Assembly: GCA_964016885.1 (NCBI GenBank)
Contig: OZ024740.1
Location: forward strand, 275,714,001-275,778,000
Length of the DNA: 64,000 nucleotides
Direction of reading: 5' to 3'
Origin: Eledone cirrhosa
Lineage: Eukaryota
Positions within the stretch are counted from its first letter, which is position 1. The number at the start of each line of letters is the position of its first letter. The translations under genes were made by a program, and so were the position numbers. Shown piece after piece: positions 1 through 64,000 of this stretch. The notes under the pieces were generated by a model. It had not been told where the DNA came from and did not search any database. It saw only the letters and a program-made list of their open reading frames with translations.

Positions 1-1228
1 CTTTCATGAGCATCACGTGACCATACCAATGTAGTCTTCTCTCGAGTAAACAACATCTGATCCCTCTTATTTCTAATTTCTCCGTTAGTTCATTTATGCT
101 TTGCCATTCACGTATATTACTATTACACATCCAAAGGAGTATGCAAGCTTCGTTCTTCTCCAGTCTACGTATATCCTCTGCACACAATGCCCAGGTCCAC
201 TGCCATGTAACATTGCTGTTCGTATGCAGGCATCATACAGCCTGCCTTTTATTTTTAGAGAGAAACCTTTAGCGGCCAATAGTGGTATAAGCTCTCTGAA
301 CTTTTTCCATCCCGTTCTGACTCTAGCTACTGTACTTTCCGAGCACCCTCCACCACTGCTGATTTTGTCACCCAGGTAACGGAAGGTGTCCACTATTTCT
401 ATAGAACCATCTGGGCAATGGAATGAGCTAGTATTCAGTGGGCACTTGCTGCTACTTATTGCACCTGAGCACCGGCCACATATAAAATCTATATTCTTAG
501 TTAGATTACCTGTGATCCAACTACATCTTTTATGCACCCATGCTTTGCATTTGGGACATAAAATGGAGTTTCTGCCTACTCCTTTCCTACACACTGAGCA
601 TGGCCATTTCCCAGAGGGGACCAGTGCCCTATTTTCCTTCCTACATACTAGAACTTTAGTCTTAGACAAGTTAATTTTAAGGCCTTTTGATTCTAGGCTG
701 TGCTTCCAAGTTTGGAAATTCTCCTCTAGTTCAGCCACTGATTCAGCTATGAGTGTTAGATCATCTGCGTATAGAAGTTCCCATGGGCAGCCGGTCTTGA
801 ACTCCTCTGTTATAGCCTGAAGGGCAATAATAAATAGGAGGGGGCTAAGGACAGACCCCTGATGAACACTGACTTTTATGCTAAATTCTTCACTATATTC
901 GTTGTTAATTCTAACCTTGCTGACTGTTTCTTTATATATGGCTTGTATAGCTCTCACAAGCCATTCGTCAACACCTAGTTTTCTCAGAGCCCACCAGATA
1001 ATGGAGCGGGGGACTCTGTCAAAGGCTTTCTCCAAATCAACAAAAGCTAAGTATAGGGGTTTACTTTTAGCTAGGAACTTCTCCTGTAGTTGTCGTACAA
1101 GGAAAAGAGCGTCTGTGGTACTTTTACCTAAGACAAACCCAAACTGCATTTCATCTAGATCAATTCGCTCTCTGATTAGTTGCGCTATAACTCTTTCTGT
1201 GAACTTAATGACCTGGTCAATTAATTTA
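1..1228 (-). mobile_element. RTE-clade LINE fragment (RT with PHD-like insert), 5'-truncated into (AT)n, runs off the window start
   Basis: ORF 94..1275 gives QFGF, FVDLEKAFD, HQGSVLSP, YADD and FRYLG RT motifs; 1-bp deletion near 195 versus the 20005-21975 copy; homology stops at the (AT)n near 1229. Confidence 0.95.
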
Positions 1229-1476
1229 TGTATATATATATAAGCACGTGGTGCTCCAGCTTGCCCATAATCCAATGAATTGCTGAAACTGAATATGTAT
1301 GTATGCTCTTAAACAGGTTTCATCCAGTAATTGTCCAGGCCATGTCTAACTTAAAACCATCTAATAATATATATGTGTGTTTGTGTGTATATATAAATAT
1401 ATTTATATTTATGTATCTATCTATGTATTTATATATATGTATATATGTATATATGTATATATATATATATATATAT

Positions 1477-2019
1477 AGTAGGCAGACCCAGAAAAACCTG
1501 GGACGACTTGATAAATTCCGACCTCACACACTTACACCTCTCCAAGACAATGTCACTGGATCGAGATCTGTGGCGCTACACAGTAATAGAGAAGACCCGC
1601 CTTACCTAATTACAAAGTGAAACCTACTACAGTCAGTAGGCACCTCTAACAAAATACACCCCCGTCCCACTACCCCCAACCCATCCACACCACCCCTTTC
1701 AATGTAAAGTTATGTTGATACCACAACATCCAACCCGAAACAAATGAGGTCGTGTAGGTGTCACAACAAAAAAACACAGTCCACGCTGTAATGTGGGCGT
1801 GTAGGTAACACGGTAAAAACCTCCCAGTTCCACACTGTAAATGTGGTTGGTGTTAGGAAGGGCATCCAGCCGTAGAAAACCCGCCAGACAGTCCTATACG
1901 AGCAGGACAACCACTCTTGCCTCAAGTGGGAAAACTCCCGTTCAAACCCATGCAAGCGTGGAAGATGGACGTTAAACGATGATGATGATGATGATGATGA
2001 TGATGAGGATGATGATGAT
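1477..2019 (+). mobile_element. 3' end of the same RTE subfamily (ORF end, 3' UTR, (GAT)n tail) between two (AT)n tracts
   Basis: Encodes GRPRKTWDDLINSDLTHLHL...TRLT*, matching 19487-20135 in reverse; ends acccatgcaagcgtggaagatggacgttaaac(gat)n. Confidence 0.9.
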
Positions 2020-2044
2020 ATATATGTATATATGTATATATGTA

Positions 2045-2125
<81 letters not shown>

Positions 2126-2128
2126 GTA

Positions 2129-2184
<56 letters not shown>

Positions 2185-2352
2185 TATATATAATAGTAGA
2201 ACGCTGGTTGGTTATATCCATTGGTAGTAGAGCAATCAGTCCTTGGGACGAGTTTGGATCTGACTAAAGGGAAACATTTGTTCTCGGTATGGTGAACTAA
2301 CTCTTGTGGAAGTACTTATATATATATACACACACAGATATATATATATATA

Positions 2353-2401
<49 letters not shown>

Positions 2402-3009
2402 GTCTGGTCACCAGTTGGTGCTACTGGTAGCATGTATCCCAGTACAACCTGTCACATGTTCGAGTCGTTGGCGACTAAACTGGCAACCCCACCAAGGTTT
2501 CTTGGTGAGGAGGGTGACTTTGGACATCCTGCAGGACTAAAAACAAAACCTGTCAAAGGGCAAAGGAGCTCTTAAGAGTCAATGGCCATCCAAAATCACC
2601 GGGAGAGATGACCTCTTAGCCTTTGTCAAGGCAGAATTCTAGGAGATGGAAAACTCTGATATAAAACCTGCAACCCTGATGGTATCCAATGATGTTGACT
2701 TGTTCTTCTTTTTGGTAAATATCATCTTGGTTAAGAGAGTGGGACTGGCTTTGTGCAGTGCCTTTGCTCACTATAAAAGCTTCACGGCACAGGCATTGCT
2801 TTATATCTGGAGATCTCTCTGCACTTGTCGCCACATGGTACCATGGGCCCAGCACTATGTGTCAATAATTGTCACAAGTGTAGTGTTTGTACCAGAGTTT
2901 TCAAGTCGCTGGCTGGACTAAAAAGTCACACTCGTTCAGGGCATCGGTAGGGGTTCTTCTACGTGGATATAAAGTAGTGGCCGTACTCGAAAACGATTTG
3001 GCAGCCACC
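2402..3009 (+). mobile_element. Internally deleted (bipartite) non-autonomous RTE/BovB-like element
   Basis: 2822-3009 is near-identical to the reverse complement of 15857-16045 (LINE 3' end); the 5' part is non-coding; (AT)n on both sides. Confidence 0.7.
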
Positions 3010-3040
<31 letters not shown>

Positions 3041-3062
3041 ATTGATATATATATGTATATAC

Positions 3063-3122
<60 letters not shown>

Positions 3123-3154
3123 TTTCATATATATATATATATATATATGTGTAA

Positions 3155-3185
<31 letters not shown>

Positions 3186-3548
3186 CACACATATATGTTC
3201 AAATTAATATATAAATGAAATAAATTCAGATAGTTGAAATGAGGAGGAAAAAATATAGTAAAATGTCTTATTGGAAAGATTTCCCAATTACATAGAGTGG
3301 TCAACTGAATTAATCATTGGTTTAGAAAAGGTCAGAGGTATGAGGTCCCACACAGATCCCTGTTTTTCAGGAACAAAGTCAGAGGTGAAAGGTGACTCTC
3401 TTTCATTGCCCACCTCCCACCTGCACTATTCTGTTTCCTGGGGTGGGTGGGGGGTGGGGGTGGCTTTATAAATCTGAAGGGAATGAATATATTATAATGT
3501 GTGGATTAATTCACTCTCTGGTCAGTAATGCAAGGCCATTCTGACAAT

Positions 3549-3550
<2 letters not shown>

Positions 3551-3600
<50 letters not shown>

Positions 3601-3642
3601 GCTGCTGTTGTTGCTGATGCTGCTTCTACTGCTGCTCTGCTA

Positions 3643-3677
<35 letters not shown>

Positions 3678-3792
3678 ACTACTAACACCACCACACCACC
3701 TCCACCTCCACCACCAACGCCACCATCACTACCACCACCACCACCACCACCACAACAACAACAACAACAACCACTACTAGCACTACTAATAT

Positions 3793-3838
<46 letters not shown>

Positions 3839-4024
3839 GCTGCTGCTGTTGTTGCTGATGCTGCTTCTACTGCTGCTCTGCTACTACTACTACTACTACT
3901 GCTGCTGCTGCTACTAACACCACCACACCACCTCCACCTCCACCACCAACGCCACCATCACTACCACCACCACCACCACCACCACAACAACAACAACAAC
4001 AACCACTACTAGCACTACTAATAT

Positions 4025-4059
<35 letters not shown>

Positions 4060-4060
4060 G
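3551..4060. repeat. Compound trinucleotide repeat (CTA/CTG/CAC/CAA), tandemly duplicated as a ~240-bp block
   Basis: gctgctgttgttgctgatgctgcttctactgctgctctg at 3601 and 3842, with the same downstream variant order. Confidence 0.9.
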
Positions 4061-4492
4061 GTGATGGTAGTGTGATGGTTATGGTAATGATGACAGTGGT
4101 GGTAAGGTGGTAAGGTGGTGGTGGTGGTGGTGGTGGGTTTGATAATAAGTAGATAGAGTAGGTAAGTGGAAACAAAGTGGCGGAGGGGGGTGGGGGTGGG
4201 GGAGATAAAGGTAGGTGGAGATATATATGAGAAGAAAAGGAAAAGAAGAAGAAGGTGAAGATGTAATGATGTGTAGTATTGAAAAAGATGATTTCAGAGG
4301 TGAAATGAAGTGGTAGTGAGAAATGAAAAGCAAATTAGGATAATTAGTGAATCACACAGAGAGGTAGGGAAAGTGAGGAAAGATGTGTGTGGTAGAGAGG
4401 TTGGAAGAGAGAGAGAGGGGGGGGGGATGCAGAAAAAGTGAAATGATTAAGACAAATTAATATACAGACCAACAGTGACAAATAGAGACCGT

Positions 4493-4820
<328 letters not shown>

Positions 4821-5488
4821 AACAGAGATGTTGGGGTGGACAGAAGGACTGACAGAGAAGAAGAGATTGAGAGGCAATCTATTGGTGAGAAAGGTACAAG
4901 GAAGAAGGAGGGTGGAATGGTAGAATCTGATAGTGAAAGTTGTTTAAAAGATGTAAACATAGAAATGACAGAGAGATAAATTGAAAATGATAAGGAGAGG
5001 GTGGAGAGAAGTATGATAGAGACCCCATCTTATCAGCTGAGTGTAATCTTTAATAAAGTCGAAGAAAGAATGAAGAAAGAAGCAGCAGTGCACTAAATGA
5101 CCTAAAAAATGACTTTTATCAATAGATATTCATTAAGTTCATGTATTTATTGAGCAGAAATATGATAACTAGTTTTTGAATTACTTCCAAGTTTGTAACA
5201 ACCACAACAACAGCAACAGCTGCAGCATCAGCTGCAGTAGTAGCTGCAGTAGTAGCAATATCATTGTGGCAATGTCCCTCCAGCTTCCATTTGGTGCCAG
5301 ACGAGAATTAGGTAGACTCCATACACTCCAGTGAAAAGAGAAATTCTAAGTGTTAAATTGAAAATATTTAGAAGTGGCAGGATTTGTTGAGCATCTGATG
5401 AAATGCTGAGTGGTATGTAGTTATGCTTCCTTTGGTTCTGAGTACAAAGAAGACTCAAGTTAACTTAAGCTTACTTTTGCTGTCGTCG

Positions 5489-5540
<52 letters not shown>

Positions 5541-6728
5541 GCCCCAGTACACAATTGGAATATCTTTGATCATAAATCCACTTGATCAAAATAGATTTTA
5601 TGTTCAAAGATATGCCAGTTGTGACCTACCAATTTTCTCTGGCATAGTGTACCTAGGACTACATTACCCAATGTGTTAATCCAATTTTAAGATTGAAGTG
5701 AAGGATGATTAAAGTTTATTGTGTTTTGGATCAAGTGGATGACCCACATGACTAGAGCGTTCCTTGCTAGATCAAATAAATAAATCTTCCCAGCCTGCTA
5801 AATACTGTGAGCAAGCAGAAACTAGCATACTTTGCACATATTTGTCATCAGCCATTTCAGAGTGTCAGTGACACATTATACTTGATACAATTCTGAGCAT
5901 GGATCAATGTGAGCTGAAGGCTCAGGAATGAAGTAATGAAGGATCACAATATTTGATCCATGCGATTAATACATTTAGATTGCTATCATAGGATTACAGG
6001 TATAAAGTAAATAAAATTGGGTAACTGGAGACATCTCCTTTGTATGTCTTTAGCAAAGATCATCCTGTACAAAAATTTAGCACAGCTTTTGGTCTTAATA
6101 TAAATGAATAATTTAAAGGGATTCTTCCTTCTACAGCAACCTATCAACTATGGTTTCTTTTTTCTATTCTACCAACAGCTATGAGGGACCTACAAAAAGG
6201 TTGTATTCCCTTCTTTTTCTGCTTTAAGACATTAAATAAAAATCTAATAATGGTTTCTGATTTAAGCATAAGGCCAACAATTTTGGGACAGAGGAAAATC
6301 GATTAAATCACACCCCAGTGCATTATTGATAATTTATTTTATTGACCCCATAAGGATGAAAGCACTGAGTTTCATGTTTCTGATCTTATAAATAACTACA
6401 TTGTTTCTTTCTGGGGTCTATGTTGAAAAATAACCCTCATTTGGTCATTCCATGAGAGTATCTTGGTCAGCCTATGAATTTTTTAGCCAACCATCATAGC
6501 TCATCATAGGCAGGATTTGAACTCAGAATGCAAAGGGCCGTAACTCTATGCCACTGTATTATACATCTGTTGTTCCATTTTATTGTGATAGAAATGACAC
6601 AAAAGCGATAAAACATTCAAATCTAAAGACAATGTTTCTGGATGGCCTTGCCCATGATGGTTATGAAAAAGAGACTTTCTAGACCAGGCATGGGCAATAG
6701 TTTTCAAGCAGTGGATTGCATAAGATAT

Positions 6729-6884
6729 ACGAGGGTCAACTAAAAAGTTCATAGGCTGTGAAATCTTGCATGCATCAATTTCAACTCTTCTTATCAATAA
6801 CTGCATTGTTTCTTTCCAGGAACTATGTTGAAAAGTAAACCATTTGGTCATTCCATGAGAGTATCTTTTCAGCCAACCACCATA
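6729..6884. mobile_element. Mariner-like MITE (related copies ~6390-6498 and ~44533-44730)
   Basis: TA-cgagggtcaactaaaaagttcataggctg start, ttttcagccaacc..cata end; shared ttggtcattccatgagagtatctt core in all three copies. Confidence 0.6.
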
Positions 6885-7037
6885 ACTCACCATAAGGCTG
6901 GCAATACTACTAAAAAAGTTGAAATTAATCTTTTGTTAAGCTTGCCATTCAGAAAGCCAAATGGCCACACTTGGCTCGCAGGTCACAGATTGCCCATGTC
7001 TGATCTAGATTGATTGTGTGTGTGTGTGAGTATGTGT

Positions 7038-7080
<43 letters not shown>

Positions 7081-7598
7081 GGAGAATTTGTGTGTATATA
7101 GTAACTTGAAAACTTTACTAACTGTTACTCTGACTTTCATGTTTCTGATCTTCAGAAGGTAGTAAATGCCTGAATGAGTACAACCAGTTTATATAGATTC
7201 TTACAAAAGAAAAAAATGAAAATATTTTAGCATAAAGTTGATTGGAAACTGGAGAGGGGGGGACATTATATTGTTGGGTGTGCATGTGAGCATTTGCGTA
7301 CATAATATATATTTACTTCGTTAGCAGACATAGGATCATATAAAAAAAATAAAAATATGAAAATAATAAAAATTAAAAATACATATGAGAAAAAAAATTG
7401 ATAAAAAAAAAACGCGAATTAAAATACAGACTGCCATAACACACACAAACACATACACACAGACACACTCATGCATACACATATTTATCCATATACACAC
7501 ACAAACACATCTGCTTTAATATATCACTTTCAAATCCATATCTGCATCCATTTACATTCCTAACTGAGTGGTTGATGTATCATTATTATCATCAGCAG

Positions 7599-8928
7599 GG
7601 CGGTGAATTGGCAGTATCGGTGGAGGGTTGGACGTCATGCTTTCTAGCATAGTTACGTCCCTTTATGGTCTGAGTTCAAATCCCGCCGAGGTTAACTTTA
7701 CCTTTCTTCCTTACGGGGTCGATAAAATAAAGTACCAGTAATGTACTGGGTAATTGCTGGCCTTGTGCCTAAAGTAGAAACAATTATTATCATCATCACC
7801 ACCATCATCATCATCATCATCATTATCATTACAAACATCTGGCATTGGACAACAGGCTTTGCAGCATAGAGTTACGGCCCTTTACGATCTGAGTTCAAAT
7901 CCCGCCGACGTTAACTTTGCCTTTCATCCTTACGGGGTTGATAAAATAAAGTACCAGTAATACAATGAGATAATTGCTGGCCTTGTGCCAAAAGTAGAAA
8001 CAATTATTTGGGGCTGGTAAAATAAATGCACTAAGTAATGCACTAAGGTTGATTTAATCGACTTTCCCCTGCCCCAAAATTGCTGGCCTTGTGCCTATAT
8101 AAGAAACCATGATTATTATTATTGTTGTTGTTCTTATTATAGGGTGGTGGATTGGCAGTATCAGTAGAGGGTCGGACGCCATGCTTTGCAGCATAGAGTT
8201 ACGGCCCTTTATGATCTGGGTTCAAATCCTGCCGAGGTTAACTTTACCTTTCATCCTTACGGGGTCAATAAAATAAAGTACCTGTCACGTACTGGGGGTC
8301 GATTTAATCGACTTACCCCTCCCCCAAAATTGCTGGCCTTGTGCCTATATAAGAAACCATTGTTGTGGTTGATATGGCGGTGGATTGGCAGTATCAGTAG
8401 GGAGTTGGACAAAATGCTTTGTTGAAATTAGTTACAACTTTTTATAGTCCTCCAAGTTCAAATTCCACCAAGTTTAACTTTCTCTCATCCTTACTGTGTT
8501 GATAAAACAAGGTACCAGTAATGTATTAGGTTCAATTTAATCGACTCTCCTCTTCCCTTCAAATTGTTCACCTTGTGCCAACCAAATGTAGAAACAATTG
8601 TTGTCATTATTTGGATTGGCAGTATCGATAGAGCGTCGGACACCGTGCTTTGTGGCATAGAGTTACGGCCTTTTACCTTCTGAGTTAAAATCCTACCTAT
8701 GTTAGCTTTGCCTTTCATCTTGTGTCTAAAATCAGAAACCAGTGGCAGTATCGGTAGAGAGTCGTACGACATGATTTGTAATAATATAGAGTTATGGCCC
8801 TTTACGTTCTGGGTTCAAATCCCGCCGAGGATAACTTTGCCTTTCATCCTTACGGGGTCGATAACATAAAACACCAGTAATGTACTGGGGTAATTGCTGG
8901 CCTTCTGCCAAAAGTAGAAACCATTATT
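7599..8928 (+). mobile_element. Cluster of ~6 same-orientation tRNA-derived SINEs (Meta-domain-like middle, ATT tail)
   Basis: Repeated tggcagtatcggtaga (A-box-like), gagttcaaatccc (B box), gcctttcatccttacggggtcgataaaataaagtacc, and ...agtagaaacaattatt. Confidence 0.9.
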
Positions 8929-9287
8929 TTCTGTTATATTTTCCTGTTATATTTCTGACTTTATACTACCAGATTTCACAGCATAATTCTGCTTTTACTT
9001 AAAACATATTTTTTTTATTTCTGTTCAATTCTGTGCATTGAGGAAATTTATGTTAATGAAGATGTTGGTAAAACGTGGAACATTTCAAGAAAGCAGTCTC
9101 ACATTCAATGCCATGTTGTTAGTTTTGAGGGAGAAAAATGTTGCATTATGTCACTAACAGTTCTAGTCTGCTACTTCAAGTTATTTAGACCACATTTAGG
9201 TCAAAGGTTAAACATATTTATGTATAGAATATAGTGTTTTATTCGAAGGCTATAGTAATGCAAATGGAATATTAAATGATAGAAATA

Positions 9288-9478
9288 TAATTGTTTCTAC
9301 GTTAGGCACAAGGCCAGCAAATACCCAGTGTATTACTGGTACTTTATTTTATCGACCCCGTAAGGATGAAAGGCAAAGTTAACCTCGGCGGGATTTGAAC
9401 TCAGAATGGCAAGGGCCGTAACTCTATGCGTTAAAGCATGGCGTCCGACCCTCTACCAATACTGCCAATCCACCGCCT
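9288..9478 (-). mobile_element. Full-length tRNA-derived SINE with a 16-bp TSD
   Basis: TSD atgatagaaatataat at 9276-9291 and 9479-9494. Confidence 0.92.
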
Positions 9479-9669
9479 ATGATAGAAATATAATGATAGA
9501 AATATAATGATAACAATGTTGTTAGGTGGTTACCTTGGGGTTTGTTTATCTGGACTGACAGATGCAGCTTGAATTAAAGGAAAAAATGAATCAGTGCCAC
9601 TTTGTGCTTATGGTATCACAGCCACGGTATAGTTATATAGCTTCTAATTGAATGGAAGGAAGCATGGGT

Positions 9670-9740
9670 GGTGTGTTGGTGTAATGGTAACACATTGGCC
9701 CGGCAAACCAAAGATGTGGGTTCGTGTCCCACGTACATCA
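9670..9740 (+). tRNA. tRNA-like cloverleaf with a GGC (Ala) anticodon; likely pseudogene or tRNA-derived repeat
   Basis: Acceptor ggtgtgt/gtacatc (3 G-U pairs), D arm gtgt/acac, anticodon arm ttgg/ccaa with loop ccGGCaa, T arm gtggg-ttcgtgt-cccac, T5 run at 9742-9746. Confidence 0.55.
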
Positions 9741-9981
9741 ATTTTTCCATTCAGAGGATATTTTTTAAATCCCAATTAACAGACTAATTCAATTTAGCCA
9801 AATACAGCGTAAGCACATGTTACTACCAATTTTTCAACTTCACTAGCCATTTCTAAACAAAGCCTGCTTTGTGTCTCCCTTTTTATATACATACATATAT
9901 ATATATATAACCCATGCTAACGTGGAAGATGGATGTTAAATGATGATGATGATGATGACATATATATGTATATATATATAT

Positions 9982-10392
9982 ATAATATATAAGATCAAAA
10001 GATGGTTAAATGAGTTCCATGTATTTTATTATGCGCATTTCAAAAACAAATATCATCATGCAATAACATTTGTGTTTTCATCAGATAAAATAGGAAGACA
10101 TAATATGAAGGTTAAAAAACACTTGTGGATAGTGCAGTTTTAAATCAACATAAACTGCACTATCCACAAGTGTTTTTAACCTTCATATCATGTCTTCCTA
10201 TTTTATCTGATGAAAACACAAATGTTATTGCATGATGATATTTGTTTTTGAAATGCGCATAATAAAATACATGGAACTCATTTAACCATCTTTTGATCTT
10301 ATATATTATGTATACTCCAGTCCCACAAACTGTAGAGTGCTTCTTATCCGATATCTGCATTGCTTTATTGTACTACAATAAAACTCACCTCC

Positions 10393-10396
<4 letters not shown>
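9982..10396 (+). mobile_element. Foldback element: ~159-bp inverted arms, 11-nt loop, ~85-nt one-sided tail, in (AT)n; Penelope-like inverted pLTR
   Basis: Arms 9982-10140 and 10152-10309 are near-perfect complements; each arm contains a hammerhead motif. Confidence 0.8.
10199..10269 (+). ncRNA. Minimal type I hammerhead ribozyme motif (mirror copy at 10022-10092, minus strand)
   Basis: UAUUUUAU-CUGAUGA-stem II-GAAA-U-GCGC-A-UA/AUAAAAUA: 8-bp stem I and palindromic loop 3. Confidence 0.8.
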
Positions 10397-10436
<40 letters not shown>

Positions 10437-11234
10437 ATCATCATCATCATCAGGATGATGGCAGATGATAGAAAGTCTAAGGATCAAAGTCTAACAGACA
10501 GAGGATTTGCTTCGAAATCGCTAGACGTATCTGAGGAACTTGCGAATCCAGTGTCAGGTTCAATCCACAAACAGATCGCACCTCGCCGGAGAAACAATTG
10601 TAGTACATAATAAACTGTGTTCCGATGCATCATTGATTCTTCGTTTTCCATATTATATATATATATATATATAATATGGACACATACATACAACATCTAC
10701 TGCTTTTCCTGTCAGAATAACAGACAGCTCCTTTTCCTGTTGACCACAGATTGGTATAGATGTGTCCCACTGCTCTCTTGTTTCCTTGTTCCAGCATCAG
10801 AACATCAGAAATTTAGGTTCTGTTGCATGGGCTAGCCTTACTCACATGGTGTTGCTTATTACGTGAGAAACCATGTTGGTCTAGAAGGAAGCTGATGAGA
10901 TCATATGATTCTAAAGTTCTATTTTTCTTGTTAGTTTACATTCTTCATACTTCCTCCATTATTTTTTTACTTATTTTCACAATTCTCCAAAGGATTTGCT
11001 CCATCAATCTCATACCCACTTTTCTCTTCTACTCTCTTTTCTCTCTATACCCCTCTCATTTCTCATCTCATGCATTAGACTCTTTTTCTTCCTTTTTCTC
11101 ACTCTATCCGTTCAATATGTGAGTATATCTTGACCCCACTTTTTACTATACATATAGTATTTAGCTGTTTACAGCTACCCATCATGCTGAGAATCTTGCA
11201 ATTTTATGAAAATTCATATATGTATATATCTCAA

Positions 11235-11878
11235 AGGTATATATTGAGTTAGAAACTCAAAATAGTCTCTTACAATTAAATAGCTCAATGAAAGAGATTT
11301 TTCCATGCCATATAGCATAATTGAATATAAAAGAGAGATAAACACAGATATATACATATATGTGTTCAAAGGGACCAAGTTCACTAGGGTGAAAAAGATA
11401 CTAACTATGAACAATAGGGTTTGCCAGACTCAATTTAGGAATAAATCAAGAAAATAAATACAAACCGATATTGTGGTAACTACCAGACACCCAGACAGCG
11501 TTTGGTGATGCTGTTTCACAATTTAATTGTGAAGAGAATTACCAATTCTTTTCCTCATCAGTGGGTGTAAAATTAGTAAACTCTTCACTTCTAAGTATCT
11601 CAGAAGACTGTATAATGTGAGTATATAAAATAACACACATGCCAGCAGAACCTAGCGTGTCTCACAAACGTATACTATTAAAAATAGCAGCCAAGTTTAC
11701 TCAACAAATTGAGGGAGCCGAATATATTTTCTTGATTTATTCTTAAATTGAGTCTGGCAAACTCTATTGTTCATAGTTAGTATGTTTTTCACCCTAGCGA
11801 ATCTGGTCTCTTACGATTTGAACACATATATGTATATATCTGTGTTTATCTCTCTTTTATATTCAATTATACTATATG
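11235..11878 (-). mobile_element. Foldback element: ~150-bp imperfect inverted arms, ~270-bp spacer, ~75-nt tail on the left
   Basis: Arms 11309-11456 and 11725-11878; (AT)-rich flanks; hammerhead in the spacer. Confidence 0.7.
11487..11568 (-). ncRNA. Type I hammerhead ribozyme motif with a GUC site and a branched stem II
   Basis: ACACCCA-CUGAUGA-GGAAAAGAAUUGGUAAUUCUCUUC-ACAAUUAAAUUGU-GAAA-CAGC-loop-GCUG-UC/UGGGUGU. Confidence 0.8.
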
Positions 11879-11882
11879 TATC

Positions 11883-11964
<82 letters not shown>

Positions 11965-12672
11965 CCTATGCTAGCATGGAAAGTGGACATTAAACGAAGA
12001 TGATGATGATGATGATGATATATATATAGGAGTGTGTATGTGTGTGTTTTTATGCTTGTAAATAGATGTATATTTAGAAACTATATATACAGAGATATAT
12101 TGTACATAGGTACCTTCAAGGAAAATAACCTCTAACAACAACACACACTCACACTCACATATAACAAGAGAAAAGAGGATGGATGTATTTATAGAGGAGA
12201 ACATAGAGCTAGTTGTTATATGATTGGGTATAGATTAGGCACATTTTGTTTCAGTTCTTTATAACCCTATCATTTAAACTCCCTTCATTTGCATTTTTAT
12301 ACAGTTATAAATAAATATGCAAAGGAATATCTATCCTGATTCTTATATCAAGAGGTTTCTATCCAGAAGGTTTGTACAATATCTAACAGCTTTCATATAA
12401 ACTTAACTTCCTAGTTTCTTTTTATACTAAATCCATATGTATATATTTGATATTTGCTTTGTTTCATTTTTCCAACTCTGCTACCATTAATAGCTAAATC
12501 GATATTTCTGTTTAAATTTTTTTAGCTGGGCTCAGAAGAGAGAAAAGGTAGGAATGGGGCATGTTAAAATGCCTCATATGAATGATAAATGATATTTTTA
12601 GTGTCTGTAAAGGATTATTTTATAAGGAAGATATGTGAGAATGAGTATATATATATATATATGTCTTGCTCA

Positions 12673-12949
12673 AGGGTGATGTGTTGTTTCCTTGAGCAAG
12701 ACACTTTATTTCACATTGCTCCAGTTTACTCAGCTGTAGAAATGAGATGATAGGGACTGGGGTTCATATCATTCCACTGCAAAGTGGTCGTGGAGGTGCC
12801 ACGGTAAAAACCACCCAGCACTCATTGTAAATGAGGTTGGTGTTAGGAAGGGCATCCAGCTGTAGAAATCAAACCAGAATCAGTTCCCGTCCCACCCTTG
12901 CAAGCAGTGAAAAGTGGACGTAAAATGATGATGATGATGATGATGATGA
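12673..12949 (+). mobile_element. 5'-truncated CORE-like SINE with an RTE-derived tail
   Basis: Matches 26910-27249; (GAT)n tail. Confidence 0.85.
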
Positions 12950-12992
12950 TTTATATGTGTGTGTGTGTGTGTTTGTGTATGTGTGTGTGTAC

Positions 12993-13049
<57 letters not shown>

Positions 13050-14218
13050 TAAATATGCATATATACACATGTATACATATATGATAAAGTTTAACGGTGA
13101 GGGGCCTTATGGTTTTCTCTTTGTGATTTCAGTCTAAAAACTTATTTCTATGAACTTAAAGCATTCATAAAACTATGTAGCATACATACTAAATTGGTTG
13201 ACTGCCAAATTTTTATGTACATCAGCAACAAAATATTACAGGCTTTAAACTAATCTTGGAAGACTGGATTCAAGGCTTGTGTGACATGGCAGAACAAAAT
13301 TTTCTTTCATTTGATTGTTTGAAAACTGGATACATACAAAAATATTAAATGGAATAATAAATTTTGAATAGATTTGAACGTTCCATGCTGTATTCACCTT
13401 GAAAATAGATGTGAGTAAATATTCCTTTTTATATAAATACAATACAAAATACTAGGTAATACTTGGACCCCGTACTGCCGAACTCCCCACAAGATTGGAA
13501 AGTCAACAGCCTATCTGAGGAAAGAGCCCCATGAGGTGGAGTGGCTGTTGCAACAGGTGTCGCTGGTTATTGTCCACGGGAATTTTTTTGGTGGTCTTAT
13601 CCATTGGGGCAGCCCCAATACTGCCATACCCTAAGCCTAGAGCCAATCACCCTCCCCCTTGCACCTCCCATTATTTTGTGACCCTAAAGCTCTTTCTTTT
13701 CCTTCCCTTTACCATTTTCATAACCACAAAAGACACTTGAATATTTTACAATCAATCTAGATTACAATACTAAGTTGTAACTGAATTTGAACTGTCATAC
13801 TATGTTTTACATCGAACTAAAAATAATTACTTTCAACCTCCATTACAGTTTTAAAAAAAAAAACAGAGCAAAAGTAAACTATTCCATGAGATGGAAAATG
13901 ATATGTGAATATTACAAAATAGACTATATAATATATATGATATTTATATATAAACTATATATATGATATTTATATATAAACTACATAATATATATGTATA
14001 TAATATATATATGTGTATATACATACATATATATATATATATATACTCATTTTATATATAATTATTTTGCATGCTAGCATGGGTTGCATGCATTCTATAT
14101 ATATATATATATATATGATAATGGATTGATAGATTGATAGAGAAACCTAATGATACATAACGATTATAAACATTAATCTACATGGGCAAAGACATGATAT
14201 GAATTCATACATTCTTTC

Positions 14219-14282
<64 letters not shown>

Positions 14283-14566
14283 TCACTGTTTAACATCATA
14301 TATATGTACAATATTAGGTGAAACATGTACGCACATTCACACACACACACACATACATATGTATAAAGTCATTGATGTGGTTAGGGAGATATGTGATTAG
14401 AGTACTATAAATTACAACTAAATATGAAATCTATTCAACTAGAAAGATGTACGATGGTAAATAAATATAACACTTACATATACAAATATAATGCTCATAC
14501 AGATAGACATCTGTGTGCGAAACTATATGTATATATATATAAATAAATAAATATATATCCATTCAT

Positions 14567-14616
<50 letters not shown>

Positions 14617-14653
14617 AAATAAATATATATCCATTCATACACACACACACACT

Positions 14654-14700
<47 letters not shown>

Positions 14701-14900
14701 CATCATCATCATCATCATCATTGTTTAACATCTATTTTCCATGCTTGCATCGGTTAGACGGGCTGTTGTCTGCTGAAGCTAAACCAGTCAGGTGAACACG
14801 TCCTGCTCATATGATCTGTTTTGGTTTGGTTTCTATGGCTGGATGCCCTTCCTAATACCACCCTCTTTACTGAGTACACTGTATCTATGTATATATGTAT

Positions 14901-14951
<51 letters not shown>

Positions 14952-14954
<3 letters not shown>

Positions 14955-15841
14955 GGAGTGGATGACATCTGTTCGCAAGATTACTATCTAGGAAAAAATA
15001 ACACAGTAGTTTTATTTTTTAAGATTTATTTATAAAACTTGGGTCAGTTTGTCTTCATGACTTGTTCTTTCGATCTCACTCGATAAACCCGCCATTGGCT
15101 TTGATGACGGCCTCAACGCGGCCTCGGAACTGGCTACAGTCCTTCGTCACTGTCCCCCGACTTAGGCCCCTAAAGGCACTTGTGATCCTGGCCTTCAGAT
15201 CGTCTTTCATATTGCAGCTAGATCTATTGGTGTTTCGTTCCACTGCGCCCAACACAAATAAGTTGAGGGGTTGCAGTCAGGCGAGCTGGGAGGCCAGATG
15301 TCAGGTCAAGTGTGGTAAATGAAGTTCTCTGACAGCCAGGCTTGGGTCTTTCGGCTGGTATGGCAGGGCACTGAGTCTTTCTGCCATATGTACGGCCTAC
15401 CTGCAGCTACCTGATTGATCCAGGGCTTTACTAGCTCGCTCAGAACGCGGATGTAGCCATCGGTGTTCAGCTTGAGGCCCTCAGGGAAGAAGTGAGGTGG
15501 CATAACGTCACCTTGACTGCTGACGACACCTAAGACCAATGTTGTCGCTGGAAACTTTGTCTGTATGACTCTGGGCACGTCTTTGGATGAGACAGTGAGC
15601 CACCTGTTGTTCTGGGAGTTGATCTTCTGGTCTTATTTGTCCTCCTGGCGCGGATTCCAAGAAGAACTCCGTGTCTCTTCCACAAATTTGGAGGTTCAAA
15701 TTATTCTTAATCAATTATTCTGAAAATAAATAATGGAAATATAGTCACTGTTTTTATGAAGACAAGAGTGACAACGGAAGTAAAAAAAAATTGCATAAAA
15801 TTAGCAGTTGAAAATTGCGAACAAATATCGTCCGCACCCTG
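14952..15841 (-). mobile_element. Internally deleted Tc1/mariner (maT/DD37D-like) DNA transposon
   Basis: 27-bp TIRs cagggagtggatgacatctgttcgcaa / cagggtgcggacgatatttgttcgcaa inside (TA)n; translation TKFPATTLVLGVVSSQGDVMPPHFF...RPYIWQKDSVPCHTSRKTQAWLSENF, then frameshifted WPPSSPDCNP. Confidence 0.88.
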
Positions 15842-15856
15842 TATATATATATATAT

Positions 15857-16354
15857 GGTGGGTGCCAACTCGTTTTCGAGTACGGCCACTACTTTATATC
15901 CATGTAGGAGAACCCCTACCGATGCACTGAACAAGTGTGGCTTTTTAGTCCAACCAGCGACTTGAAAACTCTGGTACAAACACGACACTTGTGACAATTA
16001 TTGACACCTAGTGCTGGGCCCATGGTACCATGTGACCCAAAGTGTCATGTGAGATCACTACTCGACCTGCATACCCTTCCACAAACATTACATGTCATTG
16101 TCTGATGAACACTTATAGCTGCACAGGTGCCTGCTTCCCTGTTCTTGTGCACTCTCAGGTAACTCTTTAGACCTGCGGTGCTCAGACAAACCCTATTACA
16201 GGTCTCACATGTCAGGTCAGGCCGTCTGTCAGTGCCTTCGGGAAGGCCAACATGGATTCCTTTCCGGACATCTCTTTTTAGTGTCGCGTGCCTTCTTCTT
16301 GTTTCCTCAAATAGACTCTTGCCACTAGCCCCTGCTTTCCTCCAATGCGATTCA
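15857..16354 (-). mobile_element. BovB/RTE-like LINE 3' end with C2H2-like zinc fingers
   Basis: HWRKAGASGKSLFEETRRRHATLKRDVRK, CETCNRVCLSTAGLKSYLRVH, CNVCGRVCRS; tail runs into (AT)n. Confidence 0.8.
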
Positions 16355-16652
16355 GACAACTGCAGGAAAAGTGTGTTTAGCTGAACGTGGATCTCTACCA
16401 GGTGTTTGTTGATCTGACAAAGGCGTTTGACAACAGAAAGGCTTTATGGGATATCTTGAGGAAGCTGGGGTGCCCTGAGAAGTTTGTTTCAATTTTGCAT
16501 TTGTTTCATGATGACATGAAGGCATGGGTAAATGTTGGTGGAAAGCTCTCTGAGCTGGTGACGGTCGAGAATGGAGTCAGACAGGGTGACATTCCAGCTC
16601 CAACGTTCTTTGCTTTGTCTTCGAACAGGCCTTCCGGAACTGCAATCGTGGT
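16352..16652 (+). pseudogene. Inverted RT segment of the same LINE
   Basis: RQLQEKCV*LNVDLYQVFVDLTKAFD...LRKLGCPEKF...ENGVRQGDIPAP (RT motifs 3-4). Confidence 0.85.
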
Positions 16653-16656
16653 ATAT

Positions 16657-16962
16657 CATCATTATCATCATAATCATCATCATCATTTTACGTCCGCTTT
16701 TCCCCGCTTGCAAGGGTGGGACGGGAACTGATTCTGGCTTGATTTCTACAGCTGGATGCCCTTCCTAACACCAACCTCATTTACAGTGAGTGCTGGGCGC
16801 TTTTTTTTTCCATGGCGCCTACACGTCCACTTTACAGTGTGGGCTGGGTGCTTTTTTGCTGTGGCACTTCCACGACCACTTTGCAGTGGAATGATCTCAT
16901 TTCTAAAGCTGAGTAAACTGGAGCAATGTGAAATAAAGTCTCTTGCTCAAGGAAACAACACA
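16657..16962 (-). mobile_element. CORE-like SINE, 3' part
   Basis: Reverse match to 26990-27249. Confidence 0.8.
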
Positions 16963-17325
16963 TGTAAATGTGCGTAGCTGAGTGGTTAGAGAATTGGATT
17001 CGCAATTGTGTGGTTGTGATTTCAATTCCCAGACAAGGCAATGCATTATGTCCTTGGGCAACACCCTTTATTTCATGTTGCTCCTACTGCCTGGAGTTGC
17101 GACCGACAAATAGTATTAGCAATTGGAAAGACCAATGGAAACATTGTTTCCTCGGTCCGATTTGATGCGCTCCACCCCATTCATTGAGCGAATGAGGTCT
17201 GGGATCTTGTCAATTGATTTTCACTGTATATATATATACATATATATATATATATTGTAGTATAGTTAAAACAAAGCATTGTGAGATATGTGATAAATGA
17301 CTGATAAGTTTTAAAAAAGGTGGTA

Positions 17326-17640
17326 CATCATCATCATCATCGTTTTACATCTGTTCTTCCACGCTAGCATGGGTTAGACGGCTTGTCCTGTTGTGGGCAG
17401 TGTCCAGTTGGCTGACCTTGTCTTGCTCATACAGGAACTGATTCTGGCTTGATTTCTACAGCTGGATGCCCTTCCTAACACCAACCTCATTTACAGTGAG
17501 TGCTGGGTGCTTTTTTCCGTGGCGCCTACATGACCACTTTACAGTGAGTGCTGGGTGCTTTTTTGCCGTGGTACCTCCATGACCACTTTGCAGTGGGAGA
17601 GTGTGGGGGCATATTGTCTATATGCTTCAGCTTCGGCTTG
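17326..17640 (-). mobile_element. RTE 3' UTR fragment (subfamily of 34437-36706)
   Basis: Reverse match to 36400-36700; (CAT)n tail. Confidence 0.8.
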
Positions 17641-17748
17641 TTCCTGGGGGGGGGGGGGGTCTTCTGTACAATGTAGTAGAAATATATAAAAGGAAATGTA
17701 TAAGAAATAAAACAAAACAAAGTATAAGCCCTGAAATATCATGTTAAA

Positions 17749-18228
17749 ATCATCATCATCATCATCATTATTTTATGTCCTCTTTTCCCTGTTTGCAAGG
17801 GTGGGATGGGTCCTATTCAGCACAGCATCTCTCCATTCGTTATGGACCTTCATCATCTCCTCCGTGAGCTTCAGCAATCTGAGGTCAGCTCTCACCACCT
17901 CCGCCCATGATTTTCTTGGTCTTCCTCTATTGCATCTTCCTTCTACTGGGATTTCTTGGCACTTCTTTACCCAGCGGTTATTCTCCATACACAACACATG
18001 TCCATACCAACGCAGTCTTCTCTCTTGCACACTACAGCCTATCCCTCTTATACACAGTTTTTCTCTCAACTCGTCTATGCTTGGTCGTTCACACACATTG
18101 TCATTGCACATCAAATGGAGCATGCTTGCTTCATTTCTCTCCAGACATCACTTATGTTCTACAGTTGCTGCTCATGTCTCACTACCATGCAGCATAGAAC
18201 ATCTCACACAGGCATCATATAACCGGCC
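17749..18228 (-). mobile_element. RTE LINE 3' fragment, third subfamily with a short 3' UTR
   Basis: ELREKLCIRGIGCSVQERRLRWYGHVLCME...GRPRKSW; same family at 60403-60702. Confidence 0.88.
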
Positions 18229-18643
18229 TATATACTGGATAAAACATTACTTTGTTTTGGTTTGTTTTATTTGTCGTGCTTTGCTCTTTACTTATTTCTA
18301 CTCTCTTGTACCGACTTCTTTAAACTTACCAGTCATATATATATATATAGCACCAGCATTATCATCATATATGTCATCATCACCGTTTTGCGTCAATTTT
18401 TCCATGCTAGCATAGATTAGACAAGTTGTCCTGTTGTGGGCAATGCTAGGTCAGATGACCATGTCTTGCTTATACAGAACTGATTTGGGTTTGGTTTCTA
18501 TAGCTGGATGCCCTTCCTAATGCCAACCTCATTTAGAGGGAGTACTGAGTGCTTTTTGTCATGACACCTACACAGCCACTTTACAGTGTGGGCTGGACAC
18601 TCTTTACCAGGTCACCATCACCATATATATATATGTATATATA

Positions 18644-19145
18644 TTTCGTTTCTGAATTTGTTTAGCCAGATTCTTTATCTGAAAACGTGTGTTGAAACCG
18701 ATATTGTTATACTTTGGGAGGGTCATGTTGCCAATAAGAAACACACGCACCAGTTGCTTTCACTTCAATTTATTATAAATTAAATTTATAAATTTAGGAA
18801 TTTATAAATTTCCGGTTGGTTGGTTGGTTCCACAACCAGATGATTGTTTATATATTGTCAAAGTTCTTTCGTCACACATTCTGTGACCTCTTCAGTGACT
18901 GGGGATTCGTTTCTTTGTTTTTGTGGCTCTCCTTTGTTCTGTCCTACGCCATCTTGTTTTTGTGTGTGTTGTATGCTTAGTTTACGCATGTGTTACATCC
19001 GGGTGTCTGTGTGTATTTATATTTGTTTATTTATTTGTTTATTTACATGTTACTGGTTGGTTGTTTGCTCTGTGTGTGTGTGTGTTTTCATTTTGTCCTT
19101 AATTGTAAGTTGTGATGTTGCTGTTCCATTAAGGACAAAATGAAA

Positions 19146-19160
<15 letters not shown>
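18644..19160 (-). mobile_element. Penelope-like pLTR fragment with a hammerhead and a short 5' foldback, in (AT)n
   Basis: Inverted repeat (tg)n-ttttcattttgtccttaat / attaaggacaaaatgaaaa-(ca)n at 19071-19160; hammerhead at 18857-18899. Confidence 0.6.
18857..18899 (-). ncRNA. Minimal hammerhead motif (slightly degenerate)
   Basis: GUCA-CUGAAGA-G-GUCACA-GAAUG-UGUGAC-GAAA-G-AA-C-UU/UGAC. Confidence 0.65.
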
Positions 19161-19195
<35 letters not shown>

Positions 19196-19275
19196 GGTGA
19201 TGGTGACATGGTAAAAAATGCCCAGCCCACACTGTAGAGTGGCCGTGTAGGTGTCATATATATATATCTATATAT

Positions 19276-19453
19276 CAGAGAGTGTGTGGTAAGATACCAG
19301 GTGGACCTTAACCCACCAGAGTACTCGATACTTAGGGTAGTAGAGTGGGTAATATGAAAAGATTCAGAACCCCAATGGCTGAGCTTCAGCCGTTTCAACA
19401 GCTAGATCCGTAGCTGTTGAAATGCCGGAGCTCAGCTGTCAAGGTCCTGAATC

Positions 19454-19462
<9 letters not shown>
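19276..19462. repeat. Short foldback (19352-19462) with a ~75-nt tail shared with 27272-27330, in (AT)n
   Basis: Core tttcaacagcta-gatccg-tagctgttgaaa with extended imperfect arms; tail ataccaggtggacc...ccagagtactcgatact recurs near 27289-27328. Confidence 0.6.
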
Positions 19463-19486
<24 letters not shown>

Positions 19487-19490
<4 letters not shown>

Positions 19491-21975
19491 TCATCATCAT
19501 CATCATCGTTTAACGTTTATATTCCACGCTTGCATGGGTTTGGACGGGAGTTTTCCCACTTGAGGCAAGATTGGTTGTCCTGCTTGTATAGGACTCTCTG
19601 GCGGGTTTTCTACGGCTGGATGCCCTTCCTAACACCAACCACGTTTACAGTGTGGACTGGAAGGTTTTTACCGTGGTACCTACATGGTCACATTACAGCG
19701 TGGACTGTGAGTATTTTTGTCGTGACACCTACACGTCTGGCAGGTTTTCTATGGCTGGGTGCCCTTCCCAACACCAACCACGTTTACAGTGTGGACTGGG
19801 AGGTTTTTACCGTGTTACCTACACGGCCACATTACAGCGTGGACTGTGTGTTTTTTTTGTCGTGACACCTGCATGACCTCATTTGTTTCGGACTGGATGT
19901 TGTGGTACCAACATAACTTCACATTTAAGGGGGGGGGGGGCGGGTAGTGGGACGGGGGTGTATTTTGTTAGAGGTGCCTACTGACTGTAGGTTTCGCTTT
20001 GTACTTAGGCAAGGCGAGTCTTCTGTATGACTGTGTAGCGCCAAAGATCTCGGTCCAGTGACATTGTCTTAGAGAGGTGTAAGTGTGTGAGGTCGGAATT
20101 TATCAAGTCGTCCCAGGTTTTTCTGGGTCTGCCTACTCCGTGGCTACCGTCTAATTTTATCGCCCTGCACTTTTTTATACAGCTGTCATCTTTCATGCGC
20201 ATCACGTGACCGTACCAACGTAGTCTTATTTGGAGTAAACAACATCTCATCCCTCTTATTCCTAATTTCTCCCTTAGTTCGTTTATGCTTTGCCGTTCAC
20301 GTATATTACTATTACACATCCAGCGGAGCATGCAAGCTTTGTTTCTTTCCAGTTTGCGTATATCCTCTGCACACAATGCCCAGGTCTCACTGCCATGTAA
20401 CATTGCTGTTCGTATGCAGGCATCATTCAGGCTGCCTTTCATTTCTAGAGAGAACCCTTTAGCGGCCAATAGTGGTATAAGCTCTCTGAACTTTTTCCAT
20501 CCCGTTCTGACTCTAGCTACTGTACTTTCAGAGCACCCTCCCCCACTGCTGATTTTGTCACCCAGGTAACGGAAGGTGTCCACTATTTCTATAGAACCAT
20601 CTGTGCAATGGAATGAGCTAGTATTTTATGGGCACTTGCTGCTACCTATTGCACCAGAGCACCGGCCACATATAAAATCTATATTCTTAGTTAGCTTACC
20701 TGTGATCCCACTACATCTTTTATGCACCCATACTTTGCATTTGGGACATAAAATGGAGTTTCTGCCTACTCCTTTCCTACACACTGAGCATGGCCATTTC
20801 CCGGATGGGACCGGTGCCCTATTTTCCTTCCTACAAACTAGAACTTTAGTCTTAAACAAGTTAATTTTAAGGCTTTTTGTTTCTAGGCCATGCTTCCATG
20901 TTTGGAATTTCTTCTCTAGTTCAGCCATTGATTCAGCTATGAGCGTTAGATCATCTGATTATAGGAGTTCCCCTGGGCAGCCGGTCTTGAACTCCTCTGT
21001 TATAGCCTGAAGGGCAATAATAAATAGTAGGGGGCTAAGAACAGAGCCCTGGTGAACACCAACTTTTACGCTACACTCTTCACTATATTCGTTGTTAATT
21101 CTAACCTTGCTGACTGTTTCTTTATACATGGCTTGTATAGCTCTCACAAGCCATTCAACAACACCTAGTTTTCTAAGAGCTCACCAGATAATGGAGCGGG
21201 AGACTCTGTCAAAGGCTTTCTCCAAGTCAACAAAAGCTAAGTATAGGGGTTTACTTTTAGCTAGGTACTTCTCCTGTAGTTGTCGTACAATGAAAAGAGC
21301 GTCTGTGGTACTTTTACCTGACACAAACCCGAAATGCATTTCATCTAGATCAATTCGTTCTCTGATTAATTGCGCTATTACTTTTTCTGTGACCTTCATG
21401 ACCTGGTCGATTAATTTAATGCCTCTATCGTTACCCCTATCTAGGGAATCTCCTTTACCCTTGTAGCAGTTAATGATGATGCTGCTACGCCAGTCCTTCG
21501 GAACGGCCCCATTCTGTATGACTTGGTTTACTATCCGGGTGACCATGGTATGTCGCACCGTTCCAGATGCTTTCAGCATTTTAGCAACTATTTCCGAAGG
21601 CCCAGCCGCGTTACCCGTCTTCATATCTTTGATTGCCTTACTTATTATACTACCTTCAACTAGCACTGCTGGTCGCACTATTGGATCGATGTGGGGGAGA
21701 CTGTCTTTCTCCCATTTATTCTCCTCATTTCGTAGCCTTTCGTAGTGACACTTCCGAGCTACCTTCTTATCAGCGTCAGTGATGGCAAGTACACCATCAT
21801 CATTAAGGACACACTTCTCCCCGACAATATCACGGTTTTCCTTGACACATTGCCGCCGAGCAATCCTGAACACCTCACGTTTTTGTTCCTCGCGTTGTAG
21901 AACATGCTTTAACTTTCTTTCCACTGCTTCCCTTCTTGCGAAGTACACTTGTCTCCTAGCTTCCCTCCTGGCCAC
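19487..21975 (-). mobile_element. RTE LINE, 5'-truncated and disrupted (stops, YSDD)
   Basis: ORFs 21181-21975, 20959-21147, 20626-20928 and 20005-20583 together cover RT, PHD and C-terminus; 3' UTR with internal duplications and (GAT)n tail; (AT)n/(AG)n at both ends. Confidence 0.95.
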
Positions 21976-21985
21976 TCTCTCTCTA

Positions 21986-22059
<74 letters not shown>

Positions 22060-22070
22060 GAGAGAGAGAC

Positions 22071-22107
<37 letters not shown>

Positions 22108-24002
22108 AAGGGAGAGGGAGGTAGATAGAAATAGAGGTGTATGGAGAGAAAAATTGTGTGTCTGATAAATGTTAGAATGAAATACCTTATTGCAGAATAT
22201 GATTCATACGTGTAGAAAAATGGCATAGTTATTTGCAATATATATTGACATCATTAACTCTAATATTTACTGACGCAAAAAAAAAAAAGCATATCATGGT
22301 GCAGATTGTGTTGAAATCTTCACATCAATCATCCTGTCTCTTTTAAATAATAAACTAACTAAAAATTGTTGATAAATTAATTAAAATACTATAACATTTA
22401 CACTGATTCTCATATACAACTTTCATAGTTTTAATACACCTGAGGATTGTATCATTTGACACTGGAATATTAACAGATTATCTCTTGACTTCATAAAATT
22501 AAAATTATCATTTCAACAGTCAGCAAGTGCTAAATATAATATAGTCAGTGAATATAAATACATTTTTGTGTTTTAAATCATATTAATTCTGCTTTGAAGT
22601 AAGTTTTGAAGGCCAACTATCTCTTGCCTTATTTTCAAAATGGAGAAAAGATTTGCTTTCATATACAGAATTAATTAGTTCCTTTGCTCCGAGGTGTATT
22701 ATGTAATTATTGATTCATAAAGATCTATAAGAAATAGAAAAAAATAAAACAAAGTGAAAAGTATAATGTGAACAGGCTTATGCTTTTCTCAGTCTGTAAA
22801 TGTGTATGTGCATTTTAATTATTCAATCATTTGAAGTATGATTAACTAGGAATATCATAGTTTTTTACTATTAAACTTATAATAGAGGCTAATAGAGTTG
22901 TTCAACATTTCAAAGCATCCATGCAATGAAATGTGATAATATATAGGAATGAGTACATGAAAAAGATGCTAGGCCTCAGCCTTTCATCCTCACTGGGTTG
23001 AAAGAATAAAGCACCAGTAATGCACTGGGGTTATTGCTGGCTTTGCGCTAAAAGTAGAAATAATTATTAACAATATTAACAGCATATCAGTTGTAGGAGT
23101 TTGCACACAAAATGACTAAGAGGATAAAATATTTGAACAAGACCCTGTATATTCTTAGGCTTTAGTTTGAAATTTTCATAAGGTTTTAGGTGCAGGAATG
23201 TGGTCTTCCTTCTATATTACTTTAGTTCATATAAATGTTAGGAACAGATACCATATCTACTTTAAAAGTTAACTGTAAAAGATCGATGTCTTCTCCAGGT
23301 GTTGATCCATATCTCATTCATTTAATGGCATCAACTAAGTGTTAGTTCTTATGAGACTCAGCTGCTCCTCAGAGATATTTGTGTTTTATTTAACATTGCT
23401 CATGTAATTTACATTGTGGTCGACAAGAGTTGATGAGGGAGCCTGATATACATATTTAATTTGTTCCTTTGCCATAAGGTGTAATTATTGATTTATAAAG
23501 ATGTATGATAAGGAGAAAAATAACATAAAAAATTTGAACATGTGTGAGTGTTTAACTATTTAATAATTTGCAGTATGATTACACCAGACATACCTCAGTA
23601 TTTGAAAAGCTGTTTCACAGTTTTATATTATTAACTTATTAACCCTTTTGATATCAAGACACCAGAAACCACACTTGCTTTTATGTTACATAATTGCCCA
23701 CAATTCTATGTAGCAACTTTATATTAAGTAATTTTCCAAGCATCAGCTTAATGAAAAAGTTAAGCTATGTTAAGCTATTTTTCATTATTTTCAAAATTAA
23801 TTGAAAAATTGGCTCAGCATTTCATTAGAAATAGGTTAGCAAATGTTAAGCCCAATATACTTGTCAAACCTTTAAAATGAACAGTGATATTATATGGGAA
23901 TAAGAACACGGAAAATAAAACTTTTTGGTGAGTTAAGATAGTGATTTTCACCTATGGAATGGAATGTTTACTTCAATAATATATACTTACAATCAAAACC
24001 AG

Positions 24003-24183
24003 CTGTTCGGCAGTATCGGTAGAGGGTCGGACATGCTTTCCAGCATAGTTACGTCCCTTTACGATCTGAGTTCAAATCCGGCTGAGGTTAACTTTACCTT
24101 TCATCCTTACGGGGTCGATAAAATAAAGTACCAGTAATGTACTGGATAATTGCTGGCCTTGTGCCTAAAATAGAAACAATTAT
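24003..24183 (+). mobile_element. tRNA-derived SINE (same family as 7599)
   Basis: Consensus match. Confidence 0.88.
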
Positions 24184-26909
24184 AAACTACATTAACAGTA
24201 TCTCAGCTACACTAGTTTAGAAGTAAAAATCATTAAATGGATAAAACATGTGAGTAGCAGCTTATATATGTCTTGAACTTAAATCAACTGAGATAACATT
24301 TTTTTCTGAGGATTTGGTTGTGGGAGGGGTATTCAATCCAAATTGCTTCAATTCATATACATGTTGAGAATGTATACCAGATCTACATGTCAAGTTAACT
24401 GAAAAAGATAGGTACCCTACCCTGGTGCAGATTTATATTACATTCCTCTAGTGATATGAGCTAATTGCTGGCTGCTATAAGATGTGGGTGGCTAACATAA
24501 ACATATGTATTCTATTTAATGACACTTAAGTAATTTACATCATAATCTACATAATTTAAGATTCATAAAAGATCAAGAGCATAGAAAGGTAAATTGTTTA
24601 AAACTGTAAGTTGCAATGAAGGCTTTAATTCTTTTAGGTGGGAGGGGAGGCTTTATTTGAAAATTAGTGAGATTGATGCAGTTAATATTTACCTTGAACA
24701 GTTACCAAGTCAACAATTGTAGAAATAACAATGATAGGAACAACATTCTGGAGGGATGACATTTTGGGGAAGAAGAACTGGAGACAGTAGTTTGTGTAGA
24801 ATTATGGGTCACAAAATGACAGAGACATACGAGTTAAGAGTGCCTGAATGTAGGGAACATGAGCTCAGCAAGCACCAAAAATAAAATAAAAGAACTCAAA
24901 CAACAAAGGCCGCTTTAGTAACAGTAGAAAAGGCTGAGAAAGAAAACAGCCTGTCTGTAGATCAGACGTTAGTGTGTGTTGACAAATAATTTAATGTCAG
25001 CAATCAGTTGGGTAACCTTTTGGCTGGATTCAGTGTAGGATGAATTACTACAAACTGGATTGCTTAACTCCAACTCTCCAGCTCTCTCTGGTATATCTTG
25101 AATTTGATACTATTAATTTGTTAATCTGCCACCAAAGTGGTGTTGTTGGCAGCACTAAAACACAAAGCTTTATTTACTGCTCCCATGTGTGTTGGTGACA
25201 GTCATATTCACTGAACTATTATTTTTACTTTTAATTATTTTTGGTTTTAGAAGAGTGATGAATTGGCAATGGTAGAGCTTCAGACACCATGCATCATGGC
25301 ATAAAATTACAACCTTTTACATTCTGATTTTCATCCTTTTATCCTTATGGGGCTGATTGATTAATGAACCAGCAACATACTGGGGTCAATTTAATCGACT
25401 TTCCCCTCCCACAAAATTATTGGCTTTGTGCTTAAATCAAAAACCATTATTTTGGGCTTTAGACTTTATATTACACAAATCAGTAAAAACATTGGAAACA
25501 ACATAATTAGTTGTATTATTTCTGGCTGTATTTGGCCAGAATTCTCTTTCTGTTCAAACCAGCCATACCTGACCATTCATACTGATGTTAAGGTATTGTT
25601 CTCAAAATAAATAACATCAAAATCTCATATATTCGATAATATGTGAGATAATTATGTGAGATAAAGCCTTTACTGTGAAAATACATTAGTAAATATGGAG
25701 TAATGTAAATGCTAAAGGGCTAAGGTGGATTTGCAGTATCAGTAGATACTGTGGCATATAGTTACTGTTTACATTCTGAGTTCAAATCTCACTGCAGGGT
25801 TGGTAAAATAAAGTACCAGGGGGCAATTTAATCGACTTTCCCCTCCCCAAAAATTGTTGACCTTGAGCCTAATTCAGAAACCATTATTTCCTGTTTTAAA
25901 CTTTTTTCTAACTTTAGTAAGACATCAATACATGTATGGAATGAAGCAGCAAGACTATGTTTGCTTTCACGGAACTGTAGTGTATATATGCATTGAAACA
26001 AAGAGAAGGAAGGATATGAGAAATAAAAGTAAGAAGATTGGATCTTATGACCATGTGATTGCAAATCTATTATGGAAATAATAACAGAGTTTATTTCTGA
26101 AATAGATTGATCAAATCTGAAAAGCCGACAGAAAAGTATAAAATAAGAACATCTTATTAGTATATTGTTTCATTTGTTTCCACAAATAGCAAATACATAA
26201 ATGATCTGTTAGAAATAACAGCTAAATCTTTCTCAATTCATAGCCTACTGTCATAAAAAAATTGAAGGCTGTTTTGGATAATGTAATCCTGGATAAACTT
26301 TGTCTAAAATAGAATGTCATAGTTACAGCTACAACATATTTGATGATAGGTTTGCACAATCAGAGCTGACATTGGGCTGCACAACTACAATAACAACAAA
26401 AGCACCTCAAGTGTAATGTGTTTATAAGTTTTATTTTTACTTCCAGGCTAAAGCTGACTGTAGTAACAGAGCAACATTGCTCTCACTATTTCAGTTCAAC
26501 TAATATTTTTGACTCTAAAAGGTGATGAATTAGCATAGCTTACAAATTGGCAGAGTCATTTGAACATAGGATAACATACCTTGTTTAATGAAGTGTCATG
26601 ATAAGTGAAACTTGACGTCTTTTTTTTTTAATGGATTTTAGTCTCTATCTAGTATTGAGTACTTTCATAGTAAATATTTTCTGTTATTCTTCACTTAACT
26701 GTAATGTTAACATATATGTATAAATGTATGTATGTGTGTGTGTATAATAACATAAATATGTATATATATATATCCACGACCACTTTGCAGTGGAATGATA
26801 GGGACCCAGTCCCTATCATCTCATTTCTACAGCTGAGTAAACTGGAGCAATGTGAAATAAAGTGTCTTGCTCAAGGAAACAACACATCACCCAGTCTGAA
26901 TATATATAT

Positions 26910-27249
26910 GGAGGCACATGGCTTAGTGGTTAGAGCATTGGCCTTGTAATCGAAAGGTTGTGAGTTCAATTCTTGGACCGGGTGATGTGTTGTTTCCTTG
27001 AGCAAGACACTTTATTTCACATTGCTCCAGTTTACTCAGCTGTAGAAATGAGATGATAGGGACTGGGGTCCATATCATTCCACTGCAAAGTGGTCGTGGA
27101 GGTGCCACGGCAAAAAAGCACCCAGCACTCACTGTAAATGAGGTTGGTGCTAGGAAGGGTATCCAGCTGTAGAAATCAAGCCAGAATCAGTTCCCGTCCC
27201 ACCCTTGCAAGCAGGGAAAAGCGGACGTAAAAATGATGATGATGATGAT
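26910..27249 (+). mobile_element. Full-length tRNA-head CORE-like SINE with an RTE 3' tail; inverted partial copy at 26773-26898
   Basis: A box tggcttagtggt, B box gagttcaattc, CORE-like tttccttgagcaagacact...cagtttactcagctgtagaaatg, RTE-type end with (GAT)n. Confidence 0.9.
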
Positions 27250-28630
27250 ATATATATATATATATATATATCAGATAGTGTGAGGTAAAATACCAGGTGG
27301 ACCATATCCTACCAGAGTACTCGATACTCAAATTCATATCAAGCAGTCGAAATGGCCAGAACCCAGCCATCGTGGTCTGGAATCTTTTCACACACATGCA
27401 CACACACACACACAAACAAACATATATATATATATATATATATATATACTAAAATCACATCAGCTCTCTTATTAGTTAACAATATCAGGACAATTGATTA
27501 ATAAAAAATATATGCTTGATTTCATTTGTGTGTGCGTGTGTGTGTGTGTGAATGTGTGTGTGTGTGAATGTGTGTGTATGCATGCTTTCTAAAGGAAGTA
27601 AAGAATACTTCAGTTCTTACATTTAATTTACAACATTGCATTACTGGCCATTCTGGAGACAAAATTATTTCTATGCTTTATTTTATTTTATTTTTCCATT
27701 TTTTAAAATGACATTTAAAATATTTAATTTACTTATTCCAATTTAATCTATTATTTTAAGTATCAATTATTTAAAAACAAAAACATAAACAAAAAAAGAA
27801 ATATTGGAATTTCTTTTTTAAAAAGCAACAAAACAAGTTTCAATTAAACAACAATTTCTGAAAATGTAATCAGTTTTGGAATTCAAAGGAAATAGCACTG
27901 GAAGGCAATATCTGATGAAGTACTATAATGTTCATTAACCATTTGACCAGTTTCATAAAGTGATTAGCCATGAGTCGATAGCTGCTACTGAACTCTCACC
28001 ATTCTATGGTCAATTGTATCAATGGTTGGCATTTAAGTACCTCTAATTGCTTCATCTGATTGCTAGGCTAACCATATAAATGATATTACTTCAAACAAGA
28101 AATATATTTGAATGCTGAAAATGTTGTCTGTTATAAAGTAGTAGAATTCTATCAAGGGTTTATGAAAAATAGTTATGCTGTTACTTTAAATGTGGTTTCT
28201 ATGTAAGGTTGTTGTTATGTAGCCCTAGGTTTGTTGTGAACTATCAGACCTAATAGGTAGTTAGCTAAAGAAATAATCCCTACATCTGGATATATTAGGC
28301 TATGAATTGAGAGATTAGCTGTTATTTCTAACAGATCATTTATGTGTTTGCTATTTGTGGTAACAAATAAAACAATATACTAATAAGATGTTATTTTATA
28401 CTTTTCCCTCAGCTTTTCAGATTTGATCAATCTATTTCAGAACTAAGCTCTGTTATTATTTAAATAATAGGGCAGTAGATTGGCAGTATCGGTAGAATGT
28501 TGGACCTTTGTTTGCAGCATAGAGTAACGGACCTTTACCTTCTGAGTTCAAATCCTACCAAGGTTAGCTTTGCCTTTCATCCTTATGTGGTCGATGAAAT
28601 AAAGTACCTGTAACACTGTGGTCGATTTAA

Positions 28631-28842
28631 CCCTTTAGAATTTAAACCGGCCATATCCAGCCAGAATTCTCTCACCTCTTTCTGTTCAAACTAGCTATAA
28701 CCAGCCACACATACTTATGTTAAGCTATTGTTCTCAAAATAAATAATATCAAAATCTTATAGCTTTGATATTCTATAAAATAATTATGTGAGGTAAAGCC
28801 TTTAATATAAAAATTCAATAGATTAAAGTAAATACGAAAGGG
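28631..28842. mobile_element. piggyBac-like MITE (TTAA TSD, CCCTT ends) inserted in a SINE
   Basis: ttaa|cccttt...aaaggg|ttaa splits the SINE at gatttaa(t/c)gact; relatives at 43830-44214, 33880-34180, 55885-56087 and ~25520-25722. Confidence 0.8.
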
Positions 28843-29096
28843 TTAATTGACTCTCCCCACCCCTTGAAATTACTGGCCTGTGCCTAAATCAGAAACAATT
28901 ATTTACATAATAGACTTGTAACATCCAATCTTCCTACTTTTATTTCTCATATCCTTCCTCCTTATTTCAATGCATATATGCTGTATAGTTCTGTGACCAA
29001 ATGAAGGCATGGATTTTATATATTTATATATGGAAAAGTATATTTTATCAAGTAAAATAATGATGTCTTGTGTGGACCTTTGGGCAAGTATTTTCT

Positions 29097-29206
29097 ACCA
29101 TACCAAACTGTTTTGGAGTCTATCAGATGGACCATACCAAACTGTTTTGGAGTCTATCAGATGGACCATACCAAACTGTTTTGGAGTCTATCAGATGGAC
29201 CATACC
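29097..29206. repeat. 34-bp minisatellite, 3.2 identical units
   Basis: accataccaaactgttttggagtctatcagatgg at 29097, 29131 and 29165. Confidence 0.95.
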
Positions 29207-29877
29207 TCTAATTTAATAGGCCAGCATCATTTCTGATGCACATACAGTGTAATACTGATTTAGCATCAAGGTTATGTTGAGTACAAAAATTTGATATCAA
29301 GGTTATGTTAGGAGTACAAGTCTTCATGAAATACTCAGCCACTTAGATTCAATAGGTATATAGCTACATTGAGATAATAACTGGAATACTAATCATCAAA
29401 ACCAATACAAGAGCTATTTACTTTATACTTACTGAAAGATAAAAGTGTATAGATCAATAGTTAGATATAAACCAATACCCAAATTATTTTACATTCATAA
29501 AATAGTTAAAACAGCACAGAACTATATAAAAATCATTTCTTAGCTGACATAAGAGAGTGCTAATTTGCATATTGGTATTCATACTATACAGATCTGAATT
29601 TGAGGTATATCCCCTTTGGGGTTTTATTCGATAGTAGTAACACTTTATGTTATTACTGCTTAAAACATATAAACATATGATATACTGAATTATTTTAACT
29701 GTCATGCTGTGTTGGTACATTAGCAAATGTTTAATGGTTGCAGAAGCATGTACATTTACCTCTATGCATTGATATGAATATATATATTATATATATATAT
29801 AAATATATATAAATATATATTGGGTATTTATATCTTTTTTTTTGTTTATGTCTAATGTTACTTCTTTCTTTATAATG

Positions 29878-29949
<72 letters not shown>

Positions 29950-30264
29950 ATATATATATATATATGTGTGTGCATATGAATATATATGTATAAATATATA
30001 TACATATGTGTGTGTGTGAGTGTGTGTATGTGTGTATGTGTGTGCATATGTTTCTGTACAGAGATATACAAATAAAAGAATAGAGCTCTCAATAGTTTTG
30101 ATATTTAATATATATTTGTATAAATACTTTCAATCAGAATTATTTACTTGTCCTAATATTTCATGTCAAAATCCCTTCATCAGAAGACTATTGTGAGAAA
30201 CTGGCTCAGAGCTCAGGCTTTTGTTGTTATATGCTTGTTATATATATATGTATATTTATTTGTC

Positions 30265-30890
30265 ATAAGAGAAATCAAATGTTGTATGCAAGAGAGGAGA
30301 TTACATTTGTATGGACATGTGATGTGTATGAAGGATGACAGCTGCGTAAAAAGGTGCAGAGCACTCAAAGTTGATGGGAGACCCCAGAAGACTTGGGATG
30401 AGGTGATAAAAGCTAACCTTGCCCAATTGCATCTCTCAAAGGCGATGACATAGGACTTAGATCTCTGGCGTTATGGAGTAATACAGAAGACCCAACTTCC
30501 CACAGGCACAGGCCGAAGCTGTTGTATATATGCAGTATGCCTGGCATCACCCCACCCCACCCAATACTCTCATTTTATAGTGGTTGTGTATCACAAGGAA
30601 AAGCACCCAGCCCACTCTGTAAATTGGTCATATAGGTGTCACAACAAAGCACCCAGTTTCACAATAAATGAGGTTGGAGGAAGGGCCTATATACAGTATG
30701 CCCCACTCCCCCTCTCCCACTGTAAATAAGGTTGGTGTTAGGAAGGGCATCCACCTGTAGAAATCAAGCCAAAATGAGTTCTATATGAGCAACATAGTAA
30801 CCTGACCTGGCATTGCCCACAACAAGACAACCCGTCTAACCCATGCTTATGTGGAAGAATGGACGTAAAACGGTGATGATGATGATGATA
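30265..30890 (+). mobile_element. Degraded RTE 3' fragment
   Basis: IKCCMQERRLHLYGHVMCMKDDSC...; 3' UTR and (GAT)n. Confidence 0.85.
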
Positions 30891-31967
30891 ATATATATAT
30901 TAGAATAAAGTAGCTCAAGAAAAATGGCTAACCACCTATCTCCCTCCAATCTAAACCCAAAGAAGGAGACAGGGGTCACAACACCTCTTAGCTGCCAGTT
31001 TACTCCTGAATTCCTTGCCAGCATACTTTGACTCCCTTCTCCAGCCTAAACCTGAAGAAGCACAGATATGAAACAATTCTCAGGCCCACACCTACTAATA
31101 TACTGCTGACTTCGTTACCCAACCCATGCTAGTATGAAGAGCTACGAAAAGCTTTAACTGATTCATTCTCCCTGCTGAATTTTTGCACTTACAACACTCT
31201 CCCAGCCCAGGAAAGCATGGTACACACCATAATGACAGACACCACCCACCCTTCCACTTGCGCCAAGGGCACTCCACCTACTCAGCCACCTTGCTGGTCA
31301 TGCAGTTTCGTGCATTAAGGTAGTACTGCACTTGTGATGCCAGTTTGTGCAATGGATTATTAATACATGGCTAGGCATTCTTCTGAGAAATTGTTATATA
31401 TTGGAAGCTCTGCTTTGACTGCTTTCACTCACAGACAGTTTCTCTCTTTTCTTCAAGTTAAGGTAATCACTGTAAGGAACTCATTCTGTGTTAACCTTAC
31501 TGCATGGAGTAGAAAAGATATAAGTACTGGCCTTCTCCAGACTAAAAAAATGATACCTTAGATTTACTGAATAGCTTGAAATAAAATTCTTCACTATGGT
31601 TATCTGCCAACTACATGCTTACTGTTATTCATCCATATGATGACCCTGAAGGTTATTGACCTTGACTGCATCAAAACATTATCCCAAATGTATGGACTTA
31701 TTAGGTTAGGTTTCAGAAAGTTTGTTACAAAATCTCAAATTCTAATTTTTATGGAAAGTTTTTTTTAAATTTATTTCAGCCTTTCTTTCCTTAGTTCTAT
31801 GTTATAGCCATAATTCAGTGTGTATATATCTACTAAGGTGAGTAAATTATACACTTGCTTCATCATATTCTTGTTACTTTACCTCCACAACATATATACC
31901 AACTGTTCTCAAACATTACTGAACTTACTGAAACTGATGTTAAAAATAACATCTGAAATAATAATAA

Positions 31968-32344
31968 TTTCTTTATTAGCCACATTGGCTCACATTAAGG
32001 AAACATTAATGACAATCAGTGTGGGTTTTTCTTTGTGTAAAATAACATTTCTAAAACGGACTAAGAAAATAAACATTTAAAACAAACATAACAAATTTCC
32101 CAAAGGTGAGGAGACTCTAAGTATCACTTGTGTAGAAATCCCACAAAAGCCACAGTCACCCTATCCACTAGGGCAAAGTTCCCTCTCCCAGATTTTCTGC
32201 TCTAGTCTACAGGTGTATGCTCAAGGCAGACCCATTCACACAGACCATGCTTGCCACTCTTATCCACCTTTCATCACACAGACCATGCTTGCCACTCTTA
32301 TCCACCTTTCAACAAACTGGCTGGAAGGCAGCACTTCCTTCTAT
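31968..32344 (-). mobile_element. Tx1/L1-like LINE 3' end with an internal 38-bp tandem duplication
   Basis: Reverse match to ~53490-53843; AAT-rich flanks. Confidence 0.65.
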
Positions 32345-33112
32345 ACAATAATGATAATAATAATTTCATTAAAAACTCTTTTTTACTGCCTTATCAAGAA
32401 AAAAGCAAAACAATAAAACTTGTATATTATTTAAAGAGATTTTAGTATTTTAAAACTCGATGTAGTGTTGATGTAAATAATCAATCAAAGCAAAGTGTTC
32501 AAAACTACAGAGCTAGCCTCCATTTACCAGCCTCTACTGACAAGGTATTGGTCAGCATGAAACTATGGTAGAAGATTCTTGACCAAGAAGCTCTATAGTG
32601 GGATCGAATGCAGAACATGTTTCTTAACTACACAATCATGCCTGTACTAATATATGTCTCTCTATATATGTACATATATATTTGTAAAGTGATTGCTTCA
32701 TTATGTCATACACAGTTAGACATACATATATCAATATTTTAGTGAACGTCTGTTTTTTCATGCTTGCCTAGGTTACACCGATATGCATAGACATAGTTGT
32801 CACTATGCCAACTCTACACAGCTGTGTTAATATTATGTTGTGTACCACAACATGCTTAACTGAAGTAAATGTTTCATGGCTGGATGCCCATTTTAAACCC
32901 AATCACAGCATGAGTTTACCAGTCCTTCTTTATATATATATATATATATATATACATTTATACTGTATATATAAATACATATACATATATACACGCATAC
33001 AGATATATATATATATATATACATATACAGATATATATATATACACACATATATATAACACCCATGCCCACACACACACATATATATATACACATATATA
33101 TGTGTATATATA

Positions 33113-33282
<170 letters not shown>

Positions 33283-33557
33283 ATCTCTTGTACACACAAA
33301 CACGTGCAAACCAACAAGGAATACCCTGTGTCGTTACTCACACTGCTGGAAATACCAGCTAAATTCCCTCAAATACCTGACAAACATTAGTAACAAGCGT
33401 TGGATAATGCAGACCTATATATACAAGACATTATTGTCAGAACTGGAATGCCTTTCATCATATGTATACTCAATCAGTACTGACCCGGCATAGAATAGCA
33501 GCAACACCTGTGTGCTCTTAATCATGAACATCATATGTTTGTGTGTGGAAGGAACAT

Positions 33558-34112
33558 TGTGGATTGGCAGTATAGGTAGAGGGTCGGACGCCATGCTTTC
33601 TAGCATAGTTACGTCCCTTTACGATCTGAGTTCAAATCCCGCCGAGGTTGACTTTGCCTTTCATCCCTACGAGGGTCGATAAAATAAAGTACCAGTAATG
33701 CACTGGGGGTAATTGCTGGCCTTGTGCCTAAAGTAGAGACAATTATTACAAAAATGTTTGAATTAAAATAATTGTTTCTACTTTTTGGCACAAGGCCAGC
33801 AAATACCCAGTGCATTACTGGTACTTTATTTTATCGACCCCGTAAGGATGAAAGGCAAAGTAAACCTTAATGATGTTTAACCCTTTAGAAATTATATTAC
33901 TCTATATATACTATTCTATTTTTGCAGTAAAGGCTTTATCTTACATAATATCTCTCATAATACCGAATCTATGAGATGTTGATATTATTTATTTTGAGTT
34001 CAAATCCCGCCGAGGTTAACTTTGCCTTTCATCCTTACGGGGTCGATAAAATAAAGTACCAGTAATACACTAGGTATTTGCTGGCCTTGTGCCAAAAGTA
34101 GAAACAATTATT
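33558..34112. mobile_element. Three SINE copies (+, -, +), the last inside a piggyBac-like MITE
   Basis: 33558-33748 (+), 33768-33868 (-), 33995-34112 (+). Confidence 0.85.
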
Positions 34113-34434
34113 TATTTTGAGAATAATACCTTAACATCAGTATGAATGGTCTGTTTGAACTGAAAGAGGTGAGAGAATGCCATCGATTAACATCTATCTT
34201 CCATGCTAGCATGGATTAGACGGGTTTGTCCCAATTTAGAGGTTGACCATGTCTCACTCATATAGGACTGCTTCTGGCTGGTTTTCTATGGCTGGATGCC
34301 CTTGCTAACGCCAACCATATTTACAGTGTGTGCTGGGTGCTTTTTGCATTGTCTTTTACACGACCACTTTACAGGGTGGGCTGGATGTTTTGTCGTACCA
34401 GCAATATATTTATATATATATATATATATATATA

Positions 34435-36405
34435 TCCAAGAGGGAAGCTAGGCGACAAGTATACTTAGCTAGGAGGGAAGCAGAGGATAGAAAATTCAAG
34501 CATGTTTTACAACGTGAGGACCAGAAACAGGAGGTATTCAAGATTGCGAGGCAGTGTGTCAGAGATAGTTGTGATGTCATTGGAGAGAAGTGTATCCGGA
34601 ATGATAAAGGTGAGCTTGCCCTCACAAGTGCTGAGAAGAAAGATGCATGGAAGAGTCATTATGATAGATTACTAAATGAGGAGAATGCATGGGAAGAAGA
34701 GACCCTACCCCACGTAGACCCTATAGAGGGACCAGCAGTACAAGTCAGCGGCAGCGTAGTAAGTAAGGCAATCAGAGATATGAAGATAGGGAAGGCAACC
34801 GGTCCATCGGGTATAGCTGCCGAGATGCTGAAGGCATCTGGGTCTGTAGGTCACACTATAACCACACGTATCGTTAACCAGGTAATACTAGAGGGGGCCA
34901 TACCAAAAGATTGGTGCAGTAGCATCATTGTCAACTGCTACAAAGGTAAAGGCGATGCACTAGATAGAGGAAACTATAGAGGTATAAAGTTGATGGACCA
35001 GGTCATGAAAGTAACAGAAAGAGTTATAGCACAGTTGATTAGGGACCGGGTGAATATAGACGAGATGCAATTTGGGTTTGTTCCAGGGAAAGGCACCACT
35101 GATGCGCTCTTCCTTGTGAGGCAATTACAGGAAAAGTACCTAGCTAAAAGTAAGCCACTCTACTTGGCATTTGTCGACCTTGAGAAAGCCTTTGACAGAG
35201 TTCCACGTGCAGTAATCTGGTGGGCTCTTAGAAAACTAGGAGTAGATGAATGGCTTGTGAAAGCGGTACAAGCCATGTATAGGGGAGCAGTCAGCAAAGT
35301 TAGGATTGGCAATGAGTATAGCGAGGAATTTAGCGTACAGGTTGGGGTCCACCAGGGCTCTGTTCTTAGCCCTCTCCTGTTCATCATAGTCCTGCAGGCA
35401 ATAACGGAGGAGTTTAAGACCGGATGCCCATGGGAACTCCTGTATGCTGATGACCTCGCACTCATAGCTGAATCTATGGTAGAACTAGAGAATAAATTCC
35501 AAACCTGGAAGCAGGGACTAGAGAGAAAGGGACTCAAAGTCAACATGACAAAGACTAAGGTCCTTATAAGTAGACGAGAAAACAGAACCCAGATCCCCTC
35601 ACGGAAATGGCCTTGCTCAGTATGTAGGAAAGGTGTAGGTAGGAACTCCATTCTTTGCCCCAAATGCAAACAATGGGTACACAAGAGATGTAGCGGGATC
35701 TCAGGAAGCTTAATTAAGAATGTAGGATTCACATGCAGCAGCTGTGCTGAAACAGCAAGCAAACAGCCACAGGAAACAAGTACCACCAATCTCTGGGAGG
35801 GCCCTGTAGAAACAGTAGACAGCTTCTGCTACCTAGGTGACCGAATTAGCAACGGAGGTGGGTGCTCAGAAAGTACAATAACTAGGGTAAGAACGGGATG
35901 GAAGAAGTTTAGGGAACTACTACCACTGCTAGCTGCAAAAGGCTTCTCCCTCAGAATGAAAGGCAGACTGTATGATGCGTGTATCCGAACAGCGATGTTG
36001 CATGGTAGTGAGACCTGGGCGCTGAAGGTGGAAGACTTACGTAGATTAGAGAGAAACGAAGCCTGCATGCTCCGATGGATGTGTAACAGTAATATACGTG
36101 AACGACAAAGCATAAATGAATTGAGAGAGAGACTGAGCATAAGAGGAATCAAATGCTGCGTGCAGGAGAGGCGGTTACGCTGGTATGGACATGTGATGCG
36201 TATGAAGGATGACAGCTGCATAAAAAGGTGCAGAGCACTAGAAGTTGATGGAAACCGCGGAGTGGGGAGACCCAAGATGACTTGGGATGAGGTGATAAAA
36301 GCCGACCTTACCCAACTACACCTCTCAAAGTCAATGACACACGACCGTGACTTCTGGCGTCACGCAGTAATACAGGGTACCCGACCTCCCATGGGTACAT
36401 GCTGA
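34435..36405 (+). CDS. Uninterrupted LINE ORF2 portion: reverse transcriptase with PHD-type finger; N-terminal APE domain missing
   Basis: GNYRGIKL, QFGF, FVDLEKAFD, GVHQGSVLSP, YADD, FCYLG, RLRWYGH, GRPK in one frame; the upstream part of the listed ORF (34330-34434) is flank and microsatellite. Confidence 0.9.
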   Translation, partial: SKREARRQVYLARREAEDRKFKHVLQREDQKQEVFKIARQCVRDSCDVIGEKCIRNDKGELALTSAEKKDAWKSHYDRLLNEENAWEEETLPHVDPIEGPAVQVSGSVVSKAIRDMKIGKATGPSGIAAEMLKASGSVGHTITTRIVNQVILEGAIPKDWCSSIIVNCYKGKGDALDRGNYRGIKLMDQVMKVTERVIAQLIRDRVNIDEMQFGFVPGKGTTDALFLVRQLQEKYLAKSKPLYLAFVDLEKAFDRVPRAVIWWALRKLGVDEWLVKAVQAMYRGAVSKVRIGNEYSEEFSVQVGVHQGSVLSPLLFIIVLQAITEEFKTGCPWELLYADDLALIAESMVELENKFQTWKQGLERKGLKVNMTKTKVLISRRENRTQIPSRKWPCSVCRKGVGRNSILCPKCKQWVHKRCSGISGSLIKNVGFTCSSCAETASKQPQETSTTNLWEGPVETVDSFCYLGDRISNGGGCSESTITRVRTGWKKFRELLPLLAAKGFSLRMKGRLYDACIRTAMLHGSETWALKVEDLRRLERNEACMLRWMCNSNIRERQSINELRERLSIRGIKCCVQERRLRWYGHVMRMKDDSCIKRCRALEVDGNRGVGRPKMTWDEVIKADLTQLHLSKSMTHDRDFWRHAVIQGTRPPMGTC

Positions 36406-36702
36406 AGCATATAAACAATATGCCCCCCCCCCACCGCAAGGTGGTCGTGGAGGTGCCACGGCAAAAAAGCACCCAGCCCACACTGTAAAGTGGACGTGTA
36501 GGCGCCACGAAAAAGCACCCAGCACTCACTGTAAATGAGGTTGGTGTTAGGAAGGGCATCCAGCTGTAGAAATCAAGCCAGATCAGTTCCTGTATGAGCA
36601 AGGCATGGTCAGCCGACCAGACACTGCCCACAACAGGACAACCCGTCTAACCCATGCTAGCGTGGAAGAACGGACGTAAAACGGTGATGATGATGATGAT
36701 GA

Positions 36703-36706
<4 letters not shown>
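34437..36706 (+). mobile_element. RTE-clade LINE, 5'-truncated (no endonuclease), with 3' UTR and (GAT)n tail, in (AT)n
   Basis: Starts right after (AT)n and ends acccatgctagcgtggaagaacggacgtaaaacggt(gat)n(at)n. Confidence 0.96.
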
Positions 36707-36755
<49 letters not shown>

Positions 36756-36877
36756 AATATAGACATAGAATATTCGAAAATATTCTGTATGTTTATAATA
36801 AACATTTTGAAGACCTAATCGCTATAGAATAGAATACGTCACGTATTACAATTAGATTCTCGATAAAAGCAAGGGAA

Positions 36878-36920
36878 GTAATCTACGCGTTTCATTCTCG
36901 TTAGAAATCATCAGGACTAC
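36878..36920 (-). ncRNA. Type I hammerhead ribozyme motif, unit 1
   Basis: GUAGUC-CUGAUGA-U-UUCU-AACG-AGAA-U-GAAA-CGCG-UA/GAUUAC; stem I continues past an internal loop into a perfect 16-bp helix (36856-36871/36929-36944). Confidence 0.82.
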
Positions 36921-37187
36921 ATATCCAGTGCTTTTATCGAGAATGACACAGCTAGAGACTTATAGAATACTTAGCTGTGTACAGGAACTGGTTTGAAAGA
37001 GCGGTTGCCGGTCCGGCAGAAATTAGAAATTGGAATAAATGCTCTGAAATAGCGATATATATGTGAATATAGACATAGAATATTCGAAAATATTCTGTAT
37101 GTTTATAATAAACATTTTGAAGACCTAATCGCTATAGAATAGAATACGTCACGTATTACAATTAGATTCTCGATAAAAGCAAGGGAA

Positions 37188-37230
37188 GTAATCTACGCGT
37201 TTCATTCTCGTTAGAAATCATCAGGACTAC
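37188..37230 (-). ncRNA. Type I hammerhead ribozyme motif, unit 2
   Basis: Same as unit 1, offset 310. Confidence 0.82.
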
Positions 37231-37497
37231 ATATCCAGTGCTTTTATCGAGAATGACACAGCTAGAGACTTATAGAATACTTAGCTGTGTACAGGAACTG
37301 GTTTGAAAGAGCGGTTGCCGGTCCGGCAGAAATTAGAAATTGGAATAAATGCTCTGAAATAGCGATATATATGTGAATATAGACATAGAATATTCGAAAA
37401 TATTCTGTATGTTTATAATAAACATTTTGAAGACCTAATCGCTATAGAATAGAATACGTCACGTATTACAATTAGATTCTCGATAAAAGCAAGGGAA

Positions 37498-37540
37498 GTA
37501 ATCTACGCGTTTCATTCTCGTTAGAAATCATCAGGACTAC
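37498..37540 (-). ncRNA. Type I hammerhead ribozyme motif, unit 3
   Basis: Same as unit 1, offset 620. Confidence 0.82.
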
Positions 37541-37807
37541 ATATCCAGTGCTTTTATCGAGAATGACACAGCTAGAGACTTATAGAATACTTAGCTGTGT
37601 ACAGGAACTGGTTTGAAAGAGCGGTTGCCGGTCCGGCAGAAATTAGAAATTGGAATAAATGCTCTGAAATAGCGATATATATGTGAATATAGACATAGAA
37701 TATTCGAAAATATTCTGTATGTTTATAATAAACATTTTGAAGACCTAATCGCTATAGAATAGAATACGTCACGTATTACAATTAGATTCTCGATAAAAGC
37801 AAGGGAA

Positions 37808-37850
37808 GTAATCTACGCGTTTCATTCTCGTTAGAAATCATCAGGACTAC
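37808..37850 (-). ncRNA. Type I hammerhead ribozyme motif, unit 4
   Basis: Same as unit 1, offset 930. Confidence 0.82.
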
Positions 37851-37986
37851 ATATCCAGTGCTTTTATCGAGAATGACACAGCTAGAGACTTATAGAATAC
37901 TTAGCTGTGTACAGGAACTGGTTTGAAAGAGCGGTTGCCGGTCCGGCAGAAATTAGAAATTGGAATAAATTAGAAATTAGAATATG

Positions 37987-38118
<132 letters not shown>

Positions 38119-39716
38119 GTATATATGATGACAATGATATACATATATATATAAATATATATGCGTGCATATACATATACCATACATATACCACATATAT
38201 ATATATATACACATATCATACATATACATACACACATATATATCATCATCCTCATCATTTAACGTCCATCTTCATGGGTAGGACAGATTGACCCTTAGGG
38301 AGAAAAACAGGTAAGAGGACCATGTTTAGTTCACCCGAGGCAGATTTTTGCTTGGTTTCTATGCAAATATATATATATATATCATCATCATCACTGTTTA
38401 GCTTCCAATTTTCCACATTAGGATGGGTTACACGTGGTGATGAGAGGTAGTGGTGATCTTAGGTAGTGTGGGTGCATGTACTATGATGGTGAGATTTAGT
38501 TTTCTATTTTTAGTCTTCGCTACTTTATCCCATGTCTCATTGGGTCTACCTCTTTCCTGCATATCTATACCATTATGGTCTTTTCTTTTGCACACTCCAC
38601 TCTTTAGATATATTCAACAATACCACTTCTTTGATAGTATAAGTTTCTTGTCTTCTTTCTGTACTGGAGTAAAGTTGCATGAATGTCATTCTTTTTTTTT
38701 CTGGGCTTGAGAAGTAAAGGGTCTGTAGGGCTGCTTGATAACTGTCAGGAGGGAAGCTTACATACAGGTTAGATTTGTTTCATGCACTGTATTATCACTG
38801 CCAGCGCTAGCATCTGCCAAATAACCAACACAGGTCTCTTTTACTATAGAGTGAGGGTGGGGAAGACATATTTATATACATGAATGCTGAAGCACATGCG
38901 ACACACAAGGCACTTATATAATGGGATGGGAGGATGATGTGTGTCTCCATAGGAGAGCATAGCAGAGTTTTCTTTACAAGGTGTGTTGGTGGGGGTGGGA
39001 GGTTAGGAACAAAATGGTTTCTAGCAGCTTGCCTGCTTTTGTTCATTCAATATTCAGCAAACGAAATTGAATAAAAGAATGTTCTAAATGGCATCTCATT
39101 CAGAAAATTAAGGCTAAGAGCTTAAATGTAATATCTAAAGACTACAATTATAAGTTAAGACTGAGATTTAAACATTAGAATTAAAAACTTAATGGTAGGC
39201 AAAAGCAACCAAAACATCTATAAGCTATAATTTACAATAGTAATTAAAATTAAAATGTTAAAAATCAGAAAAACAAAATAAAAACGAATTGTATAATGTC
39301 ACAAAATTTTAAAGTTGTAAAGTTGTTCTTACTATGCTTGAGCATTCGCAGGTGTTCCTTCAAACATGTTATCTAGTTGATGGTCGACAAACATTTTGCT
39401 TGGGATTTACACAATCACAGCAGCTTCTTAATTCTGGGTATTAACATAAGAATGTAATAGATATATTTATTAAAGATGTGGGATACTCCCAATGTAGAAA
39501 ACCAACTGCACTTACAATCAGGGATACAAAATTTGATTTTTCATGGTGGCCACTGGTAACATCATTTTCTATCTTTAAGGAACTTTAATAGATTTTGAGA
39601 AGCTATTTTGTAACAACTAACACTAGATACAGTTATTTTCTGTGCTTGAGCATCCCACATCTTCTATAAATTTATTTCCTCAGTGCTTTGTAAGTTCAAA
39701 TGATTGAGCTTCACAC

Positions 39717-40105
39717 ATAATTGTTTCTACTTTTGGCACAAGGCCAGCAATTATCCCAGTGTATTATTACTGGGTGGATTGGCAGTATCGGTAGAGGGTC
39801 GGACGCCATGCTTTGACGCATAGAGTTACGGCCCTTGCCATACTGAGTTCAAATCCCACCGAGGTTAACTTTGCCTTTCATCCTTAAAGGGTCGATAAAA
39901 TAAAGTACCAGTAATGTACTGGGTAATTGCTGACCTTGTGCCAAAAGTAGAAACAATTATTACTGGTACTTTATTTTATCAACCCCGTAATGATGAAAGG
40001 CAAAGTTAACCTCGGCGGGATTTGAACATAGACCATAAAGGGCCGTAACTCTTTGCTGCAAAGCATGGTGTCCGACCCTCTACCGATACTGCCAATCCAC
40101 CGCCC
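39717..40105. mobile_element. SINE (+) nested inside a same-family SINE (-)
   Basis: Outer TSD ttgagcttcacacataat at 39704-39721/40106-40123; inner TSD attattactgg at 39763-39773/39956-39966. Confidence 0.92.
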
Positions 40106-40241
40106 TTGAGCTTCACACATAATGTTTGTTTAATAGATATGTTTGATATATATATATATATATATATGCATACACACACACCCACACACTCATGTTTATG
40201 TGTGAGGGTTTGTGTATGTGTGTGTGTTTGTTTGTTTTCAT

Positions 40242-40313
<72 letters not shown>

Positions 40314-40641
40314 TATTATATATCTATATATACATTGCTGTATGTTTCCCAGATTTTAGAATAGATAAACTGTATCCCTGTATGTTGTAAAAGGTGGCTA
40401 AAAGAGTTGATGTCAGGAAGGGTATCTAGTTGTAAAACATTGTCTTGAAACAACCTGTCCAATCAAAGTCTGCATAAAAATCAGGATATAAAAATGACGA
40501 TGATGATGATAATGATTATATATATATATATAAGGACTATCGTCCGAAATGTTAAGACCCTCTTCCTGCTATATCAAGCGTTAACCTAATATATCACTTC
40601 AATATACTGTACCAATTGTGTTGTTATTTCTGTTTACCTTT

Positions 40642-40697
<56 letters not shown>

Positions 40698-42175
40698 TAG
40701 AGTGAGAGAGGGCAGGGTAAAAACCTGACCGTGAGGCTGTACGTCTTTTTAAAAGCTTGGTATATACAAGCAGAAACCACCTGGCGTTGCGGTTGGGTTT
40801 TGACATTCCTCTCTACCTAGTCGGGTTCTTCCCATGCATAGAGTACACCCCTAATTTGTGGTCTTCCCAGTCTTAGCACCTCAGACTTAATAAATACAAA
40901 CACACACACATGCATATATACTTAAAGACATCTACCACAAAATTTAAATGCATATTAGATGCATGCATACACACATACACATCATCATCATCGTCATTAT
41001 TGTTTAACATCTATCTCCCATGCCAGCATGGGTAGGACGGACTGTCCTTTTGTGAAGGATCCGTTCAGAGGACTGTGATTCGCTCACACAGAACTGATTT
41101 GACATGGTTTCTATGGCTGGATGCCCTTCCTAACACCAACCACGTTTACAGTGTGTGCTGGGTGCTTTTTACTGTGTTGCTTACACAACCACTTTACAGT
41201 GAAGACTGGATGCTTTTTGTCTTGACACCTACATGACCTATTTACAGTGCAGACTAGGTGCTTGCTTTTGACATGACACTTACATGACCACTATAATGGG
41301 CTGGGCTCTATTGTTGTGGCTCCAGTAGGGATCACATCCATAAACACACACATGCACATATTTACACATGAATTGGATCCAAAATGGAGCAATCGTAATA
41401 GATTTTTCATTTGCCTCAAAATATATACAGGTACACACTGGCAGCATGCACCTTCACACACATTTGCATGGGAACACTACCAATATGTATGCATTGATAT
41501 GTGAATGTATGTATGTTTTTATTAATATAACCACACATTTACTTATTTACATACATCCTTATACATACATATAATTTTTAATTCATTTGCTTCTTATTTT
41601 TATGTAATATATATGTGTAAGTTAAGCTTTTTACATATATGTATTTGTATGCATCTGTGTGTGTGTATGTGTCTGTTTTTGTGCATATATATGTGTGTGT
41701 GTGTGTGTGCGCGCACATGTGTGCATGAATGTGTTGGTAGTGATATACAGGTAGTCACATGTCTTCCTCTTGAAGATAATGAAAGAAAAATCTTTCTAGA
41801 TAATAAATAGCTGAAAGCTGAATCAACCAGATAAATATGATAACACATCAAATGACACACAGAAAAAGTAACAATAACAGCAACAAAATAATAATTAAAG
41901 GTAAAAGAACAAATTTTAAAGAAAAATATCATACGAATAAATCAATTAGCATATATATTTTTTTTTACTGTGGATTTTTGTAAGCAAAACGACCCAGTCA
42001 GGTAGATTTAAAGTTTCATCTTTCTTGCATTATGTGGAATTAAATTTCCATTTTTAATTTGGAAATAATATACAGGTTTTTATTTATTTTTTTTTTTTTT
42101 CATAAGGTAACAAAAAGGATATTTTCAAAGTTTTTAATGAAATTATTATTTTTGTTATTATTATTATTATTATTA

Positions 42176-43390
42176 TGGATTGGCAGTATCGGTAGAGGGT
42201 CAGATGCCATGCTTTGCAGCACAGTTACGTCCCTTTACGAACTGAGTTCAAATCCCACCGAGGTTAACTTTGCCTTTCATCCTTACGGGGTCGATAAAAT
42301 TAAGTACCAGTAATACACTGGGATAATTGCTGGCCTTGTGTCAAAAGTAAAACCATTATTATTATTATTATTATTTTAGGCAGTGTGGTGGATTGGCAGT
42401 ATCTCTAGAGCATTGGGAAACATGCTTTGTGGCATATAGTTATGACCCTTTACATTCTGAGTTCAAATCATGCCGAGGTTAGGTTTGTCTTTCATCACAG
42501 GGCAAATAAACTCACTGTATACATTAGTAAGCAAAGAAAAGTTAACATAACATATTGATTATATTTACAGCTTCATAAAACATGTATACATATATATATA
42601 TTTACACATGCATATAAGCACATACACATACATATATACATATACATACATATGCATACACATACACACAAATATATATATACACACACATATTCATCCA
42701 CACATACACACAGACATACATGGAGGGTTATCAAATGTTTGCACCTCTGCCAGAGATAGTAAACCAGGTATCATTCTCAAGTACTGCTCTGTTCCTTTTT
42801 TTCATCATTCCTAGTGCTCCGACAATCACTGGTATTGCAACAGCTTTGAGGTGCCATGACAGCATACTTAGTGGCATAGAGTTACAGCTTTTATGTTCTG
42901 AGTTCAAATCTCACTGAGGTTAACTTTGTCTTTTATCCTTGCAGAGGTTGATAAAATAAAATACCAGTAATGCACTGGAATCGAGTTAATTGACTTCCCC
43001 TTTCCCCTAAATTGCTGGCCTTGTGCCAAAAGTGGAAACATTTATAATCATTATTATTTGGCATCCCGCCGAGGTTAACTTTGCCTTTCATCCTTACGGG
43101 GTCGATAAAATAAAGTACCAGTAATACACTGGGTAATTGCTGGCCTTGTGCCTAAAGTAGAAACAATTATTATTTGGCAAGGTGAATTGGCAGTGAATAA
43201 AGGGTGGTGACCTGGCAGTACCAGTAGAGCGTCAGACACCATGCTTTGCAGCATAGAGTTATGGCCCTTTATGTTCTGAGTTCAAATCCTGCCAAGGTTA
43301 GTTTTGCCCTTACAGTGTCGATAAAAAATAAAGCACCAGTAATGCACTGGGGTAATTGCTGGCTTTGTGCCAAAAGTAGAAACAAATATT
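42176..43390 (+). mobile_element. Cluster of ~5 tRNA-derived SINE copies
   Basis: Consensus matches near 42176, 42380, 42860, 43064 and 43201, mostly next to (ATT)n. Confidence 0.8.
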
Positions 43391-43829
43391 ATTACTATTA
43401 TTTGGCACAATTTCTTCAAGGACTACGGCTTTAGTATTGTGTGCACATCATTCCTTACCTTGGCATATACTTATTCTATTCCAGGTTTTTTTCAGAAGTT
43501 GCTTTTTGTTATTGTTGTTGTTCTTGTTATTTCACCCAAGTTAACTTGGATCCAGCAGACATATGATTAAAAACATTCCAGTCATGATAATCTTGTCTTT
43601 TTTCTGATAGAGCCTTATATTTTATCTGATATGTTATTTTGTTTTTAAAAATGATAGTGCGAATTTCTGAGGAAGATTTGCTACCATTTTCTGAAGGTTA
43701 AACAACCATGTAGAAGTTGTCTTATTGGCTAGTTTGGATACAGATAGTGTTTTAGATGTACATCAACCTTTTGATGCCAAAGCATTGAAAACTGTCAATG
43801 GTTCTACAATACAAAGCTGCATGTTTTAA

Positions 43830-44214
43830 CCCTTTAACATTTACATTACTCTATATTTACTAATGTGTTTTCATGGTAAACACTTTATTTCACATAATTA
43901 TCTCACATAAAATCAAATCCATGAGATCTTGATATTATCTATTTTGAGAACAATGCCTTAACATAAGTATGAGCAGCCAGATATGGCCGGTTTAACCCTT
44001 TAGCATTCACATTACTCTATATATACTATTATATTTTCATGGTAAAGGCTTTACCTCACATAATATCTCACATAATATCGAATCTATGAGATTTTTTAAG
44101 TATTTATTTTAAGAAATATACCTTAACATCAGTTTGAGCGACCAGTTACAGCCAGTTTAAACAGAAAGAGGTAGAGAATTCTGGCCAGTTTTAGCCAGTT
44201 TGAACACTAAAGGG
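43830..44214. mobile_element. Two tandem piggyBac-like MITEs (partial, then full 43996-44214)
   Basis: ttaa-cccttta starts at 43830 and 43996; taaaggg-ttaa end. Confidence 0.75.
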
Positions 44215-45341
44215 TTAAAGTGTTTATATTCATCTAAAAACTTTTCATAATATTTTTGTGTCAGAAATTTGTTTCAAACACCAGCTTAATAAGGAGAGAG
44301 TTAGTTTTATTACTAAATTCCTTCAAATTCTTGAAGATTTTCAAAATTGTTTTTCATTGAATGAAAGGTCTACAATGTTTTAGCTGGATTTTTTTTAACT
44401 GATGACATTGTTGTTATTATTAAATTGCAAATAGGAGATGCCAACAAGTTTAATAAACAATACAATAGATATTACACATTATATTACTGGCACTTTTTTG
44501 TGTGTGTAAGTTAAGGCAATCTAGCCTTAGATTGGGTCAGCTGAAATGTTCATAGGCTGACTATGAAGCATTGATGCTAGAGCTGTGAAACCTTGCATGC
44601 ATTAATTTCAACTCAGCTTAATTATAAGTGCATTGCTTCTTTCCAGGGACTATTTTGAAAAATAAACCTCATTTGGTCATTCCATGAGAGTATCTTGGTC
44701 AGTTTATCAACTTTTCAGTCAATCCTCATACTGTACATTAATAAACATTTTCTTTTGCACATATTCAGAATTAATAGTTTGTTATTGGTATGGAAGCAAT
44801 TGTAACTATTGGTAGTTAGATTAATATTGAGCTTATTCAGCTTCAAGAGGTATGATGAAGCATTGATTTCAGATATTAGTTGTAGTAGAACAAGTAGTTT
44901 TGATAATAATTCTTTTGAAAATTTGATAATATAATAACATCATGTAATATAGGGAGTTGATAAATTTTAGTTAGGACTTTCATGAATGTATTTCTGAAAT
45001 AAATAAATGAAAAGAATGAATCTCAAATATATCTACCATATTTCCCAGTATTGACGATGCTATTTTTTTCATAAAATAAGTTTCAAAAATCTACCATGGA
45101 GAAAATCTACCATCTTGGAGGTTGAAGGTTGCATTTCTCATATACTAACACCAGAGGAAAATTATTCATGTTAGACAGTAATCAAAACTCCTGTATATGA
45201 CCTCTCGATGAAGTGTATAAATTAAACTTAGTTAAAGTAGTAAATAAACAAATATATACACAATTACAAAAATTCATTCCTGTATTGGCAGAGTATGGTA
45301 GACGAGGCAACTGCCGAGTGATATTTTTACATGTGTATCAA

Positions 45342-45795
45342 TAATTGTTTCTACTTTAGGCACAAGGCCAGCAATTACCCAGTGCATTACTGGTACTTTA
45401 TTTTATCGACCCCGTAAGGATGAAAGGAAAAGTTAACTTCGGCGGGATTTGAACTCAGATCGTAAAGGGACGTAACTATGCTGGAAAGCATGGCGTCCGA
45501 CCCTCTACCGATACTGCCAATCCACCGCCATGTGTATCAATAATGCCAGTATTTTCACTCTCTTCAAACAACCTGATTTTAAGAGAACATTATTAAATAA
45601 TAAAGGGCGGTGGATTGGCAGTATCAGTAGAGGGTCGGACGCCATGCTTTGCAGCATAGAGTTGCTGCCCTTTATGATCTGAGTTCAAATTCCGCCAAGG
45701 TTAACTTTGCCTTTCATCCTTACAGGGTCAATAAAAGTACCAGTAATACACTGGAATAATTGCTGGCCTTGTGACAAAAGTAGAAACAATTATTA
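45342..45795. mobile_element. Head-to-head SINE pair: 45342-45528 (-) and 45605-45795 (+)
   Basis: TSD catgtgtatcaataat around the first copy. Confidence 0.9.
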
Positions 45796-46929
45796 AGTGA
45801 TAAAATAAGTAAAACTGGTATGTTAAAAGGGTTTACCAGCAAATATTAATAAGACTTATTTTTATGTTTATTTATTTTTCTCCAATTTTTGGTTGTCAAA
45901 ATTGGGGTGCATCGTCAATGGCGAAGTGTTTTTGATGATGGAAAATACGATATATAAAAGGGTTATATGTATATTTACCTTCCATTAAATTTCCGAGATA
46001 TTTCTTCAACTCTTAATCATTTCAGCTGGTGTAAAAAGAGCTAGGTTTCCCTGAAACCCTACTATAATTAGCAGCCATCCATGAATTTTATATATAAAAA
46101 CACTAAAATGTACAAACAGAATGAAGTGAGTATTGTACAACTGACAAAAAACCATGCTACTGATGGAGAAAAGTACTTCCATATAGAATATGCTAGAAAA
46201 CTTAAAATAACATATTTATGTGATAACTAAATATATGAATGTGTTTAGTTATTACATAATGGTCTGATTGAGGCACTTATTCTCTAGGGTTGTTCTACAA
46301 CTAATTAATAATTAGTTGGGGTTAATATGAATGTCTATATTAAATAACATATATGTGAACAGCCACCCACACTCATAAAATGAAAACCAGAAAAGTATCT
46401 AAATCTGAATGGATATTATTTTTTGCTCAATGATCTGATGTACACCAGACACTTACGATTTTAATTGTCTATTCCAAACGTTTCTCTCTAAAGACATTAA
46501 ATAAAAAAGGTAAACCCAGTGATATATTATAGACAAGTGTTTAATTTTACAGCCACCATTATAAAAGCGATATGTGTAAAGTTTATTGGTCAGTTATAAA
46601 TTTGTGATTTCTTATAGAAAAAATAGGATGTAATGAAATGCTAATTACAAGACTTGAAATATTCTAACATTATTATTAATTCAAAGATTATTCATCACCA
46701 TAGATAGGGAGATTCATTAAAATTCAGCAATTGAGCAGCAATTTGCTATCAAATGTAAATTAAATCGTTTTCCTATTATTTACAGAGCAAAATATGTAGG
46801 AAATCAGGAATGAAGAAATCTCAAAGAATGTCAAATGTAATGTGAAATTAGTTAAAAGTTAAGGATAAATTTAGAAAAGATTACTAAGAAATGATAAATA
46901 TATTGATGAATTTTCTCTTTCTCATAGTT

Positions 46930-47510
46930 TATACATATGTATGTATGTATATTTATACATGTATGTATGTATGCTTGTATATATGTATGCATGTTTGTAT
47001 GTATGTATGCATGTGTATATGTATGTATGTTTTTATGTATGTTTTATGTATGTATGCATGTATGTATGTTTGTATGTATGTGTGTATGTGTATGTGTGCA
47101 TGTATGTGTATGTGTATGTGTGCATGTATGTGTATGTGTATGTAAGTATGTATGTATGTATGAAAGTATGTATGTATTTGTGTATGTACGTATGTACGAA
47201 GATATGTATGCATGCATGTATGTATGTATGTGTGTATGTATATGTGTATGTATGCATGTATATATGTATGCATGTATATATGTATTTAAGTATGTATGTA
47301 AGTACATATATATGTATATGTGTATATGCATATGTATGTATGTATATGTGTATGTATATGTGTATGTATTCATGTATGTATGCATGTAAGTATGTATGTA
47401 TATATGCATGTACATATATATCTATGTATGCATGTATGTAAGCATATATGTATTACATATGTATGTTTATATGTATGTATGCATGCATTAATACATTTGT
47501 ATGTGTATTC
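46930..47510. repeat. Degenerate (ATGT)n low-complexity tract
   Basis: Direct reading. Confidence 0.92.
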
Positions 47511-47670
47511 ATTAACTTTCTTTTACTACTTGTGACATCTTTAAAATGTATTACTGCTAGAGAAAATTATAAACAAGGATTAAGCAGGACATTTTTAGAT
47601 TTACATTCAGTGTTTATTGTGGAATATATAAACTTCCCAATACATTTATAGCTTAAACATATATACATAC

Positions 47671-47727
<57 letters not shown>

Positions 47728-47763
47728 AATATATATATATATATATGTATGTCTATATATATG

Positions 47764-47832
<69 letters not shown>

Positions 47833-48823
47833 GTGTGTGTGTGTGTTCTTGTTAATATTTTATGATTTTTTTTTGGTAGTGAGGGTAATTAAATTTTCAT
47901 TAATTTTACTCACATTTGGCCCATATTCTATGTATAAATTGTTTTATTTTTCGATGTATACAAAAAAAACCAAACTATAAATTAATTAATTAAAAAGAGT
48001 TATATATATAAATTATAATATACATTTAAAAATCAATTGTGACTGGATTTACTTAAAGCTATTAATGAGAGTTGAAATTTCATTTAAATGTAAGTTTTGT
48101 TGTAATGTAAGAAATGTTAGAATCAGCAGATTAAAGAAACTGATAAGGGTATATATAGGTTTGCAGGAAGAATATCTAACATTGGAACACTGGATGAATT
48201 CAAAGAGATAAAAACTATAAAATATCAAAGAATTTTTAGGAGAAAGAAATATATGATGATAATGATGATAATAATAAAGGTTATGATAGTGGGGTTATTA
48301 TTATTATTATTATTATCATTATTATCATGTTAAATAAAAAGAGATATTGTACCAACATATAGTTGTTTTCTAATTCTTTCCTTTAAAACGTGTAATAATA
48401 TGAAATATATTCTAACGTTTTTGATTTGCTTTTAATTCTTTTCCATCTTCTTCCCTTCCTTACAAAATGAAGCAAAGTGCAAAACAATTAAATATTATTC
48501 ACTGCTTGAATAATGAATTAGCTTTACTAATTTGAATACAAGTTGTTATCGTTAAAATTCTTAACAAGGAAATATAAACATTTCCAATATATATATTTCT
48601 TTTTATTTGCATAAAAATGCTGTTTTGTTATCAATCTTTTTGTTGTTATTGTTGTTGCTGTTGTTGTTGTTGTCGTTATTATGTATTGCAGTGAACTGAA
48701 ATTATTTTGTGAATGTGAGAGTATTTCCTGATAACAGCTTTCTCACTTTGATTTAATTATCTCTAAATAACAATACAGTTTCAATTCTACCCTGAAACAA
48801 ACAATTTTCTTTTTCTCTGATAT

Positions 48824-48863
<40 letters not shown>

Positions 48864-49255
48864 TTTATGTATATATATTGTCATCATCATCATCATCATG
48901 ATCGGTTAATGTCCATTTTCCCTGTTAGCAAAGCTACATGTGTGTGTTTGTGTGTGTGTGTGTGCATGCGTTCATGTGCATGTGTGCATGCATGTTTATG
49001 CATGTGTGTGTATGTGTGTGTATGTATGAGTGTGTATGTATGAATATGTGTATGTATGAGTGTATAGGACACATACTGTATATACACTAAATAAGCTACA
49101 TGTGATGTATCTACCAAACTTTGCCCTATCACCCTTTTGGTAGTAGAATGTGATTTAAGGGAATCTGTTTACTATTTCTTGTTGATGAATCAATCATGTT
49201 ATGTCTTCTTGTTAACTTAATACTTTCATGATTTTAGGATTTCAGTGGCTTGAAA

Positions 49256-49594
49256 TCATTATCATCCTCATCATCATTTTACGTCTGCTTTTCCCTGCTT
49301 GCAAGGGTGGGACGGGAACTGATTCTGGCTTGATACTACAGCTGGATACCCTTCCTAACAACAACCTCATTTACAGTGAGTACTGGGTGCTTTTTTGCCA
49401 TCGCACCTCCACGACCACTTTGCAGTGGAATGATATGGACCCCAGTCCCTATCATCTCATTTCTACAGCTGAGTAAACTGGAGCAATGTGAAATAAAGTG
49501 TCTTGTTCAAGGAAGCAACACATCACCCGGTCTGAGAATTGAACTCACAACCTTTCGATTGAAAGGCCAATGCTCTAACCACTAATACACCTCC
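49256..49594 (-). mobile_element. CORE-like SINE with an RTE tail
   Basis: Reverse match to 26910-27249. Confidence 0.9.
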
Positions 49595-51192
49595 ATTATT
49601 TGGTGTTTTAACAGCTGTTCTAGTGATGAGTTTTCTCATTTTTATATGTATTCAAATACATATAAATGCTGTCAAAGACAGCAATGGATAAAAATGGCTT
49701 TGAGGAGAGAGACCAGCAGCTACTGGTCAACAGAGAGACAAGCTAAAAGGTAGGTCACAGGCAGATGAATATTATTTTTATGTAATATTATCCTAGAAAT
49801 ATATTTCAGTATTTTGAAATAAAATAACCAAAGTCTCACTTGATTGACAGTTATCACCAAACAATAAGAATGTTACATTGCCAAACTAAATTCAGCTGTT
49901 TTGACCCTTTCATCAGATTCAGAATTTTTGGTGGGTTAGACAAATTAGATTTGTGTTTCATATTGAGCAAATTTGTGTAGCTTATACTTTACTGTGGAAA
50001 AACATATTTTGCTGTAAGCAAATCTTCTGTATTATTTTGTGTAACCACAAATACTTTTTCTCATATAATTCTTTGTATGTACAGACAGAATCATATTTTT
50101 TCCACTTAGACATTTTGTGAAGAAGAATTAAATAAGAAAAAGTCAATTATCTGTATGTGACAATTGTCACTTGCAAACTGAGTCAAAATAATCTTCACAT
50201 TCAAACCTGATATGTCATCATCATCATTGTTTAACATCCATTTTCCATGTTAGCATGGGTTAGATGGGTTGCCCCATTAGAGGCAAATTGGGTCCGGTGA
50301 CTGTGTCTTGCTCATTCATGACTGTTTCTGGCTAGATTTCTAAGGCTTGATGCCCTTCCTAATGCCTACCACATTTACAGTGTGTGCTAGGTACTTTTTG
50401 TTGAGATACCTACCACTTTACCCATGTGGGCTATGTGTTTTTAGTCATTACACATCAATGACCACCTTACAGTGTGTTATATATTTTTTGGTAAACCATT
50501 TTGAAAGGAAATGAAAAATAGCCAAAAGCTAAACAGAGATTTAATATGGCCAAACCAAAATATTCATGGCAAATGCTTTTTGAAAACACTAGTTTTGTCA
50601 AATTTGAGTATAAAATGGCTGAAATGACAATCTTGTCTTATAGAAAACCATGGTAATTTTAATTTTTTTTCTATTGAGTGATGTGTTGTGTTTTCTAAAG
50701 TAATATATTGTAATGTGTTCTGTAGGTATATAGTTAAATATATTTTGTAAATGTGTGAAGTTAGTATATTAGCCAGTATGACAGTATGGTGCATGTACAA
50801 GTTGTAAAAATCAGTTGTTTTAAAGTTCACAATGTTTATTGTTAACCCTACTGCTAATCAATCCCTATTAGTCAAACTTATACTATATGCAAATAAGTAA
50901 ATCCAGTAGACTTTTATATATAGAATATATATAAGCTACAGATTATTCTCATTATCGAATGTGTAAGCAGAACTGATGATGAAAAAACATCCTCATATAC
51001 TAGTGTTTGGCATTCTCACATGGATAGAGCGATAGCTGTGGCATTCTATGTAACTTCATATACACATCTAATATTGGATTGAATTGCTCAAAAAAGCCTA
51101 CAGAATGGCCATGGCTAGAATGCATTGAATTATATATCTGTTCAGTCAGAGCAGATGAGGAAGTAAACAATGATAGCAAACAGCAACAATAA

Positions 51193-51383
51193 CAGACCTG
51201 TCAACTCTCCTCATCTGACGAGGAGATCTCCCACCCAGTTTGGGGTGGGAGAGAGAGGTCTTCTCTTGTGAAAATTGCTTTCATTATGTAAAATCTCCTC
51301 ATTTTGACTCATTTTTTCCCATTTTGGGGCACTTTCTTTTTCCTGGTACTCCCCATTTGGGTTATTAGAGGTTGGCAGGTCTG
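51193..51383. mobile_element. Small MITE-like element (possibly hAT-type)
   Basis: Terminal inverted repeats cagacctgtcaac / gttggcaggtctg; TSD not clean. Confidence 0.5.
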
Positions 51384-52001
51384 CAATAATAACAGTAAAA
51401 ACACCGCCAACACCACCAACAACAAGAACAATTCAGTCATCTTTGCTTTCTTGCTCTATATTGAACAGGTATAAAATGGTTATGTTGTGATGCTTATGCA
51501 TTTCACAATGTGACATTTGTAACTTTAGAGAACTGAAGTAACTTAAGCATAATATCAAAATTCCATTGTTTTTTATGTACGCAATACAAGCATAACGAAA
51601 ACTACAACAGCACAGATAAGTAATAAGGTGTGAAATTATAAAGTCAGAAAGACAAATACACTTCATGAGAAGTAAATAAAAACTAATAAAAAACAAAAGA
51701 AAAATGCATTGAAACAAAAGGAAATAAAAAAAATATAAGGGGAGATAATTATATGAAGCAAAATAATAATAAAGTAAAAGAAATAAAAGGAAAAGAAAAG
51801 AAGAGAGAATATAGAAATATAAACAAAAACAACATTCATGAGTTGGATTGAATAAAATGACAGGTGTTGAATATTAATCAATGGTGCAACTGTAGCTTTA
51901 CTGAATATATGTATGTATGTGTGATTTACATGTAAAAAACATGTACATGTCTATGTGGACGCATACATCATACAGCACATATACACACATACATATATGT
52001 A

Positions 52002-52084
<83 letters not shown>

Positions 52085-52202
52085 GTATGTATATATATAC
52101 TGTATATATATATAATTGCACACATATATATGTGTATATATACACACACAAGTTTAACTACATGCTTATTTCTTTTACAATTTTTCTCATTTGTTGTTGT
52201 TG

Positions 52203-52243
<41 letters not shown>

Positions 52244-52254
52244 GTTATTGTTAT

Positions 52255-52482
52255 TCCTTGAATCTCAGTCATTGATGTTGGTTAACTGGAAAGTCCGTTG
52301 GATTGAATATCAAGCCACTACCTGCAGCCTCAGATATTCAGGACGTATCGGAGGGTTCTTGCCGTTCCAAGCAAGCATGCCTTTTGAAGCGTTCCAAAAA
52401 GCGTGAAGGGGCCGATTTTCTTTAACCATCCCTGGAAACCTTTGGAGATAGTCCCCAGTGCGCCTATGACAATCGGGATCAC

Positions 52483-52485
<3 letters not shown>
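52255..52485 (-). mobile_element. R4/Dong-like (restriction-like endonuclease) LINE 3' end in (AAT)n
   Basis: 52485-52330 reads KVIPIVIGALGTISKGFQGWLKKIGPFTLFGTLQKACLLGTARTLRYVLNI*; (TTA)n on both sides. Confidence 0.85.
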
Positions 52486-52537
<52 letters not shown>

Positions 52538-52543
52538 GTTATT

Positions 52544-53843
52544 AGCGCTTGGTGACTGGAATGTCTTCAGGCGCTCACGGCCCTCGACCAGTCGGAAAAT
52601 GTGTTCGGTGGAAACTTCACCTTGGCGTTCTATAGAGGATTAGTGGAGGCACATGGCTTAGTGGTTAGAGCATTGGCCTTGCAATCGAAAGGTTGTGAGT
52701 TCAATTCTGAGGCCGGGTGATGTGTTGTTTCCTTGAGCAAGACACTTTATTTCACATTGCTCCAGTTTACTAAGCTGTAGAAATGAGATGATAAGGACTG
52801 GGGTCCATATCATTCCACTGCAAAGTGGTCGTGGAGGTGCCACGACAAAAAAGCACCCAGCACTCACTGCAAATGAGGTTGGTGTTAGGAAGGGCATCCA
52901 GCTGTAGAAATCAAGCCAGAATCAGTTCCCGTCCCACCCTTGCAAGCAGGGAAAAAGCGGATGTAAAATGAAATGATGATGATGATGATGAAGAGTGACG
53001 ATGTACTTGGGGAAACTCTAGGCGTCGACGAAAATCAACTAGCCAATCTCTTCGGAAGAACTTTCGGGCCGTGGCCTATGGACAATTTCCAGAAATCCCT
53101 AGCCTGGCAGTGCTACCAAGGAACATCGCCAGTTTGGGATAAACTCTACAGGCATGGAGGTGCCGTCAGCCGGGCATATCCGAGATACATGCAAGGTGAT
53201 GAAACGATCCTGCACGCACTCGTCTAGTGTCCGAGCATTGCTGACTTGTGGGTTTATGTCGAACACCTGCTGTCGCATGTAGGACGGATCCAGCTATCAG
53301 CTGAGTCCATCGTGAGGATTGCCCCGCCCTCTTCCTATAGCCGGGAAGGGTAGGCAGTTTTTATCTGTCTGGTGGCCATGGCGAAAGTGATAGTATGGTG
53401 GACACGTTTGAAAGGGCTGAAGACGAGCACTTACCTCTTCGGTGATGCCCTGATTGACTTTTTCAAATTTCCTTTGAAAAGGAAAATCAGGGTAGAAAGG
53501 GAAGTGCTCTCTTCCCAGCATTTTGTTGAAAGATGGGTGAGAGAGGCAAGAATGGCCCGAGTGAATGGGCCTACTCTGAGTATGTATCTGTAAATTAAAG
53601 GTGGAAAACTGGGAGAGGGCACTTGCCCTGGTGGTCAGGGTCACTGTGGCTTTTTAATGGGCTTTCTCCACAAATGTCCCTCGGAAGTCACCCCCCTATT
53701 GGGGAATTTTTTCATTGTTCTATTATTACATCCTCTGTTTCTTGTTTTTTACATGCAGAAATGCCCATTTGTACCGTCCTGTATTGTCCTGTACTGTCCT
53801 TAATGTCTACTTTATGTGAACCCTTGTGGTTAATAAAGAAAAC
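52544..53843 (+). mobile_element. Tx1/L1-like LINE 3' end, interrupted by a SINE, flanked by (ATT)n
   Basis: LAWQCYQGTSPVWDKLYRHG...ETILHALV*CPSIADLW (degenerate C-terminal zinc motif); aataaa then (ATT)n. Confidence 0.7.
52645..52990 (+). mobile_element. Full-length CORE-like SINE with an RTE tail
   Basis: Match to 26910-27249. Confidence 0.9.
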
Positions 53844-53859
53844 ATTATTATTATTATTA

Positions 53860-53904
<45 letters not shown>

Positions 53905-54317
53905 TCCTTGCTTTGTGTGTGTTCACCCCAATGAGGTAACTTTCAATCATCTCAAATATACTATTAGCAAATGTAAGTATTAGTTATAAGTTGATTCTAT
54001 GAATCTCAGCAATACTTTTCTGAACCTGATATAGTAACAGCAGGAATTAAACTGAACACTAAGGAATCTGATTAAAGAAAAATCGATGCACCCATCTTTT
54101 GTGTTTTCTTTATCTTTTTGTTTCCTTTTCCATTCTTTTTTCTATTTATCATCTCCATATCTTGTTCTTTTACTTGTTTGCTTTCTTTTTGTAATTTTTA
54201 CATCATGTTATATATATATATCTGTATATATGGATATATATATATCATCATCATCATCATCATTTCATTTTACGTCCGCTTTTCCCTGCTTGCAAGGGTA
54301 TCCATATACACTCACAC

Positions 54318-54349
<32 letters not shown>

Positions 54350-54410
54350 TGTCCCACTCTTGCAAGCAGGGAAAAGCAGACGTAAAATGATGATGATGAT
54401 GATGGTGATG

Positions 54411-54445
<35 letters not shown>

Positions 54446-54562
54446 CATATATATACATATATATATATATATATACATATATATACATATATATATATAT
54501 ACATATATATATATACATATATATATACACATATATATGTATAGACATATTTATATATATAT

Positions 54563-54974
54563 AGTAATAGAGAAGACCCGCCTTACCTAAATACATAGTA
54601 AAACCTACTGCAGTCAGTAGGCATCTCTAACAAAATACACCACCGTCCCCCCCCATCCACACCGCCCCCTTCTATGTAAAGTTATGCTGGTGCCACACCA
54701 TCCAGGCCGAAACGAATGAGATCGTGTAGGTGTCACGACAAAAAAACACACAGTCCATGCTGTAATGTGGCCGTGTAGGCAACACGGTAAAAACCTCCCA
54801 GACCCACACTGTAAATGTGGTTGGTGTTAGGAAGGGCATCCAACTGTAGAAAACCTGCCAGACAGTCCTATGCGAGCAAGACAATCACTCTTGCCTCAAG
54901 TGGGAAAACCCCCGTCCAAACCCATGCAAGCGTGGAACACGGACGTTAAACGCTGATGATGATGATGATGATGA

Positions 54975-54977
<3 letters not shown>
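54563..54977 (+). mobile_element. RTE 3' end (subfamily of 1477-2019)
   Basis: gtaatagagaagacccgccttacctaa through (gat)n; (AT)n flanks. Confidence 0.88.
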
Positions 54978-55015
<38 letters not shown>

Positions 55016-55395
55016 GACAAGGGCTTGTGGTTTAGGAGTTTGGTTCACAACTATGTGGTTTTGGATTCACTACCGCAATCATCCCAACATACAATCCATA
55101 CATTTCAGGAAATATGATAGAGAGAATGTGAACACTAAGTTCTTCTCAGATGAAGAATGTACCAATCAACATAGACTAGTGATAAACAGCCCGATAAAAA
55201 GACTAGGTTTACTCAGAGACTTTTTTTTCTTCATCTTGACTCATCCCTCCAACGGAAGTGAAGCATGTTCAAAGTTCATGTTCCAGACTTACCAATTTCT
55301 CATCACAGCAAGAAGATCCTGTCCAGTGAGACCATTGTCCCTTGTCAACAATTAGCAGTGGTCATCATGTAGTTACAGCAGCAATAAAACTTAGC

Positions 55396-55442
<47 letters not shown>

Positions 55443-55692
55443 AAGAGATATTTAATTTGTTGGTTATTCAATAAATTTATTTATAACAGATTCAAAGCAC
55501 TCTACAAGTATTCTGGAGTATAATATTAAACCTGAACCGATAAGGTTTGGTTTCTTGGGTATGTCACCATTTATCAAACAAATTTTGTATTTTATCTGAT
55601 GGGAGCATACCAAAATTTTGGTACCCTTGAAAAATTATATAACAAAATAAATATGGTTTTATAAATATAGTTTCCATTTATTAATATCATTC

Positions 55693-55728
<36 letters not shown>

Positions 55729-55812
55729 CAGGGTTTTATGTTAAACTAATTGACATATTTGGTCTACCACGCAGGGTTCTGAGTCTACTCTGATTGAATG
55801 GACATTTGAAAA

Positions 55813-55865
<53 letters not shown>

Positions 55866-56932
55866 AGTTTTTTATACAAATTTATAACGTTTGCATTACT
55901 CTATATATATTATTGGATTTTCACAGTAATGGCTTTATCTCACATAATTATCTCACATACTATCGAATCTATGAGATTTTGATATTTATTTTGAGAACAA
56001 TACCTTAACATAATTATGAGTGGCCGGTTATGACTGGTTGGAACAAAGAATTCCAGCTGGATATCGCCAGTTTAAATGCAAAAGGGCTATGGTTCAATAA
56101 TTTGCTCCTTTTAGCTCCGTTCCCTAAGTGGCTGCATATTAAGCCAAATGGTGGCATCAGCACTGGATATAATCAACAATGTATGAATGTGGAGTGTGTC
56201 TATGTTTCTTACTATCCATGTGAGATGTCATTGATCATATTTCCAAAAAAATACATTGTATTTTAATTCATTAATGAAGTATTTAGAGGGATTTACTACA
56301 ATTATAATTTCATTTTTATGATGGTATTTGTAACATAGCAAAAGGTTCTTATATAAAATTATACTGGAAGATTATAAGGGGAGCCCTTAAGATGTGTGTT
56401 TTTTTTCTATAGATCAATCAATCAAATCACTCGACAGAATCCCAGACCTCGCTGGCTTACCGAGTGTGGTGGAATTCGTCAAATTGTATGTAGGAAACAA
56501 TGTTTCCATTGGTTATTCTATTGCTGATACTTTCTACTTGTTACAACTCATTTCTAGTGTATGGCTGCTATTTCTGAGCAGTGTCACATTGGGTCATTTA
56601 ATATTCAGATTGTACAAATGATATATAATACCAACCCTGTTAGAATATTCTAAGCATGTTCATAACTTTTGCTTCAAATATATTTTGCTAGTATATAATT
56701 TTTTCTTTATATTTTGTTTCAGCTTTTTTCAAGATTAATAGAAAAAATACAATTTTAATAAGAACATAAAAACAAGCTGTGATGATAATGTTATTGATGT
56801 TGATGATGATGATGATAATAAGAAGAATTATTAATATTTCATTTTATTTTTCCCAAGGGACCATACATTCCATACAAAATATGTGACAAAATAGTTAAAT
56901 TCACCCCCCTCCCCATATATATATATTATATA

Positions 56933-57005
<73 letters not shown>

Positions 57006-57006
<1 letters not shown>

Positions 57007-57188
57007 TGGACTGCTGAAAAGTTCTTGTTAAGTGTATCATGAAAAGGTAGAGCTGTTACCTTTACAGGGGAGGTGGGACTATTGCAATAAGTGTGTGAAT
57101 CTGAGAGGAATAAGTTCAATAAAATCATAATTAACTGATCTTCCAGTATTTTCTTTTATCCAAATCCAGGAACTTTTCGGCACCCCAG
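57006..57188. mobile_element. Mariner-like MITE in (TA)n
   Basis: TIRs ctggactgctgaaaagttcttg / caggaacttttcggcaccccag with TA flanks. Confidence 0.7.
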
Positions 57189-57201
57189 TATATATATATA
57201 T

Positions 57202-57510
57202 AAAGAAAATTTCGCTCTACATAGCTGAATACAATAAATGTAATCTGAGTTTTTCGAATATTAATAATAACGTTCGATTCGTTTGCAATTATGCAAACAA
57301 GCCTCAATTTTATAGCCATGTCAGTAGAATGAACACTTCATTCTTGCTCTTGTGTTGGCATGCCGACAGTGTATGCAGTTCTGTTCGCATGCCAACACAA
57401 GAGCAAGAATGAAGTGTTCATTCTACTGACATGGCTATAAAATTGAGGCTTGTTTGCATAATTGCAAACGAATCGAATGTTATTATTAATATTCTAAAAA
57501 CTCAGATTAC

Positions 57511-57516
<6 letters not shown>
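57202..57516. mobile_element. Foldback element (palindrome 57234-57516, ~32-nt tail on the left) in (AT)n
   Basis: ~135-bp near-perfect arms; second copy at 60068-60381. Confidence 0.85.
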
Positions 57517-57556
<40 letters not shown>

Positions 57557-57561
<5 letters not shown>

Positions 57562-58126
57562 ATCCATGTGCAACCATGCAGTATTCTTCTCCCCATATTT
57601 TTCATATATTTACCTAAACTGCGATTTTCTGTTTCTCTCTTTCTCTCTTACTGCTCCCTCGTTCTCTCTGTTTCTCTTACCTTCTTTCGTCCCCTCTGTC
57701 AGTTAACACTTTCTTTCGACTGACCTCTTCCTCGCACTTCCACTCACTCACTCTCTGTTTCTTCCCTTCTCACTTCCTCCCGTTCGCTAGGAGTCGGATC
57801 TTTCTTTCTCACATCCCATTCACAGCGAAAGGTCTGTTTACTAAGCGCTCATGAATTCACCCAGATTATGCTGATTGAATAACCATGTTGCTTGTTTTCT
57901 TCCCATCTTCGGTTAGCCTTTCTTCGATGTTGTTTACTTGTCTCACTCACTTTACGCGTTTCACTTGTCCCAATAGCTTATTTTAGTTATTGCTCGCACC
58001 AACGTGAGGTATATGATTTTTAATGCGATGAAATACCAATGATCGTTGGCAAATCACTGATGAGGGACTAATTTTATAATATGTAATCCATGTGCAACCA
58101 TGCAGTATTCTTCTCCCCATATTTTT

Positions 58127-58128
<2 letters not shown>
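57557..58128 (+). repeat. ~524-bp unit with a 48-bp terminal direct repeat, in (AT)n; pLTR/retrozyme-like
   Basis: atgtaatccatgtgcaaccatgcagtattcttctccccatatttttca at 57557 and 58081; CTGATGA at 58057. Confidence 0.7.
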
Positions 58129-58188
<60 letters not shown>

Positions 58189-58363
58189 TAAAATACCATT
58201 ATAACAAATTTTTCAGTATAACAAAATCTTTTCAATCCCCAGCCACATGCACGATGGGTTAGGTCAATCTCATAATAAAGAATTTTTCATTACAACAAAT
58301 TTTTTTTTATACCCCGTGAATTTCATTATAACAATTTTACTGCATGTATATATATATATATAC

Positions 58364-58456
<93 letters not shown>

Positions 58457-58756
58457 ATATGTAAACAGAAATAACAACACAATCGGTACAGTATATGGAA
58501 GGAATATATTAGGTTAACGCTTGAAATAGTAGAGAGAGTGATAGAGAAGTGGAGAAGAGATAGCATAAACATGATGTTAAACATTTTTTTCATTAATCTA
58601 TCTTTAAAATACTTCATTTTTGTATTTGTTTTGCAAGATTCTTGATGTGAAATCATGAGTTATACTTTTGGTGTGTCATGTTGGCAATAAAGCCATGCAC
58701 AACAATTAAGTTTAACTGTGATTTCACTATTAATTAGGTAATACTAATCCATTTGT

Positions 58757-59040
58757 GAAGGCACATGACTTAGTGGTTAGAGCATTAGGCTTGCAATCGA
58801 AAGGTTGTGAGTTCAATTCTCGGACCGGGTGATGTGTTGTTTCCTTGAGCAAGACACTTCATTTCACATTGCTCCAGTTTACTTAGCTGAAAATGTGTAC
58901 CAGCAATAGCTGGAGGTTTAACCCTGCGATGGACTGGCGTCCTGTCTAGGGGGGAGTCTTGTACTCTCAGTCGCTTCACGCCATAAAACCGGGATAAGCA
59001 CCGGCCAAATGAGCCTTCTGGCTTAAGACAGACCTTAAAC
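58757..59040 (+). mobile_element. SINE with the same tRNA/CORE-like head but a different tail
   Basis: Head matches 52645; diverges after cagtttacttagctg into aaccctgcgatggactggcgtcctgtc... Confidence 0.8.
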
Positions 59041-60021
59041 ATTTTTTTTTTTTAGACTAATCCATTCATCAGTCAGTTGGACAACGTTCTTTTGTAACAC
59101 ATTTTGTGACCTTCTCAATGAATATTTTGATGATCGGTGTCTTTTGTTCATTTTGGTTTGGTTCTAGTTACTACATCTTGTTATTTCTACCATTGAAAAG
59201 ATCACAAAATATGAGATGAAAATGCTTTCCTATTTAAATAGTTAACCAGTTCCTAAACCAGCCAGTGAATGGATTAGTTACCTTGCTAATAATAAAGCTC
59301 GAGTAAATCTCAACTGGAGCATGTAGTTTTTATTGGCAGCATGATCCTTAAATTGTATAGCAATATCTTTACAATGTTCTCTGAATTCAGACCATAACCC
59401 CTATTTAATCATCCATATGTTTCTTCGGGTCTATATTGTTAATTTGGATAACTACCAATATCAGGCAGTCCCAGATGAGGAGTGCTTCTTTATGTGTATC
59501 ATGTTTGCCTTCAGTGTGAGCTTGTTTCTTTTCTATTCGTTTTTGATACATTTTCCTTTTTATTTTTTTTTTTGCTTTGTCTGACAAATAGCTACTCCAT
59601 TTTCTTTTCAACTCCACAAGATATAGCTATTGTAGAGTAACACTGCTGACCATAGCCTCTGACTGGTTCTGTACTGAGGAAGCAGATCTCTCATCTTCTT
59701 GGTACTCAACTTCTTCATTGGGTCTAGGTAAAAGTAACACTGCAGAAGTGGAAATTTCTTCCGGTCTACCTATTTTGGACTTCTGTCTGGTGTTGTTCTG
59801 AAAATATTTTCTGGGGCCTGCAGATATTCTTGCTGTTTCTTCTGTTGTTTGTTGCCCTCTTTCCATATTTGCTTATCCTACTACCCTAGGCAGAAAGTTT
59901 TCAAGTGGCTCTTAATTCCCCATGTATAAAGACTCTTATCCTACTCTATATGAAGCATTAAATTAATATCAACATTGAACTGTATTTTTTCCCTGTGTTG
60001 TTTCTCTTCAACTTATCACAT

Positions 60022-60067
<46 letters not shown>

Positions 60068-60073
<6 letters not shown>

Positions 60074-60381
60074 GTAATCTGAGTTTTTTTAATATTAATA
60101 ATAACATTCGATTCATTTGCAATTATGCAAACAAACCTCAATTTCAAAGCCATGTCAGTAGAATGAACCACCCTTCATTCTTGCTCTTGTGTTGGCATGT
60201 AAACAGAACTGTTTACATGCCAACACAAGAACAAGAATGAAGGGTGGTTCATTCTACTGACATGGTTTTGAAATTGAGGCTTGTTTGCATAATTTCAAAC
60301 AAATCGAATGTTATTATTAATATTCAAAAAACTCAGATTACATTTATTGTATTCAGCTATGTAGAGCGAAATGTTTCCTTT
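60068..60381. mobile_element. Second copy of the 57202 foldback family, tail on the right
   Basis: Palindrome 60068-60347; tail tgtattcagctatgtagagcgaaatgtttccttt. Confidence 0.85.
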
Positions 60382-60402
60382 ATATATATATATATATATA
60401 TG

Positions 60403-60702
60403 TGTGTATAAGAGGGATAGGCTGTAGTGTGCGAGAGAGAAGACTGCATTGGTATGGACATGTGATATGTATGGAGGATGACCACTGGGTAAAGAAGTCC
60501 CAAGAAATCCCAGTAGAAAGAAGATGCAGTAGAGGAAGACCACAAAAAACATACATAGAGGTGGTGAGAGCTGACCTCAGATTCCTGAAGCTCACGGAGG
60601 AGATGACAAAGGACCGTGACAAATGGAAGAGATGCTGTGCTGAATAGGATCCATCCCACCCTTGTGAGCAGGGAAAAGCAGACATAAAATGATGATGATG
60701 AT
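60403..60702 (+). mobile_element. RTE 3' fragment (third subfamily)
   Basis: CIRGIGCSVRERRLHWYGHVICME...; (GAT)n tail. Confidence 0.85.
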
Positions 60703-61662
60703 ATATATATGGATGAAGGAAAGATGTGGCATTGGAGTTAGAGTGTTAGGCACATCTATGTAAGGTTCTGAGTTTGATTCCTTGCAGTGTGTTGTGTCAT
60801 TGGGTAAGAAACTATTTCATATTTTTTCAGTCTACTCAGCTGGTAAAAATCAGTTGTACCTGTAATTCAAAGGGCCAGCTTTGTCGCATTCTATGTCATG
60901 CTGAATCTCCCTGTGAACTACATTAAGGGTATATGTATCTGTGCAAGGCCTATTAATTTTATGATCAGGTTGTTCAGTTGACTAAATCAATTGGTATACT
61001 CATTGTTGGAACCAATGAAGGTTTAACATCAATATGTTAGTTTTTATGTTTTTGTGTGTGTGTATAATATTTTCAACACTTATCTAACACCTATTTTTCA
61101 AATTATATATGTTTTCTATTATTGTTTATATTTTTTTATTTTTTATTTCAATATTCTTCTTGTTTTCTTAACCTCCTCTGATACCCCATTCCACACCACA
61201 TCACATCACCCAAACAATTTTACTATAAATTCATTTTCTTTTAAATTTCAGCGCTATTTCAGTTTAAATGTAGACAAGCGCATCCCAATATAAACCAATA
61301 ATCAGAGATTACTTCTGAAGCACCAAAGACTTTAAGCAGTTGACAAGTCTGATAAAAGCCTTCTAATCAGAGAATTTCTCAGCCAGATTTATCAGAAATA
61401 GTTTGCGTCTTATGTATGTATCGTGCTGGATAAAGTTGACAATAATAGCAATAAGAAATACTATTACTGATGATGAAGATGATGAAGATGATGATGTTGT
61501 TAGCAATGACAACAAAGATGACAGCAACGATGATTATGATGAAGATCGCGATGTTAATTCTTTGAAATATATGTTAGTTATTTATGTGTTTGTGTGTATA
61601 TATACAAATATACATAAATATGCATACACAAGTGTTAACAATGTACATGCATAATATATGTA

Positions 61663-61699
<37 letters not shown>

Positions 61700-62789
61700 G
61701 GGGGGGGGGTATGTATATATATATATATATACATGTGTGGGGGTTGTGTGATATTCACTAAAGATTATGGAAATAATTTACATTAAAATTCTATTTTGGA
61801 CACAAAGTTGATGCAGCCCTTGTTCTGAACTTGCTCTAAACATAGCCACCTCATCAGCAGAGAGATGCTGTTTCAATCCTCTCAGAATGCTCAAGATTTA
61901 CCAGAATAGGAATTTTAAGTATGGCCATGCCAAAATTTAGGATGAAAATCCATGTAATTGAATATGAAATTCACATTTAAATTATATTCGGTCTCTTTCT
62001 TAAACCCCAATCATTATAGTTTGTATGTCAACAAAATGGAAAATGTTTCGAATCTATAAGATAAACATGTGCCAAAATTCTGTAGAGTAGTGATGTAATT
62101 ATAAAATATTGCTTACCCCACTATACCCTGTGAAGTGGTCATGTTGGTGACGCAACAAAAGCACCCAGTCAACTTTGTAAATGTTTCATTCTAAACGATA
62201 AGTGTGTGTCTAAATTCTGTAAAGTAATGATGTAATTATACAATATTACTTTACCCAACCCACCCCAACCTATAAATTGGTCACACAGCAAAAAGCATCT
62301 GGTTCCCCTTTTAAGGTAGTTGTGCTGGTGACATGATGAAAAATATCTAGTCCAACCTGTCAGTAGGTCATTTTGGTGCCTACGATAAAAGCACCCAGTC
62401 CATGCTGAAACTGTAGTTGGTGTTAAGAAGGACATCCAGCCAGAGAAACCAAATCAGAAACAGTTCTGTATGAGCAAGACACAATCACCTGATCTGACTT
62501 GCCTCACAACAGGACAACTTGTCTAACCCATACTAGTGTTGAAAATGAATGTTAAATGATGATGGTGATGAATATGAATATGAGGATGATATGAGCATGG
62601 ATGTCTGCACTGTTGTTACTTAGCCCTAAGTTAGACCTTATTCAGCAGACCTATGATGAAAAGCATTCAAGTCATGACCAGCCAATCTTTTGTTTTTATA
62701 GAAAAATGGCACTATTTATCTTAAAGGATCAGTAATTACTTGTCACATGGAATATAACTTCTAGCAGTGATAAAGTTTCACAATTTGGT

Positions 62790-63032
62790 GTGATATAATT
62801 TTTGTGCCCAGTCCACTCTGTAAATGTGGTTGGCATTAGGAAGAATATCCAGCCATAGAAAATAAGCCAAAATCAGTTTTGTATGAGCAAAATCATCTGA
62901 TCTGATTTGTCTCACAAAGGGACAATTCGTCTAACCCATGCTAGCATGGAAAAATGGATGTTAAAAGGTGATGATGATGATGATGATGATGATGACGATG
63001 ACGACGACGACGATGATGATGATGATGACGAC

Positions 63033-63078
<46 letters not shown>
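62790..63078 (+). mobile_element. Degraded RTE-tail element with an expanded (GAT/GAC)n tail
   Basis: ctaacccatgctagcatggaaaaatggatgttaaaa followed by ~110 nt of GAT/GAC. Confidence 0.7.
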
Positions 63079-63080
<2 letters not shown>

Positions 63081-63554
63081 TCTTCTTTGTGATTCTTTGC
63101 TGTAACACCACATTCGCCAGTTTGTCTGCCAGGATCATGAAACATTTCCATGACTCATTCTGATAGAATATTTTAAGTTTATATTATAAAGTTAAAATAT
63201 CAAATAAAAGACTACACAGAACATTAGGAATCACAAAATCAAGGAAAATTGATAAGAATAAATAAAACACCTTATGTATTATTAAACATTTTCTAGATTC
63301 ATTTTCTTTGTAGTTATTTCAGCCTTATGATTCAATGTGTTCAAGTTGAGACCATCCATTTATTTTTTCAAGCAGAGTAACCAGTTGTACATTATCTGAT
63401 GTCTTTCTATTTTTTAAGTAATAGGGTGTGATTTGAAGGAGATTTAGTAACTATTTTTAGGAGATTAAGTGACCAGATAGATGATCCTTTGTTGGCTTGG
63501 TTCCCTTGATAGCATTTATTGTTTGTTGTTGTTTTTATTGTGATAAATGAATTG

Positions 63555-63591
<37 letters not shown>

Positions 63592-64000
63592 TGTAGTAGC
63601 CTAGATGTTATCACATCTAGTTTAATACCTCTCATTTTCCACATGTCTTATTGACTTCAATCAATACTAGTAATACACTGAGTTTTGTTTTTTAACTTCT
63701 ATTTGCTTTACCTACTCCTTCCCTTTCCTCTACGATCATCATCATTTAAATAATTGCCTTCTGGCTAGGCAAAATGAAATCGTCATTATTCTATAATATT
63801 TAGATTATTTTCGCTTTATTATTATCATTTCCATCCCACCAGCATCTGCATTAGAACAAAATGTCGATGAAAGAAAACTACTGGTAATCCAAAGTCCTAT
63901 ACACACAAGCACACGCACATACAAAAATGCATGCAACCATACACAAATGCACACACAGAGGCAGACAGGGATTTGTTTTGAAAAGTAAGTGACATTGTTT

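What the first reader, a model, noticed from the sequence alone, without database searches (positions are those of the whole stretch)
36707..36760. The array's 3' end falls exactly on an internal (AT)4 of the monomer: built-in homology to the (AT)n target
Seen: unit junctions read agcgATATATATgtgaat, and the array's left boundary (3' end of the ribozyme strand) merges into the genomic (AT)n at exactly this internal AT run rather than at the ribozyme cleavage site. The other end (37971-37990) has a short stuttered tagaaattagaat sequence. The host tract is the (AT)n directly after the tail of an RT-intact RTE LINE. Inference: a nicked (AT)n primed reverse transcription on the AUAUAUAU of a circular or multimeric RNA, and the RT went round about four times. 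This would be a targeting mechanism encoded in the RNA, borrowing an (AT)n-targeting RT/endonuclease.
Basis: partly seen in the sequence, partly recalled or inferred. Interest (0 to 1): 0.72.

Follow-up and report, generated by a model that had tools for sequence, protein, structure and literature searches.

The report
Twin-primed hammerhead repeat, Penelope-type ends
This junction is one of two fixed start points of a very young, abundant, non-coding repeat that carries a predicted self-cutting RNA; its copies usually land in AT-repeat DNA as two opposed arms, one from each start point, which suggests that a Penelope-type jumping-gene enzyme likely copies one RNA from both ends of a DNA break, and not the neighbouring LINE as first proposed.

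Summary
Observation confirmed: the array (4 identical 310-bp units, minimal hammerhead on the minus strand) ends in the unit's own (AT)4, about 130 nt from the predicted cleavage site. This is systematic: about 1,300 such junctions genome-wide, 0 at a control position. But it is only half the rule. About 1,100 ends fall at a second site 32-34 nt away with only 2 nt of homology. All 77 fully resolved two-armed insertions pair one end of each kind. The arms share a haplotype (56 of 66; shuffled mean 5.9), join by microhomology rather than mirror fold-back, and show a 12-bp target duplication (5 of 5 readable). Inverted arm, one-sided 30-40-nt tail and (TA)n target are Penelope-like element (PLE) hallmarks. 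The LINE neighbour is incidental (1 of 177 ends). The AT run is not the targeting signal: its G is overwritten in 745 junctions, and a sister family with a broken run starts at the same place. Best reading: a non-LTR retrozyme inserted by PLE protein through twin priming on one RNA. The helper PLE and circle-versus-multimer remain open. The scan had already noted this two-armed family on other DNA of this genome.

The parts
36745..37970 (-). Single-armed retrozyme array, 3 full 310-bp units plus 296 bp; hammerhead (RNA) strand is minus; non-coding (longest ATG frame 30 aa), 34.5% GC
36745..36754 (.). Start site A: unit positions 1-10, (AT)4 then G,T; outer end of the array, G9 kept here (36753)
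36705..36752 (.). Host (AT)24, left flank; overlaps site A
36878..36920 (-). Minimal type I hammerhead, unit 1 (core CUGAUGA...GAAA; stem III a 6-nt palindrome that pairs only between two copies); predicted cut between 36884 and 36883; further copies at 37188-37230, 37498-37540, 37808-37850
   Evidence: motif read from sequence; not found by Rfam
37029..37064 (.). Start site B (unit position 285) through the next site A: the 32-34-nt 'tail' present on only one arm of two-armed copies; repeats at 37339 and 37649; not used as an outer end in this copy
37035..37140 (-). Conserved RNA domain around site A: two hairpins with compensatory changes and a closing helix, shared with older sister families; the AT run itself is unpaired in the consensus fold
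   Evidence: 19 sequences; 3 of 19 pairs with two-sided changes
37971..37989 (+). Stutter at the 5'-truncated end: short re-copies of unit positions ~279-293
37989..38112 (.). Host (TA)n, right flank
34432..36706 (+). Neighbouring 5'-truncated LINE (RT frame to 36405, (GAT)7 tail); incidental neighbour, not part of the element

Best explanation
The array is one arm of a young non-LTR retrozyme that is likely inserted by a Penelope-like element (PLE) protein, which is inferred to nick (AT)n on both strands about 12 bp apart and to extend both 3' ends on one RNA from two fixed start sites. Shown from the genome: two start sites (A at the AT run, B 32-34 nt away), one of each per two-armed insertion, a shared haplotype in both arms, random inner ends joined by 2-5-nt microhomology, and a 12-bp duplication between the inferred primer ends. 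Inferred: a PLE RT/GIY-YIG dimer binds the structured RNA domain around these sites. The endonuclease, not the RNA, picks (AT)n. The 12-nt overhang at A pairs with the single-stranded AU run (8-10 nt, mismatches tolerated), which steadies priming and sets the register. The overhang at B primes with 2 nt. Each RT copies unit after unit and stops at random, and the two cDNAs anneal. In this window only the A arm was completed; its RT stuttered near site B and joined the right-hand (TA)n. The template may be a monomer circle (whole-array private variants) or, at least sometimes, a linear multimer (L167, L089).
For: 77 of 77 resolved two-armed insertions are A+B, none AA or BB; unselected first 15 loci of C1: 12 A+B, 1 A only, 2 B only. 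Genome counts A 552+745 and B 1,100, control 0. Same majority haplotype in both arms in 56 of 66 pairs, shuffled mean 5.9 and maximum 15; 17 of these haplotypes were seen in no other sampled pair. Centre joins: 39 of 58 without insert overlap by >=2 nt against 18% by chance; mirror joins 4 of 80 versus 5.4 expected. Target duplication exactly 12 bp in all 5 loci with a readable interruption, of 57 examined. B lies 34 nt from A in 74 of 85 B ends although a 6-nt insertion has moved the older B sequence away (6 of 85 still use it); in the sister families the same distance is the commonest single start (6 of 17 loci by my count). Protein-coding PLEs (RT + GIY-YIG; CX2-5CxxC linker in 5 of 6) occur in this genome, and one family shows long+short ends in 6 of 7 two-armed copies. 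Published PLE traits match: inverted 5'-truncated copy, 30-40-bp tail at one end, (TA)n bias (PMC8557442); 34-37-bp repeat (PMC2377424); two RT start sites and extension of both strands in vitro (PMC11167929).
Against: No autonomous PLE sharing sequence with the unit was found among 50 GIY-YIG loci (the one hit, L047, is a sister-family insertion beside a PLE) or 30 PLE family-2 loci. Three pairs have truly discordant arms (L143, L170, and L167, whose change is ordered from the outer ends). One PLE pair is long+long. In vitro the anole PLE showed no strand preference between start sites and no homology at them, so the strict pairing is untested biochemically. Three of the 18 interrupted loci (L085, L143, L150) allow at most 8-10 bp of duplication at the assumed primer ends. 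80 of the 95 fetched stretches were picked by one end, and all are from contig C1. Sister-family B starts scatter up to 9 nt farther out.
Confidence: 0.75

Rival explanations
1. One reading: the RNA's AU run is the targeting device and the neighbouring LINE's RT/endonuclease is borrowed.
For: Site A coincides with the run; 552 junctions stop short of G9, as pairing would favour; LINE tails also sit beside (AT)n.
Against: Site B has 2 nt of homology yet lies in (AT)n in 84 of 85; G9 overwritten 745 times; broken-run sister uses the same site; L044 and L036 are inserted in non-(AT)n or imperfect targets; LINE tail beside 1 of 177 ends; no shared 3' end.
Confidence: 0.06
2. PLE machinery, but the two arms come from two separate RNA molecules of the same source array, each held by one subunit.
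For: One dominant source per cell would also give matching haplotypes; L143 and L170 are discordant; L172 and L176 show jumps to other repeat RNAs.
Against: L167 and L089 change haplotype at the same unit number counted from the outer ends in both arms; strict A+B pairing is simpler on one molecule with two adjacent sites.
Confidence: 0.12
3. One priming event followed by fold-back or self-priming (the model proposed for PLE inverted repeats in PMC3846280) makes the second arm from the first.
For: Would also give identical haplotypes; proposed for rotifer PLEs with palindromic junctions (passages).
Against: Joins are not mirrors (4 of 80 versus 5.4 expected); either arm may be longer (A 34, B 43 of 77); L167 matches from the outer ends, not from the centre; both outer ends are at fixed sites.
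Confidence: 0.04
4. Monomers insert and arrays then grow at DNA level by slippage or unequal exchange at the AT run, so the junction marks a recombination seam.
For: Recurrent single-unit variants in long arrays (L076, L091) show some DNA-level turnover.
Against: Inner ends fall anywhere in the unit; both arms are multimeric with one haplotype; the internal run is not length-variable (14,498 of 15,262 exact).
Confidence: 0.03

Closest known systems
Animal non-LTR retrozymes (Cervera and de la Pena 2020, PMC7229834, passages read; Li, Clavereau and Pollet 2026, bioRxiv 10.64898/2026.07.22.740005, part 1 of 5 and passages read)
   Same: Tandem ~300-bp, low-GC, non-coding units with one type I hammerhead each; stem III of one pair plus palindromic tetraloop as described for axolotl HHR_Amex1; PLEs proposed as the mobiliser.
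   Different: In the passages I read neither paper describes insertion ends, two opposed arms, fixed start sites or a tail. Expression, cleavage and circles are shown there and not here.
Penelope-like elements: D. virilis Penelope (PMC2377424), rotifer Penelope (PMC3846280), Neptune/Naiad (PMC8557442); passages read
   Same: Inverted 5'-truncated copy, 30-40-bp tail on one end, variable target duplication, (TA)n bias.
   Different: No ORF. The papers ascribe the tail to endonuclease resolution (PMC8557442) and the inversion to self-priming (PMC3846280); here the strict A+B pairing, non-mirror joins and a 12-bp duplication point to priming from both ends.
Anole Poseidon PAc in vitro (Frangieh et al. 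2024, PMC11167929; main text read, parts 1-2 of 4, supplements not read)
   Same: Two adjacent internal RT start sites bounding the tail; both DNA strands cut and extended; predicted dimer.
   Different: There the start sites have no homology to the target and no strand preference was seen; here one site carries an 8-10-nt match to the target and each insertion uses one of each.
L1 twin priming (recalled, no call)
   Same: Both target 3' ends prime on one RNA and the two cDNAs join by microhomology, giving an inversion.
   Different: In L1 the second primer lands at variable internal sites and the arms barely overlap; here both sites are fixed and adjacent, so the arms form long inverted repeats.

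Membership tests
non-LTR retrozyme | tandem units of ~150-450 bp, low GC, non-coding | tested here: met
   310 bp, 34.5% GC, longest ATG frame 30 aa
non-LTR retrozyme | type I hammerhead motif in every unit | tested here: met
   motif in all four units; stems form in a two-copy cofold; Rfam does not detect it
non-LTR retrozyme | dispersed multi-copy family | tested here: met
   15,262 exact 24-mer matches
non-LTR retrozyme | self-cleavage and linear/circular RNA in vivo | not testable with these tools
   needs RNA data or a bench assay
PLE-mobilised element | inverted 5'-truncated copy at the 5' end | tested here: met
   82 of 99 insertions two-armed, 12 of the 15 unselected
PLE-mobilised element | 30-40-bp tail at one end only | tested here: met
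   77 of 77 A+B, 32-34 nt
PLE-mobilised element | (TA)n target bias | tested here: met
   171 of 176 ends
PLE-mobilised element | sequence shared with the pLTR of an autonomous PLE | tested here: inconclusive
   none in 50 GIY-YIG loci and 30 family-2 loci; only 150 of 10,596 candidates were scored
autonomous PLE | RT + GIY-YIG open frame | tested here: not met
   no frame in the unit
LINE-dependent SINE-like element | 3' end shared with the LINE, or simple-repeat LINE tail | tested here: not met
   best E 0.17 against the window's LINE copy; no (GAT)n tail on the element

The most novel reading that the evidence does not exclude
The PLE tail and inverted repeat are the record of an asymmetric RT dimer that holds one RNA and starts both cut DNA ends exactly 34 nt apart: one subunit primes with a 12-nt overhang paired to an exposed AU window, the other with 2 nt, and both then run round a 310-nt hammerhead circle. 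That would explain PLE insertion anatomy in general and be direct genomic evidence of rolling-circle reverse transcription of an animal circular RNA.
Probability: 0.4. Interest if true: 0.8.

Novelty: new variant of a known kind. Interest (0 to 1): 0.6.

Why it matters
How PLEs integrate, and which enzyme moves animal retrozymes, are stated as open in the papers read (PMC8557442, PMC7229834, PMC11167929). This family offers over a thousand nearly unmutated insertions whose ends give numbers to test: two start sites 34 nt apart, one per DNA end, a 12-bp stagger, shared template. A 310-nt RNA and an (AT)n oligo make a small in vitro substrate. Copying both strands from one RNA would also matter for RNA-templated insertion tools, where second-strand synthesis is the poorly understood step (own knowledge).

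Tried and rejected
DNA-similarity search of the own genome with the unit returned nothing, not even the window, because common words are skipped; exact patterns were used instead. Rfam gave no hammerhead. Search for the helper: PF01541 scan, 50 loci compared with the unit, 30 sister-family loci, PLE family 2 and a repeat captured at the centre of L172 gave no partner. Sequencing runs: no RNA holder listed; 6 runs of unstated kind from 4 coded organisms hold 90-100% of the words; no reads were laid, so nothing is claimed from them. The junction count was distorted by haplotype variants and replaced (81 joins, 23 with inserts; L083 counted twice, L031 left out). The duplication scan was too loose and was replaced. 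Arms under 45 nt were dropped, so L077 (11-nt B stub) counts as single-armed. Literature searches that showed no paper proposing paired two-end priming for PLEs or retrozymes: (listings only, open-licence library); unread supplements of PMC11167929 and the closed preprint supplements may bear on this.

Full report
1. The observation. The window holds (GAT)7 (36686-36706), (AT)24 (36705-36752) and four identical 310-bp units to 37970. Each unit begins with (AT)4, so the left end merges with the host run. The minus strand carries a minimal type I hammerhead (36878-36920; predicted cut 36884/36883). Its stem III is a 6-nt palindrome that pairs only in a two-copy cofold, matching the description of axolotl HHR_Amex1 (PMC7229834, passage). 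Rfam did not detect it. The array end is about 130 nt from the cut. The right end stops at unit position 296 and stutters for 19 nt. The neighbouring LINE frame has RT but no endonuclease match and is 5'-truncated.

2. The family. The window is G000:C1:275,714,001-275,778,000 of a 3.0-Gb genome (earlier notes call it a cephalopod; not tested). A 24-mer of the unit occurs 15,262 times, 14,498 in the internal context. I fetched the first 15 loci of C1 without regard to ends, 40 stretches picked by an AT-run end and 40 picked by the second end. With the window this gave 99 insertions: 77 two-armed with both ends seen, 5 two-armed with one end outside the stretch or in N, 17 single-armed. In two-armed copies both RNA 3' ends face outward.

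3. Two start sites, one of each. All 176 resolved outer ends fall at unit positions 1-15 (site A, 91) or 278-291 (site B, 85; 74 at 285). All 77 two-armed copies are A+B. Genome-wide there are 552 A junctions with G9 kept, 745 with the AT run written over G9 and 1,100 B junctions; a mid-unit control gave 0. In 31 of 32 sampled arms that lost G9 at the outer end, the next unit keeps it, so the A comes from the target. Inner ends are uniform (p=0.38).

4. The AT run does not do the targeting. B has 2 nt of homology and lies in AT-alternating DNA in 84 of 85 cases (A: 87 of 91). In the sisters the run is (AT)5 or is interrupted twice, and the interrupted form still starts at the homologous base (553 junctions; 6 of 6 visible inner copies interrupted). 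L044 sits in non-repeat AT-rich DNA with both ends in place. The run probably does help priming: 552 junctions stop before the mismatch, AT register is usually kept, and the run is unpaired in a consensus fold with compensatory changes in the flanking hairpins. B sits 34 nt from A in this family although a 6-nt insertion displaced the older B sequence (used by 6 of 85); the same distance is the commonest start in the sisters, with wider scatter. This suggests a ruler set by protein (inference).

5. One template, two primers. Arms share the majority haplotype in 56 of 66 pairs (shuffled mean 5.9, maximum 15). By my reading, 7 of the 10 differences are single-unit changes in short arms and 3 are real (L143, L167, L170). 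In L167 both arms change haplotype after the second unit from the outer end, and in L089 both carry a variant in the first unit only; this fits a multimeric template read from the same unit. Whole-array private variants in up to 25 units (L100) fit a monomer circle. Joins overlap by >=2 nt in 39 of 58 insert-free cases against 18% by chance and are not mirrors (4 of 80 versus 5.4), which argues against fold-back. Where an interruption makes the duplication readable it is 12 bp in 5 of 5; 39 of 57 loci were pure (AT), 10 more were compatible, and 3 allowed only 8-10 bp.

6. Which enzyme. A LINE tail abuts 1 of 177 ends and the unit has no similarity to the LINE. The anatomy is that of PLEs: inverted truncated copy, one-sided 30-40-bp tail and (TA)n bias (PMC8557442, passages), 34-37-bp repeat (PMC2377424, passages), two start sites and both strands extended in vitro (PMC11167929). 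The genome has many RT + GIY-YIG elements, 5 of 6 examined with the CX2-5CxxC linker that PMC8557442 links to microsatellite bias. One such family shows long+short ends in 6 of 7 two-armed copies. The specific helper was not found.

7. Mechanism. Shown: the end rules above. Inferred: a PLE dimer nicks (AT)n 12 bp apart, primes one 3' overhang at A (paired over 8-10 nt) and the other at B (2 nt), copies successive units, and the cDNAs anneal. In this window only the A arm survived. Confidence 0.75; rivals are listed with their odds.

8. Novelty. The element class and the PLE traits are known, and PLE mobilisation of retrozymes has been proposed (PMC7229834; preprint). The strict pairing, common template, 12-bp stagger and fixed spacing did not appear in what I read, and they disagree with the self-priming proposal of PMC3846280 (passages) for this family. 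Earlier notes of this scan describe the same two-armed family on other DNA of this genome (seen after my analysis, not counted as support). Verdict: real feature, interpretation partly right, new variant of a known kind, interest 0.6.

Noticed in passing
L176-L205, L236-L247 (G000:C1): Two older ~320-bp sister families (3,291 pattern matches) with the same two-armed A/B anatomy; one carries a hammerhead core with the U3:A8 change, read by eye.
   Followed up: partly
L176:1490-2075: A sister-family arm runs without an AT spacer into a short inverted piece and the 3' end of protein-coding PLE family 2; a possible hybrid insertion, one case.
   Followed up: partly
L172 centre join; L248-L267: A 54-nt piece of another (AT)n-flanked, inverted repeat family (7,849 matches) is captured between the two arms.
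   Followed up: partly
L104 inner end; L079; L087 flank: Stutters like the window's: repeated re-copies at the AT run (L104), a second single arm ending at position 296 (L079), and a site-B fragment inside an A flank (L087).
   Followed up: no
L135, L057 downstream of the ORF: A protein-coding PLE family with an internal (AT)n followed by a ~33-nt tail and a palindromic minimal hammerhead, the same layout as the retrozyme without alignable sequence; a helper candidate.
   Followed up: no
window 33680-33870 and 33990-34110: Inverted copies of a repeat forming a long hairpin (weak miRNA-family matches far below gathering score); possibly another two-armed element.
   Followed up: no
L083: The same insertion appears twice beside a run of N with many single-base deletions; probably an assembly duplicate.
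   Followed up: no
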